The notes under the pieces were generated by a model, which was not told the DNA's origin, ran no database searches, and saw only the letters and a program-made list of their open reading frames with translations. The translations under genes were made by a program, and so were the position numbers. From Solirubrobacterales bacterium (lineage in GTDB: Bacteria > Actinomycetota > Thermoleophilia > Solirubrobacterales > Solirubrobacteraceae), in NCBI GenBank assembly GCA_003138355.1, contig PLFX01000043.1, positions 53,848 through 117,847 on the forward strand: DNA of 64,000 nucleotides, written 5' to 3'. Positions 1 through 64,000 of the stretch are shown piece after piece. Within the stretch, counting starts at the first letter, position 1. Every line of letters begins with the position of its first letter.

Positions 1-2
1 GC

Positions 3-1625
3 GTGCGGGCAGCTCGCGGCAACCCGGGCCCGGGCGTGAGCGCAGCAGCGCGCCCGTGGTGGCGCGAAGCGGTCGTGTACCAGATCTACATGCGCAGCTT
101 CGCCGACGCGTCGGGCGACGGCATCGGCGACATCGCGGGGCTCCTGGCGCGGCTCCCCTACCTCCACGAGCTCGGCATCGATGCGATCTGGATCACGCCG
201 TGGTACCGCTCGCCGATGGCCGACGGCGGCTACGACGTCGCCGACTACCGCGACATCGATCCGCTGTTCGGGACGCTCGCCGACGCCGAGGGGCTGATCG
301 GCGCGTGCCATGAGCGCGGCATTCGCGTGATCGTGGACCTCGTGCCGAACCACACCTCCGACCGGCACCACTGGTTTGAGGCGGCGCTCGCCGCGGAGCC
401 GGGCTCGCCCGAGCGGTCGCGATATTGGTTCCGGCCAGGTCGCGGCCGTGGCGGCGAGCTGCCGCCGAACAACTGGCAGTCGCGATTCGGCGGCCTGGCG
501 TGGACGCAGGTGCCCGACGGCGAGTGGTATCTGCACCTGTTTGCGCCGGAGCAGCCGGACCTCAACTGGGCAAACCCGGCGGTGGCCGACGAGTTCGACT
601 CGATCCTGCGCTTCTGGCTCGACCGCGATGTCGACGGCTTTCGCATCGACGTCGCTCATGGGCTGATGAAGGACCCCGAGCTGCCGGACCTCGCGCAGCA
701 CGCGGGCGCCGAGCACAACGGCGCGGGCAGCCATCCGCACTGGGACCGCGACGAGGTGCAGGCGATCTATCAGCGCTGGCGGAGGCTCGCCGACCGCTAC
801 GGCGGTGAGCGCCTGTTCGTCGCCGAGGCGTGGGTCGCGGGCGCTGACCGGCTCGCGCGCTACGTCGCGAGCGGCGGCCTCGACACCGCGTTCAATTTCG
901 ACTTCCTACGCTGCGCGTGGGACGCCGGCGAGCTGCGCGCGGTCATCGATCGCACGCTTGCGACGCTCGGCGGCACGGGCGCGCCGGCGACCTGGGTGCT
1001 TTCAAACCACGACGTGCAAAGGCACATCACGCGCTACGCGGGCTCGCCCGCCGACCTCGTCCGCGGCACGCGCCGCGCGCGCGCCGCCGCGCTGCTGATG
1101 CTCGCCCTGCCGGGTGGCGCCTACATCTACCAGGGGGAGGAGCTCGGCCTGTGGGAGGTCGAGGACATTCCGGCGGAGCTGATGCAGGATCCGCGCTTCA
1201 GGCTGAGCGGACGCACGCGCGACGGCTGCCGGGTACCGCTGCCCTGGTCGGGCGAGGTGTCGCCGTTCGGCTTCAGCCCGGCGGGCGCGGGCTCGACGCC
1301 ATGGCTACCGCAACCGGACGCGTGGCGCGCCTTCACCGCGACGAGCCAGGAGCGCGATCCGGATTCGATGCTCGAGCTCTATCGCCGCTCGTTGCGGATC
1401 CGCCGATCCCACCCGGCGCTCGGCGACGGCGACCTCGAATGGGACGCCGATGCACCCGCGAACGTGCTGTCGTTCCAGCGCGAGCCGGGCTTCCGCTGCA
1501 TCGTCAATTTGTCGACGAGTGCGGTCGAGCTCCCTGCGGGCGCGGACGTGATCCTCGCGAGCGCGCCGCTGGCCGGCGGCCGGCTGGCGCCCGATACCGC
1601 TGCCTGGCTGCAGCTGGCTCGCTGA
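3..1625 (+). CDS. GH13 family alpha-glucosidase / oligo-1,6-glucosidase-like hydrolase
   Basis: 540-aa ORF carrying the conserved GH13 blocks 'WWREAVVYQIYMRSFADASGDGIGD', 'GIDAIWITPWYRSPMADGGYDVADY', 'VIVDLVPNHTSDRH', 'GFRIDVAHG', 'FVAEAW' and 'SNHD'. The ORF begins at the window edge, so the true start could lie upstream. Confidence 0.85.
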   Translation: MRAARGNPGPGVSAAARPWWREAVVYQIYMRSFADASGDGIGDIAGLLARLPYLHELGIDAIWITPWYRSPMADGGYDVADYRDIDPLFGTLADAEGLIGACHERGIRVIVDLVPNHTSDRHHWFEAALAAEPGSPERSRYWFRPGRGRGGELPPNNWQSRFGGLAWTQVPDGEWYLHLFAPEQPDLNWANPAVADEFDSILRFWLDRDVDGFRIDVAHGLMKDPELPDLAQHAGAEHNGAGSHPHWDRDEVQAIYQRWRRLADRYGGERLFVAEAWVAGADRLARYVASGGLDTAFNFDFLRCAWDAGELRAVIDRTLATLGGTGAPATWVLSNHDVQRHITRYAGSPADLVRGTRRARAAALLMLALPGGAYIYQGEELGLWEVEDIPAELMQDPRFRLSGRTRDGCRVPLPWSGEVSPFGFSPAGAGSTPWLPQPDAWRAFTATSQERDPDSMLELYRRSLRIRRSHPALGDGDLEWDADAPANVLSFQREPGFRCIVNLSTSAVELPAGADVILASAPLAGGRLAPDTAAWLQLAR

Positions 1626-1640
1626 CGGCCCGCGAACTCG

Positions 1641-2222
1641 CTACTCGGCGGCGACGCCCGCGCGCGCGTCGCCCGCCGCGAGTAGCCGGTCGCGCAGCTC
1701 GCCCTCCTCTTCCGGCGTCGGATCCCAGGTCGCGGGGTCCGGCAGGTCCTCGAGCGAAGCGAGGTCGAAGAGCTTCAGGAAGACCGGTGTCGTCTTGTAG
1801 AGGACCGCGCCGAACTCGGAGCGACCGGCCTCGGAGATCAGTCCGCGATCGAGCAGCGTCGCCACCGGCGACTCCGCGTTGACGCCGCGGATCCGCGCGA
1901 TCTCGGGGCGCGAGACGGGCTGCAGGTAGGCGACGATCGCGAGTGTCTCGAGCTGCGCCGGGGTCAGCGAGCCCTGTCGCGGGCGGCCGAGGAGGCTCCG
2001 CGCCGCATCCTCGGCGTGCGGGTCGCTCGCGAGCGTGTAGCCGCCCGCGACCTCGCGCAGGATAAGCCCGCGCCGGCCGGGCGCGAGCTCTTCGCCGAGC
2101 TCGAGCAGCGCGCCCGCGAGCTCGAGCGCCCCGGCGCCGGTGGCCTCCTCGAGCTCCTCGGCGCTGACCGGTTCGCTCGACAGGAACAGGAGCGCTTCGA
2201 CGGTACGGCCGAGCTCGCTCAT
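1641..2222 (-). CDS. scpB: segregation and condensation protein B
   Basis: 193 aa. Contains 'VEALLFLSSEPVSAEEL' and the winged-helix block 'LTPAQLETLAIVAYLQPVSRPEIARIRGV'. Overlaps scpA by 4 nt. Confidence 0.9.
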   Translation of the reverse strand: MSELGRTVEALLFLSSEPVSAEELEEATGAGALELAGALLELGEELAPGRRGLILREVAGGYTLASDPHAEDAARSLLGRPRQGSLTPAQLETLAIVAYLQPVSRPEIARIRGVNAESPVATLLDRGLISEAGRSEFGAVLYKTTPVFLKLFDLASLEDLPDPATWDPTPEEEGELRDRLLAAGDARAGVAAE

Positions 2223-2974
2223 CGCAGCGCCCCGACGGCCGCTCGCGGTCGCGCCCGCACCGTGATCTCACCGAATGGCTCATCCTGGTCCCAGCTCAGC
2301 TCGCCGCGCTTGTACAGCTCGAGTAGGGCGAAGATCGTGACAGCAACCGTCATGCGGTCGGCGCCGGCGACGGCGTCGTCGAAGCTGACCTCAACCGCCT
2401 TGCGCAGCAGCCGGCGCAGATGAGCGATCCGTTCGCTCACGCTCACGCGCGCGACGAGGACGTGGCTCAGGTCGAGCCGCGGCGGATGCGCGAGCAGGCC
2501 GCCGAGCGCGCGCCCGAGGCTCTGCGGATCCCAAAGGCCGACCGGCGCGTCCTCGAGGTCGACGCGGCGCAGCTCCGGCGGCAGCGGGGCCTCGCGGTAG
2601 CGGACCTTCGGCGCGCCGGCCAAGCGCCGCGCTAGCTGCGCGGAGGCCTCGCGGTAGCGCCGCGCCTCGAGCAGGCGCGCGAGCAGCTCCTCGACCGCCT
2701 CGCCGGGCTCGAGCTCGATCAGCTCGTCGAGCTCCTCGCCGGGGAGCAGGAGCCGCGACTTCAGCTCGAGCAGCGCCGCGACAAGGACGATGAACTCGGT
2801 CGTCGCCTCGAGATCGAGCTCGCCCCTTGCTTCGAGGTGATCGATGTAACTGATCACGACCTCGGCGAGCGAGACCTCGCGCAGGTCGACCTCCTCGCGC
2901 AGGATCAGCGTCAGCAGGAGGTCGAAGGGACCGCTGAAGACGTCGAGGTCGAACTCGAGCTCGGCAAGGCGCAT
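2219..2974 (-). CDS. scpA: segregation and condensation protein A (kleisin)
   Basis: 251 aa. The N-terminal 'FSGPFDLLLTLILREEVDLREVSLAEVV' is typical of ScpA. Forms an operon with scpB. Confidence 0.9.
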   Translation of the reverse strand: MRLAELEFDLDVFSGPFDLLLTLILREEVDLREVSLAEVVISYIDHLEARGELDLEATTEFIVLVAALLELKSRLLLPGEELDELIELEPGEAVEELLARLLEARRYREASAQLARRLAGAPKVRYREAPLPPELRRVDLEDAPVGLWDPQSLGRALGGLLAHPPRLDLSHVLVARVSVSERIAHLRRLLRKAVEVSFDDAVAGADRMTVAVTIFALLELYKRGELSWDQDEPFGEITVRARPRAAVGALR

Positions 2975-2983
2975 GCGCGAACG

Positions 2984-3970
2984 CTAGCGCGGCGATCCGA
3001 CGCCCATGGCCGCACGCACGTCGGCCAGGGTGACGGACGCGAGCGCACGCGCGCGCTCGGCGCCCGCAGCGAAGATCGACTCGAGTCGAGCCTCGTCCGC
3101 GCGCAGCTCGTTGTAGCGCTCGCGCACCGGCGCCAGATAATCGACCACGGCCGCCGCGACCGCGACTTTGAAGTCGCCGTAGCCGGCCTCGCGATGCTCG
3201 TGCTCGACCACCGCCGGGTCGACGCCGCGAACGACAGCGAGGATCTCGATCAGGTTCGCGATCCCTGGCTTGTCCGGCGCGCGGTGGACGCCCTTGCCCG
3301 AATCCGTGACCGCGCGCTTGAACTTACGCTCGATCTGCGCCGGTTCATCCAGCACGTAGACCGTACCCTCGGCGCTTGCGCTCGTCGTCGACATCTTGCT
3401 CGTCGGATCCTGGAGGTCCATGATCCGCGCGCCGACCTGCGGGATCACCGCCTCTGGCACGACGAGCGTCTCCCCGAAGCGCGCGTTGAAGCGCCCGGCG
3501 ACATCGCGCATCAGCTCGACGTGCTGGCGCTGGTCCTCGCCGACCGGCACCTCGTGCGCGCGGTATGCGAGGACGTCGGCGGCCATCAGCACTGGATAGA
3601 GGAAGAGGCCGGCCGTGCTTAGCTCGCGCTGCTTCGCTGACTTGTCCTTGTACTGCGTCATCCGCTCGAGCTCGCCCTTCGCCGTCACCGACGTGAGTAG
3701 CCAGGTGAGCTCGGTGTGCTCGTGCACGTCGGACTGGCGGAAGAGGATGCAGCGCTCGGGGTCGAGGCCCGCCGCGAGCAGGATTGCCGCCGTGTCGTAG
3801 ACAAGCTGGGGCAGCTCCCGCGGGTCGAACGGAACGGTCAGCGAGTGCAGGTCGACGATGCTGTAGATCGCCTCGCCGCGGTCCTGCCCCGCGACGTACT
3901 GGACGATCGCGCCGATGTAGTTGCCGAGGTGCTTGCGCCCCGTCGGTTGGATGCCGGAGAAGATCCGCAT
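2984..3970 (-). CDS. trpS: tryptophan--tRNA ligase
   Basis: 328 aa. Class I aaRS signatures 'QPTGRKHLGNYIG' (HIGH-like) and 'KMSTT' (KMSKS-like). Confidence 0.95.
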   Translation of the reverse strand: MRIFSGIQPTGRKHLGNYIGAIVQYVAGQDRGEAIYSIVDLHSLTVPFDPRELPQLVYDTAAILLAAGLDPERCILFRQSDVHEHTELTWLLTSVTAKGELERMTQYKDKSAKQRELSTAGLFLYPVLMAADVLAYRAHEVPVGEDQRQHVELMRDVAGRFNARFGETLVVPEAVIPQVGARIMDLQDPTSKMSTTSASAEGTVYVLDEPAQIERKFKRAVTDSGKGVHRAPDKPGIANLIEILAVVRGVDPAVVEHEHREAGYGDFKVAVAAAVVDYLAPVRERYNELRADEARLESIFAAGAERARALASVTLADVRAAMGVGSPR

Positions 3971-4003
3971 GCGCGGCAGGCTACAGGTGATCTGTGGGGA
4001 GTT

Positions 4004-5515
4004 TCAGAGCGCCTGGCGCAGAACCGGCTGCTTGGCGGCGCCCGCCTCGTCGAGGCGGCGCACCGGCGTCGTGTAGGGCGCGCCGCGCGCGATCTCGGGG
4101 TCGGCGCGCGCTTCGCTCAGGATCTCGGCGATCGCCTGCGCGAACGCGTCGAGCGTCTCCTTCGTCTCGGTCTCGGTCGGCTCGACGAGTAGCGCCTCCT
4201 CGACAAGCAGCGGGAAGTAAACGGTCGGCGGGTGGTAGCCGTGGTCGAGCAGGCGTTTGGCGAGATCGAGCGTACGGATCCCGAGCTCACGCTTCATCGG
4301 CGCGCCGCTGAGCGCGAACTCGTGCATGCAGATCCGGTCGTAGGCGGGCGGCAGGAGCTCGGTCACCCCGAGCTGGCGCAGGCGCGCGAGTAAGTAATTC
4401 GCGTTGAGCACGGCGATCTCCGACGCATCTCGCAGGCCGGTCGCCCCGAGTGAGCAGATGTAGGCGTAGGCGCGCACGAAGCAGCCATAGTTGCCCTGGA
4501 AGCCACGCAGGCGGCCGATCGACTTCGGGCGGTCGAAGTCGAGGTCGAACTCGCGGTGCGAGCCGTTCGACTCCTCGCCGCCGTGGCGCACGATCACCGG
4601 TTGTGGGAGAAACGGGGCGAGCGTCGCAGAGACGGCGATCGGGCCCGACCCTGGTCCGCCGCCGCCGTGTGGCTGGGTGAAGGACTTGTGCAGATTGAAG
4701 TGCACGATGTCGAACCCCATGTCGCCCGGGCGTGAGATACCCATGATCGCGTTGAGGTTCGCCCCGTCGTAGTAGGCGGTCGCCCCCGCCTCGTGGACGA
4801 TCCGCACGATCTCCTCGATGTTCGGGTCGAACAAGCCGAGCGTGTTCGGGTTGGTCAGCATGAGGCACGCGGTCTGCGCGTCCGCCTTTGCGCGCAGGTC
4901 GTCGAGGTCGACGCCGCCGTCGGCGTTCGTGCCGACCTTGACAACCTCGTAACCCGCCATCGTCACCGTCGCGGGGTTCGTGCCGTGCGCCGTGTCCGGT
5001 GTCAGTACCGTGCGGCGCTGCTCACCGCGGTCAGCGTGATAGGCGCGCGTAAGCAGAACACCCGCGAGCTCGCCGTGGGATCCGGCGGACGGCTGCAGCG
5101 AGACGTGCGGGAGCCCCGCGATCTCGGCCAGCGCGCGTTCGAGGTTCCACATCAACGCGAGCGCGCCCTGCGCGCGCGCCGGATCCTGGTGCGGGTGCAG
5201 CCGCGCGTGCCCGGCGAGGCCGGCGACGCGCTCGTGCAGGCGCGGGTTGTGCTTCATCGTGCACGAGCCGAGCGGGTAGAAGCCGGTGTCGAGGTCGAAG
5301 TTGCGCCGCGAGAGCTTGACGTAATGGCGCACGATCTCGGGCTCGGACAGCTCGGGCAGCCGCGCCGGCTGCTTGCGGCGCAGGGCCCGCGGTATCAGCT
5401 CATCGAGCGGGCGCTCGGGAACGTCGACCGCCGGCGGCGTGAATGCCCTGCGCCCCGGCTTTCCCTTCTCGAAGATCGTCGCCGCCCGATCGCGCTGCAT
5501 CGCCGTCTCGGTCAT
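4004..5515 (-). CDS. gcvPB: glycine dehydrogenase (decarboxylating) subunit 2
   Basis: PLP-lysine block 'FNLHKSFTQPHGGGGPG'. I place the start at ATG 5515 (MTETAMQRD...), which forms an ATGA overlap with the gcvPA stop. The Arg-rich 65-aa extension of the 568-aa ORF lies inside gcvPA and is rejected. Confidence 0.9.
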   Translation of the reverse strand: MTETAMQRDRAATIFEKGKPGRRAFTPPAVDVPERPLDELIPRALRRKQPARLPELSEPEIVRHYVKLSRRNFDLDTGFYPLGSCTMKHNPRLHERVAGLAGHARLHPHQDPARAQGALALMWNLERALAEIAGLPHVSLQPSAGSHGELAGVLLTRAYHADRGEQRRTVLTPDTAHGTNPATVTMAGYEVVKVGTNADGGVDLDDLRAKADAQTACLMLTNPNTLGLFDPNIEEIVRIVHEAGATAYYDGANLNAIMGISRPGDMGFDIVHFNLHKSFTQPHGGGGPGSGPIAVSATLAPFLPQPVIVRHGGEESNGSHREFDLDFDRPKSIGRLRGFQGNYGCFVRAYAYICSLGATGLRDASEIAVLNANYLLARLRQLGVTELLPPAYDRICMHEFALSGAPMKRELGIRTLDLAKRLLDHGYHPPTVYFPLLVEEALLVEPTETETKETLDAFAQAIAEILSEARADPEIARGAPYTTPVRRLDEAGAAKQPVLRQAL

Positions 5516-6921
5516 TCCGCCGCTTCCCCTCCTGCGCTCGCGGCGCCGGCGCCGGCGCGCTCCGCGCGGACCGCGCGTCCGAGCACGTCGACCAGCAGGT
5601 CGATGTCGGCGCGGCTGCGCTGCTCGGTGATCGCCACGAGCAGGCCATCGGGATGCTCCGGATAATCGAAGCCGAGCGGGTGACCGGGGTTCACGTGCTC
5701 GGCCGCGCAACGGCGCAGGACGCGCCGCACGGCCTCGAGGTCGCGCAGGCCGAGCGAGACCGCGAACTCGCGCACGACCGGCTGCTCGTGCAGGAGCGAG
5801 ACGCCGTCGACCGCGGCGAGGGCGCTGCGCGCGTACGCGGTGCGCTGCACGAGGAGCTCGCCGAGCTCGACAAGACCCGCGCGCCCGAGCCAGGACAGGT
5901 AGACGACGCCGGCCAGCGCGTTGAGCGCCTGCGCGGTGCAGATGTTCGAGGTCGCGCGCTCGCGGCGGATGTGCTGCTCTCGCGTCTGCAGCGTGAGCAC
6001 GAAGCCGCGGCGGCCGTCGACGTCCACGGTCTCCCCGGCGATCCGGCCCGGCATGCGGCGCATGTGCTCGGCGCGGGTCGCGAAGAAGCCGAACGAAGGG
6101 CCGCCGAAATCGAGTCTGTTGCCGAGCGGCTGGCCCTCGCCCACGCAGACGTCGACGCCGAACGCACCGGGCGGCTCGAGGAGTCCCAGCGTGAGCGGGT
6201 CGGCGCTGCAGACGACGAGCGCTCCACGCTCGCGCGCAAGGCCGACGAGCGGCTCGAGATCCTCGACGGCGCCGAGGTAGTTGGGCTGCGCGACGAAGAC
6301 GGCGCTTACGTCCTCGTCGATCGCGCTGCCCCAGGCGGCGAGGTCGGTGACGCCGTCGCTCAGCGGCACTTCGCTGACGCTCATCCCGTAGCCGGCGCAG
6401 AGGGTGACGAGCGTCTCGCGCGCGTGCGGGTGGACCCCCCGGGAGACGACGAAGCGGCTGCGCCCGTTCGCCAGCTTCGCGAGGTAGCCCGCGGCTGCGA
6501 CGGCCGACGGGCCTTCATAGACGGAGGCGTTCGAGACGTCCATCCCCGTCAGCTCGCAGATCGCCGTCTGATACTCGAACATCACCTGCAGCCCGCCCTG
6601 CGAGATCTCCGGCTGGTAGGGCGTGTATGGCGTGAGGAACTCGGAGCGCGAGGTCAGCATGTCGATCAGCGCGGGCACGTAGTGGTCGTACATGCCGGCG
6701 CCGAGAAACGAGACCTCGTCCTCGGTGGAGGTGTTGCGAGCGGCGAGCTCGCGCAGGTGCGCATACACCTCGGCCTCGCTGAGCCCGGCGCCGAGCTCGA
6801 GCGGCGCGGCGCAGCGCAGCGACTCCGGGATGTCCGCGAACAGCTCGTCGACGCTAGCGACCCCGATCGCCTCGAGCATCGCTTGGCGGTCGGCGTCAGT
6901 AGCGGCTGTGTAACGGGTCAT
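5512..6921 (-). CDS. gcvPA: glycine dehydrogenase (decarboxylating) subunit 1
   Basis: 469 aa. Contains 'FLGAGMYDHYVPA' and 'PYQPEISQGGLQVMFEYQT', typical of GcvPA. Overlaps both gcvH and gcvPB. Confidence 0.93.
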   Translation of the reverse strand: MTRYTAATDADRQAMLEAIGVASVDELFADIPESLRCAAPLELGAGLSEAEVYAHLRELAARNTSTEDEVSFLGAGMYDHYVPALIDMLTSRSEFLTPYTPYQPEISQGGLQVMFEYQTAICELTGMDVSNASVYEGPSAVAAAGYLAKLANGRSRFVVSRGVHPHARETLVTLCAGYGMSVSEVPLSDGVTDLAAWGSAIDEDVSAVFVAQPNYLGAVEDLEPLVGLARERGALVVCSADPLTLGLLEPPGAFGVDVCVGEGQPLGNRLDFGGPSFGFFATRAEHMRRMPGRIAGETVDVDGRRGFVLTLQTREQHIRRERATSNICTAQALNALAGVVYLSWLGRAGLVELGELLVQRTAYARSALAAVDGVSLLHEQPVVREFAVSLGLRDLEAVRRVLRRCAAEHVNPGHPLGFDYPEHPDGLLVAITEQRSRADIDLLVDVLGRAVRAERAGAGAASAGGEAAE

Positions 6922-7307
6922 TCGTCGAGCGTCGCGACGTACGCGTCGCGATTGAGCAGGCCCCCTGCCTCGCTCGCGTCGGCGATCCGGACCTTGACCA
7001 GCCAGCCCTCGCCGTAGGGATCCTCGTTGATCAGCTCAGGCTTTGCGGCGAGCTGAGCGTTCGTCTCGATCACTTCACCGGTCAGTGGCGCGAAGACGTC
7101 CGAGACCGCCTTGACCGACTCGACCTCGGTGTAGGCCTCGTTCGCGCTCAGCTGCGTGCCCACCGCGGGCGTCTCGACGAAGACGATCTCGCCAAGTGCG
7201 TCCTGCGCGTGCCAGGTGATCCCGAACGTCGCGACTTCCCCCTCGACCCGCGCCCAGTCGTGCTCAGGGTGGTACAGCAGCTCGGGTGGGTAGGACGCTT
7301 CAGCCAT
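6918..7307 (-). CDS. gcvH: glycine cleavage system H protein
   Basis: 129 aa with the lipoyl-lysine motif 'EVESVKAVSDVFAPLTGEV'. Confidence 0.95.
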   Translation of the reverse strand: MAEASYPPELLYHPEHDWARVEGEVATFGITWHAQDALGEIVFVETPAVGTQLSANEAYTEVESVKAVSDVFAPLTGEVIETNAQLAAKPELINEDPYGEGWLVKVRIADASEAGGLLNRDAYVATLDE

Positions 7308-7342
7308 CTGCGCGAGGCTCAGCCTAACAGCGCGCCGCTACC

Positions 7343-8413
7343 TCAGGCGTGCGCGTACAGCGGCCGCTTCACGACGCGCGCACGGCGCGTCCGCCCGCGC
7401 ACGTCGATCTCGAACTCGCTGCCCTCACCGGCATGCTCTAGCGGAAGGTAGGCCATGCCGATGCCGACCTCGAGGCTCGGCGAGAAGGTCCCGCTCGTGA
7501 CGACGCCGCCGCCGACGACCGCGTCGCCCGGGCGTGCGATGCCCTCCGCGGTGAGCACGAATGGCACGAGCTTCTCGGGCGGCGGATTCTCGCGCGCCGC
7601 GCGCACGGCATCCGCTCCGATGAAGCCCGTGTCCTCCTTGCAGCACCAGCCAAGCCCGGCCTCGATCGGCCCGCGCTCGGTCGAGAGGTCATTCCCATAC
7701 AGGTGGTAGCAGACCTCGGTCCGCAGCGTGTCGCGCGCGGCAAGGCCGGCGGGGCGCGCGCCGCGGCGCGTCAACGCCTCCCAGACGACGGGGGCAGCAT
7801 CCGGGTCGAGGAGCAACTCGACGCCGTCCTCGCCTGTGTACCCGGTCCCAGCGACGAGCGCCGGGTTACCGCCGATGATGCGCGACGCGACGGTCATTCG
7901 CTCGGGCAGCGGAGAGTTTGCGTCCGCCTGGACGATCTCGCGCGCGAGCGGCCCCTGCACCGCGAGCATCGCGTAGTCGCCGGCGCGGTCGTACAGCTCG
8001 ACGTCGAAGCCGTCGGCCTGCGAGCGAAACCAGTCGAGGTCGCGTTCGTGGTTTGCGGCGTTGGTCACGGTCAGGTATTGGCCGGGTGCGAGCTGGTAGG
8101 TGAAGAGGTCGTCAAGGACGCCGCCGTCCTCGCGACAGAGCACGCTGTACTGCGCACCGCCGAGGCCGAGGCGCGCGACGTCGTTGGACAGCAGACGCTG
8201 GAGCAGGGCCAGCGCATCCGGCCCGCTCGTCTCGATTTGACCCATGTGCGAGACGTCGAAGATCCCCGCGATCGAGCGCACGGCACGGTGCTCGGCGATC
8301 ACGCCCTCGTACTGCACGGGCATCTCCCAGCCGGCGAAAGGCACCATCCGGGCCCCGAGCGCGACGTGCGCGTCGTAGAGAGAAGTGCGCCGCAGTGGCG
8401 CCGTGACACTCAC
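7343..8413 (-). CDS. gcvT: glycine cleavage system aminomethyltransferase T
   Basis: 356 aa. Contains '[28 protein letters not shown]'. GTG start at 8413. First gene of gcvT-H-PA-PB. Confidence 0.93.
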
Positions 8414-8431
8414 GCACCCAGGCTATCGCTC

Positions 8432-8607
8432 CGGCGGCTCGGCCTTCGGCCGACCGTCCTCGCGGAGATCAAACGGCCTTGGTGCTGGGCGCGCCGCTCA
8501 GGCTCCACCGGCGGCGCACAGCCAGCCGCTGGGTTGTGGATGGGTCCGAGCGTCCCCCGAGTACTTCATTTCAAGGCGAGGACGGTCGGCCGGAGGCCGA
8601 GCCGCCG
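8432..8607 (-). promoter_or_regulatory. structured gcvT leader bounded by 29-nt inverted repeats (regulatory RNA candidate; possible degenerate glycine-riboswitch-like core)
   Basis: Positions 8432-8460 (cggcggctcggccttcggccgaccgtcct) and 8579-8607 (aggacggtcggccggaggccgagccgccg) are reverse complements with a single mismatch. Each arm is itself a small hairpin. They bracket about 118 nt between the ftsZ stop and the gcvT SD. The internal sequence 'GGUGGAGCC...GCACCAAGG...GAUCUCCGCGAGGAC' only partially resembles the glycine aptamer consensus. Confidence 0.4.
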
Positions 8608-8611
8608 CCCG

Positions 8612-9739
8612 CTAGCGCAGGAACGGCGGAACGTCGATGTCCTCGTCGCGAATCTCGAGCGAGGAGCGCTCCGGCTGGCGCGGACGTTCGCGCCGGCCGG
8701 GCTCGCGCCCAGGACGCTCCGCACGGCCGCTCGGCCGTTCGCGTGGCGGCGGCGAGACCGACTCTCGGCGGTTTGGCCGCAGCCGCGTCTCGGCTGGCGG
8801 TGCGAAGCCGGTGCCGATCACCGTCACGGTCACCTCCTCGCCGCGCTGCTCGTCGATCACTGCGCCGAAGATGATGTTCGCGTCCGGATCGGCCGCCGCC
8901 TGAACGATCTCGGCGGCCTCGTCGACCTCGAAGAGGCCGAGGTCGGGCGGACCGGTGATGTTGATGACGATGCCTGTCGCGCCCTGGATGTCCTCGTCGA
9001 TGAGCGGCGAGCTGATCGCGGCCTGCGCGGCGTCGCTCGCGCGACCCTCGCCGACGCCGGTGCCCATGCCCATCATCGCCGTGCCGGCGCCGGTCATGAT
9101 CGTGCGCACGTCGGCAAAGTCGAGGTTGATCAGGCCGGGCACGGTGACGAGGTCGGTGATCCCCTGGACCCCGTAGCGCAGGACGTTGTCCGCGACCTTG
9201 AACGCCTCGACCATTGACGTCTTCTTCTCGACGATCGTCAGCAGGCGCTCGTTCGGGATCACGATCAGCGCGTCGACCTGGTCGCGCAGGCGACGGATGC
9301 CCTCCTCGGCCTGGCGCATCCGGTGCGTTCCCTCGAAGTCGAACGGGCGTGTGACGATCCCGATCGTCAGCGCGCCGATCTCCTTCTTGGCGATCTCGGC
9401 GATGACGGGCGAGGCGCCGGTGCCGGTGCCGCCGCCTTCGCCGGCGGTCACGAACACCATGTCGGCGCCCTTGAGCACCTCTTTGATCTCGTCACGTGAC
9501 TCGGACGCGGCGCCGAAGCCCGTCTCCGGGTTGGCACCCGCGCCGAGGCCATGCGTCAGCTCGGCGCCGATGTTGATCTTGACCTCGGCATCGGCCGACT
9601 GGAGCGACTGCGAATCCGTATTCGTCGCGATGAACTCGACTCCGCGCAGGCCGGCGTCAACCATCCGGCTGACGGCGTTCGTGCCGGCGCCGCCGACGCC
9701 GACGACCTTTATGACCGCGAGATAGTTACCGCCGTCCAT
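8612..9739 (-). CDS. ftsZ: cell division protein FtsZ
   Basis: 375 aa. Contains '[10 protein letters not shown]', the tubulin signature '[15 protein letters not shown]', and the C-terminal peptide 'DIDVPPFLR'. Confidence 0.97.
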
Positions 9740-9804
9740 CTATGTCCGAGTCTCTAGTGAGAATGAAGGGTTTTTCGGCTCCGCAGCGACGGTGCCGGAA
9801 ACCC

Positions 9805-9833
9805 ACGTTATGCAGGGGTCCTTCGCGTGTCAA
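9805..9833 (-). promoter_or_regulatory. candidate sigma-A type promoter for ftsZ
   Basis: On the minus strand, TTGACA (9833-9828) is followed by a 17-nt spacer and TAACGT (9810-9805). It sits in a 170-bp AT-richer island between ftsQ and ftsZ. Confidence 0.35.
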
Positions 9834-9909
9834 CGGCGTCGTCATAGCGCAAGCATCGTTGCAGACGAGAAAAGTCTCAACTCTCAAGTTATTCATCGAC
9901 TTCAGTCAA

Positions 9910-10749
9910 TCATCCTGAAGTGGAGGTTGAGGTGCTTCCCGGTAGCGTTCCGCTCGCCCCGGTGACCGTCGTGGGGCCTGTGCTGGCGGGGGGTATGGTC
10001 GCCTGGTCGTCGACAGCCGCGGCCGGGCGCGACGGCAGCGAGACGTCGATGTAGCGCGCACCTTGCGAGGTGCGGCTGGCGAGGACCGCCGCCGTGGCGT
10101 CCCATTTCGCGTGCACCAGCAGCGCGTCGCCGAAGTAGACGAGCGGCCCGCCGCGCAAGCGAACGGTGAGACCCTCGTTCGAGAGGCGCACAGCAAAGAC
10201 GCGCGCGCGCAGCGCCGGTGGGGCCGCCTCGAGCAGGGCGAGCTCGCCGCGGGCGAGCGACCCGGAGACGCGCCCCTCGACCGGCGCGCGTGTCGCACTG
10301 ATCAGCGGCAGCGAGTGCGAGGGGACGAGGCCCGCGAGCACGCGCCCGTCAGCGGAGACCGCGAGCATGTTGCCGCCGGCGGCGAGCCGTGCGATCGGCT
10401 GGCGCTCCACGACCTGGACGACGACGCCATGAGGGAAGTGGGTATGGACGTTCACAGTCGCGACCGCGTTGTAGCCGGATACGGCCTGGCGCAGCCGCGA
10501 CGCCGAGAAGTCCGTCGTTGTCATCTCGCGTGCGGTCAGCGTGATCGTCGATGAGATCTGAGGCGCGGCATTGCCCGACAGACCCGTGACCGTGACGTTC
10601 TCGACTTGGAACAGCGGTAGCGTGCGCAGCAGGCCGAGCCAGAGACCGTAGGTCCCGAGCGCTGCCAGCGCTACGCCCGCGAGCTTGTAGCGCACGTACA
10701 CGTTCGTGGGTTTCGCGTTCCCGGCGTAAACCCCTACTGCGCTTCCCAC
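9910..10749 (-). CDS. ftsQ: cell division protein FtsQ/DivIB (POTRA domain)
   Basis: 279 aa. One N-terminal TM segment (LAGVALAALGTYGLWLGLL) is followed by the POTRA-like 'FQVENVTVTGLSGN'. Lies between murB and ftsZ. Confidence 0.75.
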   Translation of the reverse strand: MGSAVGVYAGNAKPTNVYVRYKLAGVALAALGTYGLWLGLLRTLPLFQVENVTVTGLSGNAAPQISSTITLTAREMTTTDFSASRLRQAVSGYNAVATVNVHTHFPHGVVVQVVERQPIARLAAGGNMLAVSADGRVLAGLVPSHSLPLISATRAPVEGRVSGSLARGELALLEAAPPALRARVFAVRLSNEGLTVRLRGGPLVYFGDALLVHAKWDATAAVLASRTSQGARYIDVSLPSRPAAAVDDQATIPPASTGPTTVTGASGTLPGSTSTSTSG

Positions 10750-11624
10750 GGGAAGCTGACCGCCCCGAGAACCTGGACCTCGCGTTCGAGCTCCACTCCA
10801 TGGCGCTCGAGCACGAGCTCGCGCGCCATCGCCATCAACGCCACGACGTCCGCGGTCGTCGCATCGCCGAGGTTCTCGACGAAGTTGGCGTGCTTCGGCG
10901 AGAGGCGTGCGCCACCGGCGCGCAGGCCGCCGGCGCCGGCGTCGGCGAGTAGCTGTCCGGCGGTCGCGCCTGGCGGATTCTTGAATGTCGAGCCGAAGGT
11001 CTTGATCCCCTTAGGTTGGGCCGCGTGGCGTGCGGCGCGCATCTGCGCGAGCGCCGCACGGACCGACTCAGGCGGTGCCGGGCGCAGCGCGAAGCGAGCC
11101 GCCGTGACGATCTCACCGGGCCCGAGGTTCGAGCTGCGGTAGGCAAAGCCGAGCTCCTGTGGGCGGCGGCGCTCGACAACGCGAGCGCTCACGACCTCGA
11201 CCCACGCGAGCGCGTCCGCGAGCGAGCCGTCGTAGGCATTCGCGTTCATCCGCACAGCGCCGCCGACGGTGCCGGGGATGTTGACCGCGAACTCGATCCC
11301 CGCGAGACCGTGGGCGGCGGCGCGCGCGGCGATGCTTGGTAGGCGCGCGCCGCCGCCGCACTCGAGCCCGTCGGCGCGCACCGTGATCCGCGCGAGCTGT
11401 CCGGCCAGTTGAATGACGATTCCCGCCACCCCGTCGTCGGCAACGAGCAGGTTCGATCCGGAGCCGAGCGTATGGACCTCGAGGGCCTCCCGGTCCGCGA
11501 GACTCAGCACCTCGAGCAGGTTCGCGCTCGTCGTCACCCGCGCGAAGAGCTCGGCGTTGCCGCCGGTGCGCACGGTCGTCATCCGCGCGAGCGGGTAGTC
11601 GCGCTCGAGCTCAACCACGGGCAA
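10734..11624 (-). CDS. murB: UDP-N-acetylenolpyruvoylglucosamine reductase
   Basis: 296 aa. FAD-binding N-terminal region 'MTTVRTGGNAELF...LGSGSNLLV' and MurB C-terminal region 'GSTFKNP'. Confidence 0.9.
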   Translation of the reverse strand: MPVVELERDYPLARMTTVRTGGNAELFARVTTSANLLEVLSLADREALEVHTLGSGSNLLVADDGVAGIVIQLAGQLARITVRADGLECGGGARLPSIAARAAAHGLAGIEFAVNIPGTVGGAVRMNANAYDGSLADALAWVEVVSARVVERRRPQELGFAYRSSNLGPGEIVTAARFALRPAPPESVRAALAQMRAARHAAQPKGIKTFGSTFKNPPGATAGQLLADAGAGGLRAGGARLSPKHANFVENLGDATTADVVALMAMARELVLERHGVELEREVQVLGAVSFPWEAQ

Positions 11625-12963
11625 GTCGCCGCCCGAGCTCGTCGATGTCGCCCGCCCCCATGACGACCACGATGTCGCCTTCCGCGATCAGCCCGCGCAG
11701 GACCCGCTCGGCGAGCTCGGGATCGGGCAGCCAGTACACCGGCCGTCCCGCCGCCACGTCCGCCGTCGCTTCGGCGATGAGCAGTCCGCTGACGCCGGGG
11801 AAGTCCTCCGCGCGCTCGCGCGCTGGGTAGACGTCGAGGACCGCGACGACATCCGCCGCGGCGAGCGACTCCCCGAACTCGCGCGCAAGCGCGCGCGTCC
11901 GGCTGAACAGGTGCGGCTGAAAGACCGCAATCAAGCGGTTGGGTCCAAGCGTGCGCGCGGCGGCGAGCGTCGCGCGGATCTCCGTCGGGTGGTGTGCATA
12001 GTCGTCGTACACCTCTCCCCCGCCGGCATCGCGACCGAGACGCTCGAAGCGCCGCCCGGCGCCGCGGAAACCGGCGAGCGCGCGGGCCGCTACATCCGGC
12101 TCGACGCCGATCGCGCGCGCGACCGTGAGCGCCGCGGCGGCGTTGCGGGCATTGTGCTCGCCGGGGACGCGCAGCTCGAGCGTTAGGTCATCGAAGCAAA
12201 TCCGCGAGCCGCCCGGCGTCAGCTCCGGCTGCGCGTCGTAGGTGAGTAGCGGCGCTGGAGCCCCGCCTGGCGGTGGCTCGCGCAACGCCCGCAGTTCGGG
12301 TCGATCCCAGACCACCGCCTGTGGCGCGCCGGCCAGGAACTCGCGGTAGACGGCCTCGAGCTCATGCAGCGAGCCGAAGCGGTCGTGGTGGTCGAGCTCG
12401 ACGTTCGTGAGCACCGCGATCTCGACCACAAGCGAGAGCAGTGACTTATCGGACTCGTCGGCCTCGACGACGAGCCACTCGCCCGTGCCCCAGTGACCGC
12501 CGCGGCCGGTGTCGCGCACGACACCGCCGATCAGATAGCCGGGATCGAGCCCGGCCTCGATCAGCACCACGGCGATCATGCTCGCCACGGTCGTCTTGCC
12601 GTGCGCGCCGGCAACGGCGATCGTCCGACGCAGCGCACTGAGCTCCGCGAGCAGCTCCGCCCGGCTGCCAACGCGCAGCCCGCGCTGAGCCGCCGCCTCG
12701 CGCTCGGGATTGGCCGTGGCGATGGCGCTCGAGACGAAGACCTCGACGTCTTCACCCGCGGGGATGTTCTCGGCCGCGTGCCCGATGTGGAGCTCGCTGA
12801 GCACAGCGTCCGCGAGAAGCCCGCGGGAGAACTCCGACTCGCTCTGGTCGGAGCCGGTCACGCTCGCACCGAGCTCGTGCGCCGCGCGCGCGTAAGCGCT
12901 CATTCCGGCGCCGCCGACGCCGATCAGGTGAAGCCGGCGCCCCGACCAGCGACCGGCGCTCAC
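11611..12963 (-). CDS. murC: UDP-N-acetylmuramate--L-alanine ligase
   Basis: 450 aa. Contains 'IGVGGAGMSAYA' and the Mur ligase P-loop 'AGAHGKTTVASM'. Confidence 0.93.
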   Translation of the reverse strand: MSAGRWSGRRLHLIGVGGAGMSAYARAAHELGASVTGSDQSESEFSRGLLADAVLSELHIGHAAENIPAGEDVEVFVSSAIATANPEREAAAQRGLRVGSRAELLAELSALRRTIAVAGAHGKTTVASMIAVVLIEAGLDPGYLIGGVVRDTGRGGHWGTGEWLVVEADESDKSLLSLVVEIAVLTNVELDHHDRFGSLHELEAVYREFLAGAPQAVVWDRPELRALREPPPGGAPAPLLTYDAQPELTPGGSRICFDDLTLELRVPGEHNARNAAAALTVARAIGVEPDVAARALAGFRGAGRRFERLGRDAGGGEVYDDYAHHPTEIRATLAAARTLGPNRLIAVFQPHLFSRTRALAREFGESLAAADVVAVLDVYPARERAEDFPGVSGLLIAEATADVAAGRPVYWLPDPELAERVLRGLIAEGDIVVVMGAGDIDELGRRLARG

Positions 12964-14027
12964 GCGTACGACACCGCCATGACCTCAGCGGCGATCGCAC
13001 TCGCCGCCTGCGGTCGCGCGAGCGCGAGCGCGGCGTTGGACATCGCCGCGCGCCGCGCGGGATCGCCGATCAGGCGGCCCACCTCGCTCGCCAGCCGTGG
13101 CCCGTTCAGCTCGGCGTCGGGCAGCATCAGCGCCGCCCCGCCGGCGACCATCCACGCTGCGTTGCTCGTCTGGTGGTCGGCCGTCGCGTGCGGATAAGGG
13201 ATCAGGATCGCCGGGCGCCCGTGCGCCGCGATCTCGAAGATCGAGCCGCCGGCGCGCGCGACGACGAGATCGCAAGCGGCGAGCGCCACAGCGAACTCGG
13301 CGGGCGCGAGGTACTCGACTATCTCGTATTGCGGTCCGTGGTCGCGGGTGCGCAGCGCCGGCCAGTCGCGCGTTCCCGTCACGTGGAGGACACGAAAGCT
13401 CGCACCGCTGAGGCCGGCGAGCGCCGCCTCGTTGATCGAGTGGGCGCCAAGCGAGCCGCCGAAGACGAGCACCATGAGATCGTCGCGGTCGAGGCGGTAG
13501 CGCCGGCGCGCGGCGACCCGGTCCATCTCGGGTAGCGCAACGGCGCGCCCGGTCACGAGGTAGCGCGGTCCGTCGCATCCGGCGATCGGAAAAGCGAGGC
13601 AGATCCGGCGCGCGAACGGCGCCAGCGTGCGGTTCGCGACCCCGAGGTGGCTGTCGGCTTCACAGAGCACGAGCGGTAGGCGGAGCGAGACCGCCGCAAG
13701 GCCGACCGGGCCCGCCACGTAGCCACCCCCGCCAAGGACCGCGGTCGTCGATCGCTCCCGCAGGATCGCTCGCGCCGCGGCCGTTGCGCGGCTCGCCGTG
13801 GCAAGGGCGAGCGACGCCTTGAGCGGGTTGTGCCGGTCGATGCCGCGCACGGTGATCCGCTCGAGCTCATAGCCGGCGGCCGGAACGAGCTCACGCTCGG
13901 CACGGTCGCCACCGATGAAATAGACGCTAGCCCCGCGCGTGCGAAGCGCGCCGGCCACTGCCAGCGCCGGCATGACGTGTCCTGCCGTCCCGCCGGCTGC
14001 GATCGCGATCTGCGGCTGTGCGCTCAC
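12960..14027 (-). CDS. murG: undecaprenyldiphospho-muramoylpentapeptide beta-N-acetylglucosaminyltransferase
   Basis: 355 aa. Has the N-terminal G-loop 'IAAGGTAGHVMPALA'. Lies in the dcw cluster. Confidence 0.93.
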   Translation of the reverse strand: MSAQPQIAIAAGGTAGHVMPALAVAGALRTRGASVYFIGGDRAERELVPAAGYELERITVRGIDRHNPLKASLALATASRATAAARAILRERSTTAVLGGGGYVAGPVGLAAVSLRLPLVLCEADSHLGVANRTLAPFARRICLAFPIAGCDGPRYLVTGRAVALPEMDRVAARRRYRLDRDDLMVLVFGGSLGAHSINEAALAGLSGASFRVLHVTGTRDWPALRTRDHGPQYEIVEYLAPAEFAVALAACDLVVARAGGSIFEIAAHGRPAILIPYPHATADHQTSNAAWMVAGGAALMLPDAELNGPRLASEVGRLIGDPARRAAMSNAALALARPQAASAIAAEVMAVSYA

Positions 14028-15201
14028 TCTCGGATCGTCGCGCGTTTTGCTCGCTCGTGCGCTCCACCACGTGCAGACCAGCCGCGCTCTCGCGTGACAC
14101 GGCGAGGAGCCCGCCGAGCGCGGCGAGCATCACGAGCAGGCTCGAGGAGCCATAGGAGACGAAAGGAAGCGGCACACCCGTCAGCGGCGCAAGGCTGAGG
14201 ACGGCGAAGACGTTCAGCACAGCCTGCACGCCGATCAGTGCCGTGATTCCCGTGGCGAGCACCAGCGAATAGGAATCGCGCGCCGAGCGCGCGATGCGCA
14301 GCCCCGCGTACAGCATCAGCCCGTAGAGGAACAGCACGCTGCAGATGCCGACGACGCCGAGCTCCTCACCGATCACGGCGAGGATGAAGTCGGTGGAGCC
14401 GTTCGGGAGGTAGAAGTCCTTCGTGATGCCGTTGCCGGGGCCGCGACCGAGCAACCCGCCCGAGCCGATCGCGATCTGTCCCTGGACCGCTTGATAGCCG
14501 GTCGTGCTCGCGTGCGACCACGGGTCGACGAACGAGCTCAGACGATCGAAGGCGTAGCGGTTCACGAGTGCGAAGCCGAACACGAGGACGATCGCGACCA
14601 GCAATCCGTAACCGAGCGTCCGCAGCGGCACCCCGGCCACCACGACCATCGAACCGAGCGTGAACGTGATCACGAGCGTCGTCCCCAGATCCGGCTGGGT
14701 GACGACGAGCAGCGCCGCCGCGGCGCCGACGATCGCGATCCGCTTCAGTGCGATGCGAAGCGCCGGCGGGCTGCCGACACGGCCCGCCAGGACCTGTGCC
14801 GCGTAGAGGACGAGCGCGAGCTTCATCAGCTCTGACGGCTCGAAGTTGAAGGGGCCAACCCCGATCCACCGCTGCGCGCCGTTCGACGCGTGACCGACGT
14901 GCGGGAGGTGCACCGCCAGTAGCAGGATGAAGGCGAGGAACAGCAGCGGGCCGGTCAGGGCGCGCAACGCGCCGACGCCGCGCCGCGCGATCAGCCAGGC
15001 GGCGCCGAGCCCGACGGCGCCCCAGACCGCGAAGCTGATCAGCTCGCTGGCGCCGCTGCCGCCGCTCGAGAGGAGGCTCGGGGCAGAGGCGCTGTAGACC
15101 ATGACGGCGCCGAGCGCGAACAGGCACAGGGCCGCGGTGATCAGCGCGTCGGCCGAACGGTCGCGGGGCCGGGCGGCGCGGGCGGCGAGGGCATGGGCCA
15201 T
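13927..15201 (-). CDS. ftsW: SEDS family peptidoglycan glycosyltransferase FtsW
   Basis: 424 aa multi-TM FtsW/RodA family protein ('PSELMKLALVLYAA', 'GSTDFILAVIGEELG'). Lies between murD and murG. Its Arg/Ser-rich tail overlaps murG by 101 nt. Confidence 0.85.
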   Translation of the reverse strand: MAHALAARAARPRDRSADALITAALCLFALGAVMVYSASAPSLLSSGGSGASELISFAVWGAVGLGAAWLIARRGVGALRALTGPLLFLAFILLLAVHLPHVGHASNGAQRWIGVGPFNFEPSELMKLALVLYAAQVLAGRVGSPPALRIALKRIAIVGAAAALLVVTQPDLGTTLVITFTLGSMVVVAGVPLRTLGYGLLVAIVLVFGFALVNRYAFDRLSSFVDPWSHASTTGYQAVQGQIAIGSGGLLGRGPGNGITKDFYLPNGSTDFILAVIGEELGVVGICSVLFLYGLMLYAGLRIARSARDSYSLVLATGITALIGVQAVLNVFAVLSLAPLTGVPLPFVSYGSSSLLVMLAALGGLLAVSRESAAGLHVVERTSEQNARRSESERTAADRDRSRRDGRTRHAGAGSGRRASHARG

Positions 15202-15228
15202 CGCCTTTTTCTTTCTACGTGCGAGCGG

Positions 15229-16524
15229 TCAGGCCTGCTCGTCGACGAGCATCCGGAAGGCGTCGCCGCGCGCCTCGAAGTCATCGAACTGATCGAAGCT
15301 CGCACACGCGGGGCTGAGCAGGACGACCTGGCCGCGATGGGCGAGCCGGCGGGCGTGCTCGACGGCCTCGGCGAGCGTCTCGACGCGGGTGCAGGGCAAG
15401 CCGGCCAGAGCGTCCGCGATACGTGGGCCGTCCTCCCCGATCACGTACACGTGCGCCGCGCGCTCGGCGACCGCCTCACGCAGCAGCGTGAAGTCCTGGC
15501 CCTTGCCGCGGCCGCCGAGAATCAACAAGACGCTGCCGGGCTCGAATGCCGCGAGCGCGACGAGGGTGCTCGCGATGTTCGTCGCCTTCGAATCGTTGAC
15601 ATAGGTGACGCCACCGATCTGCGAGATCTCCTCGAGGCGGTGGGCAACGCCACGGAACGCAACAAGTGCGCTGTGGACCGCTTCGAGCGAGACGCCGCGC
15701 GCGAGGCTGACGGCCGCGGCCGCCATCGCGTCTTCGAGCGGCGCGCGCATTCGTAGCTCGGTGGTCGCCAGAAGGAGCTCGTCCTGCCAGTAGAGCGAGC
15801 CGCGCTCGAGCCGCAGCGCACACCGCTCCCCCGCCCCGAAGAGGACCGCCTGCGCGGCGCCCGTTGCGAGCGCCGCCAGCTCCTCCGGCACGACCGCGAT
15901 CGCCTCAGCGGGCTGGTTGGCGAAGATCCTCAGCTTCGCGCCGCGGTAGCGCTCGAAGCTGTGGTGTCGGTCGAGGTGGTCTGCCGTCAGGTTGAGCAGG
16001 ACGGCGGCGTCGGGAGCGAACGCGAGCGTGTCCTCGAGCTGGAACGAGGAGACCTCGCAGACGATCGTCGCATCGGGGGCCGGCGGGGCGGGCAGCAGCG
16101 TCGACAGGGCACGACCGACGTTGCCCGCAACCTCGACGGGTGCTCCGGCCGCCCGGTGGATCTCGCCGATCAGCTCGACCGTCGTCGTCTTTCCGTTGGT
16201 GCCGGTGACGGCGATCAGCTCGTTGGGCAGCAACCGCCACGCGAGCTCGACCTCACCGATCACCGGGACACCACGCGCCAGTGCCGCCTCGATCAGCGGT
16301 GCCTCGCGCGGCACGCCGGGGCTCTTGACGACACAGGCGACGCGCTCGAGCAGCTCCACCCCCTGACCGCCGCACGCGAGCTCGATCCCCTCGAGCGGAT
16401 CGCACTCGCCGGCGTCGTACGCGATCACACGCTCGCCGCGAGCCACCAGTGCAGCGGCCGCCGCCCGGCCCGAACGTGCGAATCCGGCTACGAGGTAGGG
16501 CCCTCGGGGGGGCGGTGGCCTCAC
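15229..16524 (-). CDS. murD: UDP-N-acetylmuramoylalanine--D-glutamate ligase
   Basis: Mur ligase P-loop 'VTGTNGKTTTVELI'. I place the start at GTG 16524 (VRPPPPRGPYLVAGFARSG...), giving a GTGA overlap with the mraY stop. The rest of the 637-aa ORF overlaps mraY and is rejected. Confidence 0.88.
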   Translation of the reverse strand: MRPPPPRGPYLVAGFARSGRAAAAALVARGERVIAYDAGECDPLEGIELACGGQGVELLERVACVVKSPGVPREAPLIEAALARGVPVIGEVELAWRLLPNELIAVTGTNGKTTTVELIGEIHRAAGAPVEVAGNVGRALSTLLPAPPAPDATIVCEVSSFQLEDTLAFAPDAAVLLNLTADHLDRHHSFERYRGAKLRIFANQPAEAIAVVPEELAALATGAAQAVLFGAGERCALRLERGSLYWQDELLLATTELRMRAPLEDAMAAAAVSLARGVSLEAVHSALVAFRGVAHRLEEISQIGGVTYVNDSKATNIASTLVALAAFEPGSVLLILGGRGKGQDFTLLREAVAERAAHVYVIGEDGPRIADALAGLPCTRVETLAEAVEHARRLAHRGQVVLLSPACASFDQFDDFEARGDAFRMLVDEQA

Positions 16525-17540
16525 TTGTGGATCGAGTGCTGATAGATCACGAACCCGATCGCGGCGCCGACCGAGGCAATGATCCAGAAGCGCAAGATGA
16601 TCTTCGTCTCCGACCAGCCCTTGAGCTCGAAGTGGTGGTGGATCGGCGCCATCAGGAAGACGCGCCGGCGGAAGGCCTGGAAGGAGACGACCTGGATCAG
16701 CACCGAGAGCGCCTCGATCACGAAGATGCCGCCGATCAGGATGAGCAGGAGCTCGGTCTGCGTCATCACCGCGAGGCCGGCGATCGCCCCGCCTAGCGCG
16801 AACGAGCCGGTGTCGCCCATGAAGATCGTCGCGGGGAAGGCGTTGAACCACAGAAAGCCGACGCTCACGCCGAGCAGGCAGCTCGCAAACAGCGCGAGGT
16901 CCTGATCGCCCGAGCTGATCGAGGTGATCAGGACGAAGGCGAGCAGGACGATCGCCGCGCAACCCGCGGCGAGCCCGTCGAGGCCGTCGGCGAGGTTGAC
17001 GCCGTTCGTCGTCCCGGCCACGCAGAGATAGACGACGAAGGGGTAGAGGATTCCGAGGTGGATGATCACGGGGTCGTCGAGCTTGGCGATGTGCAGGTTG
17101 AGGTTCGAGGACAGGCCGGCTTTGTGTACGGCCAGCTGCCACAGACCGACCGAGATCAGCGCGAGCGCGACCATCTTCGTCTTCGCGCGCAGCCCGAGCG
17201 AGCGGCGGCGCACGAGCTTCATGTAGTCGTCGATGAAGCCGACGAGCGCACAGGCGATCGTCACGAACAGCACGCCGAGCGCGTTCCAGTCGTACTGGCT
17301 GAGGATCAGGAACGGCGCGGCGAGCGCGGTCAGCATGATCACCCCGCCCATCGTCGGCGTGCCCGCCTTGGTCAGCAGATGGTCGGCTGGTCCGTCGTCG
17401 CGCACCTGTTGCCCGAACTCGCGTATCCGCAGGAAGCTGATGAACTTCGGGCTGAGGAAGATGCAGATCAGAAGCGACGCGGTGCCGCCGATCAGCACGC
17501 GCGCGAGCTGACTGCCGGTGGCGAGCGCCGTAGCGGTCAC
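16521..17540 (-). CDS. mraY: phospho-N-acetylmuramoyl-pentapeptide-transferase
   Basis: 339 aa. Contains 'KAGTPTMGGV' and 'NGVNLADGLDGLAAG', and is multi-TM. Confidence 0.95.
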   Translation of the reverse strand: MTATALATGSQLARVLIGGTASLLICIFLSPKFISFLRIREFGQQVRDDGPADHLLTKAGTPTMGGVIMLTALAAPFLILSQYDWNALGVLFVTIACALVGFIDDYMKLVRRRSLGLRAKTKMVALALISVGLWQLAVHKAGLSSNLNLHIAKLDDPVIIHLGILYPFVVYLCVAGTTNGVNLADGLDGLAAGCAAIVLLAFVLITSISSGDQDLALFASCLLGVSVGFLWFNAFPATIFMGDTGSFALGGAIAGLAVMTQTELLLILIGGIFVIEALSVLIQVVSFQAFRRRVFLMAPIHHHFELKGWSETKIILRFWIIASVGAAIGFVIYQHSIHK

Positions 17541-18874
17541 GAGCCCGCTCGCATCAGAGCAAGTCGGCGCGCGACGCGCTCGAGCCCGACTGCGCGCGAG
17601 GCCTTGACGAGCACGAGATCTCCGCGCTGCAGGAGCGGGGCGAGGATCGCGGCCGCCTCGTCCGCATCGGCTGCGTGGAAATGCTCGCCGCCCACGAACG
17701 TCTCGCCCGCGAGCTCGGCGAGCGCGCCTACGGTTACGAGGATCAGCACGCGTGCATCGGTCGCCTGCTCGCCGAGCACCACGTGGAATCCCGGTCCCTC
17801 GCGTCCGAGCTCGAGCATGTCGCCGAGCACGGCGATGCGGCGAACCGCCGAGCGCTCATCAGCGAGCTCGGCGAGCGCCGCACGCATCGAGACGGGGTTC
17901 GCGTTGTAGCAGTCGTTGATCAGCGTCACACCGCCCGCGAGCTCGACCCGCTCGCCCCGGAGCGGGGTCAGCTCAACCTCGAACCGCCCGCCCGTGTGCA
18001 CGCCGATCGATTCGGCGGTGGCGACCGCGGCGCAGAGGTCGCTCAAGAGATGCGCCGAGCGGAAGGGCGGGTCGAGCCGGCGCAGCTCGCCGAACGCGGC
18101 GAGCTCGACCCCCTCGTCGGTGACGCTCGACAGGCTCACGTCGCCGCCTGGGCCGAAGCGAACGACTCGCGGCCCGCGCGGTAGGTGGGCATCCAGCAAC
18201 GGTTCATCGGCGGGAATGATTGCGGTCCCGGCGGGCGGCAACGCGGCGAGTAGCTCTGCCTTGGCCGCCGCGATCGCCTCGAGCGAGCGGAGCTGCTCGA
18301 GGTGCGCCGGGCCGATGTTGACGATGAGACCGACATCCGGCTGGGCGATCGCGGCCAGCTCGGCGATCTCTCCCTTCGCGCGCATCGCGAGCTCGAGCAC
18401 GAGAACTTCGGTGCCGGCGGGTGCGCTCAGGATCGCCAGCGGCAGGCCGATCTCGGTGTTCAGGTTGCCCCGGCTGGCGACCGTCGCGCGGTGCTCGACA
18501 AGCAGCGCGGCGAGGATGTCCTTGGTCGAGGTCTTTCCGGTCGAGCCGGTTATCGCGATGACGGTCGCGCCGAGCGCCTGGCGCCAGGCTCGCGCGAGCG
18601 ACTGGAGCGCGATCAAGGGCTCGTCGTGCTCGAGGATCGTGCCGGACAGGCCATGCGCGTAACGGGGGCGCACGAGCGCACCCCACGCGCCCGCTTCGAG
18701 CGCCTGCTGCGCGAAGCGCCCGCCGTCGTCGTGCGCTCCGGCCAACCCGATGAAGAGGTCTCCCGGCTGCACCTCGCGGGAGTCGATGACGAAGCCCACC
18801 GGCCCGTCCGGACGGCCACCGAGCAGGCGCGCCCCGGCGGCCGCGGCAACGCGCTCGGCTGACCAGTCCTTCAC
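17537..18874 (-). CDS. murF: UDP-N-acetylmuramoyl-tripeptide--D-alanyl-D-alanine ligase
   Basis: 445 aa with P-loop 'ITGSTGKTSTKDIL'. Has 4-nt overlaps with both neighbours. Confidence 0.92.
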   Translation of the reverse strand: MKDWSAERVAAAAGARLLGGRPDGPVGFVIDSREVQPGDLFIGLAGAHDDGGRFAQQALEAGAWGALVRPRYAHGLSGTILEHDEPLIALQSLARAWRQALGATVIAITGSTGKTSTKDILAALLVEHRATVASRGNLNTEIGLPLAILSAPAGTEVLVLELAMRAKGEIAELAAIAQPDVGLIVNIGPAHLEQLRSLEAIAAAKAELLAALPPAGTAIIPADEPLLDAHLPRGPRVVRFGPGGDVSLSSVTDEGVELAAFGELRRLDPPFRSAHLLSDLCAAVATAESIGVHTGGRFEVELTPLRGERVELAGGVTLINDCYNANPVSMRAALAELADERSAVRRIAVLGDMLELGREGPGFHVVLGEQATDARVLILVTVGALAELAGETFVGGEHFHAADADEAAAILAPLLQRGDLVLVKASRAVGLERVARRLALMRAGS

Positions 18875-20295
18875 CGGCCGGCCGGCAGCAGCTCGCGCGC
18901 CACCGCCACGTCGTCGAAGGGGACCTTGCGCCCGCCCGCGAACTCTTGGCCCTGTTCGTGGCCCTTGCCGGCGATTACGACGACGTCGCCCGCCTGCGCG
19001 AGCTCGATCGCACGGGCGATCGCGGCACGACGCTCGACGATCGCCTCGACCGCGTGCGCGCCGTCGGGCCTGGTGCCCGCGAGGATCTCATCGACGATCG
19101 CCTCCGGCTCCTCCGAGCGGGGGTTGTCGGAGGTCACGATCGTGACCTCCGCGAGGCGCGTCGCGATCGCGCCCATCTGCGGACGCTTGCCGCGGTCGCG
19201 ATCGCCGCCGCAGCCGAAGACGGCGATCACCCGCCCGCTGGTCAGGTTGCGAGCCGCGGTGAGCACGTTCGCGAGCGAGTCGGGCGTGTGGGCGTAGTCG
19301 ACGAGAACTGCGAATGGCTGGCCCTCGTCGAGCGCCTGAAAGCGCCCGGGCGCCGGTGTGGCCCGTGCGAGCGCCGTCGAGATCACAGCGAGCGGGACGC
19401 CCAGCTGGTGGGCGACAGCCAGCGCACCGAGGGCGTTCGCGGCATTGAAGGCCCCAGGCAGCCGCGTGCGGATCACGATCTCCCCATCCGGGGTCTGGGC
19501 GGTGAAGCTACCGTCGGCGATGCCCGAACGTAGGTGGCTCGCAACGTAGTCGGCGCGCGCGTGGAGGGCAAAGCCGAGCGCGGCGGGGAAGTCTTTCTTC
19601 AAGCGACGCCCATAGGGGTCGTCGAGGTTGACGATCGCAATCCTCGGAGCGGCCTCGAAGAGCCGGCGCTTGGCCGCGAAGTAGTCCTCCATCGTCGGGT
19701 GAAAGTCGAGGTGGTCCTGGGTCAGGTTCGTGAAGAGCGCGGCCTCGAAGTGGATCGCATCGGCGCGATGGAGCGCGAGGGCGTGCGAGGAGACCTCCAT
19801 CGCGCAGGCCTCATCACCGGCGTCGAGCATCGCCGCAAACGACGCTTGGAGGTCGATCGCCTCGGGCGTCGTGTGGATCACCTGACCGTCGCGGCCGCCG
19901 ATCACCGACTTGACGGTGCCAAGCAGCGCGGTCCTGATTCCGCCGGCCTCGAGCAGCTGCCGGATCAGGAACGTGGAGGTCGTCTTGCCGTTCGTGCCGG
20001 TGACGCCGATCACGCGGAGCTTCGCGCTCGGGTCTCCGTTGAAGCGCGCAGCGAACACGGCCATCGCCTCGCGGGTCGAGGCGACCTGAACCTCCGGAAC
20101 GCCGAGGCCGAGCGGTCGCTCGACGACAAGCGCCGCGGCGCCCTGCGCGACCGCTTGCGCGGCGTGGTCGTGACCGTCGCGCTGCCCCCCAGGGACGGCG
20201 AAGAACAGCGCGCCCGGGGCGACGCTGTGGCTGTCGTAGGCGAGCGCGGTGATCTCGACCGGCGGGGACCCTTCGCTCAAATCGGAGAGCAACAT
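18871..20295 (-). CDS. murE: UDP-N-acetylmuramoyl-L-alanyl-D-glutamate--2,6-diaminopimelate ligase
   Basis: 474 aa. Contains 'VTGTNGKTTSTFL' and the 'DNPRSE' motif. Confidence 0.92.
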   Translation of the reverse strand: MLLSDLSEGSPPVEITALAYDSHSVAPGALFFAVPGGQRDGHDHAAQAVAQGAAALVVERPLGLGVPEVQVASTREAMAVFAARFNGDPSAKLRVIGVTGTNGKTTSTFLIRQLLEAGGIRTALLGTVKSVIGGRDGQVIHTTPEAIDLQASFAAMLDAGDEACAMEVSSHALALHRADAIHFEAALFTNLTQDHLDFHPTMEDYFAAKRRLFEAAPRIAIVNLDDPYGRRLKKDFPAALGFALHARADYVASHLRSGIADGSFTAQTPDGEIVIRTRLPGAFNAANALGALAVAHQLGVPLAVISTALARATPAPGRFQALDEGQPFAVLVDYAHTPDSLANVLTAARNLTSGRVIAVFGCGGDRDRGKRPQMGAIATRLAEVTIVTSDNPRSEEPEAIVDEILAGTRPDGAHAVEAIVERRAAIARAIELAQAGDVVVIAGKGHEQGQEFAGGRKVPFDDVAVARELLPAGR

Positions 20296-20530
20296 CGAGC
20301 CCAGTCTATGGCGGTCCTCCCGCGGCGGGCGCGAAGCCGAGAACGCGACGGACGCAGCGTTCGCGGCGACCCGGCGGGCTTGGCACGCGGGCCGCGCGAG
20401 CGCCGCAGGCGTCGGCGTGACGCGGTCCGGCTAGGCTTGACGGATACGCGATCCGGATGACTCCGCTGCCAGCCGGCCTCGCGCGGAAGCGGACGCGCCG
20501 GAGCCGCCGGCGCGGCGCTCGCGCGCAACG

Positions 20531-22168
20531 GTGGTCGTCGGCCTGGCGCTTGCCGTCGCCGTATTGATCATCGCCATCGCGCTCGCGATCGGCCCGCCTC
20601 GAGGCTCCAATCCGGCCGCATCAGCGGGTGCAGCGTCCGCCCTTGCATCCAACCCGAACGTCGATCCCGGCACCGCGATCTCGGGGCCGGCGCCGGACTT
20701 CACGCTCACCAACCAGTTCGGGCGCGAGGTGTCGCTGCGCTCGCTGCGCGGCCACGTCGTCGTTCTCGCGTTCACGGACGCTGTGTGCACGACCGTCTGC
20801 CCGCTGACGACGACGTCGATGGTCGATGCGAAGGCGCTGGTCGGTCGCGCGGGTGATGGTGTTGACCTGATCGGGATCGATGCCAACCCGACGGCGACGG
20901 CCGTGAAATGGGTTCGCGCCTATTCGCTGGCGCACGGGATGGCGCACCAGTGGCAGTTCCTCACGGGCTCACTGCGGACGCTGCGCCGGGTCTGGGCGGC
21001 CTACCACATACTGGTTCAGATCCAGGCCGGGCAGATCGACCACACGCCCGCGCTCTACGTGATCGACGCGAAAGGCCGGCTGGCGGAGATCTATGAGACG
21101 CAGATGGCCTACTCGAGCGTCGCACAGCAGGCGCAGGTCCTGGCGCACGAGATCTCGAGCCTCTTGCCGCGCCACCCGCGCGTGCGCTCGTCGTTGGCCT
21201 ACACGACGGTCGCGCCGCTCGGGCCGGCGCTGCGAGTCAGCTTGCCGCGCTCGGGCGGAGGATCGGTCCGCCTTGGCCCCGATGGGGCGCCGCGCTTATA
21301 CGTGTTCTTCGCGAGCTGGCTGCGCGAGACCGGGAACCTCGCCGGCGAGCTCGACTCGCTGCGCGCGTACACCGCACAAGCGCGGCGGCGCGACCTGCCG
21401 GGACTGACCGGCGTCGATGAGGCGAGCGTCGAGCCCTCCCCACAGGCGCTCGGAGGACTCCTCGCGACGTTGCCCGAGCGCCTCAACTACCCGGTTGCCA
21501 TCGACACCAGCGGGCGCGTGGCGGATGGCTACGCGGTGGCGGACCAGCCTTGGTTCGTGCTCGTGTCGCGCAAGGGGAAGATCCTCTGGTATTGGGACGG
21601 CTCGACGCAGGGCTGGCTGAGCACGGCGCAGCTGATCGAGCACGTGCGCGAAGGCCTCGCGGCGCGCCCGACGATCAAGGCGCCGACGGCAAGCCAGGCG
21701 CCCGTCGCGCTCGCGGGCTCGCCCGCGCCGCTCGCGGCGCTCCACCGTCAAGCGAGCCAGCTGCTCGGCGGCGAGGGCGCGCTCGCGGCGAGGATTCGCG
21801 CGCTGCACGGCTACCCGGTCGTCCTCGACGCGTGGGCTCAGTGGTGCGACGCCTGCCGCGCCGAGTACAAGTACTTCGCGAGCGCCTCAGTCCAGTACGG
21901 CCGCAAGGTGGCGTTCGTCGGCGTCGACGCCCTCGATCCCTCAGCCGGCCAGGCGCACGCCTACCTTGCCTCCCACCCGTTGAGCTACCCGAGCTATCGC
22001 AGCCCCACTGGCAGCATGCCCGTCGGCCCCGGTATCTACGCTCTGCCGACGACAATCTTCATCGATGCGGCCGGCAAGGTGACGTGCGTGGTTCCCGGCC
22101 AGTACGACTCGCAGGGCGCGCTCGATGGTCAGGTCCAAAGCTGCGCGCTCGACGGACGCTCAAGCTAG
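20531..22168 (+). CDS. membrane-anchored triple thioredoxin-fold redoxin (SCO1/SenC-like + Cys-less TlpA-like + TlpA-like CxxC)
   Basis: 545 aa with an N-terminal TM segment (VVGLALAVAVLIIAIALAI).
- Domain 1: 'VVVLAFTDAVCTTVCPLTT ... HTPALYVID', an SCO-type CxxxCP plus His.
- Domain 2: 'LYVFFASWLRET', a thioredoxin fold without Cys.
- Domain 3: 'VVLDAWAQWCDACRAEY', a WCxxC motif.
It is the only plus-strand gene inside the dcw cluster. Confidence 0.75.
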   Translation: MVVGLALAVAVLIIAIALAIGPPRGSNPAASAGAASALASNPNVDPGTAISGPAPDFTLTNQFGREVSLRSLRGHVVVLAFTDAVCTTVCPLTTTSMVDAKALVGRAGDGVDLIGIDANPTATAVKWVRAYSLAHGMAHQWQFLTGSLRTLRRVWAAYHILVQIQAGQIDHTPALYVIDAKGRLAEIYETQMAYSSVAQQAQVLAHEISSLLPRHPRVRSSLAYTTVAPLGPALRVSLPRSGGGSVRLGPDGAPRLYVFFASWLRETGNLAGELDSLRAYTAQARRRDLPGLTGVDEASVEPSPQALGGLLATLPERLNYPVAIDTSGRVADGYAVADQPWFVLVSRKGKILWYWDGSTQGWLSTAQLIEHVREGLAARPTIKAPTASQAPVALAGSPAPLAALHRQASQLLGGEGALAARIRALHGYPVVLDAWAQWCDACRAEYKYFASASVQYGRKVAFVGVDALDPSAGQAHAYLASHPLSYPSYRSPTGSMPVGPGIYALPTTIFIDAAGKVTCVVPGQYDSQGALDGQVQSCALDGRSS

Positions 22169-22188
22169 AGCAGCGGCCAAGGCAAGGC

Positions 22189-23835
22189 TCAGCTCGGCGG
22201 GATCGCCATGTAGCGCAGCGCCCAGCTCATGATGTCCTCCCAGGCGTGTGCCGGCGCGTCGGTCCCGTAGATCGCACCGTCCTGGGGCTGATCGACGACG
22301 ACGGTCACCTCGACCTTCGGGTGCTCGGCGGGTGCGAAGCCGACGAACGAGGCCACGTATTTCGTGTGCGAATAGATGCCGTTCACGGCGATGTTCGCGG
22401 TGCCGGTCTTCCCGGCGAGGGTGTAGCCGGGGATCGAGATCTCTGACGCGGTGCCGTTCGGCGCGAGCGGCGCCTCGAGGATCTTGCGCATCTCGGCGGC
22501 CACCTGCGGACTGAGGATCCGATGGCCCCGCGGGGTTCGGACGGCTTCGCCGCCGACCGCGGCAACGACGTGCGGCGGGCGCAGAACGCCGCCGTCGGCG
22601 ATCGCGGCGTAGGCAGTGGCGAGCTGGATCGGCGTGACCGACTCGCCCTGGCCGAACGGCAGGTTGCCCATCGAGAAGTTGTTGTAGTCGCTGAGTGGCG
22701 GGATCAGACCCTGCTCCTCGCCCGGAACGTCGATCCCGGTCGGGGCGCCGAAGCCGAAGCGACGCGTCCACTGATAGAAGCGGTTCTCGCCGAGGAGCTG
22801 GCCGATCTCGACGGCGCCGATGTTGCTCGACTGCCCGACGATGCCGGCCGTTGTGAGCGTCTCGTTGCCGTGCGGCTCCGAGTCGTTGATCGTCCGCCCG
22901 TCGAACTGCAGGGCGGCAGGGATCTGGAAGGTCGTGTTCGGCGTGATCAGTCCGTCCGAGAGGGCGCCGCCGACGGCGACGATCTTGAAGGTGGAGCCTG
23001 GCTCGTAGTTCATCGCGATGGCGCTATCGATCCAGTTGCGCCCGCCGCCAGGGCTCGACGGGTTGGCGCTTGGCCAGTTCGCGAGCGCGAGCACGGCACC
23101 GGTGCGCGGGTCGCTGACGATCCCGGTCGAGCTGTACGGCGAGAAGCGCGAGCCGACGGAGGCGAGCACCGACTCGACCTCCTGCTGGAGCGGCGCGTCG
23201 ATCGTGAGCCGCAGCGACGCCCCGGTCCTTGCCTGGCGCAGCACGTCGACGCTGATCGGCTTACCGTCGCCGGCGTAGACGACACGCGTCTTTCCGCTGG
23301 ACCCCGCGAGCGCCCGATCGTAGGCGGCCTCGAGCCCGGCAGCGCCACTCCCGTTCGAGTGCATGCCGCCGAGCAGCTGGCCGGCAAGCGAACCGAACGG
23401 GTAATAGCGGATGTTGTCTGTCGCGAGCGCGATCCCGTTGATCCCCAGCGACTCGATCCGCTGCGCCGTGGCTGCCGGGACCTGGCGGGCGAGGTACTGG
23501 TTGCTGTTGGGGTGCTGCTCGAGCTTGAGCGCGAGCGCGGCGGAGCTCTCGTGCAGGAGCGGCGCCAGCTTGGCGGCGGCGGTCGCGGGATAGCTGACGC
23601 GGTAGGCCTCGATGTCATCCCCCGGCTCGCTGAGTGCGAGTGCTCTGCCGCTCGCGTCGACGATTGCGCCGCGCATCGCCGGCTGCACGAGGATCCGCAC
23701 CTCATTGCTCTGGGCGAGGTCGCTGAGGTGGGTGCCCTGGAGCATGCCGAGGTCGGCGGTGCGGAGCGCGGCGATCAGCAGCAGGGCGGCGAAGGAGGCG
23801 AACAGCAGGCGCAGCCGGCGCTGCGCGAGGACCAT
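22189..23835 (-). CDS. ftsI: penicillin-binding protein 2/FtsI-type transpeptidase
   Basis: 548 aa. N-terminal TM segment, PBP dimerisation region, and active-site motifs 'STFK', 'SSN' and 'KTGT'. Lies after ftsL in the dcw cluster. Confidence 0.88.
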   Translation of the reverse strand: MVLAQRRLRLLFASFAALLLIAALRTADLGMLQGTHLSDLAQSNEVRILVQPAMRGAIVDASGRALALSEPGDDIEAYRVSYPATAAAKLAPLLHESSAALALKLEQHPNSNQYLARQVPAATAQRIESLGINGIALATDNIRYYPFGSLAGQLLGGMHSNGSGAAGLEAAYDRALAGSSGKTRVVYAGDGKPISVDVLRQARTGASLRLTIDAPLQQEVESVLASVGSRFSPYSSTGIVSDPRTGAVLALANWPSANPSSPGGGRNWIDSAIAMNYEPGSTFKIVAVGGALSDGLITPNTTFQIPAALQFDGRTINDSEPHGNETLTTAGIVGQSSNIGAVEIGQLLGENRFYQWTRRFGFGAPTGIDVPGEEQGLIPPLSDYNNFSMGNLPFGQGESVTPIQLATAYAAIADGGVLRPPHVVAAVGGEAVRTPRGHRILSPQVAAEMRKILEAPLAPNGTASEISIPGYTLAGKTGTANIAVNGIYSHTKYVASFVGFAPAEHPKVEVTVVVDQPQDGAIYGTDAPAHAWEDIMSWALRYMAIPPS

Positions 23836-23838
23836 CGG

Positions 23839-24600
23839 TTAGCCCCCCGCCGCCGATCCGGGCGCCGCGCTACCGCCGCCGGCGCCGGCCGCGGTGCTCG
23901 TCGTCGTGACTGGCGGTGCCTGTGTCGAGCCGGCGCTCGTCTGACCGGTTTGCGTTCCGGCGGAAGTCTGCGTGGTCGTGGTGACCGGCTGGCCGGCGGA
24001 CGTGCCGGCGGTGCTCGCCGTGCTCTCGGCGGCGGTGCTCACGGTGGTCCCCGTGCCCGCGACTGCGCCGGCGTTCGAGAGCGGGGCGGTCAGCGCGGAG
24101 GGCGGCGCGCTCGAGACCAGCGGTGCGGTCGGTCGCGTGATCGACGCGGCTGCGATCGCCGCTTGCCCCGCACCCGCCCTCAGATACACGAGGTCGCCCG
24201 CCGGCGGATAGACCATCCCAAGCTTCGCCGCGGTGGTCGCGATGTCGCCGCCCGGCTGGAGGCGTGCGATCTGCGTCTCCGCGCTTTGGTTTGACTGCTC
24301 GAGTTGCTGGATACGCGTCACCGACGCGCCGATGCTCGCGCCAAGGCGCAGGATCGTGACCTGCATCGCGACGATTCCGAGCAATGCGACGCCGACGATG
24401 GCGATCCAGACGCGTCCGCGGAGCAGGCGCTCGAGGACCGGGGCGTCAAGGAGGCGGGCGAGCGTGCCCCGGCGCGGCGCCGTGAGCGGGCGGCGCACCG
24501 GACCCGAGACCCGGCGCGGGGCCGATGGCCGTGGCAGCGGTGCGGGAACGCGATCGGGAAGCGCGCGCGCCGGCGCCGCTGCGACGGCCTGGCGGCTCAC
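23839..24600 (-). CDS. ftsL: FtsL-like cell division protein with Thr/Ser/Ala/Gly-rich extracytoplasmic tail
   Basis: Start placed at GTG 24600, giving a GTGA overlap with the rsmH stop. Has one TM segment (VWIAIVGVALLGIVAMQV), the coiled-coil 'RIQQLEQSNQSAETQIARLQ', and 'KLGMVYPPAGDLVYL'. Lies in the mraZ-rsmH-ftsL-ftsI position. Confidence 0.7.
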   Translation of the reverse strand: MSRQAVAAAPARALPDRVPAPLPRPSAPRRVSGPVRRPLTAPRRGTLARLLDAPVLERLLRGRVWIAIVGVALLGIVAMQVTILRLGASIGASVTRIQQLEQSNQSAETQIARLQPGGDIATTAAKLGMVYPPAGDLVYLRAGAGQAAIAAASITRPTAPLVSSAPPSALTAPLSNAGAVAGTGTTVSTAAESTASTAGTSAGQPVTTTTQTSAGTQTGQTSAGSTQAPPVTTTSTAAGAGGGSAAPGSAAGG

Positions 24601-25559
24601 TGGCCGAGCTCCAGCTTGCGCGCGCTTCGTAGACGGGCACTGCCGGCGCGCGGGTTGGTCGCGAGCTCGCCGGCACTCGCGAAGATCGCACGCCGGCGCG
24701 GCAACTCGGCCTCCGGCTGACGGCCGCAGACGCAGACCGGGAACTCGGGGGGGCAGCTGCAGCCGCTCGCCCGCTCGGCGAGGAACTGCTTCACGCGCCG
24801 GTCCTCGAGCGAGTGGAATGAGATCGCCGCGAGGCGACCACCCGGTGCCAGCAGCTGCCAAGCGAGCGGCAGCGCGGCATCGAGCTGACCGAGCTCATCG
24901 TTGACGGCGATCCGGATCGCCTGGAAGGTCCGCTTCGCGGGGTGGCCGGCGGCGAAGCGAGCCGGCGCGGGCTGCGCGCCGGACACGATCTCGACGAGCT
25001 GGAGCGTCGTCTCGATCGGCGCGTGCGCGCGCGCAAGCGCGATCGCGTGGGCGACGCGTCGCGCGTAACGCTCTTCGCCGTAGTCGCGGAAGATCTGTGC
25101 GAGCCGACGCTCGTCCCATTCGTTCACGATCTCGCGCGCGTCGAGCGATTGGCGCGGGTCCATTCGCATGTCGAGCGGCGCATCGTAGGAGTAGGAGAAG
25201 CCGCGCTCGCGGGTGTCGATCTGCATCGACGAAGCCCCGAGATCGAAGTAGACGGCGTCGGCTTCGAGGCCCTCGTCGCGCAACGTCCGCAGTCCTTCGA
25301 CGAAGGACGCAGCGATGAAGCGCGTGCCGGCGTCGACCTCCTCGGCGAGGCTCGCGAAGCGCTCGGCGGCGACCGGATCGCGATCGATCCCGATCAGCGT
25401 GCCCGCGGCCCCGATGCGCTGCGCCGCGAGGCGCGCGTGGCCACCGCCACCCGCGGTCGCATCGACGACGGTCGCCCCCGGGGCGAGCTCGAGCGCGGCG
25501 ATCAGCTCGCCGGCGAGCACGGGGACGTGCGTTGCGGTCATGTCAAGCAGTGTTGCCAA
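24597..25559 (-). CDS. rsmH: 16S rRNA (cytosine1402-N4)-methyltransferase
   Basis: 320 aa. Contains 'HVPVLAGEL', 'DATAGGGGHA' and 'FDLGASSMQID'. Confidence 0.95.
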   Translation of the reverse strand: MATLLDMTATHVPVLAGELIAALELAPGATVVDATAGGGGHARLAAQRIGAAGTLIGIDRDPVAAERFASLAEEVDAGTRFIAASFVEGLRTLRDEGLEADAVYFDLGASSMQIDTRERGFSYSYDAPLDMRMDPRQSLDAREIVNEWDERRLAQIFRDYGEERYARRVAHAIALARAHAPIETTLQLVEIVSGAQPAPARFAAGHPAKRTFQAIRIAVNDELGQLDAALPLAWQLLAPGGRLAAISFHSLEDRRVKQFLAERASGCSCPPEFPVCVCGRQPEAELPRRRAIFASAGELATNPRAGSARLRSARKLELGQ

Positions 25560-25983
25560 GTGCCGGCCTGATGTCTCGGACTTTCTCGGTCAGCTCGTCG
25601 TTCACGCGCGCCCAGGTGTCACGCGACCAGACCTCGAGCCGGTTGGTGACGCCGTTGACGACGACGTCCTTCGCGATCCTTGCGCCCTCGAGCATCCGGA
25701 CCGGGACGATCACGCGACCGGCCCCGTCGATCTCGGCGTCGTGCGAGTTCGCGCCGTAGAAGCGCGCGAGCGCCTCGCGCTCCTCCGACAGCGGATGGCA
25801 CGCGCTGAGCAGGGTCTCGACGTAGGCGTCGAACTCCGGCGTCGACCAGATCGAGACGCAGTCGCCGACGTCGCGCATGCGAGCGAGCGTCACGCCCTCG
25901 GCGAAGCGTCCGCGGAACTTTGCCGGAATCGTCAGCCGGTTCTTGGAATCGAGGGTGAATTCGAACGATCCGCGGAAAGCCAC
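25543..25983 (-). CDS. mraZ: division/cell wall cluster transcriptional regulator MraZ
   Basis: 146 aa with duplicated SpoVT/AbrB-like halves: 'FTLDSKNRLTIPAKFR' and 'IDGAGRVIVPVRM'. Confidence 0.95.
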   Translation of the reverse strand: MAFRGSFEFTLDSKNRLTIPAKFRGRFAEGVTLARMRDVGDCVSIWSTPEFDAYVETLLSACHPLSEEREALARFYGANSHDAEIDGAGRVIVPVRMLEGARIAKDVVVNGVTNRLEVWSRDTWARVNDELTEKVRDIRPALGNTA

Positions 25984-26067
25984 GTGTGGTCCCCATGTGC
26001 CGGGTCAAAAGGTCGAACCGGGCTGGAAGGGGCGGGAGGAACCCCTCCAGCCAGGTTCGCTGGCGCG

Positions 26068-26130
26068 AGCATGTCCCATTTCCCCCCACTTGTCAATACC
26101 TGCACCACACCCTGTCCCACCGCACACCAC
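26068..26130 (-). promoter_or_regulatory. candidate Pmra promoter with phased GTGG-type (MraZ-box-like) repeats
   Basis: Minus-strand reading: GTGGTGTGCG|GTGGGACAGG|GTGTGGTGCA|GGTATTGACA|AGTGGGGGGA|AATGGGACAT|GCT.
- Three GTGK boxes are spaced exactly 10 nt apart (26130, 26120, 26110).
- TTGACA (26096-26091) is followed by 17 nt and CATGCT (26073-26068).
- Two more TGGG boxes lie in the spacer. Confidence 0.4.
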
Positions 26131-26188
26131 TGATCCTGCCCTTTGCCCCCTCGTCCCCCGCCGAACCCGCCGGTAGAGTTCCGTTGGC

Positions 26189-27877
26189 TTGTCCGCAAGC
26201 CAGACCGCGGTGTACGACCACAGGGGAGCCGAAATGCCCAGTGCCAGCGCCGATGCGTCAGGCGATCGATGGACGACGCGCAGCACGCCTCGGGCGCCGC
26301 GCCGGGGACGCAGGGCCGCCGGAGCGCTCGTGGTTGGTGCGCTCGCGCTGAGCCTCGCGGGCTGCTTCGGGTCCTCGTCCTCGAACTCGAGCCTTCCGGG
26401 CGCCGACCCGGCGAGCGTCGTGCCGTCCTCTGCGCTCGCCTACGCGCAAGCCGTGATCCGCCCCACCGGCAAGCTCGCCCGTGACATCAACGCGGCCTCC
26501 GAGCGGCTGCTCGGGATCGCCAACCCCGGGGCGCAGCTGGACGGGCTGATCGACAAGTCGGCACAAGGTGGCGTCAGCTACGAGAAGAGCATTCGACCGT
26601 GGCTGGGCGCGCGGGCCGGCGTCGCGCTGCTGAGCGTCGGCAGCGGTCACGCCGAGGCGGTCGTCGTGCTCGACCAGACCGACGACGCGAAGGCGCGGGC
26701 AGCCCTCTCGACGCACGTGCTCTTCCAGACCAACGGGAAGCCCGACACCACGACGACCGGCAGCTACCGCGGCGTCAGCTACGTCGATGACCAGACCGCG
26801 CAGTCCGTCACCGGGGTGGTTGGCCAGTTCGTCGTGATCGCCAACAACTCGGCGGCCTTTGACGCCACGGTCGACGTCGAGAAGGGCGCGAGCTCGCTCG
26901 CGTCGGCCGGCAACTACCAGGACTCGCTCGGCCAGACCCTGAGCGACTCGGCCGGAACCGCGTACGCGGCCCTCGGGCGCCTGGTCGCCCTGATCCCGGC
27001 GAGCGGCGTCGCGAGCTCCGCGCTATCGCTCGTGAAAGGCTTGGTCGGCAACGAGATCCTCTACGGCTCGGCGCGCTTTGACGCGAGCGGCGCGCTCCTC
27101 GACCTCGGTTCGCTCGACGCGCCAAAGAGCTCGTCGTCGAGTCCCTCCACGCCCGAGACGAACCCGATCGGAAGCCTGCCCGCGGATTCGTGGGTTGCGA
27201 TCGGCGCAACGAACGTCGGGCCTTCGTTGCTCAAGGGCCTCGCGTCAGTGGAAAAGCTCGCCGGCGGGGGGACGGTCAACCTGTCGCAGTCGCTCGCTGA
27301 GATCCAGCTAGCGACGGGGATCAACATCCAAGCTGATCTCGGTTCGATCACGACGGCCGGCTTCTTCGTCGACGGCGCGAGCACCGCGTCGCCGCAGGCG
27401 GCACTCGAGCTCGGGCTCACCGACCCGTCGCGAGCCTCGACGATCCTCGGCCAGATCTACAAGCTCGCGACGCTGATCACGAGTACGACGCGGAGCGTCT
27501 CCGTCGGTTCCTTGACGGCCGGGTCGCCGAGCTCGTTCACGCTCAGCATCTCGGGCTTCCCCGACAAGCTCGTGATCGCGGCGGCGTCCGGAAAGATCAT
27601 CGTCGCACTCGGGCAGAGCTCGCTGAGCGCCGCCGTCGCGAACGGTCCGACGCTCGCCGGCAGCGCCGGGTTCAAGGGCTCCGGCGCGCTCCTCGGAAGC
27701 GGCATCCAGCCGGTCGCCTACGTCGATCTCGCGCGGTTCGCGACACTCGTTCAGGGCGTGAGCCCGAGCACGCCAAACGCGGTCGACGGGTACTTGAAAC
27801 GGCTCGGCTCAGTCGCGATTGGCGCGGGCAAGATCAGCGGTTCCGAGCACGTTCGCGTGGCCGTCAGGGGCAGCTAG
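26189..27877 (+). CDS. hypothetical secreted lipoprotein (possibly DUF3352-like)
   Basis: 562 aa. Signal peptide with lipobox 'ALALSLAGCFGSSSS'. Ser/Ala/Gly-rich, with no catalytic motif recognised. The start could be the internal Met16. Confidence 0.55.
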   Translation: MSASQTAVYDHRGAEMPSASADASGDRWTTRSTPRAPRRGRRAAGALVVGALALSLAGCFGSSSSNSSLPGADPASVVPSSALAYAQAVIRPTGKLARDINAASERLLGIANPGAQLDGLIDKSAQGGVSYEKSIRPWLGARAGVALLSVGSGHAEAVVVLDQTDDAKARAALSTHVLFQTNGKPDTTTTGSYRGVSYVDDQTAQSVTGVVGQFVVIANNSAAFDATVDVEKGASSLASAGNYQDSLGQTLSDSAGTAYAALGRLVALIPASGVASSALSLVKGLVGNEILYGSARFDASGALLDLGSLDAPKSSSSSPSTPETNPIGSLPADSWVAIGATNVGPSLLKGLASVEKLAGGGTVNLSQSLAEIQLATGINIQADLGSITTAGFFVDGASTASPQAALELGLTDPSRASTILGQIYKLATLITSTTRSVSVGSLTAGSPSSFTLSISGFPDKLVIAAASGKIIVALGQSSLSAAVANGPTLAGSAGFKGSGALLGSGIQPVAYVDLARFATLVQGVSPSTPNAVDGYLKRLGSVAIGAGKISGSEHVRVAVRGS

Positions 27878-27966
27878 CAGAGGCTGAAAGAAAGCATGCA
27901 CCGTGTCTGCGCAAGGAGGAATCACGCATATGATCCCGACGGGCCGCCGATGGCCCAATTTGGGTC

Positions 27967-28440
27967 ATGGATACGGCGCGACGCGGAAATTACAACTCCG
28001 GCGAGGACTTTGTCCTCGAGTACGGAGAATTGCGTTTCACCTTTAACGAGGAGGACTTCCGCGAGCGCTGCGAGCAGGCGGCGCTCCAGCTCGGCTTCGT
28101 GTCCGAGCGCCTCGATGAGTGCGAGCTCGAAGACCTGATCAACCTCGCGGTGAACGGCGAGATCCAAGATCCCGCCTCGGGCCTCGGAGAGCACGTCCGC
28201 GACTGCTGGTTTGACCTGATCGGTCCGGCTGAGCAGTCACTCGTCCACTGGCTGCGCCGGCTCGTGTTTCGGGGTGCGTGGCTCGATCAGCGCGTGCGCG
28301 AAGGCGAGCTCGACGTCGAGTTCGTCGAATCGACGTGTAGCTTCTCCTACGTGCAGCCGGATCGCGGCGGCGAGCCGATCGAACTGGCGAACGAGCCTTC
28401 GTGGGACAAGTTCGCGTACCGCTCCTCGCCGAGCCACTAG
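27967..28440 (+). CDS. hypothetical acidic protein
   Basis: 157-aa ORF whose 5' end sits in a locally AT-richer patch. I recognise no family. The coding call rests on ORF length and non-repetitive composition only. Confidence 0.4.
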   Translation: MDTARRGNYNSGEDFVLEYGELRFTFNEEDFRERCEQAALQLGFVSERLDECELEDLINLAVNGEIQDPASGLGEHVRDCWFDLIGPAEQSLVHWLRRLVFRGAWLDQRVREGELDVEFVESTCSFSYVQPDRGGEPIELANEPSWDKFAYRSSPSH

Positions 28441-28471
28441 CGCGACTGCGCTGCGCGTCAGGGAGCCGGCT

Positions 28472-29713
28472 CTAGGCGTCTTCGGCGGCGGGTTTGCGCC
28501 GCGCGCGTGGCGCGCGTGGCGCCCGCGTCGCGGCCGGCGCAGGTTCTGACTTCGCCACACGCGCTCGCGGCTTCGCGGGCGCGCGCCGGGGCTTCGCCGC
28601 GACCAGCAGGTCCGAGCGCAATGTGCCGCTCGCACCGAGGTCGAGCGTCGGCTCAGCGCTGGCGGCGGTGAGCGCGATCACGGTCGTCTCACCGCCGATC
28701 GCTCGCGTCGAGGTCGCGATCACCGTCAAGGATCCGGCCGTACGCAGGTTGCGCGCCGCGGCGAGCGCTCGCCGCGCCGCCGCCTCGCTGAGCCCGTCCA
28801 GCGTGTCGATCAGCAGGATCGCGTTGCCGCCGCGGACCGCGACACGCCTTCCGCGTTCGACCGCCTGCTCGAGTGCCGCATCCTGCGCGTCGCGCGGCGT
28901 GGCGAACGTGCTGCCGGTGCCCGTGAAGGACGCGAGCGCGCGGTACTCGCCGAGCTCCTCCGGGCGCACGCCGACAGCGGTCAGCTCGAGCTCGAAGCCT
29001 TCGAGCGCGGCCAGCGCGCTCGCGAGGCGCGTGAGCAGATAGGACTTGCCCGAGCGCGAGGGCCCGGTGATCGCCACCCGCGAGCCGGCGCCGAACGGCG
29101 CGTGCGCGTCGATCGCGGCCAGCAACTTGTCGCTCGTGTCGAGTGCGAGGCGCTGCGTGGGCCAGTCGACCTCGATGTCGTCGATGCGCGCGCCGTGCAC
29201 GACCTCGTCGGCCGCAACCCCGTTGATCGTGTCGACGCGGATCAGCGACGGATGGCGCTCGGAGCGCCGTGGCGCGCGGACCGGTCCCGAGATCCTGTCG
29301 CCGGCCACGAGCTCGCAGCGGCGCGCCTGCGCGGCTGAGACGTAGACGTCGGAGTCACTGGAGGTGGCGCCGTCCGGACGCAGGAAACCGGACCCGTTCG
29401 CGAGCAGCTCGACGACGCCCTCGACGACGCGGGGCTCGGCAGCGGGGGTCTCCGCCGCTGCCTGCTCCTCCCCCGGATCGGCATCGCGCGTCCCGCGCCC
29501 GCGGCGCCGGCGGCGGCTGCGACCCGACGGACCCGCGGTGCCCTCAGCGGCCACCGGCTGCGGCGTCTCCTCGCCGCCCTGGCGGGCGATGATCGCGCCG
29601 ATCAGATCGGGCCGGCGCAAACGGCGGAAGCCGTCGATGCCAAGCTCGGAGGCGAGAGCGTGAAGATCGGCGAGCGGGCTTGCCTCGAGCTCGCCGGGTG
29701 TGATGATCGACAT
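28472..29713 (-). CDS. rho: Rho-like transcription termination factor homologue with divergent ATPase domain and basic tail
   Basis: 413 aa.
- Rho_N-like 'LADLHALASELGIDGFRRLRRPDLIGAII'.
- Arg-rich insert.
- Cold-shock-like RNA-binding block 'VEGVVELLANGSGFLRPDG...VYVSAAQARRCELVAGDRISGPVR'.
- P-loop 'GPSRSGKS', Walker B-like 'ILLIDTLDGL', and 'AARNLRTAGSLTVIAT'.
- C-terminal K/R/P/A-rich tail. Confidence 0.7.
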   Translation of the reverse strand: MSIITPGELEASPLADLHALASELGIDGFRRLRRPDLIGAIIARQGGEETPQPVAAEGTAGPSGRSRRRRRGRGTRDADPGEEQAAAETPAAEPRVVEGVVELLANGSGFLRPDGATSSDSDVYVSAAQARRCELVAGDRISGPVRAPRRSERHPSLIRVDTINGVAADEVVHGARIDDIEVDWPTQRLALDTSDKLLAAIDAHAPFGAGSRVAITGPSRSGKSYLLTRLASALAALEGFELELTAVGVRPEELGEYRALASFTGTGSTFATPRDAQDAALEQAVERGRRVAVRGGNAILLIDTLDGLSEAAARRALAAARNLRTAGSLTVIATSTRAIGGETTVIALTAASAEPTLDLGASGTLRSDLLVAAKPRRAPAKPRARVAKSEPAPAATRAPRAPRARRKPAAEDA

Positions 29714-29808
29714 TCGTGTTCCCTTCGTGAACGGGTGGTAGGCGTCCGGCGGCGTTGACGGGCAGCCGCCGGCACCCTTCGGCGAGCGCTCGGCGCTCGG
29801 GTCCTAGG

Positions 29809-30717
29809 TCAGCTTACGCGCTCGTGCGGCTGCTCAGCGCGCAAGCGCTCCGGCAGCCCGCTGATCCTCGGCAGCTCGCCCTCGCCGCGCAGGGCCCGGC
29901 GGACGGCGATGAAATCCTTTGCCGCCGCGACGTCGTGCACGCGGAAGATGTGCGCGCCGAGGTCGAGTCCGTGTGCGATCGCCGCGAGCGTGCCCGCCTC
30001 GCGCTCGCGTGGCATGCGCCCGGTCAGGGCGCCGATGAAGTCCTTGCGCGAGAGCGCCATAAGGATCGGCCGGCCGAGCTCATGCAGGCGCGTCGCGCCG
30101 CGCAGCAGCTCGATCGTTTGTGCCGGCGTCTTTGCGAAGTCGGGCCCTGGGTCGACGATCAACCCCGCTTCGGGCATGCCGCTGGCACGCGCGAGCGCGA
30201 TGCGCTCGCGCAGGAACGCGAGGACGTCCTCGAGGACGTCCTCGTAGAGGTCGGGGTCCTGTAGTCGCTGCTTGGGCGCCGCGCGCGTGTGCATCACGAC
30301 GAGCGCGGCCCCGCCGCGCGCGCATGTTTCGGCGAGCGCCGGATCGCGCAGGCCGCTCACGTCGTTGACGATCGCGGCGCCGGCGGCGATCGCTGCGCCC
30401 GCGACGGCCGGCTTGTAGGTGTCGACCGACACGAGGACGTCGAGCTCCCCCGCGACGGCCGCAATCAGCGGCACTACGCGCTCGATCTCCTCCTCCGGCG
30501 CGACCGGCGGCAGGTTCGTGCGCCCGCTCTCGCCACCGATGTCGATCACGTCGGCGCCCGCTTCGCAGAGCTCCCGCGCGTGGTCCAGGCGTGCTGCGAG
30601 CGTCGGGTGAAGGCCGGCGTCCGAGAAGCTGTCGGGCGTCGCGTTGACGATCCCCATCAGCCACGGCCGCTCGCCGAGCTCGTAGCTGCGCCCCGCGGCT
30701 TGGAGTAGCACGCTCAT
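29809..30717 (-). CDS. folP: dihydropteroate synthase
   Basis: 302 aa. Contains 'MGIVNATPDSFSDAG' and 'IDIGGESGR'. Confidence 0.93.
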   Translation of the reverse strand: MSVLLQAAGRSYELGERPWLMGIVNATPDSFSDAGLHPTLAARLDHARELCEAGADVIDIGGESGRTNLPPVAPEEEIERVVPLIAAVAGELDVLVSVDTYKPAVAGAAIAAGAAIVNDVSGLRDPALAETCARGGAALVVMHTRAAPKQRLQDPDLYEDVLEDVLAFLRERIALARASGMPEAGLIVDPGPDFAKTPAQTIELLRGATRLHELGRPILMALSRKDFIGALTGRMPREREAGTLAAIAHGLDLGAHIFRVHDVAAAKDFIAVRRALRGEGELPRISGLPERLRAEQPHERVS

Positions 30718-32402
30718 GCCGCCCGGACGGCGCTCGCCGGCGCGCTCGCCAAGCCCTCCGCCGCGGCCTCCGCGAGGAAGCGCTCAGTCTCGGCCGCACG
30801 CCGCGCGCCGTCCCAGCCGAGCTCATCGCCGAGCACAGCGGTGAGCTCGCGCAGCGACGCGCTGTCGCGGACGAGCTCACCGCCGGCAAGGAGGGCGAGG
30901 CGCGTGCGCCGGAAGAGGACATCGGCGATGCCGCGAGCCTGCTCGACACGCACCGCCTGCACCGCCTCTGCGAGCAGGTCGGGGAACCCGTCGACGATCG
31001 GCCGCGCGAGCCTGGGCTCGCCTGCCGCCAGCGCCAGCACCGCCGTCGCCGCGTGCCCGTAGCGCGCGGCGAGTGCCTCGTAGGCCGGGGGTTCGAGTCC
31101 GCCGACGCGCGGCAGCGAGGCCGCCTCGACCGGAGCGCCGAGGGGGATCTCATGCGTGCGACACGGTGCGTCGAGCGCGTCGCGCTCGACGATCCGGTCG
31201 ACGGTCATCTTCGCCATCCGGCGGAAGGTGGTGAGCTTGCCGCCGGTGATCGTGATCATGCCGCTCGAGGTCTCGAAGAGTTCGGCCCTGCGCGAGATGT
31301 CGACGGAGGTCTTCGCGTCGCCGGTTGAGATCAGCGGGCGCACCCCGGCGAAGGCGCCGCTGATGTCCGACGCGGTGAGCTCGCTCGCGAAGAACTCGTT
31401 CGTCGCCGCGAGCAGGTAGTCGACGTCCTCGCGCGGCACCGCGACGTGCGCGAGCTGGCCTTCGTAGTCGTTGTCCGTCGTGCCGATCAGCGTGCGCCCA
31501 AGCCATGGCAGGGCGAAGATCGTCCGCCCTCCCCCAGCGGGCACGATCGCGCCGGCGCGTAGCGGCACGAGCTCGGTAGGAACCGTGATGTGCGTGCCGC
31601 GACTCGGGCGGATCCGCGGCAGCTCAGTCTCGTCGTGGAGCTCGTCGCCGCGCAGGCGATCGGCCCAAACGCCGGTCGCGTTGACGACGTGCGTGGCGCG
31701 CACGAGCAGCTGCTCGCCACTCACGCCATCGCGCGCGATCACCCCGGACGCCCGGCGCCGCTCGAACGCGAGCTCCTCGACGGCGAGACCGTTTGCGCAG
31801 ATCGCGCCGAAGCGCTCGGCCTCCCCGAGCACGGTCAAGACGAGGCGGACGTCGTCGGTCTGACAGTCATAGAACAGGTAGCCGGCACTCGGCTCGCGCG
31901 CCGCGAGCGCCGGCAAGAGATCGCTGACCTCGCCGCCGTCGATGACGCGATGGCGCGCGGGGCTCCAGCTCTCCTCGGTCTCTGTCACCGGGCGCCTGCC
32001 GCCGCGGCGCGCGCCCTGGCGCCCGCGCCTGGACATCACGTCGTAGAGGTTCAGCCCCACGCCGACGAGTCGATCCGGGCGCGCACCGCCGAAGGCCGGG
32101 ACGACGATCGGCAGCGGCCTGACGAGGTGCGGGGCGAGCGTGACGAGCAGCTGGCGCTCGACGAGCGCTTCGCGCACGAGACCCAGCTCGAACTGGCGCA
32201 GGTAGCGCAGGCCGCCGTGGACGAGCTTGCTCGAGCGGCTCGATGTGCCGCAGGCGTAGTCGTCGCGCTCGAGCAGTGCGACGCTGTAGCCGCGCGAAGC
32301 GGCATCGAGGGCGACGCCGGCGCCGGTGATCCCGCCGCCGATCACCACCACATCGAAGCGCTCGGTGGCGAGCGCCTTGAGTGCGTCGGAGCGGGCGATC
32401 AC
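30714..32402 (-). CDS. glpD: FAD-dependent glycerol-3-phosphate dehydrogenase
   Basis: Contains 'FDVVVIGGGITGAGVALDAASRG' and 'SSRSSKLVHGGLRYL'. Start placed at GTG 32402. The upstream 78 aa of the 640-aa ORF run into the VOC gene and are rejected. Confidence 0.88.
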   Translation of the reverse strand: MIARSDALKALATERFDVVVIGGGITGAGVALDAASRGYSVALLERDDYACGTSSRSSKLVHGGLRYLRQFELGLVREALVERQLLVTLAPHLVRPLPIVVPAFGGARPDRLVGVGLNLYDVMSRRGRQGARRGGRRPVTETEESWSPARHRVIDGGEVSDLLPALAAREPSAGYLFYDCQTDDVRLVLTVLGEAERFGAICANGLAVEELAFERRRASGVIARDGVSGEQLLVRATHVVNATGVWADRLRGDELHDETELPRIRPSRGTHITVPTELVPLRAGAIVPAGGGRTIFALPWLGRTLIGTTDNDYEGQLAHVAVPREDVDYLLAATNEFFASELTASDISGAFAGVRPLISTGDAKTSVDISRRAELFETSSGMITITGGKLTTFRRMAKMTVDRIVERDALDAPCRTHEIPLGAPVEAASLPRVGGLEPPAYEALAARYGHAATAVLALAAGEPRLARPIVDGFPDLLAEAVQAVRVEQARGIADVLFRRTRLALLAGGELVRDSASLRELTAVLGDELGWDGARRAAETERFLAEAAAEGLASAPASAVRAA

Positions 32403-32463
32403 GGAAGCACCAGTGTGCCACGCACCACGGCCGGGACGCTGCGCCTTGTGCGCGCGCCGCGAA

Positions 32464-32883
32464 CTATCCGAGCTTGATGCCGCCCTCGCTGGTGAGCGTC
32501 CAGTGCGGGTTGTGGGCGACCTCCCACGGGTGCCCCTCGGGGTCGATGAAGACGCCGCTGTAGCCGCCCCAGAAGGCGGTCGAGCCAGGGCGTCCGATCC
32601 GCGCACCGGCGGCGCGCGCCTGCTCGAGGACCGCATCGACAGCCGTCGAGGATTCGAGGTTCAGCGCCAGGGTGACGCCGCCCCAACCGCCCGCGTCCTC
32701 GACGCACGAGTCCTCGGCCAGACGCCCCCGGTCCCACAGTCCGAGCACCATGTCGCCCGTCTGAAAGAAGACGACGTGGTCGTCCGGGCCGGCTCCGCTC
32801 TGCCAGCCGAGCGCCTCGTAGAAGGCGCGCGCCCGCTGGAGGTCGCGGACTCCGAGCGTCACGAGGGTGACTCGCTGGCGCAC
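32464..32883 (-). CDS. VOC (glyoxalase/bleomycin resistance/dioxygenase) family protein
   Basis: 139 aa. Contains 'VTLVTLGVRDLQRARAFYEALGW' and '...DPEGHPWEV'. Confidence 0.85.
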   Translation of the reverse strand: MRQRVTLVTLGVRDLQRARAFYEALGWQSGAGPDDHVVFFQTGDMVLGLWDRGRLAEDSCVEDAGGWGGVTLALNLESSTAVDAVLEQARAAGARIGRPGSTAFWGGYSGVFIDPEGHPWEVAHNPHWTLTSEGGIKLG

Positions 32884-32931
32884 GCTGCAGAGCTTAGCGA
32901 GCGGCTCGATCCGGCCCGCCCGCCCGGCGCG

Positions 32932-34353
32932 CTAGATGTCCGACAGCTCGCCGGTGATGTCGCTGACGGCGCCCTTGGCGTCGCCGAAGAGCATCGCCGT
33001 GTTCGGGCGGAAGTAGAGCTCGTTCTCGATCCCCGCGAAGCCCGGGTTCATCGACCGCTTGATCACGACCACCTGGTGAGCGTTTTCGACGTCGAGGATC
33101 GGCATGCCGTAGATCGGCGAGGCCGGGTTGGTCTTCGCCGCCGGGTTGGTGACGTCGTTCGCGCCGATCACGAGTGCCACGTCGGCGCGCGAGAACTCGG
33201 GGTTGATGTCGTCCATGTCCTTGAGCTGGTCGTAGGGCACATCGGCCTCCGCGAGCAGCACGTTCATGTGGCCCGGCATCCGGCCGGCGACCGGGTGCAC
33301 CGCGTAGCGAACCTCGACGCCGCGCTTCTGGAGCGCCTTCGCCAGCTCGGCGACGGCGTGCTGGGCCTGGGCGACGGCCATGCCGTAGCCGGGGACGACG
33401 ATCACGAGGCGCGCATAAGCAAGTTGGATCGCGACGTCAGCTGCGCTGACAGAGCGGACGGTGGTCGCGTAGGCGCCGGCGCCGCTCGCGCCCTCGACCA
33501 CGCCGGTCCCGCCGAAGCCGCCGGCGACGATCGCCGGGATCGAGCGGTTCATCGCGACCGCCATCAGGTTCGTGAGGATCGTGCCCGAGGCGCCGACGAT
33601 CATCCCGGCGACGATCAGCGCCGGGTTGTTGAGCGCGACTCCCGTCGCGGCCGCCGAGAGGCCGGTGAAGGCGTTGAGCATCGAGATCACGACCGGCATG
33701 TCTGCGCCGCCGATCGGCAGCACCACCGCGTTGCCGAGAATCGCCGCGAGCACGAGCATCCCGATGAACTCCGCTTCTGAGTGCGAGCCGCCGGCGACGA
33801 GCCCGGCGAGCAGGACCGCGCCCGCGAGCAAGAGCAGATTGACGAGCTGCTGGGACTTGCCGAGCGTGATCGGGCGCCCGGGGATGAGCTCCTGGAGCTT
33901 GCCGAAGGCGATGTTCGAGCCCCAGAAGCTGATCGAGCCGACGATCGCCGCGAACAGGCTGAAGACCACGACATAGGTGGCCAAGTGCGCGTAACCGCCG
34001 GTCCGCCGGAACTCTGCCCATGCGATCAGAAAGACGGCCCCGCCGCCGACGCCGTTGAAAAGCGCGACCATCTGCGGCATCGCGGTCATCCGCACCTTGC
34101 GCGCCGCCGGCACGCCGACGAGCGTTCCGATCACGATGCCGATGACGATCAGCAGCCACTCGCGCTCGCCCGGCAAGAGCAGCGTCGCGACGATCGCGAT
34201 CGCCATGCCGACCGCCGCGATGCGGTTACCGCGCACGGCGGTCCGCGGCCCGGTCAGCCCCGTCATCCCGTAGATGAAGAGGGCGAACGCCACGATGTAG
34301 AGGACGTGGAGGAAGTTCAGGTTGTGGATGAAGCTCGTCGCGACGGTGGTCAC
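32932..34353 (-). CDS. pntB: NAD(P) transhydrogenase subunit beta
   Basis: 473 aa. Multi-TM N-terminal region and NADP(H) domain 'VPGYGMAVAQAQH...VHPVAGRMPGHMNVLLAEA'. Confidence 0.95.
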   Translation of the reverse strand: MTTVATSFIHNLNFLHVLYIVAFALFIYGMTGLTGPRTAVRGNRIAAVGMAIAIVATLLLPGEREWLLIVIGIVIGTLVGVPAARKVRMTAMPQMVALFNGVGGGAVFLIAWAEFRRTGGYAHLATYVVVFSLFAAIVGSISFWGSNIAFGKLQELIPGRPITLGKSQQLVNLLLLAGAVLLAGLVAGGSHSEAEFIGMLVLAAILGNAVVLPIGGADMPVVISMLNAFTGLSAAATGVALNNPALIVAGMIVGASGTILTNLMAVAMNRSIPAIVAGGFGGTGVVEGASGAGAYATTVRSVSAADVAIQLAYARLVIVVPGYGMAVAQAQHAVAELAKALQKRGVEVRYAVHPVAGRMPGHMNVLLAEADVPYDQLKDMDDINPEFSRADVALVIGANDVTNPAAKTNPASPIYGMPILDVENAHQVVVIKRSMNPGFAGIENELYFRPNTAMLFGDAKGAVSDITGELSDI

Positions 34354-34655
34354 TCCTCCTCACCGTCCTTGGGCCGCTGCGGCTTACGCTTGAACATCTC
34401 GAGCATCCGGTCGGTGACGAGGAAGCCGCCGACGATGTTGATCGTGCCGAAGGCGATCGCGATTACGAGCAGCACCTTGTTGAAGACGCCGTTGCCTGAG
34501 AGCGCAATGACGATCAGCCCGCCGAGCAGGACGATCCCGTGAATCGCGTTGGTGCCGCTCATCAGCGGCGTATGCAACGTGTTCGGGATCTTCGAAATTA
34601 CCGCGTATCCGACGAACCCGGCGAGCACGAGGATCGTCAGGTTCGTGATCAGCAC
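34350..34655 (-). CDS. pntAB: NAD(P) transhydrogenase subunit alpha part 2
   Basis: 101-aa membrane protein lying between pntAA and pntB. Overlaps pntB by 4 nt and pntAA by 1 nt. Confidence 0.9.
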   Translation of the reverse strand: MLITNLTILVLAGFVGYAVISKIPNTLHTPLMSGTNAIHGIVLLGGLIVIALSGNGVFNKVLLVIAIAFGTINIVGGFLVTDRMLEMFKRKPQRPKDGEEE

Positions 34656-35782
34656 TAGTTGGCGGCCCCTACGAGCGCCTTGGCGGCGGCGTTTACGACC
34701 TCTCCATCGCGCGTGATGCAGGCGCCGGCGATGATCTCGTCCGCGAAGTCGAGCGCGAGATCACCCTCCTCGCCGATCATCAGCTCGAGCAGCGCCTGGA
34801 TGTTGCGCGCGTAGAGCGCCGAGGCGTGCTCCGGCATCGAGGCCGGGAGGTTCAGTGGCGAGACGATCGTGACATCGTGGGCGACCGCAGTCTCACCGGG
34901 CTTGGTGAGCTCGCAGTTGCCACCGGTCTCACCGGCCATGTCGACGATCACGGAGCCCGCCTTCATGCCTTCGACGGCTGCTGCCGTGACGAGCTTCGGC
35001 GCCGGCCGGCCGGGCACGAGCGCGGTGGTGATCACGATGTCGAAGGTCTTGATCGCGTCGGTCAGCGCCTCCTGCTGCTGCGCCTTCTCCGCGCTGGTCA
35101 GCTCGCGTGCGTAGCCGCCCTCGCCGACCGCCTCGATGCCGAGATCGAGCCAGCTCGCCCCGAGCGAGCGAACCTGCTCCTCGACCTCGGGCCGCACGTC
35201 GTAGCCCGTCGTCTGCGCGCCCAGGCGGCGCGCTGTCGCGAGCGCCTGCAGTCCGGCCACGCCGACGCCGAGCACGAGCACCTTCGCGGGCGGGATCGTG
35301 CCCGCCGCGGTCGTCAGCATCGGGAAGAAGCGGCCGATCTGCTCGGCGCCGAGCAGCGCCGCGCGATAGCCGGCGACGTTGCTCTGCGAGGACAGCGCGT
35401 CCATCGTCTGCGCGCGCGAGATGCGGGGGATCGACTCCATCGCGAACGCTGTGACCTTGCGCTCGGCGAGCGCCTTCGTCGTCTCCGGGCTCGCGAGCGG
35501 CGCGAGGAACCCGATCAGGACGGTGCCCGCGCTCAGCTTCGCAACCTCGGCCGCGCTTGGCGGCTGGACCTTGACGACTAGCGGCGAGGACCAGACCTTT
35601 GCGCCGTCGCCGAGCGTCGCGCCGGCTTGCTCGTAAAGCGAGTCCGGGATCATCGCGGCCTCGCCGGCGCCCGACTCGACGAGCACCTCGACGCCATGTC
35701 CGCTGAGCCGCTTGACCACTTCCGGGACGAGCGCCACGCGGCGCTCCCCGGGGGTCGTTTCCTTCGGCACCGCGACGAGCAT
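34655..35782 (-). CDS. pntAA: NAD(P) transhydrogenase subunit alpha part 1
   Basis: Start placed at ATG 35782 (MLVAVPKETTPGERRVALVPE). Rossmann motif 'VLVLGVGVAGLQALATARRLGA'. Confidence 0.93.
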   Translation of the reverse strand: MLVAVPKETTPGERRVALVPEVVKRLSGHGVEVLVESGAGEAAMIPDSLYEQAGATLGDGAKVWSSPLVVKVQPPSAAEVAKLSAGTVLIGFLAPLASPETTKALAERKVTAFAMESIPRISRAQTMDALSSQSNVAGYRAALLGAEQIGRFFPMLTTAAGTIPPAKVLVLGVGVAGLQALATARRLGAQTTGYDVRPEVEEQVRSLGASWLDLGIEAVGEGGYARELTSAEKAQQQEALTDAIKTFDIVITTALVPGRPAPKLVTAAAVEGMKAGSVIVDMAGETGGNCELTKPGETAVAHDVTIVSPLNLPASMPEHASALYARNIQALLELMIGEEGDLALDFADEIIAGACITRDGEVVNAAAKALVGAAN

Positions 35783-35900
35783 CGCGCCTAACCATATGTT
35801 GCGCACGCGATTGACGGTCGTGGGAAAGCCGCAGGGGCTCTGCGGCCAACCGGTCAACGCGATCGTGAACTACCCGAGCAGCGGCGATCAGGCCACGAGC

Positions 35901-36503
35901 TCACGCAGCGCGGAGCGCCGGCTCGGGCCGCGCGCAGACCATGCCCTCGCTGAAACCGGGCGCGCCGATCGCGAAGGCGTGGTTGAAGCGGCCGACCATG
36001 TTCTCGAGGGCGATGAACGCGGCCAGCTCGACGAGCTGGCGCTCGTCGAAGTGCTCGCGCAGCGCGGCGAAGAGCTCGTCTGACACCTCGACCGGCGTCC
36101 GGCTCATGGCGGTCGCGAAGTCGAGCACGAGCTTCTCGAGCTCGCTGAAGCGCTCGCTCTCGCGGTAGCGGTGGAGGTCCAGGAGCTGCTCGTCAGGCAA
36201 GCCCGAGTGGCGCGAGATCTGCGAGCCGATGTCGATGCAGTACTCGCAGCCCGTCATCGTCGCGGCGCGCAGGCGCGCGATGTTCTTGAGGCGTCGGTCG
36301 ACCCCGTTGAGCTTCGAGTTCGCGCCCTCGAGCATGCCGATCGCGCGCAGCAGCTTTGGCTGGAGCGCGTACACCTGGAGCGACGCGAGCGCGCCGTCGG
36401 GCGCCGTCCCGGTGAGCTTCGGCAGGCCGCGGCGAGCGAGGCGGTAGATGAGCCTGAGACCGGGGCCGGCCTGCTCGGGCGTGACGCCGTTGATTCGTGC
36501 CAT
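35901..36503 (-). CDS. carboxymuconolactone decarboxylase (AhpD-like) family protein
   Basis: 200 aa with 'MTGCEYCIDIGS', the CxxC motif of the CMD/AhpD fold. Divergent from the ECF sigma gene. Confidence 0.85.
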   Translation of the reverse strand: MARINGVTPEQAGPGLRLIYRLARRGLPKLTGTAPDGALASLQVYALQPKLLRAIGMLEGANSKLNGVDRRLKNIARLRAATMTGCEYCIDIGSQISRHSGLPDEQLLDLHRYRESERFSELEKLVLDFATAMSRTPVEVSDELFAALREHFDERQLVELAAFIALENMVGRFNHAFAIGAPGFSEGMVCARPEPALRAA

Positions 36504-36513
36504 CTTCTTCTCC

Positions 36514-36575
36514 TGTCACATCGCGGGTATTGCTGGGGTCAATCGCTTGACACCCGCGAGCAAGGAGACGTGACA
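36514..36575. promoter_or_regulatory. back-to-back ECF41-type promoter-like motifs in the CMD/sigma intergenic region
   Basis: Plus strand: TGTCACA (36514-36520), 16 nt, GGTC (36537-36540). Minus strand: TGTCACG (36575-36569), 16 nt, TGTC (36552-36549). The published ECF41 target motif is TGTCACA-n16-CGTC. Confidence 0.4.
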
Positions 36576-37456
36576 TGGGCGATGAGGACGTGCTGGCGAG
36601 CCGCTTCGAGGAGCTGCGCCCGCGGCTGCGCACGCTCGCCTACCGGATGCTCGGCTCGCCCAGCGAGGCCGAGGACGCCATCCAGGAGACCTGGCTGCGC
36701 CTCGCGCGCAGCGACGCCCAGGAGATCGAGAACCTCGACGGCTGGCTGACGACCGTACTCGGGCGCGTCTGCCTGAACGTCTTGCGTTCGCGCCGCGCAC
36801 GGCGCGAGGAGCCGCTGCCCGACTACGCCGTGCCCGAGCTGATCGTGACGCGGCCGAGCGAAACGGACCCCGAGCACGAGGCGCTGCTGGCCGATGCGGT
36901 GGGCGTGGCGCTGCTCGTCATCCTCGACACGCTGAGCCCAGCCGAGCGCGTCGCATTCGTGTTGCGCGACATGTTCGCGATCCCCTTCGAGGAGATCGCG
37001 GGCATGCTCGAGCGCTCGCCCGAAGCGACACGCCAGCTCGCGAGCAGGGCGCGCCGGCGCGTGCGCGGGAGCGCCCCAACCCCGGACGCCGACCGCCGGC
37101 GCCAGCGCGAGGTCGTCGATGCCTTCTTTGCGGCGGCGCGCGGCGGCGATCTCGAGCGGCTCGTCACGCTGCTCGACCCGCAGATCGTCCTTCGCGCCGA
37201 CTTCGGACCGAAGCGCAAGCCCCTGCGACTCGAAGGGCCGGAGCGCGTCATCAAGGCTGCGCGCGCGGGCGCGGCGGCCGGCTACGAGCTCGTGCCGGTG
37301 CTCGTCAACGGGATCGCCGGAGCGCTGTCGCTGGAGAACGGCCGACCGTTCTCGCTGATGGCGTTCACGGTCGTCGACGGGCGCATCGTCGCGGTGGACG
37401 TGCTCGCCGACCGCGAGCGGCTCGCCGCGCTCGACGTGGAGGCGCTCAGGAGCTGA
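36575..37456 (+). CDS. ECF sigma factor with fused C-terminal SnoaL-like domain (ECF41/SigJ-like)
   Basis: 293 aa. Region 2 'AEDAIQETWLRLARSD', region 4 'AERVAFVLRDMFAIPFEEIAGML', and a C-terminal extension of about 110 aa. No adjacent anti-sigma gene. A CMD gene lies divergent to it. Confidence 0.85.
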   Translation: MGDEDVLASRFEELRPRLRTLAYRMLGSPSEAEDAIQETWLRLARSDAQEIENLDGWLTTVLGRVCLNVLRSRRARREEPLPDYAVPELIVTRPSETDPEHEALLADAVGVALLVILDTLSPAERVAFVLRDMFAIPFEEIAGMLERSPEATRQLASRARRRVRGSAPTPDADRRRQREVVDAFFAAARGGDLERLVTLLDPQIVLRADFGPKRKPLRLEGPERVIKAARAGAAAGYELVPVLVNGIAGALSLENGRPFSLMAFTVVDGRIVAVDVLADRERLAALDVEALRS

Positions 37457-37769
37457 CCGGTGGGCGGTAGGCGACCTGCTGGGCGCTCGCGGCGTCGAGC
37501 TCCTCGGGCGTCAGCAAGACGACCGTGCGCAGCGTTGCCGCGCCGGATGCGGCGACGGCGAGCGCCTGCGCAGCGGCGGTGATGTTGCCGTCGTGCTCGG
37601 CGATGACGTACGCGTCGGTCCCCCCGAAGGCGAAGTAGAAGGCCTCGAGGTGCCCGCCGGCCTGCTCGACCGATTCGCGAATCGCTTCGCGTCGCGCGCT
37701 ACCGCCGTGCGCGAGGACGCCCTTCGCCCCATCGACGGTATAGCTGACCTCGAACAGGTACTTGGGCAC
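37446..37769 (-). CDS. GYD domain-containing protein
   Basis: 107 aa. 'MPKYLFEVSYTVDGAKGVL...HLEAFYFAFGGTDAYVIAE' fits the small GYD family. Confidence 0.75.
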   Translation of the reverse strand: MPKYLFEVSYTVDGAKGVLAHGGSARREAIRESVEQAGGHLEAFYFAFGGTDAYVIAEHDGNITAAAQALAVAASGAATLRTVVLLTPEELDAASAQQVAYRPPVSS

Positions 37770-37829
37770 TCACGCGAGTGTAGCCGCCTCGTCGTGGAGC
37801 GCCGCGGGCTCCTGGCAGGTCGGGCAGCA

Positions 37830-38326
37830 CCGTTGAAGCCCGTGCTCCAGTGCCAGCCCTACGCGCGCGCGAAGCGGGTCGGGCTTGATGTCGACCTCGC
37901 GCCCGACCTCCCCGAATGGGTCCACGGCCAGCCGGCTCGCCTGCACACGGCACTCGAGCGGCTCGTCCACTCGGCGATCGCTGCAACGGCGGAGGGCGGC
38001 GTCGCGGTCTGCGTCCGCCTGCGCGGCGCGACGCGCAACGGCGCGCTCGTTCGGATCGAGGTCAGCGACACCGGGCTCGGCGTCGAGCCGGCGGTCGTCG
38101 CCAACGCCGCGAACGCGGACGTGCGAACCGACGCGCACGCACACGCGAGCATCGCGCTCGGCCGAGCGACGCGCTGTTCGCGTCGCTCGGAGCCACGGTT
38201 GAGTCGCTGCGCGAACCGGAGCTCGGGAGCTTCGTGTGGGTCGACGTGCCGCTGCGAATCTCGCGCTTCCAGCGCACCGCGGCGAACGATCAGGAGGCGC
38301 TCGCCGAGCTGCGCGCCGCCGCCTGA
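37830..38326 (+). pseudogene. histidine-kinase HATPase_c remnant (5'-truncated and frameshifted)
   Basis: One frame reads 'LDVDLAPDLPEWVHGQPARLHTALERLVHSAIAATAEGGVAVCVRLRG...ALVRIEVSDTGLGVEP' (N-box and G1 region). After about 38160 the homology continues in another frame: 'DALFASLGATVESLREPELGSFVWVDVPL'. No HisKA or sensor region lies upstream, because the GYD gene abuts it. Confidence 0.5.
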
Positions 38327-38404
38327 GCCGCCGGCTTGCGCGGGCCCGCGGAGCGCTGTAGCGTCGTGCCCGAAAGCGAGGCGGCCAGGAGAAAGAGGGT
38401 GGCG

Positions 38405-38692
38405 ATGAACGTGCGCGTTGTCAGATTCACGGACGTGAGCGCGGAGCGGATCGAAGCGCTGCGGACACGGCTCGAGGAAGCCGACGGGCCACCGGAGGGC
38501 GTGCGCGCCACAGCGCTCACGGTGCTCTTCGACGAGGCTCACGGCACGGCGGTGGTGCTCCAGCACTTCGCGAACGCCGAGGACATGGAGGAGGGCGACC
38601 GGATTTTCGGCGCGATGGATCCCGGCGAGACACCAGGAACGCGCGCGTCGGTCGACATGTGCGGAGTCGCAATCGAGCTGAAGCAAAGTTGA
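38405..38692 (+). CDS. hypothetical small protein (ferredoxin-like/ABM-like guess)
   Basis: ATG at 38405 preceded by 'gagaaagaggg'. 95 aa: 'MNVRVVRFTDVSAERIEALRTRLEE...'. I recognise no family with confidence. Confidence 0.45.
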   Translation: MNVRVVRFTDVSAERIEALRTRLEEADGPPEGVRATALTVLFDEAHGTAVVLQHFANAEDMEEGDRIFGAMDPGETPGTRASVDMCGVAIELKQS

Positions 38693-38696
38693 CGCG

Positions 38697-40109
38697 TCAG
38701 CGCAGCGGCTTGCGAGCAAGTGCGGCTAGCGCCTGCGCGGTCACCCAGACGGGGGTCTGCGAGACGCCCGAGCTGTAGTCGACAGCGCCCGCGGCGCTCG
38801 TCAATCGCTTGAGGTAGCTGAGGCCGACGGGCGCGCGGCCGGCGGCGATCAGCGCCTGCGCGGCCCACGCGGTCGACTGGGCGTCCGAGGGTCCGCCGGG
38901 CTGCTCGGGGAAGCCGCCGTCGTGGTTCTCGGCGTGGCGCAGGTAGGCGGTGCCTCGTTCGATCGCCGTCGCCGACCCGTTCGCGGCGACAAGCGCCTCG
39001 ATCGCGGCGGCGGTGTCGTCGACGTCGCTCGCGTCACCGCGCGCCGCGTAGCCGAAGCCGCCGTCCGGGTTCTGTTGCGCGGCGAGCCACGTCGGCGAGG
39101 GGCCGCGGGCCCCGGCGGCCTTGAGCGCGAGGATCCCGAAGGCGGTCAGGTTGACCTGGCGCGGGATCACGAGCTCGCGCACCAGGTCGTGGAGGGCGGC
39201 GTGCGCGCCCGCGAGCGCGAGGATCGTGCGCTCGATGTCGCCGGGTCCCTGGAGCTGACCGAGGTGCGACTCGATGTAGGTGACCGGCGTGTGGCCATCG
39301 CGCGTGAACGACGCGGGACTCGTGCCGGTCGCTTCGATCCCGATCAGCGCCCATGCAGTGAAGAGCTGAGATGACTGATCATCGCGCCAGCCCCCAAAAC
39401 CCCCGTCGCTGTTCTGCGCGGAGTGCAGATAGGCAAGCTGGCGTGCGATCGTCGGGGTCGTGCGCGCGAGCGCGAGACCCGTCGCGAGGCTGAGCCAGAG
39501 GACGAGGCTCAGCGAGGCGAAGACGACGACGCTGCGAGCGCGGAAGCGGCGCAGCGAGCGGATCAGGGCGGGTCCGACGGCGAGGAAGAAGAGGAGGTTT
39601 CCGATCGCGTGCGCGAGGTCGAACGGGAACGCCTGGCCCTCGACGAAGAGGAAGCCCGCGAACGTGTGGCTCGAGAAGGTGACCCAGGTCGAGAAGTTGA
39701 GGATCAGCCCATACGCGAAGCCCGCGGCGGCGCAGATCAAGGCCATCGGTAGGCGCGGGATCCGCCAGCGCGCGAGTCCCGCGCCTGCGAGTCCGACAAG
39801 CCCCCACGCGAGCATCTGCCAGGGCGTCCAGGGACCCTCGCCGAAGAAGATGTTCGACGCGATCGCCGACGTCGCGCCGACCGCGAAGCCCGGCGCGCCG
39901 CCGAGCGTGTAACCCGCGATCAGGACGATGTCGGTCGTCGGCTTGACGCTCGGGAGCGCGGCGAAGGCGATCCGCCCGAGCGTCGCGAGGGCGGCGAGCG
40001 TCGCGACGAGTGCGACGGTTCGGGAGCTCGGGCGCGAGCGCTCCCACCAGGCGAAGCCGCCGATCAGCGCGAGGCCAAGCAGCCCGAAGGCGGCGAGCTC
40101 CCAGCTCAT
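38697..40109 (-). CDS. ECF S-component-like membrane domain fused to prenyltransferase/terpene-cyclase-type alpha/alpha-toroid repeat domain
   Basis: Start placed at ATG 40109, giving an ATGA overlap with the ATPase stop; 470 aa.
- The N-terminal ~200 aa hold 5-6 TM helices ('LPSVKPTTDIVLIAGYTLGGAPGF').
- The C-terminal ~270 aa hold repeated 'QNSDGGFGGW', 'QNPDGGFGY' and 'ENHDGGFPE' motifs.
- The remainder of the 804-aa ORF overlaps the ATPase gene and is rejected. Confidence 0.75.
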   Translation of the reverse strand: MSWELAAFGLLGLALIGGFAWWERSRPSSRTVALVATLAALATLGRIAFAALPSVKPTTDIVLIAGYTLGGAPGFAVGATSAIASNIFFGEGPWTPWQMLAWGLVGLAGAGLARWRIPRLPMALICAAAGFAYGLILNFSTWVTFSSHTFAGFLFVEGQAFPFDLAHAIGNLLFFLAVGPALIRSLRRFRARSVVVFASLSLVLWLSLATGLALARTTPTIARQLAYLHSAQNSDGGFGGWRDDQSSQLFTAWALIGIEATGTSPASFTRDGHTPVTYIESHLGQLQGPGDIERTILALAGAHAALHDLVRELVIPRQVNLTAFGILALKAAGARGPSPTWLAAQQNPDGGFGYAARGDASDVDDTAAAIEALVAANGSATAIERGTAYLRHAENHDGGFPEQPGGPSDAQSTAWAAQALIAAGRAPVGLSYLKRLTSAAGAVDYSSGVSQTPVWVTAQALAALARKPLR

Positions 40110-41686
40110 GCCGCTGTCCAGGCAGTCAGGGCCGCAGCGCCCTGGTCGGGGGTGAGCGCGCCGGCGTGGCCGCGCAGGACGCGCGCCGTCTCGGTCGCGA
40201 AGTACCAGCCGCCGGCGAGCAGGTTCGCGGGCGGCGCGTCGGCGAGGATGCGCCCGCCGGCGAGGAGGATCGCGCGCGTCGCGAAGGCGGCGGCGAACTC
40301 GGGGTCGTGGGTTGCGACGATCACCGCCGCCCCGGCGGCGGCGCGGGCCTTGAGCGCGCTCGCGAGCTGCGCCTTGGCCCGGCGGTCCATGCCGCGGGTT
40401 GGCTCGTCGAGGCACAGCACGGCGGCTTCGTCGGCGGCGATCAGGGCGAGTGCGAGGCGCTGGCGCTCGCCGCCCGAGAGGTCGCGCGGCTGGCGGTCGC
40501 CGAGGTGCTCGAGACCGGCCGCCTTTAGCTCCGCGGGCGGGAGCTCGTCGGCGACGCGCTCGTGCGTGAAGTAGGCCGAGGGGTCCTGGAGCAGGAGCGC
40601 GACGTGGCCCGTAGCGCTGACGCGGCCGCGGGTCGGCGCCAGCAGACCCGCGGCGTGGCGCAGCAGCGTCGACTTGCCGGCGCCGTTGCGCCCGAGCAGA
40701 GCGATCAGCTCGCCCGCGCGCACGGCGAGCGAGACCGCGGCGAGGATCGTCGGTCCGCGGTCGAGCTCGTGCCACACACCGTCGAAGCGCAGCACGGCAT
40801 CCTCGGTGCGGCGCGAGCGACGTTCGCGCCGCGGCAGCGGTGGCGGCTCGCCGGCCGGTGGCAGCAGGTTGTGGCGCGCGAGCGTCGCGCGCGCCTGCTT
40901 GACGCCGGTCGGCGGGGGGTCGAGTCCGAGCGATGCGACGAGCCGCGCCGCGGGCGTCTCGAGGCTCGGCGCCGCGCCGTGGGCCCAGTCGAGGAACTCG
41001 CTCGGCGGCGCGTCGCAGGCGATCCGCCCGGCGTCGAGGACGACCACGCGGTCGGCGGCAGCCAGACAGCGCTCGAGGCGGTGCTCGGCGAGCAAGACGG
41101 CGGTCCCCCACTCCTCGTTCAGCCGGCGCAACAGGCCGAGCAGCTCGTCGCCCGCGACCGGGTCAAGCTGCGAGGTCGGCTCGTCGAGAGCGAGCAGCCG
41201 CGGGTGGCCGGCGAGTGCTGCGCCGAGCGCGACGCGCTGGAGCTCGCCGCCCGAGAGCGTGTTCGTGCGGCGGTCGAGCAGCGCGCTGACGCCGAGCGCG
41301 AGCGCCGCCTCCTCCACCCCTCGCGCGGTCGCGACCGCGTCGAAGCCGCGGTTCTCGAGCGGGAAGGCCAGCTCGGCGCGCGGCGTGCCCATCAGCACCT
41401 GGGTCTCGGGGTCTTGGAACAGCGCGCCGACGTGCGTGGCGAGCTCGGCCGGGCCGTTGTACTCGAGATCAAGGCCACAGACCTCGGCGTCGCCGGCGAG
41501 CGTGCCGCCGTGGAAGTGCGGGACGATCCCGCAGGCGAGGCCGAGCAGCGTGCTCTTGCCGGATGCGGAGAGCCCGGCGACGATCACGAACTCGCCTTCC
41601 TCGATCGTCAGGCTGACGCGGTCGAGCGCGGGGGCCGCCGCGCCCGGGTAGCGGTAGGTCAGCTCGTGCAGCTCGAGGACACTCAC
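40106..41686 (-). CDS. ecfA: ECF transporter fused double ATPase (EcfA1-EcfA2 type ABC protein)
   Basis: 526 aa with two ABC cassettes.
- Walker A: 'GLSASGKST' and 'GRNGAGKST'.
- Signature: 'LSGGELQR' and 'LSGGERQR'.
- Walker B: 'LLALDEP' and 'VLCLDEP'. Confidence 0.9.
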   Translation of the reverse strand: MSVLELHELTYRYPGAAAPALDRVSLTIEEGEFVIVAGLSASGKSTLLGLACGIVPHFHGGTLAGDAEVCGLDLEYNGPAELATHVGALFQDPETQVLMGTPRAELAFPLENRGFDAVATARGVEEAALALGVSALLDRRTNTLSGGELQRVALGAALAGHPRLLALDEPTSQLDPVAGDELLGLLRRLNEEWGTAVLLAEHRLERCLAAADRVVVLDAGRIACDAPPSEFLDWAHGAAPSLETPAARLVASLGLDPPPTGVKQARATLARHNLLPPAGEPPPLPRRERRSRRTEDAVLRFDGVWHELDRGPTILAAVSLAVRAGELIALLGRNGAGKSTLLRHAAGLLAPTRGRVSATGHVALLLQDPSAYFTHERVADELPPAELKAAGLEHLGDRQPRDLSGGERQRLALALIAADEAAVLCLDEPTRGMDRRAKAQLASALKARAAAGAAVIVATHDPEFAAAFATRAILLAGGRILADAPPANLLAGGWYFATETARVLRGHAGALTPDQGAAALTAWTAA

Positions 41687-42546
41687 CGCTCGATCCCCCG
41701 CCGCTGGCCGAAGGGCGCCGCGGCGAGCACGACGAAGGCGAGGCTCACCGCCTCGGTGCGCGCGCTCGCGAGCGAGCCGTGGAAGGTCGGATAGAAGTCA
41801 AACGGGGCGAGTCCGAGGAGCACAGTGATCAGCGCGAGCGCTGCGATCGCGGCCGCCGCGCCGGCGAACGCGAGGTCGTGGCGCGAGCGCGGAGCGCGGG
41901 CGGCGCGCGGGGCCGACGCGCTCGCGTAGCCGCGCACCTCGAGCGTCGCGGCGATGTCGAGCGCACGATCGAGCGCATTCGTCGTGATCGCGCGGGCGAT
42001 CAGCGTGCGTGGCGCGGGCCGCCGGCGGGTGCGCTGGGCCTCCGCGATCCGCTGCGCATCGAAGGCAAGCAGCGGAACCATCCGGGTCGCGAGCGTTGCC
42101 GTCAGCGCCGAGCGAAACGAGACGCGGCGCAGCGAGCGAAGCAGCGCGTCGGGGTCGATCGCCGCGCTCCAGAGCGCGCAAACCGCAACGGTGAGCGCGA
42201 GCTGAAGCCCGAACATGGCGCCGTAGGCGAGCGCCTCGAGCGTCGGGTCGACCTGGCCGAACGGTCCCCAGTCACCGAAGCGGGCGAGCACGGTCAGGCC
42301 GTTGCGCGAGACGAGCGGATTGATCAGCGCGACGACGAGCGCCATCGGCAGCGAGAGGTAGAGCGAGCGAGCGACGCGCCCGGGGGCACGGGCGCCGGCG
42401 GCGGCGGTCGCGATCGCCACCGCCAGCGCGCCGAGGACGAGCGGGTTATGGGTCAGGAGGATCGCGGTGACGAGCGCGGCGCAGTAGGCGCTCGCCGGTG
42501 CGGCGCGCGCCGCGTGCAGCGGGCTTGCGCGCGTGAGGTAGCTCAC
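41683..42546 (-). CDS. ecfT: ECF transporter transmembrane component (EcfT/CbiQ family)
   Basis: 287-aa multi-TM protein. Lies between the DUF4430 gene and the ATPase, with 4-nt overlaps at both ends. Arg-rich coupling-helix region 'RIAEAQRTRR'. Confidence 0.8.
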   Translation of the reverse strand: MSYLTRASPLHAARAAPASAYCAALVTAILLTHNPLVLGALAVAIATAAAGARAPGRVARSLYLSLPMALVVALINPLVSRNGLTVLARFGDWGPFGQVDPTLEALAYGAMFGLQLALTVAVCALWSAAIDPDALLRSLRRVSFRSALTATLATRMVPLLAFDAQRIAEAQRTRRRPAPRTLIARAITTNALDRALDIAATLEVRGYASASAPRAARAPRSRHDLAFAGAAAAIAALALITVLLGLAPFDFYPTFHGSLASARTEAVSLAFVVLAAAPFGQRRGIER

Positions 42547-43472
42547 GGCCCGCCCAGTGGCAACGGCTGCGCGACGTCGTTTGCGATCGCGACCGCGAAG
42601 TGCCCATCGAGCGTGCCGGCGTTGAACGCCTGCACCGCCGCCGTGACGCCGGCCGCGTCGGTGCCGGTGACAAACCAGACGGGCGGCGCGCCGTTCAGGC
42701 GCGTCGCGGCGATCAGGCCGGCGCCGGGGCCGAGCGTCTTGACGACTTGGCCAGTCTGGCCGAGGAGCTCGAGCTTGTCCCCGCCGTCAACGAAGCGCGC
42801 GAAGACGCCGCTCGCCGACGGGCCGTCGCGCAACAGGTCGGCGGTCCGGTCGATCGCGAGCGTCGAGTAGGGACCGACGACTACGCGCAGCGACTTGTTG
42901 TACGCGGCGCAGTCGAGGCAGCCGAGCCCGACGACGATCTGCTGGGCGCCGAGCGCGCCGAAGACGTTGGTGCAGGCTTTCGTGTTCGGCTGCGTGCACT
43001 CGACGCGAACGGGATAGCGCTGCCCGCCGTAGCCGTCGAGGAAGGGCTCAGGGAAGGAGCCGACAACCGCCGGGATGTTCTCGGTGCCGGCCCAGACGTG
43101 GCGATCCCACCAGATGTGATCCCCATCGTGGACCTTCGTGGCGGCGGCGCCCTTCCCCGACTGGACACCGTTGACGTAGAGGAACCAATCGTCGGGCTGA
43201 CCGTTCTGCGTGCCGCCCGATCGGCCGTCGATCGACTCGACGAAGCCACCGCCGTAGCGTGTCGTCACTCGCGCGTTGCGCTCGAGCAGGCGCATCACCG
43301 TGTCCGCGCCGGAGACCTTCGGCGCAGGTGATTGGAGCAGCGTCTGCACGCCGAACCCCTGCGTGACAAGGAGCGCGGCGCCCGTCGGCGTGGCCCCGGC
43401 GCCGATGCCGCAGGCGGTCGTGATGGCTATGCTACCAGCCACCACGACCGCGAGCAGGCGCTTGCGGCTCAT
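42543..43472 (-). CDS. lipoprotein with N-terminal DUF4430 (transcobalamin beta-domain-like) domain
   Basis: Start placed at ATG 43472 (ATGA overlap). Lipobox 'SIAITTACG'. 'TVMRLLERNARVTTRYGGGFVESIDGRSG...DDWFLYVNGVQSGKGAAATKVHDGDHIWW' matches the DUF4430 pattern. A C-terminal region of about 170 aa is unassigned. Confidence 0.75.
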   Translation of the reverse strand: MSRKRLLAVVVAGSIAITTACGIGAGATPTGAALLVTQGFGVQTLLQSPAPKVSGADTVMRLLERNARVTTRYGGGFVESIDGRSGGTQNGQPDDWFLYVNGVQSGKGAAATKVHDGDHIWWDRHVWAGTENIPAVVGSFPEPFLDGYGGQRYPVRVECTQPNTKACTNVFGALGAQQIVVGLGCLDCAAYNKSLRVVVGPYSTLAIDRTADLLRDGPSASGVFARFVDGGDKLELLGQTGQVVKTLGPGAGLIAATRLNGAPPVWFVTGTDAAGVTAAVQAFNAGTLDGHFAVAIANDVAQPLPLGGP

Positions 43473-44251
43473 CGCACCATGCGCGGGCACATCGCTCCGA
43501 GCTTGTGAACGCAGATCGCCGTCTCGTCGCGCACTGCGTTCGGCGCGCTCGCCTGGAGCTCGACGATCCCGGCGCTCGCGACGGTCAGCGTGGCCTCGCC
43601 CGAGCTCGTCGTGCTCGCGTGCGCGCCGGCGCCGCTAACGCTCGCACCGGCCTGCGGTGAGGGCTTGCCGGTGGCATTCGCGTAGCTCGTGACGAACACC
43701 TTGAACGGCTTGCCGACGAGCACTTCGGCCGGGCCGCTGATGCCGAGCACGTTCGCGGGCGCGGTCGACTTGCTCTTGCCGTCGTAGTCGGGGAAGAACA
43801 GGATGCTCGAGCCGGCGGTCGGGTAGAGCGAGCAGGCGCCGAGCTGCGCGGGCTTGTCGTTGACCCAGACGCTCCAGTAGTAGCTGGCGGAGCTCGAGTA
43901 GGCCTGGCCCTCGATCGCGCTGATGAAGTACTGGCGGTAGGACTTCGACCAGCTGCCCCCCCAGGCTCCCTTCGTCGCGTCCTGGAGCGCGCCGAGCGCG
44001 CTGAGGCCGCTACAGCTGTCTGTCGCCTTGCCGTCCTTGGTGACCGATCCGCTGGTCAGCGTGACGGCGGTCGGCGGCAGGAGCGTCTTTGTCAGGCCCT
44101 CGACGCGGACGGTGATGTTCGGCGTCGGGCCCTTCGGGACGGCGCTTGCCTGGCTTTGTGCGGCGAGAGCTCCGGCTGTGAGCAGCGCTGTGCCGGCGAG
44201 CGCAAGCGTGAGGCGCGCGCGCGAAGCGCGGCCGGGAACGGTGATCTTCAT
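43469..44251 (-). CDS. secreted protein with DUF4430 (transcobalamin beta-domain-like) domain
   Basis: ATG at 44251 preceded by 'ggaaagggg'. Signal peptide 'LTLALAGTALLTAGALAAQSQA'. Contains 'LSALGALQDATKG...YFISAIEGQAY...YYWSVWVNDKPAQLGACSLYPTAGSSILFF'. First gene after the cobalamin riboswitch. Confidence 0.7.
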   Translation of the reverse strand: MKITVPGRASRARLTLALAGTALLTAGALAAQSQASAVPKGPTPNITVRVEGLTKTLLPPTAVTLTSGSVTKDGKATDSCSGLSALGALQDATKGAWGGSWSKSYRQYFISAIEGQAYSSSASYYWSVWVNDKPAQLGACSLYPTAGSSILFFPDYDGKSKSTAPANVLGISGPAEVLVGKPFKVFVTSYANATGKPSPQAGASVSGAGAHASTTSSGEATLTVASAGIVELQASAPNAVRDETAICVHKLGAMCPRMVR

Positions 44252-44284
44252 CGGTGCCAACCCCTTTCCACGAGGGTTCTTGTG

Positions 44285-44455
44285 GGCTTGCGGTCGGCGC
44301 AGGTCTCCTGGCTTCCGGGCCGATCCTCTCCGCGCCTTCCCGGCTCGCTGTGGCGAGCCAGTGGCCGGCGCTCACGCGCCTGCGGTGGACTTCCCCGGTC
44401 ACAGTGGCGGGTCCGCGCCGGCCTCTCACCGGCTTCCCATGCCACCGACCTATGA
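44285..44455 (-). promoter_or_regulatory. cobalamin (B12) riboswitch
   Basis: The minus-strand RNA reads 'GGUCGGUGGCAUGGGAAGCCGGUGAGAGGCCGGCGCGGACCCGCCACUGUGACCGGGGAAG...' followed by the B12 box 'GGAAGCCAGGAGACCUGCGCCGACC'. P1 is GGUCGG/CCGACC. It matches the conserved cobalamin riboswitch core and lies directly upstream of the operon. Confidence 0.9.
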
Positions 44456-44465
44456 CCGGCGCATC

Positions 44466-44491
44466 GTAGCGCTCTGGCACACTGAAACGAG
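44466..44491 (+). repeat. copy A of a 26-nt direct repeat (GTMGCGCTCTGSCACACTGAAAYGAG)
   Basis: gtagcgctctggcacactgaaacgag. Matches copy B at 23 of 26 positions. Lies between the B12 riboswitch and the pduO start. Confidence 0.6.
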
Positions 44492-44495
44492 GACG

Positions 44496-45053
44496 ATGAG
44501 GATCAACCTGACGCGCATCTACACGAAGCTCGGCGACAGCGGCGAGACGCACCTCGGCGACCGCAGCCGCGTGCGAAAGGACGATCCGCGGATCGAGGCT
44601 TACGGGACGGTCGACGAGCTCGGCGCGCAGATCGGCGTCGCGCTCACGCAGCCCGGAATGCCGCCTCCCACCGTCGAGTGGCTGCGGCGGATCCAGAACG
44701 ACCTCTTCGACGTCGGAGCCGACCTCTGTGCCCCCGAGGATGAGCGCGAACGTCTGCGTGTTCAGTCGGCGCAGGTCGAATGGCTCGAAGCGCGCTGCGA
44801 CGAGGTCAACGAAACGCTCGAGCCGCTGCACTCCTTCGTACTCGCGGGCGCGAACGCGGCGTCGGCGTCACTGCACGTGTGCCGGACCGTCTGCCGGCGG
44901 GCCGAGCGCCGCGTTGTCGCGCTCGGGGAGGACGCGAGCCCCGTCGTCCTGCGCTACCTGAACCGGCTGAGCGACCTCTTGTTCATCCTCGCGCGCGACG
45001 CCGCGCGGGGTGAGGAGCTGCTCTGGGAGCCGGGCGCGGGGCGCGAGGCATAG
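44496..45053 (+). CDS. pduO: PduO-type ATP:cob(I)alamin adenosyltransferase
   Basis: ATG at 44496 preceded by 'GAGGA'. 185 aa: 'RIYTKLGDSGETHL...RIEAYGTVDELGAQIG...LFDVGADL...FVLAGANAASASLHVCRTVCRRAER'. Confidence 0.9.
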   Translation: MRINLTRIYTKLGDSGETHLGDRSRVRKDDPRIEAYGTVDELGAQIGVALTQPGMPPPTVEWLRRIQNDLFDVGADLCAPEDERERLRVQSAQVEWLEARCDEVNETLEPLHSFVLAGANAASASLHVCRTVCRRAERRVVALGEDASPVVLRYLNRLSDLLFILARDAARGEELLWEPGAGREA

Positions 45054-45083
45054 CGCGAGCGCGCAGGTCAGCAGTCCGGCGAA

Positions 45084-46064
45084 TCAAACGCTCGGGCCAC
45101 CGGCGAGCAGCTCGCGCAGCCACCGCACCTGCGCCTGCTCGTGGAATGGCCCGCCGCCTTCGTGCTCGTTGTAGGAGTAGACGAGGATCGACTTCGGCCC
45201 GCCGTAGGCGTTGTAGGCAGCGAAAACAGTCGACGGCGGGGTTATCTCGTCCATCAGGCCAACCGAGAACAGCGCCGGCGCGCTCGCTCGCCGGCCAAGC
45301 GTCACGCAGTCGAAGTAGGAGAGCGTCTCGAAGACGCGCTCCTCGTGGTCACGGTGAACCTTGAGGTAATGCGTGATCTCGGTATAGGGCGCCTGCGGCG
45401 TGATCGCAACCGCGCGCGGGAAGTCGCACAGGAAAGGCACGTCAGGGAGCGCGGCGAAGATCTCCGGCACGAGCCCCGCGACGGCGAGCGTCATCCCCCC
45501 GCCCTGACTGCCGCCGGTAACGGCGATCCGCGAACGGTCCACGGCCTCGTGCGCGCTGACCGCGTCCACCGCGCGGACCGCATCGACGAACACGCGCCGG
45601 TAGTAGTACCCGTGCGGATCGAGGATGCCCTGGGTCATGAACCCGGGATGCGCGGGCGGCGAGCCGACCGGGTCTGCGGTGTCGCCGGTCGACCAGCCGC
45701 TGCCCTGCCCACGCGTGTCCACGACGAGATGCGCGTAGCCGGCTGCCGCCCACAGAATCGACTCGTGAGCGAGCCCGCGCCCACCGCCATAGCCCTGGAA
45801 CTGAACGACCGCCGGAAGTGGCTCGGTGCTTGCGGCTGGCAGGTGCAGCCACGCGTGAACGCGATGGCCGTCGAACCCGCTGAAGGTGACGTCCCACGTT
45901 CGCACCGCGACGAGGCCGCTATCGATCGGCGCAAGCTCAACGGCGAGCTCGTGCGAGCGCGCCAGCGCGAGCGTTTCAGCCCAGAAGGCGTCGAAATCAG
46001 CGGGCTCCGGAAGGACGGGGGCGTACCGGCGCAACGCATCGAGCGGGAAGTCGTAGGTGGGCAC
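45084..46064 (-). CDS. acetylxylan esterase / cephalosporin-C deacetylase (CE7 family)
   Basis: 326 aa. Contains 'PADFDAFW', 'DVTFSGFDGHRVHAWLHLP', the nucleophile elbow 'VTGGSQGGGM', and C-terminal 'NEHEGG'. Confidence 0.88.
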   Translation of the reverse strand: MPTYDFPLDALRRYAPVLPEPADFDAFWAETLALARSHELAVELAPIDSGLVAVRTWDVTFSGFDGHRVHAWLHLPAASTEPLPAVVQFQGYGGGRGLAHESILWAAAGYAHLVVDTRGQGSGWSTGDTADPVGSPPAHPGFMTQGILDPHGYYYRRVFVDAVRAVDAVSAHEAVDRSRIAVTGGSQGGGMTLAVAGLVPEIFAALPDVPFLCDFPRAVAITPQAPYTEITHYLKVHRDHEERVFETLSYFDCVTLGRRASAPALFSVGLMDEITPPSTVFAAYNAYGGPKSILVYSYNEHEGGGPFHEQAQVRWLRELLAGGPSV

Positions 46065-46144
46065 CGCTGCAGCCTAGTAGCCCGCGTCACACCGGCGGTC
46101 CGCGCCACCCTCTCTTTCTATACGCGATCTACGCCAGCGGCGTG

Positions 46145-46170
46145 GTCGCGCTCTGCCACACTGAAATGAG
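46145..46170 (+). repeat. copy B of the same 26-nt direct repeat
   Basis: gtcgcgctctgccacactgaaatgag. Lies between the CE7 esterase start and the collagen-like gene start. Confidence 0.6.
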
Positions 46171-46188
46171 CTGGAACTAGCGTCGAAA

Positions 46189-46815
46189 GTGAGGCTCTGC
46201 GAGATGTGGCAACGGCGCCGGGGGCCCAAGCCCCCCAACACGACAACCTTGGTGGCATACATCGCCCTGTTCCTATCGATCGCGGGCGGCACCGCCTTCG
46301 CTGCCCGCCACTACCTCATCACTTCGAAGAGTCAGATCAGCCCGAAAGTGCGGAAGGCGTTGCGTGGCACGCGCGGCCCAGCCGGACCTACGGGGTTGAC
46401 GGGCGCGACTGGCGTGCCCGGCGCAACTGGCGCGACCGGCGCTCTCGGCGTTGCACTTCCGGGCGGTGAGACAGAAACCGGCGTCTTCTTTGCCGAAGCG
46501 ACCGCGACGTCGTCAGCAGAAATTGCCTCCACATCGATTTCTTTTCCGGTACCGCTCGAAAAAGCGCCAACGCCAACGCTCGTCACCTCGGGGACGACTG
46601 CTAACTGCCAAGGCTCGGCGACCAAGCCGACTGCGTCGGCGGGCTACCTCTGCGTCTATGTTGGCACCACAACGAACGTTGCAGTAAGCGGCATCTACGA
46701 CCCTTACGGCGGAAACGCCGGCACTGCGAGTGCATACGGTGCTGGTGTCGTCATTGATAGCGCTGGCACCGGAAACTTCGATACGGACGGTACCTGGGCT
46801 GTGACGGCCCCGTAG
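46189..46815 (+). CDS. membrane-anchored collagen-like triple-helix-repeat protein
   Basis: 208 aa. TM segment 'LVAYIALFLSIAGGTAFA', followed by 9-10 uninterrupted G-X-Y triplets 'GTRGPAGPTGLTGATGVPGATGATGALG', then a C-terminal domain of about 120 aa rich in Thr, Ser, Gly and Ala. Confidence 0.65.
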   Translation: MRLCEMWQRRRGPKPPNTTTLVAYIALFLSIAGGTAFAARHYLITSKSQISPKVRKALRGTRGPAGPTGLTGATGVPGATGATGALGVALPGGETETGVFFAEATATSSAEIASTSISFPVPLEKAPTPTLVTSGTTANCQGSATKPTASAGYLCVYVGTTTNVAVSGIYDPYGGNAGTASAYGAGVVIDSAGTGNFDTDGTWAVTAP

Positions 46816-46981
46816 CGACTGTCATCGCACCCACGGGGCCGCGGTCCGAGCCGAGTGTCGCCTCCGGTCGAATCGAGTAGCGCGGCGTAACGAGGGTTAT
46901 CGCGCGTAGTTGCCGTCGGGCGCGACGCGTATTGGAACGGGCTGGCAGGCTCCCCTCCTGCCGTGGCCCGTTCTGGCAGAT

Positions 46982-47158
46982 CTACTGCCCAAGCGCGTTG
47001 TAGTGCGCGCAGTTCTTGCAGAGGTCGCGGTTGACGCCCTTCCCTTCGACCTTATGGCCGTCGCGGATGATGCGTGCTCCGTCGCCGCACTTCGCATTGT
47101 TGTGGTAGACGGGATGCGACTCGGCTTCGCTCGTGTGAAACGGGTTGCAGTAAGGCAT
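46982..47158 (-). CDS. small Cys-rich protein (58 aa), unknown function
   Basis: ATG at 47158 with an AGGAG 7 nt upstream. Sequence: 'MPYCNPFHTSEAESHPVYHNNAKCGDGARIIRDGHKVEGKGVNRDLCKNCAHYNALGQ'. Carries C4, C27 and C51xxC54. Confidence 0.5.
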   Translation of the reverse strand: MPYCNPFHTSEAESHPVYHNNAKCGDGARIIRDGHKVEGKGVNRDLCKNCAHYNALGQ

Positions 47159-47393
47159 TGCAGACTCCTGTGATCCGGGATGAGTCTTCGCTTCGCCCGC
47201 CGAGGTTGGGCGAACACGTGTACGTAGCAAAAGCTACGCTCGCGCGAGGACAGAACCGGGCCGTCCAGCTCGCCCGGTAGCTTGCGCCGCGTCATCCGGG
47301 AACACGCGGGGCCGTTGGCGCGCTCCCCTGAGTTCGGTCCGGTGCTTGTGAGAGTTCTACCGGCCCTGTTGAAATGGGCGGAGGAGAACTCGG

Positions 47394-47672
47394 ATGAAGG
47401 GTCGTCGGCATACGCCGGAGCAGGTTGTTCGGAAGTTGCGGGAGGCCGACAGGCTGCTCGCGGAGGGCAGGTCGCTTCCCGAGGTCGCGAAGGCGCTCGA
47501 GGTGTCGGAGAACACGTTTCACCGGTGGCGCGCGCAGTACGGCGGGATGAAGGCCGACGATGTGAAGCGTTTGAAGGAGCTGGAGCGCGAGAACGTGACG
47601 TTGAAGCGGATCGTCGCGAACAAGGAGGTGGAGATCGAGGGGCTGAAGGAGATCGCGAAGGGAAACTGGTGA
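47394..47672 (+). CDS. IS3 family transposase OrfA (HTH)
   Basis: 92 aa. 'HTPEQVVRKLREADRLLAEGRSLPEVAKALEVSENTFHRWRAQYGGM' plus a leucine-zipper-like 'LKELERENVTLKRIVANKEVEIEGLKE'. Confidence 0.9.
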   Translation: MKGRRHTPEQVVRKLREADRLLAEGRSLPEVAKALEVSENTFHRWRAQYGGMKADDVKRLKELERENVTLKRIVANKEVEIEGLKEIAKGNW

Positions 47673-48620
47673 GCCCGTCGCGCCGGCGCCAGGCGGTCCT
47701 GATGCTTGTGGATCGTCTTGGTGTGTCGGAGCGGCGGGCGTGTCAGATCGCGGGTCAGCATCGCTCGACGCAGCGTCGCGAGCCGTGCATCGCGCCGGAT
47801 GACGCGGCGTTGCGTGCGCGCTTGCGCGAGATCTCCGCTGAGCGGCCCAGGTGGGGCTACCGTCGCGCGCACCAGCTGCTGCTCGACGACGGCTGGTCGT
47901 TGAATCGCAAGCGCACACAGCGGCTGTGGCGCGAGGAAGGCCTGAGAGTCCCGCAGCGGCGCCGCAAGCGCCAGCGCCTGGGCACCTCGACGGTGCCGGC
48001 GAGCCGGCTGCGAGCAGAGCGCCCCGATCACGTGTGGGCGTTGGACTTCCAGTTCGACCAGACCGCTGACGGGCGGATCCTCAAGCTGTTGCACATCGTC
48101 GACGAGTTCACCCGGGAGGCGCTGGCAATGGAGTGCCACCGGCGCATCGACGCTGACGGTCGCGACGCTCGAGCGGCTCGTCCAGGCCCGTGGCCGCGCC
48201 CCGCAGTTCATTCGCTGCGACAACGGGCCCGAGCTCACCGCGAACGCGCTGCGCGACTGGTGCCGTTTCGCGAAGACCGGGACCGCCTACATCGAGCCCG
48301 GCTCGCCGTGGCAGAACCCCTACGTCGAGTCGTTCAACTCCAGGGTTCGCGACGAGCTGCTCGCCGTCGAGCAGTTCAGCTGCCTCGCCGAGGCCAAGGT
48401 CCTCGTCGCCGACTGGCAAGAGGACTACAACCACCACCGGCCCCACTCGGCGCTCGCGATGATGGCCCCGGCCCGGTTCGCGACCGCCTGGAAGAGGGCC
48501 CAGCAGGACGCGCCCGCTGCCTCGCTCCGCTCGCCGCTACGCGGCTTCGCTCCGCGAGGCAGCGGCGCTAACGTTCACCCAACTACCAACCACCAACTCT
48601 CACAACAGGTGGACCGATGA
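47660..48620 (+). pseudogene. IS3 family transposase OrfB (rve/DDE), disrupted by an extra frameshift
   Basis: The -1 frame downstream of slippery G_GGA_AAC (47660-47666) reads '...RPRWGYRRAHQLL...PDHVWALDFQFDQTADGRILKLLHIVDEFTREALAMECHRRIDAD'. From about 48150 the homology continues in a different frame: 'TLERLVQARGRAPQFIRCDNGPELTANAL...GSPWQNPYVESFNSRVRDELL...YNHHRPHSAL', ending at 48620. Confidence 0.8.
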
Positions 48621-48734
48621 ACGGGGTCCGCGCGCCGTCCCTCGCCCGCCAACGCTTTCGGGACGGCCCCGCACGAATCCTCAATCGCTGGCGGGCGGTT
48701 TGAGCGAGCCGCGGCTGGTGTCGATACGAGCCAC

Positions 48735-49568
48735 GTGATCCGGATCAGCTACGCGGCTCGGTCGGGCGCAGGTCGGTACGCGACTGACCGCTACGTCGCA
48801 GGTTTAAGGACGTGGCGACGGAGCATTCGCCGCATCGCGTTGCCACTACTCGCGCCGGTCTTCGTTTCCGGCCTCGTCCTTGCGTTCATTGCGCGCGATC
48901 AGCTGGCGTGGTGTGCCGGGTTCATGGTGGGCGCGTCAGCGGCCATATACTTGCTCGTCCGTGACCAGCCTCCCGAGTTCGTCGAGAAGTGGCGCCGCGG
49001 CGCCGAGGGGGAACGCGCGACCGCCCGCGTGCTCGGGCCGCTGCGACGCGAGGGCTGGCAGCTGTTCCACGATCTCGACACCGGCCACGGCAACCGTGAC
49101 CACGTCGCGATCGGACCGACAGGCGTGTACCTGCTGGACTCCAAGAAGCTGTCCGGCACTGTCGCAGTCGACGGCGATGCGATCCGCGCTATTCACCGCG
49201 ACTATCCTCGCGACGACTATTCGCTCGACCGCGTAGGGACGTGGATGCGTGGCGAGGCAGCGCGGCTCAAGAGCGAGATCGAGACGGCCACTGGCGAGCG
49301 CGTGTGGGTCCAAGCAGTCGTCGTCGTATGGGGGCACTTCCCCGACCAGCGCGTCGACGGTGATCGAGTGACGTTTCTGCACGGCGACGTCTTATCGGAC
49401 TGGCTACGCGAACACCCAGGACGCCTGTCTGCGGCAGCGCGCCAGAAGGTGGCCACCGCGCTGCAGCGTCCGTCCGCTTCAAGCCAGCCTGCAAAACCAA
49501 GCGGCAGCCACCAGCGGAACGCACCCGGCCGCGCGTCGCCAACCATCGGTCCGCAACACCGCACCTGA
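48735..49568 (+). CDS. membrane-anchored NERD (nuclease-related) domain protein
   Basis: 277 aa. Two N-terminal TM segments, then 'GAEGERATARVLGPLRREGWQLFHDLDTGHGNRDHVAIGPTGVYLLDSKKLSG', the NERD D/E...K core. Confidence 0.75.
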   Translation: MIRISYAARSGAGRYATDRYVAGLRTWRRSIRRIALPLLAPVFVSGLVLAFIARDQLAWCAGFMVGASAAIYLLVRDQPPEFVEKWRRGAEGERATARVLGPLRREGWQLFHDLDTGHGNRDHVAIGPTGVYLLDSKKLSGTVAVDGDAIRAIHRDYPRDDYSLDRVGTWMRGEAARLKSEIETATGERVWVQAVVVVWGHFPDQRVDGDRVTFLHGDVLSDWLREHPGRLSAAARQKVATALQRPSASSQPAKPSGSHQRNAPGRASPTIGPQHRT

Positions 49569-49595
49569 CGCGCCCGCAGCCCGATCACTACTTTG

Positions 49596-50600
49596 TCAGT
49601 GAGGGCGAGTGAACGCCGGCATGATCTCGGTGGAGAACCGCCGGATGCTCCGCCTGGTGGTCTCTCCGCCGTGAAGCAGGACGTGCTGGACGCCGACCGC
49701 GCGCAAGGCTTCGAGTTCTAAAGCGATTCGGTCGGGCGTACCGTAGAGCGCGCTTGCCTCAGTCGCACCGGGTGCGCCGGCATAGGCCGTGATGTGCGAC
49801 TGATTGCGCCCGTCCGGATGCCGGGATAGAGCGACCATGCCAGCGTGCGCCTGCGCTAGTCGCGCCAGCGCCGTCTGCGTATCGACGGCGTCGCGGGCAA
49901 CGTAGAGGTTGCGTGCGACCGCGATGTCCATAGGGTCGAACGTGCGGCCGCGCGCCTCGCATTCGGCTCTGAATAGCGCGAGGCGCTCGCCAACGGTTTC
50001 AGTTGATGCGAACTGGTCGAGCAGCAGTTTGCTGCCGCGTGCGGCGACGTTGCGTATCGAATCCGGTTTGCCAGCGGCGATCCAAACTGGCGGATGCGGC
50101 TTTTGCGAAGTAGGAGGCTCGACGATGATGTCTTCGTACTGCCAGAAGCGGCCGTTGTGCGAGAACCGCGCGTTGGATGTCCAGGCCTTGATGATGACCC
50201 CCAGCGCCTCCTCGAAGCGCGCCTGCGCCTCCTCGTAGGGCATGCAGAAGCCGGCGAACTCGGAGTGGCGATAGCCCTTGCCGACGCCGAACTCCAAACG
50301 CCCGCCGGACATCAGATCGAGTGTCGCTGCCCGCTCGGCGAGCAGCACCGGATCGTGCCAGGGCAGGACGATGACCGCTGTACCAAGCCGCATCGTTGTC
50401 GTGCGCGCGGCCACCCATGCAAGCAAGTCGAGCGAGGCGGACACCTGCCCGAGGTCGCTGAAGTGGTGCTCAACCAGGAAGCTCGAATCGAACCCGAGCG
50501 CCTCGGCCTCGACGCACGTGTCGACGTAATCCCGCAAGCCTCGCGCCGGATCGCCGTCCCCACGTCGCGCCTGGGCGCCGCCGAACAGGCCGAACCGCAT
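49596..50600 (-). CDS. LLM-class (luciferase-like) flavin/F420-dependent oxidoreductase
   Basis: Start placed at ATG 50600 (MRFGLFGG...). Contains 'GFDSSFLVEHHF' and 'MSGGRLEFGVGKGY'. Confidence 0.85.
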   Translation of the reverse strand: MRFGLFGGAQARRGDGDPARGLRDYVDTCVEAEALGFDSSFLVEHHFSDLGQVSASLDLLAWVAARTTTMRLGTAVIVLPWHDPVLLAERAATLDLMSGGRLEFGVGKGYRHSEFAGFCMPYEEAQARFEEALGVIIKAWTSNARFSHNGRFWQYEDIIVEPPTSQKPHPPVWIAAGKPDSIRNVAARGSKLLLDQFASTETVGERLALFRAECEARGRTFDPMDIAVARNLYVARDAVDTQTALARLAQAHAGMVALSRHPDGRNQSHITAYAGAPGATEASALYGTPDRIALELEALRAVGVQHVLLHGGETTRRSIRRFSTEIMPAFTRPH

Positions 50601-51040
50601 GCGTCCACGTTTCGGAGATGTCTCGTGTCCGACTGCGATCGCAGTCAGATCGTGGATAGGGTCAAGCGGGGCAGATGAGCTCACGGTGGACAGTCTCCTC
50701 GGGAAGCCGCGGCGATAGCCGCAGCAGCTGGACGCAACTCGACGGCCGCTGAGAGCCGTCGGAAGGGAGGGCTATCTGACGCTTGGGTGCGTCAGATCCG
50801 AGGTACTCGCCAGCCCAAGCCGAACAGCAGGGCCGGGGCAACACCAGGGCGGTACATAGCCATCATCGTATCGACCACGAGGCGGGGTCACCGCTCACGC
50901 GGGAAACTCGGCGTCCCCGATCCAGCCGCGTCTTACCGCGCCATTTGCGGCATCGCTACGAACGCGTCCTCACGGTCGTCCAGGCCGAGAGTTGCAAGAT
51001 GGACGAGGACGAGGAGCAAGCGTCCGCGAGGCAGGCTCAG

Positions 51041-52312
51041 TCAGGCCGGTCCGCCGGGTATTGGGAACCCGCTCGTGAGTTCGCGGATCTCGCTGGCGAT
51101 CCGCTCGATCGTTGTCTCGTCTTGACGCTTGGCGGCTTCGATGCCTTCGTCGATCCAGCGCGCGATCTGTCGCATCTCGGGCTCGGTCATTCCGCGTGTC
51201 GTCGCCGCGGGCGTGCCTAGCCGCATGCCGGATGGGTCGAACGGCTTGCGCGGGTCGAACGGGACGGTGTTGTAGTTGGTTGTGATGCGCGCGCGATCCA
51301 GTGCCTTGGCGGCTATCTTGCCGGAGACCTGTTTGTTGGTGAGGTCGATCAGGATCAGGTGGTTGTCGGTCCCGCCGGAGACGAGATCAAACCCGCGACC
51401 GGTGAGAGCGGCGGCGAGCGCTTTAGCGTTCGCGACGACCTGTCGGGCGTAGCCGGCGAACTCTGGTCGCCGTGCTTCTTCGAGTGCGACAGCGATCGCT
51501 GCGGTCGTGTTGTTGTGCGGTCCACCCTGAAGGCCGGGGAAGACGGCACGATCGATCGCGGACGCGTGGTCTGCTGCGCACATCAGGATCGCGCCGCGTG
51601 GCCCGCGCAACGTCTTGTGTGTGGTTGTCGAGACGACTTCGGCGTGCCCGACCGGTGAGGCGTGAACGCCGCCGGCGATCAGTCCGGCGATGTGAGCGAT
51701 GTCGGCAACAAGGATCGCGTCGACCTCCCTGGCGATCTCGGCGAACGCTGCGAACTCGATCGCGCGCGGGATCGCGGTGCCGCCACAGAAGATCAGCTTC
51801 GGGCGCTCACGACGCGCGAGTGCTCGGACCTCATCAAGCTCGACCCGCCCGGTGTCCCGGTTCACCCCGTAGGACACGGAGCGAAACCACTTGCCCGTCA
51901 GCGACACGTTCCAGCCGTGGGTGAGGTGGCCGCCCATCGGCAGCGACATCCCCATCACCGTGTCGCCCGGCTCCAGGTAGGCGAGGTAGATCGCGAGGTT
52001 CGCCGGCGAACCGGAGTACGGCTGGACATTCGCATGCTCGACTCCGAACAGCTGCTTGGCGCGCTCGATCGCGAGAGGCTCAAGCCGGTCCACTACCTGC
52101 TGGCCCTCGTAGTAGCGTCGGCCCGCGTAGCCCTCCGAGTACTTGTTCGTGAACACGCTTCCCACCGCCTCAAGCACCGCGCGTGACACGTAGTTCTCAG
52201 ACGGGATCAGCGAGATCGTCCCCGACTGCCGCTCGAACTCCTCACCAATCAACCCGGCCAGCACCGGATCGGTGCCGTCAAGAGAACGATCCACCGACGC
52301 AATCACAGTCAT
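51041..52312 (-). CDS. glyA: serine hydroxymethyltransferase
   Basis: Start placed at ATG 52312. Contains 'LIPSENYVSRAVLEA', 'NKYSEGYAGRRYY', and the PLP-lysine region 'VVSTTTHKTLRGPRG'. Confidence 0.95.
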   Translation of the reverse strand: MTVIASVDRSLDGTDPVLAGLIGEEFERQSGTISLIPSENYVSRAVLEAVGSVFTNKYSEGYAGRRYYEGQQVVDRLEPLAIERAKQLFGVEHANVQPYSGSPANLAIYLAYLEPGDTVMGMSLPMGGHLTHGWNVSLTGKWFRSVSYGVNRDTGRVELDEVRALARRERPKLIFCGGTAIPRAIEFAAFAEIAREVDAILVADIAHIAGLIAGGVHASPVGHAEVVSTTTHKTLRGPRGAILMCAADHASAIDRAVFPGLQGGPHNNTTAAIAVALEEARRPEFAGYARQVVANAKALAAALTGRGFDLVSGGTDNHLILIDLTNKQVSGKIAAKALDRARITTNYNTVPFDPRKPFDPSGMRLGTPAATTRGMTEPEMRQIARWIDEGIEAAKRQDETTIERIASEIRELTSGFPIPGGPA

Positions 52313-52339
52313 GGGCACCTCCCGATCGCTCGTTAGAAG

Positions 52340-52422
52340 TGCCCAGGCGCGCGGCGAAGAAACCAAGCCGTCGCTCCCCGGTGGTCCTCCACCTTAGCTG
52401 CGCCAGTCACGACAGCCCGCCG
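52340..52422 (-). promoter_or_regulatory. ZTP (pfl motif) riboswitch
   Basis: The minus-strand RNA reads 'GGGCUGUCGUGACUGGCGCAGCUAAGGUGGAGGACCACCGGGGAGCGACGGCU...CGCGCGCCUGGGCA'. It contains the invariant CGUGACUGGCG, GGUGG..ACCACCGGGGAGCGAC and CGCCUGGGCA blocks. It lies 28 nt upstream of the glyA ATG. Confidence 0.85.
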
Positions 52423-52573
52423 AGTCTAGCGCGAGCAAGCGGACACAATTGCTCATCGCGCGCAGGGCGGCAACTGGTGCCAAGCCGGCTTGGCGCCTCC
52501 TAAGGGTGGGAGCGGTCGCGGGGCCCCGTGCTGGACCGGCTCGGTGCCGCTGCGGTGGGTTACATTCGGGGTG

Positions 52574-53224
52574 ATGGCGCCGGATCGCTACACAGCTCCC
52601 GAGTTCGCGGCGTCGGCGCTGGTCACTATCGATACGCAGCGCGACATACTCGACGGTGGGGCGTTGGAGGTGGCTGGCACCTCGGCGGTATTGCCGCAGT
52701 TGCGCGTGCTGGTGAACGCCTTCCGTGCGGCGCGTCGTCCGATCGTTCATGTCGTTCGGCTGTATGAGCCTGACGGCAGCAATGTTGACCTTTGCCGTCG
52801 CCTCGCGGTCGAGGACGGCAGCCGCGTGCTGATCGCCGGACAGCCCGGTTCGCAGCTCGCCGACGAGCTGCTCCTCGAGCCAAGCGTGCCCCTTGACGCG
52901 CCACTCTTGTTGTCTGGCGAGCTGCAAGCGCTTGGTGCGAACGAGGTAGCGATGTACAAGCCGCGGTGGGGTGCGTTCTTCGGCACACCGTTGGAGCAGC
53001 ATCTACGCGAACAGGAGGTTTCGACGCTGGTGCTCTGCGGCTGCAACTTTCCGAATTGTCCACGTACCTCGATCTATGAAGCCAGCGAACGCGACTTTCG
53101 CGTCGTCCTGGTCCGCGACGCGATCTCCGGCCTCTACGACCGCGGCGAGCTCGAACTTCAAGACATCGGCGTGCAGCTAATGACGACCAACGAGGTGGCA
53201 AGCACGCTGGACACCTTGGTGTGA
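52574..53224 (+). CDS. isochorismatase-family cysteine hydrolase
   Basis: Contains 'ALVTIDTQRD', 'KPRWGAFFGT', and 'LVLCGCNFPNCPRTSIYEA' with the catalytic Cys. Start is ATG 52574 or GTG 52571. Confidence 0.85.
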   Translation: MAPDRYTAPEFAASALVTIDTQRDILDGGALEVAGTSAVLPQLRVLVNAFRAARRPIVHVVRLYEPDGSNVDLCRRLAVEDGSRVLIAGQPGSQLADELLLEPSVPLDAPLLLSGELQALGANEVAMYKPRWGAFFGTPLEQHLREQEVSTLVLCGCNFPNCPRTSIYEASERDFRVVLVRDAISGLYDRGELELQDIGVQLMTTNEVASTLDTLV

Positions 53225-53244
53225 CTCCGTAGGAGGCGTGTCGT

Positions 53245-53994
53245 ATGACGGGGCTCTCTTACGATCAGATCGGCCGGTCCTACGCGGCAACGCGACGCGC
53301 GGATTCGCGTCTAGAGACTGCTATCTGGCAGGCGCTCGGGAGCGCGCGAAGCGTGATCAACGTGGGCGCTGGCACGGGCTCATACGAGCCTCAGGATCGT
53401 GCGGTGACGGCCGTTGAGCCCTCGGCGGTGATGATCGCTCAGCGACCGGCCGGTGCGGCGCCGGTCCTCCAGGCTGCGGCGGAGCAACTGCCGTTCGCTG
53501 ATGACAGCTTCGATGCAGCGATGAGCGTCCTGAGCGACCGGCATCGCGGGCTCACCGAGCTGCGACGCGTCGCGCGCAACCGGGTGGTCCTATTCAACTT
53601 CAACCCGGGCGATGCCGGACTGTTCTGGCTGACACGCGAATACCTTCCCGGCTTCACTGAACTGATCCCTGAGCGCTACCGCTCAACGGACGCGTGGGAG
53701 CGCGAGCTGCGCGCAATCTTCGGCGATCTCACACTCGTGCCGGTCCCGGTTCCGCACGACTGCACCGACGGGTTCTACGGCGCGTTCTGGCAACGACCGG
53801 AGGCCTATCTCGACCAAGCCGTGCGCGACGGGATCTCCGTCTTCGCGCAAATTCCCGCCGCCCAAGTCAAGTCCGCCACGAACGCGCTCCGCGCAGACCT
53901 CACAAGGGGCGCATGGCATCACCGGCACACAGGGCTGCTCAAGCGCACCGAACTGCACCTCGGCTACTACGTTGCCGTTGCCGAACTCGAATGA
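53245..53994 (+). CDS. class I SAM-dependent methyltransferase
   Basis: 249 aa. Motif I 'VINVGAGTGSYE', followed by 'AEQLPFADDSFDAAMSV'. Confidence 0.85.
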   Translation: MTGLSYDQIGRSYAATRRADSRLETAIWQALGSARSVINVGAGTGSYEPQDRAVTAVEPSAVMIAQRPAGAAPVLQAAAEQLPFADDSFDAAMSVLSDRHRGLTELRRVARNRVVLFNFNPGDAGLFWLTREYLPGFTELIPERYRSTDAWERELRAIFGDLTLVPVPVPHDCTDGFYGAFWQRPEAYLDQAVRDGISVFAQIPAAQVKSATNALRADLTRGAWHHRHTGLLKRTELHLGYYVAVAELE

Positions 53995-54138
53995 CCAATC
54001 GGAACAGCTCCGGCCTGCAGCGACCGCGTTTCAAACGCTCGGCGGCAGCGTAAGCGTGGTTCAGGTTCGCCGCTGCTTCGGGATTTTGCGGCCTCCGTAG
54101 GGAGGGTCCGAGCCAGGTTGTTGGGTTGATCGGAGCCT

Positions 54139-54869
54139 TCAGCGGGGCCAGGATCCGCCAGCGATTCGATGCCCGCCGTCGGAGGTGATCACCTGGCCGT
54201 TGATGAAGGCCGCGTCCTCGGAGAGGAGGAACGACACGAGCGCGGCAGCGTCTGTCGGGCGCCCTGCCCGTCCCAGTGGGGTTCGCTTCGCTGCCGCCTG
54301 TTCGATCTTCGGTGTCATCCAGCCGGTCTGGTTGGGCCCGGGGTTGATGGCATTCACGGTTACGCCACGCGGGCCGAGCTCGGTGGCGGCGGAGTAGGTG
54401 ATCCATTCCAGCGCGCCTTTGCTGGCGGCGTAGGCGATCGCGCCGTTTTGCGGCGGTCCGCTCGTGAAGATCACAATGCGCCGCGGCGCAGACGGATCGC
54501 TGACCCGCTCCGCGAACGCTCGCATCAGCAGAAGCGAACCGCGCACGTTGATGGCCATGTGCCGGTCGATCACCTCCAGGGTCATTTCGAGCAGCCCACC
54601 ACCGCGGTCGGGGTGTGCGCGAGGACCAGTGCGGAGAGCGGACCCGCCTTGTTCTCTGCGGCCGCGATGAGGCGCATCGCCTCGGATGCATCGCCGAGAT
54701 CGCACTGAAAATCGGTCTGTGCCTGCTCATCGAGCTCGGTTTGGTTCTCGGAGTCGTAAGGAGTCCATCCGGCCGTGACGACCGTCCAGCCATCGGTGCG
54801 CAAGCGGTCGGCCACCGCCGCGGCGATCCCGCGTCTGCGGCTCACGCCGGTAATCAGAGCTGCCGCCAT
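54139..54869 (-). pseudogene. SDR family oxidoreductase, single-nucleotide frameshift
   Basis: The N-terminal part 'AALITGVSRRRGIAAAVA...LSALVLAHTPTAVVG' (ORF 54582..54929) and the C-terminal part 'GLLEMTLEVIDRHMAINVRG...YAASKGALE...' (ORF 54139..54705) are in different frames. The switch falls in the ggtggtggg run near 54594-54606. Confidence 0.7.
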
Positions 54870-54959
54870 GCGCCCGATGGTACGTGAGGTCCCGCGCTTC
54901 GGCCAAGGCTCGACCACTCGTGCGCGCACTCCAGCTCACGCGCACCAGTCACTCCCGCG

Positions 54960-57515
54960 TTGACGCAAGAGCGAGAGCGCGCAACCCGGGCCGCCCGCTC
55001 CTGCTCGCGCCCCCAACTGAGGACGCGCGATGTTCGCGCGCCAGTGGCCATAGCAGGCGTTATCGAGCATTGCGCCGGCGAATGGCGTATTCCAGCGCCC
55101 GCCCTCTCGCCAGCGGCTAGTCGCCCCGCGTTCCAAGCATACTTACATACCCACGTGTCCTACCCAACCGTCGAAACGAGATGGAACGGCAGCGATTACA
55201 TCCTGCGAGGCCAGTTCTGTCCTCCAGAGGCGATCGCCAGCGCTCTTGACTGGCTTCGCCGTGAGGTTGGCGCCGACATGGCTCTGCTACTCGTGGCCGG
55301 ACCACGTGGGTTGCTGCAGAGTCTCTGCTTGGCCGTGTCAGAGGATGCGCGAGGTGAGGAACTCACTGACCTGCTTCGTCGTGAGCCTGGATTGCGCCCG
55401 CGACGTTTTCTTCGACCGTTCACGGGACAGGACGACGATGCGTTCCCAGGCTCTGCAACCCAACTGCTCCGGCGCGTACGAGCAACGGTGGAAACCCACG
55501 GCGGCGACGTGGAGTTGCTTATCGGGTCGGCCGCTGAATGGATCGCACTCGACACGCCTGAGGAGCTCGCAGGGACCCCACTGGCCGTGGCTGCATTCCT
55601 GCGAACGACGCAGAGCGGAGACGCGACTCTGCCGACGATTGGTGGAGTGAAGATCGTCCAGCACGACAGGCACGTGTCCAACCTCGCCGTGATGGTGAAT
55701 GCCACAGCTCAGGCCCAGGTCCATCACGACGCGATCGTTCTGGATCGAGTCGACCAAGCCTTGGACGCCAGCGTTCTCGTCGGAAAACAGATTGACTTGG
55801 CCCTCGCTGCGGAGAAGCTCGTCGAGCTTGCCCGGGAGGTCACCAGCAGCGACGTCGCCGGGTACTACGCTGCAGACTTCGAGGCGCGCACTCTGCACCT
55901 GCGAGCAAGTTCAGGTGACGACGCGCTACTTGTCCTCCCGCCCACACTCGACCTCGATGGCGACCGAGTCGCCGCGATTTCGGCAGAGCGTACGCGGCCG
56001 GTCCTCCTTGACCCCGGGAACACTGGGCGTCTCGCATCGACGACGGAGTCGGCCGAGGGGGCTGCACCCGTGGCGGAGATGGCGACTCCGGTGCCGGGAC
56101 CTCTCGCTGGCGGACCTATCCTTGGCGTTATCACAGTCGCGCGCGGCGGTGCTGCGGGCCGCCAGCCGAATCCCTTCGGGGCGTATGACCATGCTCTCGC
56201 CCGAAACGTCGCGCTCAGGCTCGCGCTGCTCCGCGCCACAGCAGACCTTGAGTCGGCTGCAGAGATGTTCACCCGCCTCCTCTCCCCGACGGCTGCCCTA
56301 ACAAGCTCTGTGGACCCGCCGCGTTCGGGTCCACCGATTCCCGATGACCTGCTGCTCGCGCTAGCCGACATCACCCGCGGCCTTCGCACAATCCGCACGC
56401 TCACGAATAGCCATTCGGCGACGTTTCGCGCCGCGCTGCCTAGCGTCGAGGCGACGGCGCCGCACGATCTTGCCCTCTACCGGATCGCTGCCGATCCGCC
56501 CGAGCGTCTGAACGACGCGCGCCCGGTTCAGCAGGTCGACGGTGACGGGATCAACTGCCGTGCTGCGGTCCTCGGCACCGCCCACAACGTGCCGTTCGTG
56601 GCGCAAGACGCCGCGTTTGAATCCCTGCGTGAAGGTACATCTTCGGAGATGTCGGTACCGGTCTTCGTGGAGGGGCTGGTCGTCGGCGTGGTGAACCTGG
56701 AGAGCACAAGCGAGCAGAACTACGACACGCGACGAGCGACCGTGATCGCTTTTGCGGAGCACGTGGGCGTGCTCATCGCCATCGCCCGTCTGACGCTTTC
56801 TCGGCGGCTCGACGGCTATGCAGTACGAATTATCTCCCGCGCCCATGAGCTGAGCCACAACTGCGAAGCGATCACCAGCGCGATGGACAAGCAGCCGCCG
56901 ACCACGGCGCTTCGTGCCACGATTGAGCAGAACCTGGACGAAATCGAAGCGCGCGCTCGAGGCCTGCGGGACTTCGACGACACCGACACCGACGTCGACG
57001 GATCCGAACGTAGCGTAGTTCCAGCGACGATGCCTCAGCTCGTCACGCACGCGATCGACGTCGCGGACCTCGTACTGGTCAGAACCCACCTCGACGACGT
57101 CGCCTGGTCGGTCTACGACGCGGACGCCGCAACGCATATCCGCGAGAGCTTGCACCACATCTTCACCAACGTGTTCGGACAACGTCCCGTCACTTCAGAG
57201 CCAGTAGTCGTAACCGTTTCGCAGGCTCAGTGGGGTGGCCGCACGCATGACGTGGTTCAGGTAACCAATCCAACCCGAGATCGTCTGGATGCGGACCGAG
57301 CCTGCAACTTCTATCGTGTGCCCGTGTACGGAAGCGGCGGCCCCGGAATGGATGGCAGTCCAGTAAACGTCCCCCGCTTTGGGGCATACCTGGCAGGCGG
57401 CCACGCGCGCGCATTGGGTGGGGAGGTTCACCTCCTGCCCCTTGACGAGCGGCACGCGCGTGTCGCGCTCATGGTCCCCGCGCCAGCCGAGGGGGCCGAT
57501 GGAAACGCACGCTGA
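54960..57515 (+). CDS. cytoplasmic multi-GAF sensor histidine kinase-like protein (divergent catalytic domain)
   Basis: 851-aa ORF with no TM segment. The true start may be as late as GTG 55155.
- Two clear GAF-like modules: '...EMATPVPGPLAGGPILGVITVAR' and '...SSEMSVPVFVEGLVVGVVNLES'.
- DHp H-box-like 'ISRAHELSHNCEAI'.
- CA-like region: 'ESLHHIFTNVF', 'VVQVTNPTRDRLD', 'PRFGAYLAGGHARALGGEVHLLP'. Confidence 0.65.
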   Translation: MTQERERATRAARSCSRPQLRTRDVRAPVAIAGVIEHCAGEWRIPAPALSPAASRPAFQAYLHTHVSYPTVETRWNGSDYILRGQFCPPEAIASALDWLRREVGADMALLLVAGPRGLLQSLCLAVSEDARGEELTDLLRREPGLRPRRFLRPFTGQDDDAFPGSATQLLRRVRATVETHGGDVELLIGSAAEWIALDTPEELAGTPLAVAAFLRTTQSGDATLPTIGGVKIVQHDRHVSNLAVMVNATAQAQVHHDAIVLDRVDQALDASVLVGKQIDLALAAEKLVELAREVTSSDVAGYYAADFEARTLHLRASSGDDALLVLPPTLDLDGDRVAAISAERTRPVLLDPGNTGRLASTTESAEGAAPVAEMATPVPGPLAGGPILGVITVARGGAAGRQPNPFGAYDHALARNVALRLALLRATADLESAAEMFTRLLSPTAALTSSVDPPRSGPPIPDDLLLALADITRGLRTIRTLTNSHSATFRAALPSVEATAPHDLALYRIAADPPERLNDARPVQQVDGDGINCRAAVLGTAHNVPFVAQDAAFESLREGTSSEMSVPVFVEGLVVGVVNLESTSEQNYDTRRATVIAFAEHVGVLIAIARLTLSRRLDGYAVRIISRAHELSHNCEAITSAMDKQPPTTALRATIEQNLDEIEARARGLRDFDDTDTDVDGSERSVVPATMPQLVTHAIDVADLVLVRTHLDDVAWSVYDADAATHIRESLHHIFTNVFGQRPVTSEPVVVTVSQAQWGGRTHDVVQVTNPTRDRLDADRACNFYRVPVYGSGGPGMDGSPVNVPRFGAYLAGGHARALGGEVHLLPLDERHARVALMVPAPAEGADGNAR

Positions 57516-59244
57516 ACCTCGCGAGCTTGCTATCGACGCATTCCGCGTCCTTGTCGTGGACGACGAGGAGCGTGTCCTGACCGAGATCGATCGGCAGCTG
57601 CGTGACTACAACGTGGAACTGCTGCCGGCCTCGCGCGCTAAGGAAGCTGAGCGCATCCTCACCGACACGTACATAGATGCGGCGATCGTCGACATCCGAC
57701 TCCATGGTAAGGACGCCGGCATCGAGGTCCTCAATGTGATGACTGAGCGAGCCCCCCAGGCGACCGCGATCATCGCAACGGCCTACACCGACCGCTGCGG
57801 TCCCTTCGTCGGCGTGTCCCAGCCCCGCCTGACCGCGATCGTCCACAAAGGCGCTCGCGAGACCCCGCGCAACTGGGCCGCCGCAGCCCTCCGGAGCGCC
57901 TACGAGAGTTGGGAAGCCACACGCATCCAGATTGAGAACATGCAGCTCGCAGTCGACATGCTCCGTGCCCGCGCGGAGCGTATCCCGAACCTTCGGGCCA
58001 TCAACCACGAGGTTGCCGCCGAGGTTGATCGTCTGCTGCGGCGTCTGTTTGGCTCGGTGTCCACTGACGATGTGTCCAACGCTTCACAGATCGCCCTCGA
58101 GCTCGTTCCCATCCGTCGCGAAGGCCTCAGCCCCGCTATCACCGTGCGCGCGAAGGTAAAGCTTGGCCGAGACAACGCCGACCGACCACTACCCGCTACG
58201 CCGGTCATCCTGAAGATTGGACCTGCCGCTGACGTGGACGCCGAGGTGGAGCGCTATCACCGCTTCGTCAAGTACGGCGTGCCGCTCTTTCATCGCGTCG
58301 AGCTGCTCGGGAGCGCCGTCGATCAATCGCTGGGTGCGATCTGCTACAGCGTCGCCGCGCAAAGCCCCGAAAGCGATCCCCAAACACTCGACGAAGCGTT
58401 GAGCTCACCCGACTCGGAGGAAAGGGCCAAGCTCGCGCTGTACCAGCTCTTCGATAAGTCCGCGAAGAGCTGGTACTCAGTAACCGGCGAGCCGGTAGCA
58501 GCAATCAACTACGTCTACGAGACGTGGGACACCGATCTCGAGAAGTCGCATGTTGCGTTCAACGAGACGCTCAAAGGCATTCGCAAACGCCTCCGGAAGG
58601 AGGACTCGCTCGTTGCCGACGCTCCGAGCGAAAAAGCCGAAGGCGTTCTCGCGCTCGGCCAGGCGCACTTGCGACTCCCACCGACGACGATCTTCGGCAG
58701 TGGGCTATTCGTCACTGCGGTGCCGACGTGCCTCGTCCACGGCGACATGCATGGCGGCAACGTCATGATCGAGACAACCCGCGACGGCGACGTCCGCCCG
58801 CGCCTAATCGACTATAGAAGCGTAGGCCCAGGACCCAGGGCAACGGATTTCGCCGTGCTCGAGGCATCCCTTCGACTCGCCGACGTTCAGGCGATCATCC
58901 GCGCGTTTGGGGCTGAGGAGGAGGGCCAGCTCAACAAGGACGATTTCCGGCAGGCGCTGCTCCAATGCGCAGCACGCGAACGCGAGGAACGCCGTCTCGT
59001 GCACGCCTGGAACGGCGAGGCACTTGAGGTCGAGCCGTCGGGCCAGTGGTCGCAAGTCAGCCAGCAATTGGCCGGCCTTGCCCGGATCAACTTTGAGGAT
59101 CTCGATTTGAACGAGTACCTGGCCATCTCGATCCCTGTGGCTCAGCGCCACATCGGCTTGAAGATCGGCATCCTCGGTAGGGTCCGCTTCGCCGCATGGC
59201 TCTCGGCACTGTACAGCGCCGCGTCTCCCGCCGCCGCTCCTTAG
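57499..59244 (+). CDS. response regulator: REC domain fused to APH/protein-kinase-like fold phosphotransferase domain
   Basis: ATG at 57499 preceded by GAGGGGG; overlaps the kinase gene by 17 nt.
- REC: 'RVLVVDDEE', 'AAIVDIRLHG', 'IIATAY', 'VHKG'.
- Kinase fold: 'PVILKIGPAADVDAEVERY' (Lys/Glu pair), catalytic loop 'LVHGDMHGGNVMI', and 'RLIDYRSVGPGPRATDFA'. Confidence 0.75.
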   Translation: METHAEPRELAIDAFRVLVVDDEERVLTEIDRQLRDYNVELLPASRAKEAERILTDTYIDAAIVDIRLHGKDAGIEVLNVMTERAPQATAIIATAYTDRCGPFVGVSQPRLTAIVHKGARETPRNWAAAALRSAYESWEATRIQIENMQLAVDMLRARAERIPNLRAINHEVAAEVDRLLRRLFGSVSTDDVSNASQIALELVPIRREGLSPAITVRAKVKLGRDNADRPLPATPVILKIGPAADVDAEVERYHRFVKYGVPLFHRVELLGSAVDQSLGAICYSVAAQSPESDPQTLDEALSSPDSEERAKLALYQLFDKSAKSWYSVTGEPVAAINYVYETWDTDLEKSHVAFNETLKGIRKRLRKEDSLVADAPSEKAEGVLALGQAHLRLPPTTIFGSGLFVTAVPTCLVHGDMHGGNVMIETTRDGDVRPRLIDYRSVGPGPRATDFAVLEASLRLADVQAIIRAFGAEEEGQLNKDDFRQALLQCAAREREERRLVHAWNGEALEVEPSGQWSQVSQQLAGLARINFEDLDLNEYLAISIPVAQRHIGLKIGILGRVRFAAWLSALYSAASPAAAP

Positions 59245-59308
59245 CAACTACCGTAACAACCTACGTCTTAGGGTTGCAAGTGAGGCCCGCAAGCGCTACC
59301 GTATAGCC

Positions 59309-59815
59309 ATGGCGGCAGAAACGACGACTATCAGGCAACGAGACTCAGAAGCGTCCGCGAGGTCACGAGCACATCGGGTCCGCCCCGCCATCGACCAGAC
59401 TGGACATTCGGAGATCGCTCCGACGGATGCTATGACGGTGCCGGAAGCAGAGGACATCGCGCGCCGCTCGGTGCTCGTCGGCGCCGACGAGATGGCCGGC
59501 TTTCTACAGCAGCACCTCGGCCAGAAGCTCACCGCCTATCTCGCTGGCATCAAAGACGCCAAAGCGGTCGGACAATGGGCGCAAGGTCGCACCAATCCGT
59601 CCGCCATCGTCCGTGAGCGACTCCGAGCGGCCTACCACGTCACTGCGCTCTTTGCCGCCGTATACGGCGACCGCGCCGCGCAAGCTTGGTTTTTCGGGGC
59701 GAACTCGGCGCTCGACGACCAAGCCCCTGCGGCGACTCTTCGCACCGCCGAGACACCCGACGAGATCGCCCGAGTCGTCCCTATCGCCCGAGCCTTCGTC
59801 CGAGGCGCAGCCTGA
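59309..59815 (+). CDS. Xre/MbcA/ParS-type antitoxin with DUF2384 domain
   Basis: 168 aa. The C-terminal 'AQAWFFGANSALDDQAPAATLRTAETPDEIARVVPIARAF' matches the DUF2384 pattern (W...N..L.g..P..l). Directly precedes a RES gene. Confidence 0.8.
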   Translation: MAAETTTIRQRDSEASARSRAHRVRPAIDQTGHSEIAPTDAMTVPEAEDIARRSVLVGADEMAGFLQQHLGQKLTAYLAGIKDAKAVGQWAQGRTNPSAIVRERLRAAYHVTALFAAVYGDRAAQAWFFGANSALDDQAPAATLRTAETPDEIARVVPIARAFVRGAA

Positions 59816-60456
59816 GGGGCACCTGGTATCGGGTCGGGCGGCACACTGGCCCGCTCGACTACTCGCCCCACGCGTTCCTCTCCTGGAACGGTCGGTTCGA
59901 CGATCCTCGCTCGAGCCTCGCGCCCACTGACCGATTTCGAACGCTGTATCTCGGACGCCGTCGCACTACGGCGATCCGCGAAGCACTGCAAGACTTGCGC
60001 CCAGACACGCGCGCGATCGCAGACTTCAAGAGCCTGTTTGGCGTCTCTCCGGTAGCCGGGATCGTGACCGCTCAGTGGCGCGCCAACCGCCGCATCGCAA
60101 GGGCACGCGTCGAGGGGCCTGAGAACCTATTTGTCGACTTGGAGGACTTGAACGTCCGCCGCGCACTCGAAGAGAAGTATGCGAGCTTGCTCGCCGCACA
60201 CGGCATGCGACACCTTGACATCAGCGAGCTGCGCTCCACCCAGCGCGTGGTCACCCAAACAATCGCGCTGGAGCTCTACGTGGCCGGCAAGGCGGGCGTC
60301 GTCTACGGCTCGACCCTCGACAATGAGCGCTGCATCGCCGTTTTCGAGGGGCGCTCAACGCTCACGCGCTACGGATCGCCGCAGACGCTGGACGCCGACG
60401 ACGAGGACCTACTCGCGGTGTGCAAGGCCTGGACGATCGAGATCGAGCCCGACTAG
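59686..60456 (+). CDS. RES domain toxin (MbcT/ParT-like, NAD+-targeting family)
   Basis: 'WYRVGRH...WNGRFDDP...TLYLGRRRTTAIREAL...GVVYGSTLDNERCIAVF' carries the R/E/S signature. The ORF-track start (TTG 59686) overlaps the antitoxin by 130 nt. The homologous part starts at about 59812, where only a CTG (CTGA overlap with the antitoxin stop) is available. Confidence 0.75.
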   Translation: MVFRGELGARRPSPCGDSSHRRDTRRDRPSRPYRPSLRPRRSLRGTWYRVGRHTGPLDYSPHAFLSWNGRFDDPRSSLAPTDRFRTLYLGRRRTTAIREALQDLRPDTRAIADFKSLFGVSPVAGIVTAQWRANRRIARARVEGPENLFVDLEDLNVRRALEEKYASLLAAHGMRHLDISELRSTQRVVTQTIALELYVAGKAGVVYGSTLDNERCIAVFEGRSTLTRYGSPQTLDADDEDLLAVCKAWTIEIEPD

Positions 60457-60594
60457 CGCGAGGCGTTTCGCAGGATGCTGCGGGTGAGGACGCAAGACCG
60501 GGCCGGGCTGCGCGGTCGCTTCCGCGATGGTTGCGCTGCCGACCGATTGAAGGTGCTGAGCTTTCGCGGAAGCGGCAGCACCGTGGCAAGTTGA

Positions 60595-60992
60595 CTAGCC
60601 ACCGTGGGTGTCGTCGCTGGGCTTGAGCGCGCCGGCGGCGTCAAGCACCTTCAGCGCGACGAGGGCGGCGTTGTCGCGGTACTGCTTCTTGGTTGCGACC
60701 TGGCGGACGCGGGCGACAACCTCGTCGACGCCTACGACTCTGATGGCGGCGCGGCCAGCGTGCTGGCTGGCGCACCACTCGCGTACGCGGGCATCGTGAG
60801 TCCCGGGCTTGCCGGCGAACTTTCCGACGTAGAGACGGAGTTCGACCTGGTCGAGCGTGTAGCCGAAGCGCTCGGCTGCCATTTCGAGGACGCGGCTGCG
60901 GATCTCGGGCTGGTTGAGCAGGACGTAGCGCCGGTTGTTGGGCGCTCTGCTGGAGGTGCCCGCGACCTCGTCCGCGTGGACGCCTGTGGACC
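60595..60992 (-). pseudogene. C-terminal fragment of PD-(D/E)xK-like conserved hypothetical gene split by IS110
   Basis: 'STGVHADEVAGTSSRAPNNRRYVLLNQPEIRSRVLEMAAERFGYTLDQVELRLYVGKFAG...KQYRDNAALVALKVLDAAG' continues the reading frame of the fragment at 62288-62481 on the same strand. Confidence 0.65.
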
Positions 60993-62287
60993 TCAGTGGG
61001 ATGGTGGATGGGCGGTCGGTGATGTCCGACTGGCTGGGTTGGGTTCTCGGGCGGCGGCGGGCTGACTCTCCTTGTGCCCTGTCGACTTGCGGTCTGACCG
61101 GCTTTGGTTCTGTCGCCCGTCGCCGCCCGAGGATCGCCGGCGTGACTTGATAGGAGCGTGGCACCGCCCCAACTGAGGTCTGTCCACCGGAGATCCGCTC
61201 CATTGGCCATGACCAACGAAGGGACCGCTAGATGATTGTGATTGGGGTGGACACGCACAAGCGCTCGCACACGCTTGTCGCGGTTGATGCTGCAACTGGT
61301 GGCGTGCTGGGTGAGCGAACGGTGCTCGCGAGCGACGATGGAGCGCTCGCTGCCCTCCGCGTCGCTGCCGGTCTCGGTGATGAACGAGTGTGGGCGATCG
61401 AGGATTGTCGGCACGTCTCCGGGCGGTTCGAGCGTTCTCTCGTTGCTGCTGGTGAGCGTGTGATCAGGATTCCGCCGGCATTGACCGCGAACGCTCGCCG
61501 CAGCGCCAGGGAGCGAGGAAAGTCTGATCGGATCGACGCGCTCGCGGTCGCACACACAGCGCTTCGGGAGGGCCTGGAGCGGTTCCCGGCAGCGTTCCTT
61601 GACGAGCAGGCGATGGAGATCCGGCTGCTCTGCGACTACCGCGACCAGCTCGTCAGTGAGCGCACCAGGGCAATCAACACGCTGCGCTGGCATCTGCTCG
61701 CGATCGACCCGGAGCTCGAGGCCAGCCTGCGCCCAAGCGGCCTTGCCGGACCGCGCATCCGTGCAAAGGTCACTCGCCGCCTCGCACGACTCGGTGACGG
61801 TGCGCAGGTCAGGATCGCGAAAGCACTCCTGCGACGGATCAACGAAATCACCCGCCAGGAGCTCACACTCCGCGGTGAGATGAACACGCTGATCACGACT
61901 CACTCGCCGCAGCTGCTCGCCGAGCACGGTTGCGGCACAATCACCGCCGCAATCCTGATCGGTCACACCGCCGGCGCCGAGCGCTTCGCAACCGAAGCCG
62001 CGTTCGCCAGGCACACCGGGACCGCACCGATCCCCGCCAGCTCCGGCAACACGATCCGCCACCGCCTGCACCGCGGCGGCGACCGCCAACTCAACCGGGC
62101 GCTACACACGATCGCGCTCTGCAGAGCACGCACCGACCCGCTCACCCGCGCCTACCTAGACCGCCGCGCCGCCGAAGGCAAAACCAAGCTCGAAGCACTC
62201 CGCTGCCTCAAACGCCACCTTGCCAGACACTTCTGGAAGCTCCTCTACAAACCCGCAAATAGCAAACCCGCCTTGACATAGGAGCAA
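60993..62287 (+). mobile_element. IS110 family insertion sequence
   Basis: A roughly 1.3-kb block holding a DEDD transposase gene with a 5' leader of about 240 bp. It lies exactly between the two halves of one minus-strand gene. Ends are inferred from where host-gene homology stops, so they are uncertain by about 10 bp. Confidence 0.75.
61232..62281 (+). CDS. IS110 family transposase
   Basis: 349 aa. Contains 'VIGVDTHKRSHTLVAVD', 'WAIEDCRHVSGRF', 'KSDRIDALAVA', and C-terminal 'GTITAAILIGHTAGAERFATEAAFARHTGTAPIPASSG'. Confidence 0.92.
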   Translation: MIVIGVDTHKRSHTLVAVDAATGGVLGERTVLASDDGALAALRVAAGLGDERVWAIEDCRHVSGRFERSLVAAGERVIRIPPALTANARRSARERGKSDRIDALAVAHTALREGLERFPAAFLDEQAMEIRLLCDYRDQLVSERTRAINTLRWHLLAIDPELEASLRPSGLAGPRIRAKVTRRLARLGDGAQVRIAKALLRRINEITRQELTLRGEMNTLITTHSPQLLAEHGCGTITAAILIGHTAGAERFATEAAFARHTGTAPIPASSGNTIRHRLHRGGDRQLNRALHTIALCRARTDPLTRAYLDRRAAEGKTKLEALRCLKRHLARHFWKLLYKPANSKPALT

Positions 62288-62481
62288 CCAAAGTAGGACT
62301 TCACGGAGGCAAGCACGAGCAGATCCTGGCGCGCACCGACAAGATCGACCTCATACCCGTGGGTTTGCAGCCCGGACGTCGTCTGCCGGGGGATGTCGAA
62401 CCTCAGCGCCTCCGAGACGACAAGTCCTTCGGTCTCCAGCGCGAGCGCGACAAAGGACTCGAACGCTTCCATGGAGTGCAC
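62288..62481 (-). pseudogene. N-terminal fragment of PD-(D/E)xK-like conserved hypothetical gene split by IS110
   Basis: 'MEAFESFVALALETEGLVVSEALRFDI...THGYEVDLVGARQDLLVLASVKSYFG' has an E...D...(S/E)xK-like arrangement. The frame then runs into IS110 sequence and stops. Confidence 0.65.
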
Positions 62482-62533
62482 GCTAGCGCCAGGAGAGTTG
62501 CACCGGACGAGCGCGTGTGCCGATAAGACTTAG

Positions 62534-63376
62534 GTGCTCATTAGCAGCGACAGTAGCTCAAGTCGCGAAGGACGCACGAAGACCTCGCTCGACGACAGGC
62601 TGACGCGCGCGATCGGTCCGCTACCGATGGTCGCTGCGCTGCTGATCGCCGGCGCCGTCTACGCCGGCCTCGGACTAGCGCTCCCGCTATTCACCCACGC
62701 GTCCACACCAAGCCTCATCAGCTTCAACGGCATTGGCGCACTCCTCGGATGGGCGATCACGCTCGCTTGGCTGTTCCCCTGGGTTGCGGCCAGGCTTCGC
62801 CGCCAGCTTCTTGAGCAGACCACGAGCCTGCGCTCGTTGTCCGCCGCGGAGTTTGAGCAGATCGTCGGCGAGCTGCTTCGCCGCGAGGGCTGGGACGTCG
62901 AGGAAACCGGCGGCCACGGCGAACCGGACGGGAACGTAGATCTACGCATCCGCCGCGGCAATCAAGAGCGACTCGTGCAATGCAAGCGGTGGATGTCATC
63001 GCAGGTGGGCGTTGATGAAGTCCGCAAGCTCGCCGGCGCCCTGCTCCGCGAGGGCCTTCAGCGCGGCGACGGCATTCTCGTCACCTCCTCGGACTTCACC
63101 CCGGCCGCAATCACCGAAGCAGCCGCAACCCGCATCGAGCTCGTCGGAAGCAACGATCTACTCCGCCGACTCCACGACGCCGGCGCCATGGAACTGCTCG
63201 ACGGCAGCGACGACATCACGGCCGCGTACCAGTGCCCGACCTGCGCAACGCCGATGATCCTGGCCCACTCACCATACGGCTGGTGGATCCGCTGTCCAAA
63301 CCACGGATGCGACGGCAAGCGCGACCTCGGCCCGGACCCCCGTCGCGCGCTCGAGCGAATCCTCAGCTCGCACTGA
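62534..63376 (+). CDS. membrane-anchored Mrr-cat restriction endonuclease domain protein with C-terminal zinc ribbon
   Basis: 280 aa.
- Two TM segments.
- 'LSAAEFEQIVGELLRREGWDVEETGGHGEPDGNVDLRI...RLVQCKRW...VGVDEVRKLAG', the Mrr_cat D...(Q/E)xK core.
- C-terminal 'YQCPTCATPMIL...WWIRCPNHGCDG', a C4 ribbon. Confidence 0.8.
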   Translation: MLISSDSSSSREGRTKTSLDDRLTRAIGPLPMVAALLIAGAVYAGLGLALPLFTHASTPSLISFNGIGALLGWAITLAWLFPWVAARLRRQLLEQTTSLRSLSAAEFEQIVGELLRREGWDVEETGGHGEPDGNVDLRIRRGNQERLVQCKRWMSSQVGVDEVRKLAGALLREGLQRGDGILVTSSDFTPAAITEAAATRIELVGSNDLLRRLHDAGAMELLDGSDDITAAYQCPTCATPMILAHSPYGWWIRCPNHGCDGKRDLGPDPRRALERILSSH

Positions 63377-63449
63377 AGCACGGGACGCTCGCACGCGAGC
63401 GTCCCCAGCGCCTGGAGCCCCTCAGTGTGCGAGGCTAACGCGTCGTGCA

Positions 63450-64000
63450 ATGACCGATCTCCTGACCCTTAACCTGCAGCAGCTTTTCGGCGGAAGGATC
63501 TTCCAGATCCCGAACTACCAGCGCGGCTACGCGTGGGAGGAGCCGCAGCTGCAGGACCTGCTGGACGACCTTGACGAGCTGCCAGACGGGCGGGAGCACT
63601 TCACGGGCATGATCGTGCTCCAGCACACCGATCGGCCGTCGGTCGTCGATATCTCCGGTGATGAGCACAGCGTTCTTGATGTCGTTGACGGCCAGCAGCG
63701 CCTCACGACGCTCGTCCTGTTGCTCGACGCGATCCGGCGGGAGGCGCTCAGCGCGTCAGACCTCGGAGAACTCGCCGTCGGCATCAAGTCGCGGTACCTC
63801 TTCATCACGGATCAAAGCCGGCAGCTCGCAACGAAGCTTCGATTCCTTGACGGCACGCAGGAGTACTTCGAGCGTCACACGCTGGCGGACAGCCCAGCGC
63901 CCGGTGGCCCCGAGACCCCGTCACAGCGCCGGATCATGGAGGCCGCAGCGTTCTTGCGGGACCACCTGAAGAAGCACTCGCCCGAGGATGCCGGGCAGCG
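63450..64000 (+). CDS. DUF262 (GmrSD N-terminal, ParB/Srx-like) domain protein, 3'-truncated by window end
   Basis: This ORF is not in the supplied track because it has no stop inside the window. My translation from ATG 63450 is open to position 64000. It contains 'FQIPNYQRGYAWEEPQLQDLLDDL' and 'VVDGQQRLTTLVLLL', the DUF262 hallmarks. Confidence 0.8.
   Translation, partial: MTDLLTLNLQQLFGGRIFQIPNYQRGYAWEEPQLQDLLDDLDELPDGREHFTGMIVLQHTDRPSVVDISGDEHSVLDVVDGQQRLTTLVLLLDAIRREALSASDLGELAVGIKSRYLFITDQSRQLATKLRFLDGTQEYFERHTLADSPAPGGPETPSQRRIMEAAAFLRDHLKKHSPEDAGQ

Follow-up and report, generated by a model that had tools for sequence, protein, structure and literature searches.

A cobalamin riboswitch-controlled operon of a Solirubrobacteraceae genome encodes a probable CbrT-type ECF transporter and transcobalamin-like surface proteins

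The window analyzed here is a 64,000-nucleotide stretch of contig PLFX01000043.1 from a Solirubrobacterales bacterium. Five minus-strand genes (g1 to g5, 44251 down to 38697) lie in it behind a cobalamin riboswitch, with an adenosyltransferase gene on the opposite strand:

44496..45053, plus strand: PduO-type cob(I)alamin adenosyltransferase, divergent (PF01923, TIGR00636)
44281..44499, minus strand: cobalamin riboswitch aptamer in the operon 5' leader (RF00174)
44252..44280, minus strand: linker from the aptamer to the g1 start codon (read from the sequence)
43469..44251, minus strand: g1, secreted DUF4430 (transcobalamin-beta-like SLBB) protein, 260 aa (Sec-type signal peptide, PF14478)
42543..43472, minus strand: g2, DUF4430 lipoprotein, 309 aa (signal peptide and Cys21, PF14478)
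41683..42546, minus strand: g3, EcfT (CbiQ family; CbrV-type) transmembrane coupling component, 287 aa (PF02361)
40106..41686, minus strand: g4, fused double ATPase EcfA-EcfA' (CbrU-type), 526 aa (two ABC_tran domains)
38697..40109, minus strand: g5, whole gene, S component plus toroid, 470 aa (Pfam, PDB, AF2)
39534..40109, minus strand: g5 residues 1-192, CbrT-type S component (phmmer against the PDB, Pfam)
39459..39533, minus strand: g5 residues 193-217, predicted additional transmembrane helix back across the membrane (hydrophobicity, AF2)
38697..39458, minus strand: g5 residues 218-470 and stop, single alpha6/alpha6 toroid of the prenyltransferase/terpene-cyclase superfamily (Pfam, AF2, Foldseek)

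All features described in the original prediction lie where it placed them, and the Pfam scan that it proposed for the five proteins matched the DUF4430, CbiQ/EcfT, ABC_tran, S-component, and Prenyltrans/SQHop_cyclase families. The five genes are translationally coupled; each of the four junctions is a 4-base start/stop overlap. These overlaps had all been described as ATGA, which is correct for g1/g2 and g4/g5, while g2/g3 and g3/g4 overlap by GTGA.

An Rfam search, also proposed at the outset, was positive for the riboswitch directly upstream of the operon: RF00174 matched 44499-44281 of the minus strand with 75.5 bits (E 8.3e-17; gathering score, 31.5 bits), covering all model positions (1-189), and the aptamer contains the B12-box GCCACUG. 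The linker carries a Shine-Dalgarno-like GGAAAGGGG at 44268-44260 (minus strand), no intrinsic terminator was found on the operon strand at the leader, and the leader RNA fold has a z value of -1.66. The riboswitch may act on translation initiation. The ATG of the PduO gene (PF01923, E 7.5e-62; TIGR00636, 179 bits against a cut-off of 108) sits right at the 5' end of the matched riboswitch, in agreement with the predicted divergent transcription from a shared intergenic region, and a divergent PduO gene adjoins the riboswitch in about half of the related loci.

A survey of genomes for co-occurrence of toroid-fused S components, DUF4430 genes, and B12 riboswitches had been suggested and gave a consistent picture. 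The order DUF4430-EcfT-EcfAA'-S::toroid (g2-g3-g4-g5) is kept in all 80 loci wherever flanking sequence exists, and also in a relative with 41% identity (L085), in which the cobalamin aptamer scores 90.5 bits. A same-strand upstream cobalamin riboswitch was detected by nhmmer in 65/65 testable loci, and the Rfam search found the aptamer in all eight relatives searched. The recurring gene order and the 65/65 riboswitches show that the arrangement is not due to chance. The fusion of CbrT to the toroid is conserved across Thermoleophilia.

The S domain of g5 identifies the transporter. Residues 29 to 192 match 6FNP chain A, which is the 182-aa membrane protein in the structure of ECF-CbrT (phmmer against the PDB, E 2e-11); this search matched no further S component. 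Pfam matches of the domain are DUF6580, ECF_trnsprt, and ECF-ribofla_trS. In pairwise comparison it is 37% identical to the Latilactobacillus curvatus S component (E 8e-31), and the g5 family profile matches the same protein at E 1e-48 and Lactobacillus plantarum CbrT at E 1e-37. By these sequence matches, the S domain is a homologue of CbrT, a proven B12 and cobinamide S component (PDB 6FNP), which the original prediction had not recognized. The Kd values of CbrT are 9 nM for CN-Cbl and 36 nM for cobinamide, and both compounds are transported by ECF-CbrT (PMC5997447).

The partner subunits are of matching type. EcfT (g3; PF02361, E 2.1e-11) shares 25% identity with its L. curvatus counterpart (E 4e-13); pairwise comparison with the T component of the L. 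plantarum pMF1298-5 cluster gave no significant match. The double ATPase g4 contains two ABC_tran domains (E 1.8e-43), scores 258 and 251 bits with TIGR04520 and TIGR04521, and shows full-length identities of 31-32% with the duplicated ATPases encoded in the L. curvatus and L. plantarum CbrU clusters.

In addition to the CbrT-like core, the S domain carries one extra hydrophobic helix at its N terminus (aa 3-25), and a seventh helix precedes the toroid. Residues 194 to 212 are the most hydrophobic 19-mer of g5 (Kyte-Doolittle 2.19), and RSLRRFRAR, before the seventh helix, contains five K+R and zero acidic residues; the AF2 model places a helix at 200-212 between low-confidence linkers. Because S components have both termini inside and because of the positive-inside rule, the toroid is predicted to lie outside.

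Two DUF4430 proteins are encoded upstream of the transporter. The g1 protein has a Sec-type signal peptide ending in ASA before V and a DUF4430 match (PF14478, E 7.7e-8, 33.1 bits against a cut-off of 23.8); a Pfam scan of its C-terminal domain gave no match. First-position genes differ among relatives, ranging from 140 to 700 aa, and DUF4430 was matched in 17 of the 39 scanned, with a few matching Ig-like families (Big_13, 3; CarboxypepD_reg, 2). The g2 protein (PF14478, E 4.6e-15) was found in all related loci with flank. Its signal peptide runs to Cys21, which is nearly invariant in the family (consensus lipobox LAGC), and its conserved C-terminal alpha/beta domain has no assigned function. 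In an AF2 model with a pLDDT of 68.7, the best Foldseek match of its DUF4430 domain is 3U7Z, a bacterial DUF4430 protein, followed by the human transcobalamin beta domain, haptocorrin, and intrinsic factor; the beta domain of transcobalamin (5NO0/5NP4/2BB5) superposes with a TM score of 0.70 and an rmsd of 2.6 A. One of these matches, 5NP4, is the isolated beta domain with cyanocobalamin bound. The DUF4430 domain of g2 matches the transcobalamin beta domain in fold, in line with the proposed homology, and g1 and g2 may bind corrinoids.

Pfam (PF00432, E 4.3e-7; also PF13243 and PF13249) and Foldseek agree that the domain fused to the S component is, as predicted, a toroid of the prenyltransferase/terpene-cyclase type. 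The AF2 model has 12 helices with pLDDT >90, the repeats read QNSDGGF (aa 232), QNPDGGF (aa 346), and ENHDGGF (aa 394), and Foldseek ranks drimenyl-diphosphate synthase, squalene-hopene cyclases, and the beta subunits of farnesyl/geranylgeranyl transferases highest. The original prediction saw in the toroid and the DUF4430 proteins the two halves of a split transcobalamin clamp. The g2 domain fits the beta half; that the toroid is the alpha half cannot be demonstrated, since the Pfam family Cobalamin_bind matches 0 of 46 family members even at E<=10 and transcobalamin is not among the 50 best Foldseek matches.

The locus is a B12-controlled operon for a CbrT-type ECF vitamin B12 importer, supplemented by proteins at the cell surface that are reminiscent of both halves of the transcobalamin of animals. 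In this Solirubrobacteraceae genome (Thermoleophilia, Actinomycetota), it probably specifies a dedicated group I ECF importer of the CbrT/CbrU/CbrV type for cobalamin and related corrinoids. Riboswitch conservation, the CbrT match, the beta-domain fold of g2, and PduO adjacency all support the predicted function in B12-gated corrinoid capture and uptake.

The original prediction was mistaken in seeing no experimentally characterized representative. For ECF-CbrT of Lactobacillus delbrueckii, cobalamin and cobinamide have been demonstrated experimentally as substrates (6FNP; Santos et al. 2018, PMC5997447). It shares with our locus a homologous S component (E 2e-11, ~165 residues), ECF T and A partners, and a genomic link to PduO (nrdJ-cbrS-cbrT-pduO; PMC5997447). 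However, it is a group II system in which a solitary 182-aa CbrT, with neither toroid nor additional helix, relies on a shared general ECF module whose genes lie elsewhere, whereas the locus here has a dedicated module, fused ATPases, and a CbrT with an N-terminal helix, seventh helix, and toroid. The L. plantarum pMF1298-5 cluster, annotated CbrV-CbrU-CbrT within a cobalamin-salvage region (PMC6722938), combines a duplicated ATPase (E 2e-84 to g4) and a CbrT-like S component (E 3e-26 to the g5 S domain) with a dedicated T component, and the same operon also encodes a DUF4430 protein and a protein with weak toroid similarity. There, the toroid-like protein has its own gene, the order is T-AA'-S-X-DUF4430 with one DUF4430 gene, and an RF00174 search gave no match. 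Latilactobacillus sakei lsa1836-1840 (L. curvatus orthologue, L081), which has been studied genetically, contains all five component types in the order toroid/DUF4430/EcfT/EcfAA'/S, and its extracellular proteins have already been called alpha- and beta-type transcobalamin subunits (bioRxiv 10.1101/864751); its toroid is separate and LPXTG wall-anchored, it has a single DUF4430 protein, and it lacks the riboswitch.

The concept is not new, because Burroughs, Balaji, Iyer, and Aravind (2007; PMC1796856) reported CbiO/CbiQ operons of bacteria in which transcobalamin-like beta-grasp proteins occur together with toroid partners, predicting that these scavenge B12 or its precursors, and because five-part sets occur in Lactobacillaceae and in Bacillus operons. 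Their systems share with ours secreted SLBB/DUF4430 domains, a second paralogous SLBB gene, and CbiO-/CbiQ-like genes, and a Bacillus operon (L083) with the order [DUF4430+toroid]-DUF4430-T-AA'-S parallels our locus. The toroid of those systems is fused to SLBB, as in Bacillus, whereas here the S component carries it and the two SLBB proteins stand alone; Burroughs et al. (2007) make no mention of a fusion of toroid and S component. Mammalian transcobalamin, intrinsic factor, and haptocorrin likewise pair a toroid with a beta domain of the g2 fold, but as single soluble chains in which the toroid is the N-terminal part; our toroid, with no detectable Cobalamin_bind membership, lies nearer to terpene cyclases. 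Systems of this kind are already known, and only the toroid-transporter fusion, a covalent link to CbrT through an additional transmembrane helix, is unusual and specific to the locus.

We propose that B12 turns the operon off through the riboswitch, and that when corrinoid is scarce the leader would allow expression, with the overlaps coupling translation of the five genes. The g1 protein would be exported and released and g2 exported and lipid-anchored, and their DUF4430/SLBB domains would catch corrinoid outside the cell. Held on the outer membrane face by the seventh helix, the toroid could offer a partner surface to the loaded DUF4430 domain, a putative clamping of B12 like that by the alpha domain in transcobalamin, and pass the corrinoid into the CbrT cavity directly below. 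CbrT, EcfT, and the fused EcfAA' would import it, as shown for the L. delbrueckii transporter; since the latter works without an accessory protein, the DUF4430 proteins and the toroid might not be needed for import or might serve another purpose. PduO would then adenosylate the corrinoid, and AdoCbl would close the riboswitch loop.

Two other substrates deserve consideration. [quoted passage not shown] Our operon has the same five component types and the S-domain identity to the L. curvatus orthologue noted above, three Bacillota relatives lack the riboswitch, and the Lactobacillaceae clusters examined have no cobalamin riboswitch. We nonetheless judge heme import very unlikely here, as the riboswitch precedes the operon in every testable relative, PduO adjoins it, and hemin does not compete with B12 uptake by ECF-CbrT (PMC5997447). 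Moreover, the L. sakei study covered heme, with cobalamin outside its tests, and no heme oxygenase, Dyp peroxidase, or catalase was found in the seven flanking ORFs scanned. Cobalt (or nickel) transport of the CbiMNQO type would fit the family names of g3 (CbiQ) and g4 (CbiO), and B12 riboswitches also control cobalt uptake systems. This reading is scarcely credible: CbiM (as predicted) and CbiN are absent from the operon, the S domain matches CbrT alone among PDB S components, and equivalog cut-offs are far from reached (TIGR02454, 29.8 against 111.8; NF010171, 206 against 476). We also know of no role for extracellular transcobalamin-beta-like domains in metal-ion uptake.

Within a corrinoid importer, the toroid could instead be an outer-face enzyme, either a terpene-cyclase-like acid catalyst or a corrinoid-modifying one, with capture left to the DUF4430 proteins. 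We regard this as improbable, although class II terpene cyclases are its closest relatives in sequence and structure. Like these and the prenyltransferase beta subunits, it is an alpha6/alpha6 barrel with QxxDGGF-type repeats and an SDxDDT motif; SDVDDT (aa 361-366), conserved in the family, falls on the DxDD acid motif in the alignment with 7XQ4, and D364 pairs with the catalytic Asp of drimenyl diphosphate synthase (E in the D303E entry 7XR7). This Asp is kept in about 90-95% of fused and of free family members. However, class II cyclases build their active site between two barrels, whereas the toroid is one barrel of ~250 residues, predicted extracytoplasmic and fused to a vitamin transporter, with isoprenoid genes absent nearby. 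Its strict linkage to DUF4430 and the B12 riboswitch and its direct fusion to DUF4430 in Bacillus point to ligand handling, and DDTA falls where the repeated xxTA helix-start motif stands.

A cobalamin riboswitch, a five-gene operon behind it and a divergent pduO gene, the features described in the original prediction, are all present in the window. We list them here with their profile matches.

44499-44281, minus strand: cobalamin riboswitch (Rfam RF00174)
start 44496, plus strand: PduO-type adenosyltransferase (profile search, E 7.5e-62)
from 44251, minus strand: g1, signal peptide and DUF4430 (PF14478, E 7.7e-8)
minus strand: g2, signal peptide up to a conserved Cys, and DUF4430 (PF14478, E 4.6e-15)
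minus strand: g3, CbiQ/EcfT (PF02361, 44.3 bits against a cut-off of 25)
minus strand: g4, 526 aa, two ABC_tran domains in one chain; best NCBIfam models ECF_ATPase_1/2
to 38697, minus strand: g5, 470 aa, S component followed by a Prenyltrans/SQHop_cyclase toroid

The Rfam covariance model scores 75.5 bits over its full length (positions 1 to 189 of 189; gathering threshold 31.5; E 8.3e-17) and the B12 box is intact, which bears out the riboswitch call. The aptamer lies in the 5' leader on the g1 strand and ends 30 nt before the g1 ATG at 44251; a Shine-Dalgarno-like GGAAAGGGG stretch lies between the two. A promoter and terminator scan of the leader found no promoter, and no terminator between aptamer and g1, and the local fold of the leader was not significant. 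On the opposite strand, the pduO start codon abuts the riboswitch match (44281-44499) at its 5' edge, so that the transporter operon must have its promoter within pduO. The leader of pduO runs antisense to the aptamer, and the two divergent units may interfere with one another.

The five minus-strand genes (44251 to 38697) are joined by four 4-base start/stop overlaps, as had been described, although only those at g1/g2 and g4/g5 are ATGA; those at g2/g3 and g3/g4 are GTGA. Profile searches returned the expected families throughout: DUF4430 in g1 and g2, CbiQ/EcfT in g3, ABC in g4, and an S component with Prenyltrans/SQHop_cyclase in g5. Because g4 scores 258 and 251 bits against ECF_ATPase_1 and ECF_ATPase_2, below the equivalog cut-offs of 315 and 330, we assign it as an ECF ATPase at family level only. 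Genes g3, g4, and g5 bring a T component, two ECF-type ATPase domains and an S component together in the same operon, as in dedicated (group I) ECF transporters; in RAST-based annotation terms, they are CbrV, CbrU, and CbrT (PMC6722938).

To place the S component, we searched all PDB structures with the N-terminal 200 residues of g5. The sole membrane-protein match was 6FNP chain A (182 residues; E 2e-11), aligned over approximately 165 residues (g5 residues 29-192, chain A residues 9-175), with no hit to any other S component. The entry describes the Lactobacillus delbrueckii ECF-CbrT crystal structure (PMC5997447), and the size of chain A and the entry name indicate that this chain is CbrT. 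Judged by sequence, the S domain of g5 is CbrT, a point the original prediction overlooked. ECF-CbrT carries out ATP-dependent uptake of cobalamin and cobinamide, CbrT binds these with Kd values of 9 nM and 36 nM, respectively, and hemin does not compete with uptake (PMC5997447). The sequence match and these data together make the operon core a dedicated version of a known, characterized B12 importer. The genomic link of CbrT to B12 in the L. delbrueckii cluster nrdJ-cbrS-cbrT-pduO (PMC5997447) is paralleled here by the riboswitch and PduO. While CbrT is a stand-alone six-helix protein of approximately 180 to 240 residues, g5 is a fusion variant of 470 residues, which adds an N-terminal helix, a seventh helix and the toroid around the S core. 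The extra N-terminal helix is hydrophobic (g5 residues 3-25; 40035-40103, minus strand) and is not present in L. delbrueckii CbrT; N-terminal extensions of 35 to 55 residues likewise occur on the dedicated S components of L. curvatus, L. plantarum, and Bacillus.

Single-sequence and profile searches of PDB sequences with g1, g2, and the g2 family returned nothing meaningful, and the kinship of g2 to the transcobalamin beta domain is visible only by structure comparison. We used Foldseek to compare an AlphaFold model of g2 (pLDDT 68.7 overall, 74-93 across the DUF4430 region) with the PDB. The top match was 3U7Z, a Ruminococcus gnavus DUF4430 protein, followed by the isolated human transcobalamin beta domain, apo and cyanocobalamin bound (TM 0.70, rmsd 2.6 Å), and then by full-length transcobalamin, haptocorrin, and intrinsic factor; entries matched include 5NO0, 5NP4, 2BB5, 4KKI, and 2PMV. 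These matches show that the earlier description of DUF4430 as a homolog of the transcobalamin beta domain is correct for g2. The existence of an isolated beta domain with bound cobalamin also means that B12 can be held without a covalently attached alpha domain. BLASTP detects no similarity between g1 and g2, and their paralogy therefore rests on the shared Pfam domain.

Two further observations concern these exported proteins. The C terminus of g2 forms a conserved alpha/beta domain of approximately 170 residues (residues 136-309; 42546-43067, minus strand) with invariant C159 and C167, which matches no Pfam family and resembles no known structure convincingly. In related Thermoleophilia loci from our genome scan (L007, L013, L026, L029, L033, L036, L039, L047, L073, and L080), the first gene or genes between the riboswitch and g2 vary widely, from one to two open reading frames (ORFs) of 140 to approximately 700 residues. 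DUF4430 was found in 17 of 39 first-position ORFs scanned and Ig-like families in a few (Big_13 in 3, CarboxypepD_reg in 2); this outermost capture component seems to be evolving rapidly.

In the AlphaFold model of g5, residues 218-470 form a 12-helix barrel (pLDDT >90), whose best Foldseek matches are drimenyl diphosphate synthase, squalene-hopene cyclases, and the beta subunits of farnesyl/geranylgeranyl transferases. The best 50 Foldseek matches of the model include no chain of transcobalamin, intrinsic factor, or haptocorrin, and Pfam Cobalamin_bind (PF01122) matches 0 of 46 family members, even at an E value of ≤10. Together, these results identify the toroid as a member of the terpene-cyclase/prenyltransferase superfamily. 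The NCBIfam model SCO2321_fam matches the toroid in part, at 73.5 bits against a cut-off of 300, which leaves g5 outside that family. In transcobalamin, intrinsic factor, and haptocorrin, a C-terminal beta-grasp (SLBB, DUF4430) domain and an N-terminal alpha6/alpha6 domain (Cobalamin_bind) share one soluble chain; here, g1 and g2 (PF14478) carry the counterpart of the former, while the toroid resides on g5 and is not a detectable Cobalamin_bind member. Of the two halves of a transcobalamin clamp originally proposed for this operon, the beta half is upheld by the g2 fold, but kinship of the toroid to the alpha half is undetected; the toroid is a functional analog of the alpha domain by context only, not by demonstrated descent.

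The most hydrophobic segment of g5, residues 194-212, separates the S core from the toroid. Just ahead of it stands RSLRRFRAR, with five basic and no acidic residues, and AlphaFold models the segment as a helix flanked by low-confidence linkers. S components end in the cytoplasm; with this seventh helix added, the toroid should therefore lie outside the membrane, where the exported DUF4430 proteins are.

Related systems have been described before. Burroughs et al. (2007; PMC1796856) defined a transcobalamin-like SLBB clade of secreted proteins, often fused to an alpha/alpha toroid and frequently accompanied by a second paralog, whose genes share operons with CbiO- and CbiQ-like genes, and proposed that such proteins scavenge B12 and that animal transcobalamin originated in bacteria. 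For L. sakei, Verplaetse et al. (bioRxiv 10.1101/864751) deleted and complemented lsa1836-1840 and demonstrated that this cluster contributes to heme uptake; cobalamin was outside that study. All five component types of Lsa1836-1840 (S, AA', T, beta-like, and alpha-like) occur here, with the alpha-like component fused to S. Profiles built from the g1-g5 family match each counterpart in the L. curvatus orthologous locus, which encodes an LPXTG toroid, DUF4430, EcfT, a double ATPase, and an S component 37% identical to g5. L. plantarum pMF1298-5 encodes CbrV, CbrU, CbrT, a weakly toroid-like protein, and DUF4430, and a Bacillus operon encodes a DUF4430-toroid fusion, DUF4430, EcfT, a double ATPase, and S. 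Unlike the Thermoleophilia loci tested, none of these three Bacillota records has a cobalamin riboswitch; the Bacillus record has a SAM riboswitch approximately 1.25 kb downstream of the cluster (8805-8903 of that record). We know of no demonstration of B12 binding by the bacterial transcobalamin-like proteins predicted in 2007.

The claim that this architecture was without a characterized representative was thus overstated, since the concept appears in PMC1796856, the cluster was studied in bioRxiv 10.1101/864751, and CbrT was characterized in PMC5997447. The type of system is already known; particular to this operon are the fusion of the S component to the toroid (S::toroid), the two free DUF4430 proteins, and riboswitch control.

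The g5 protein has thousands of database relatives, the closest with an organism name being from Solirubrobacteraceae. Scanning one genome per species, we found at least 596 carriers, the best 80 of which are all Thermoleophilia and include the cultured Conexibacter arvalis DSM 23288. Wherever a locus extends far enough upstream, the genes follow in the order DUF4430 lipoprotein, EcfT, EcfAA', S::toroid; the loci usually also open with a g1-like gene of variable size, and about half have a divergent PduO gene. A cobalamin riboswitch was detected with Rfam in all 8 loci tested and, with an nhmmer profile built from the Rfam hits, upstream on the same strand in all 65 testable loci. A relative with a toroid identity of only 41% shares this operon, behind a riboswitch that scores 90.5 bits. 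This strict conservation of the riboswitch ties the whole five-part module to corrinoids and, with the conserved gene order, gives strong comparative support to a role in corrinoid acquisition for the entire module and its accessory genes.

An exhaustive search with the toroid (E ≤ 0.001) yielded 3114 clusters. The best 149 cluster representatives include 55 S::toroid fusions, 91 free anchored toroids, and 1 DUF4430::toroid, with the same conserved motifs in all architectures; by this count, S::toroid is a common database architecture. The fusion is apparently centered on Thermoleophilia, and our literature searches turned up no description of it. A two-segment toroid ORF on Streptomyces clavuligerus pSCL4 has no ECF, DUF4430, or riboswitch neighbors, and we therefore discounted it as an unrelated gene resembling terpene cyclases.

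Together, these results suggest that the operon is probably a corrinoid importer; the functional reading originally given, corrinoid capture and uptake, is right in outline, and the feature is real and well conserved. In such an importer, exported DUF4430 proteins would capture the corrinoid, the tethered toroid would receive it over CbrT, the ECF module would import it, PduO would adenosylate it, and AdoCbl would shut the operon off via the riboswitch. Heme uptake, the phenotype of the L. sakei cluster, is very unlikely here: the context is one of B12, with linkage to both a riboswitch and PduO, and none of the seven flanking ORFs scanned is a heme gene. Uptake of cobalt is less probable still, and we rejected a CbiM-type reading since CbiM/N are absent and the S domain matches CbrT.

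A catalytic toroid also appears unlikely, and what remains in its favor is one feature, a conserved DxDD-like motif. SDVDDT (g5 residues 361-366; 39012-39029, minus strand) aligns with sdvDDT of drimenyl diphosphate synthase 7XQ4, the cyclase DxDD motif, with the central Asp at the position of the catalytic acid, the residue altered in the D303E entry 7XR7. This Asp is kept in approximately 90 to 95% of relatives, fused and free alike, and the motif has no obvious role in a B12-binding module. However, the class II terpene cyclase site sits between two alpha-barrel (beta-gamma) domains, whereas the toroid is a single barrel of approximately 250 residues.

The covalent fusion of the toroid to CbrT argues that the toroid of this candidate importer acts at the transporter itself. 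A more speculative extension, which we consider possible but doubtful, is a three-part extracellular relay in which g1 would be a diffusible, hemophore-like B12 scavenger, g2 a membrane-proximal acceptor, and the CbrT-tethered toroid a docking half that completes a transcobalamin-like clamp above the transporter mouth. To our knowledge, such a relay is yet to be demonstrated in any bacterium. If it operates, the S::toroid fusion would be direct physical evidence for the working site of the toroid in all unfused systems, and the operon would offer an extant model of the bacterial stage that preceded the assembly of animal transcobalamin.

The system is relevant to the capture of very scarce B12, ahead of an ECF transporter, in bacteria that lack an outer membrane, and to the origin of animal B12 carriers in bacteria. 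The sole genetic study of such systems pointed to heme, and two clues are offered here, the riboswitch as to the ligand and the CbrT fusion as to where the toroid works. The complex is compact and testable, and C. arvalis DSM 23288 provides a cultured carrier.

Elsewhere in the window, a ZMP/ZTP riboswitch (RF01750; 52334-52420, minus strand; 61.2 bits) immediately precedes a serine hydroxymethyltransferase gene (51044-52300, minus strand; E 1.7e-148), an ordinary partner for this riboswitch class. An IS3-type transposase pair (47394-48571, plus strand) lies 2.3 kb from the PduO gene; its first ORF is small and matches HTH_Tnp_1 (E 5e-16), and the second, which overlaps it, is long.
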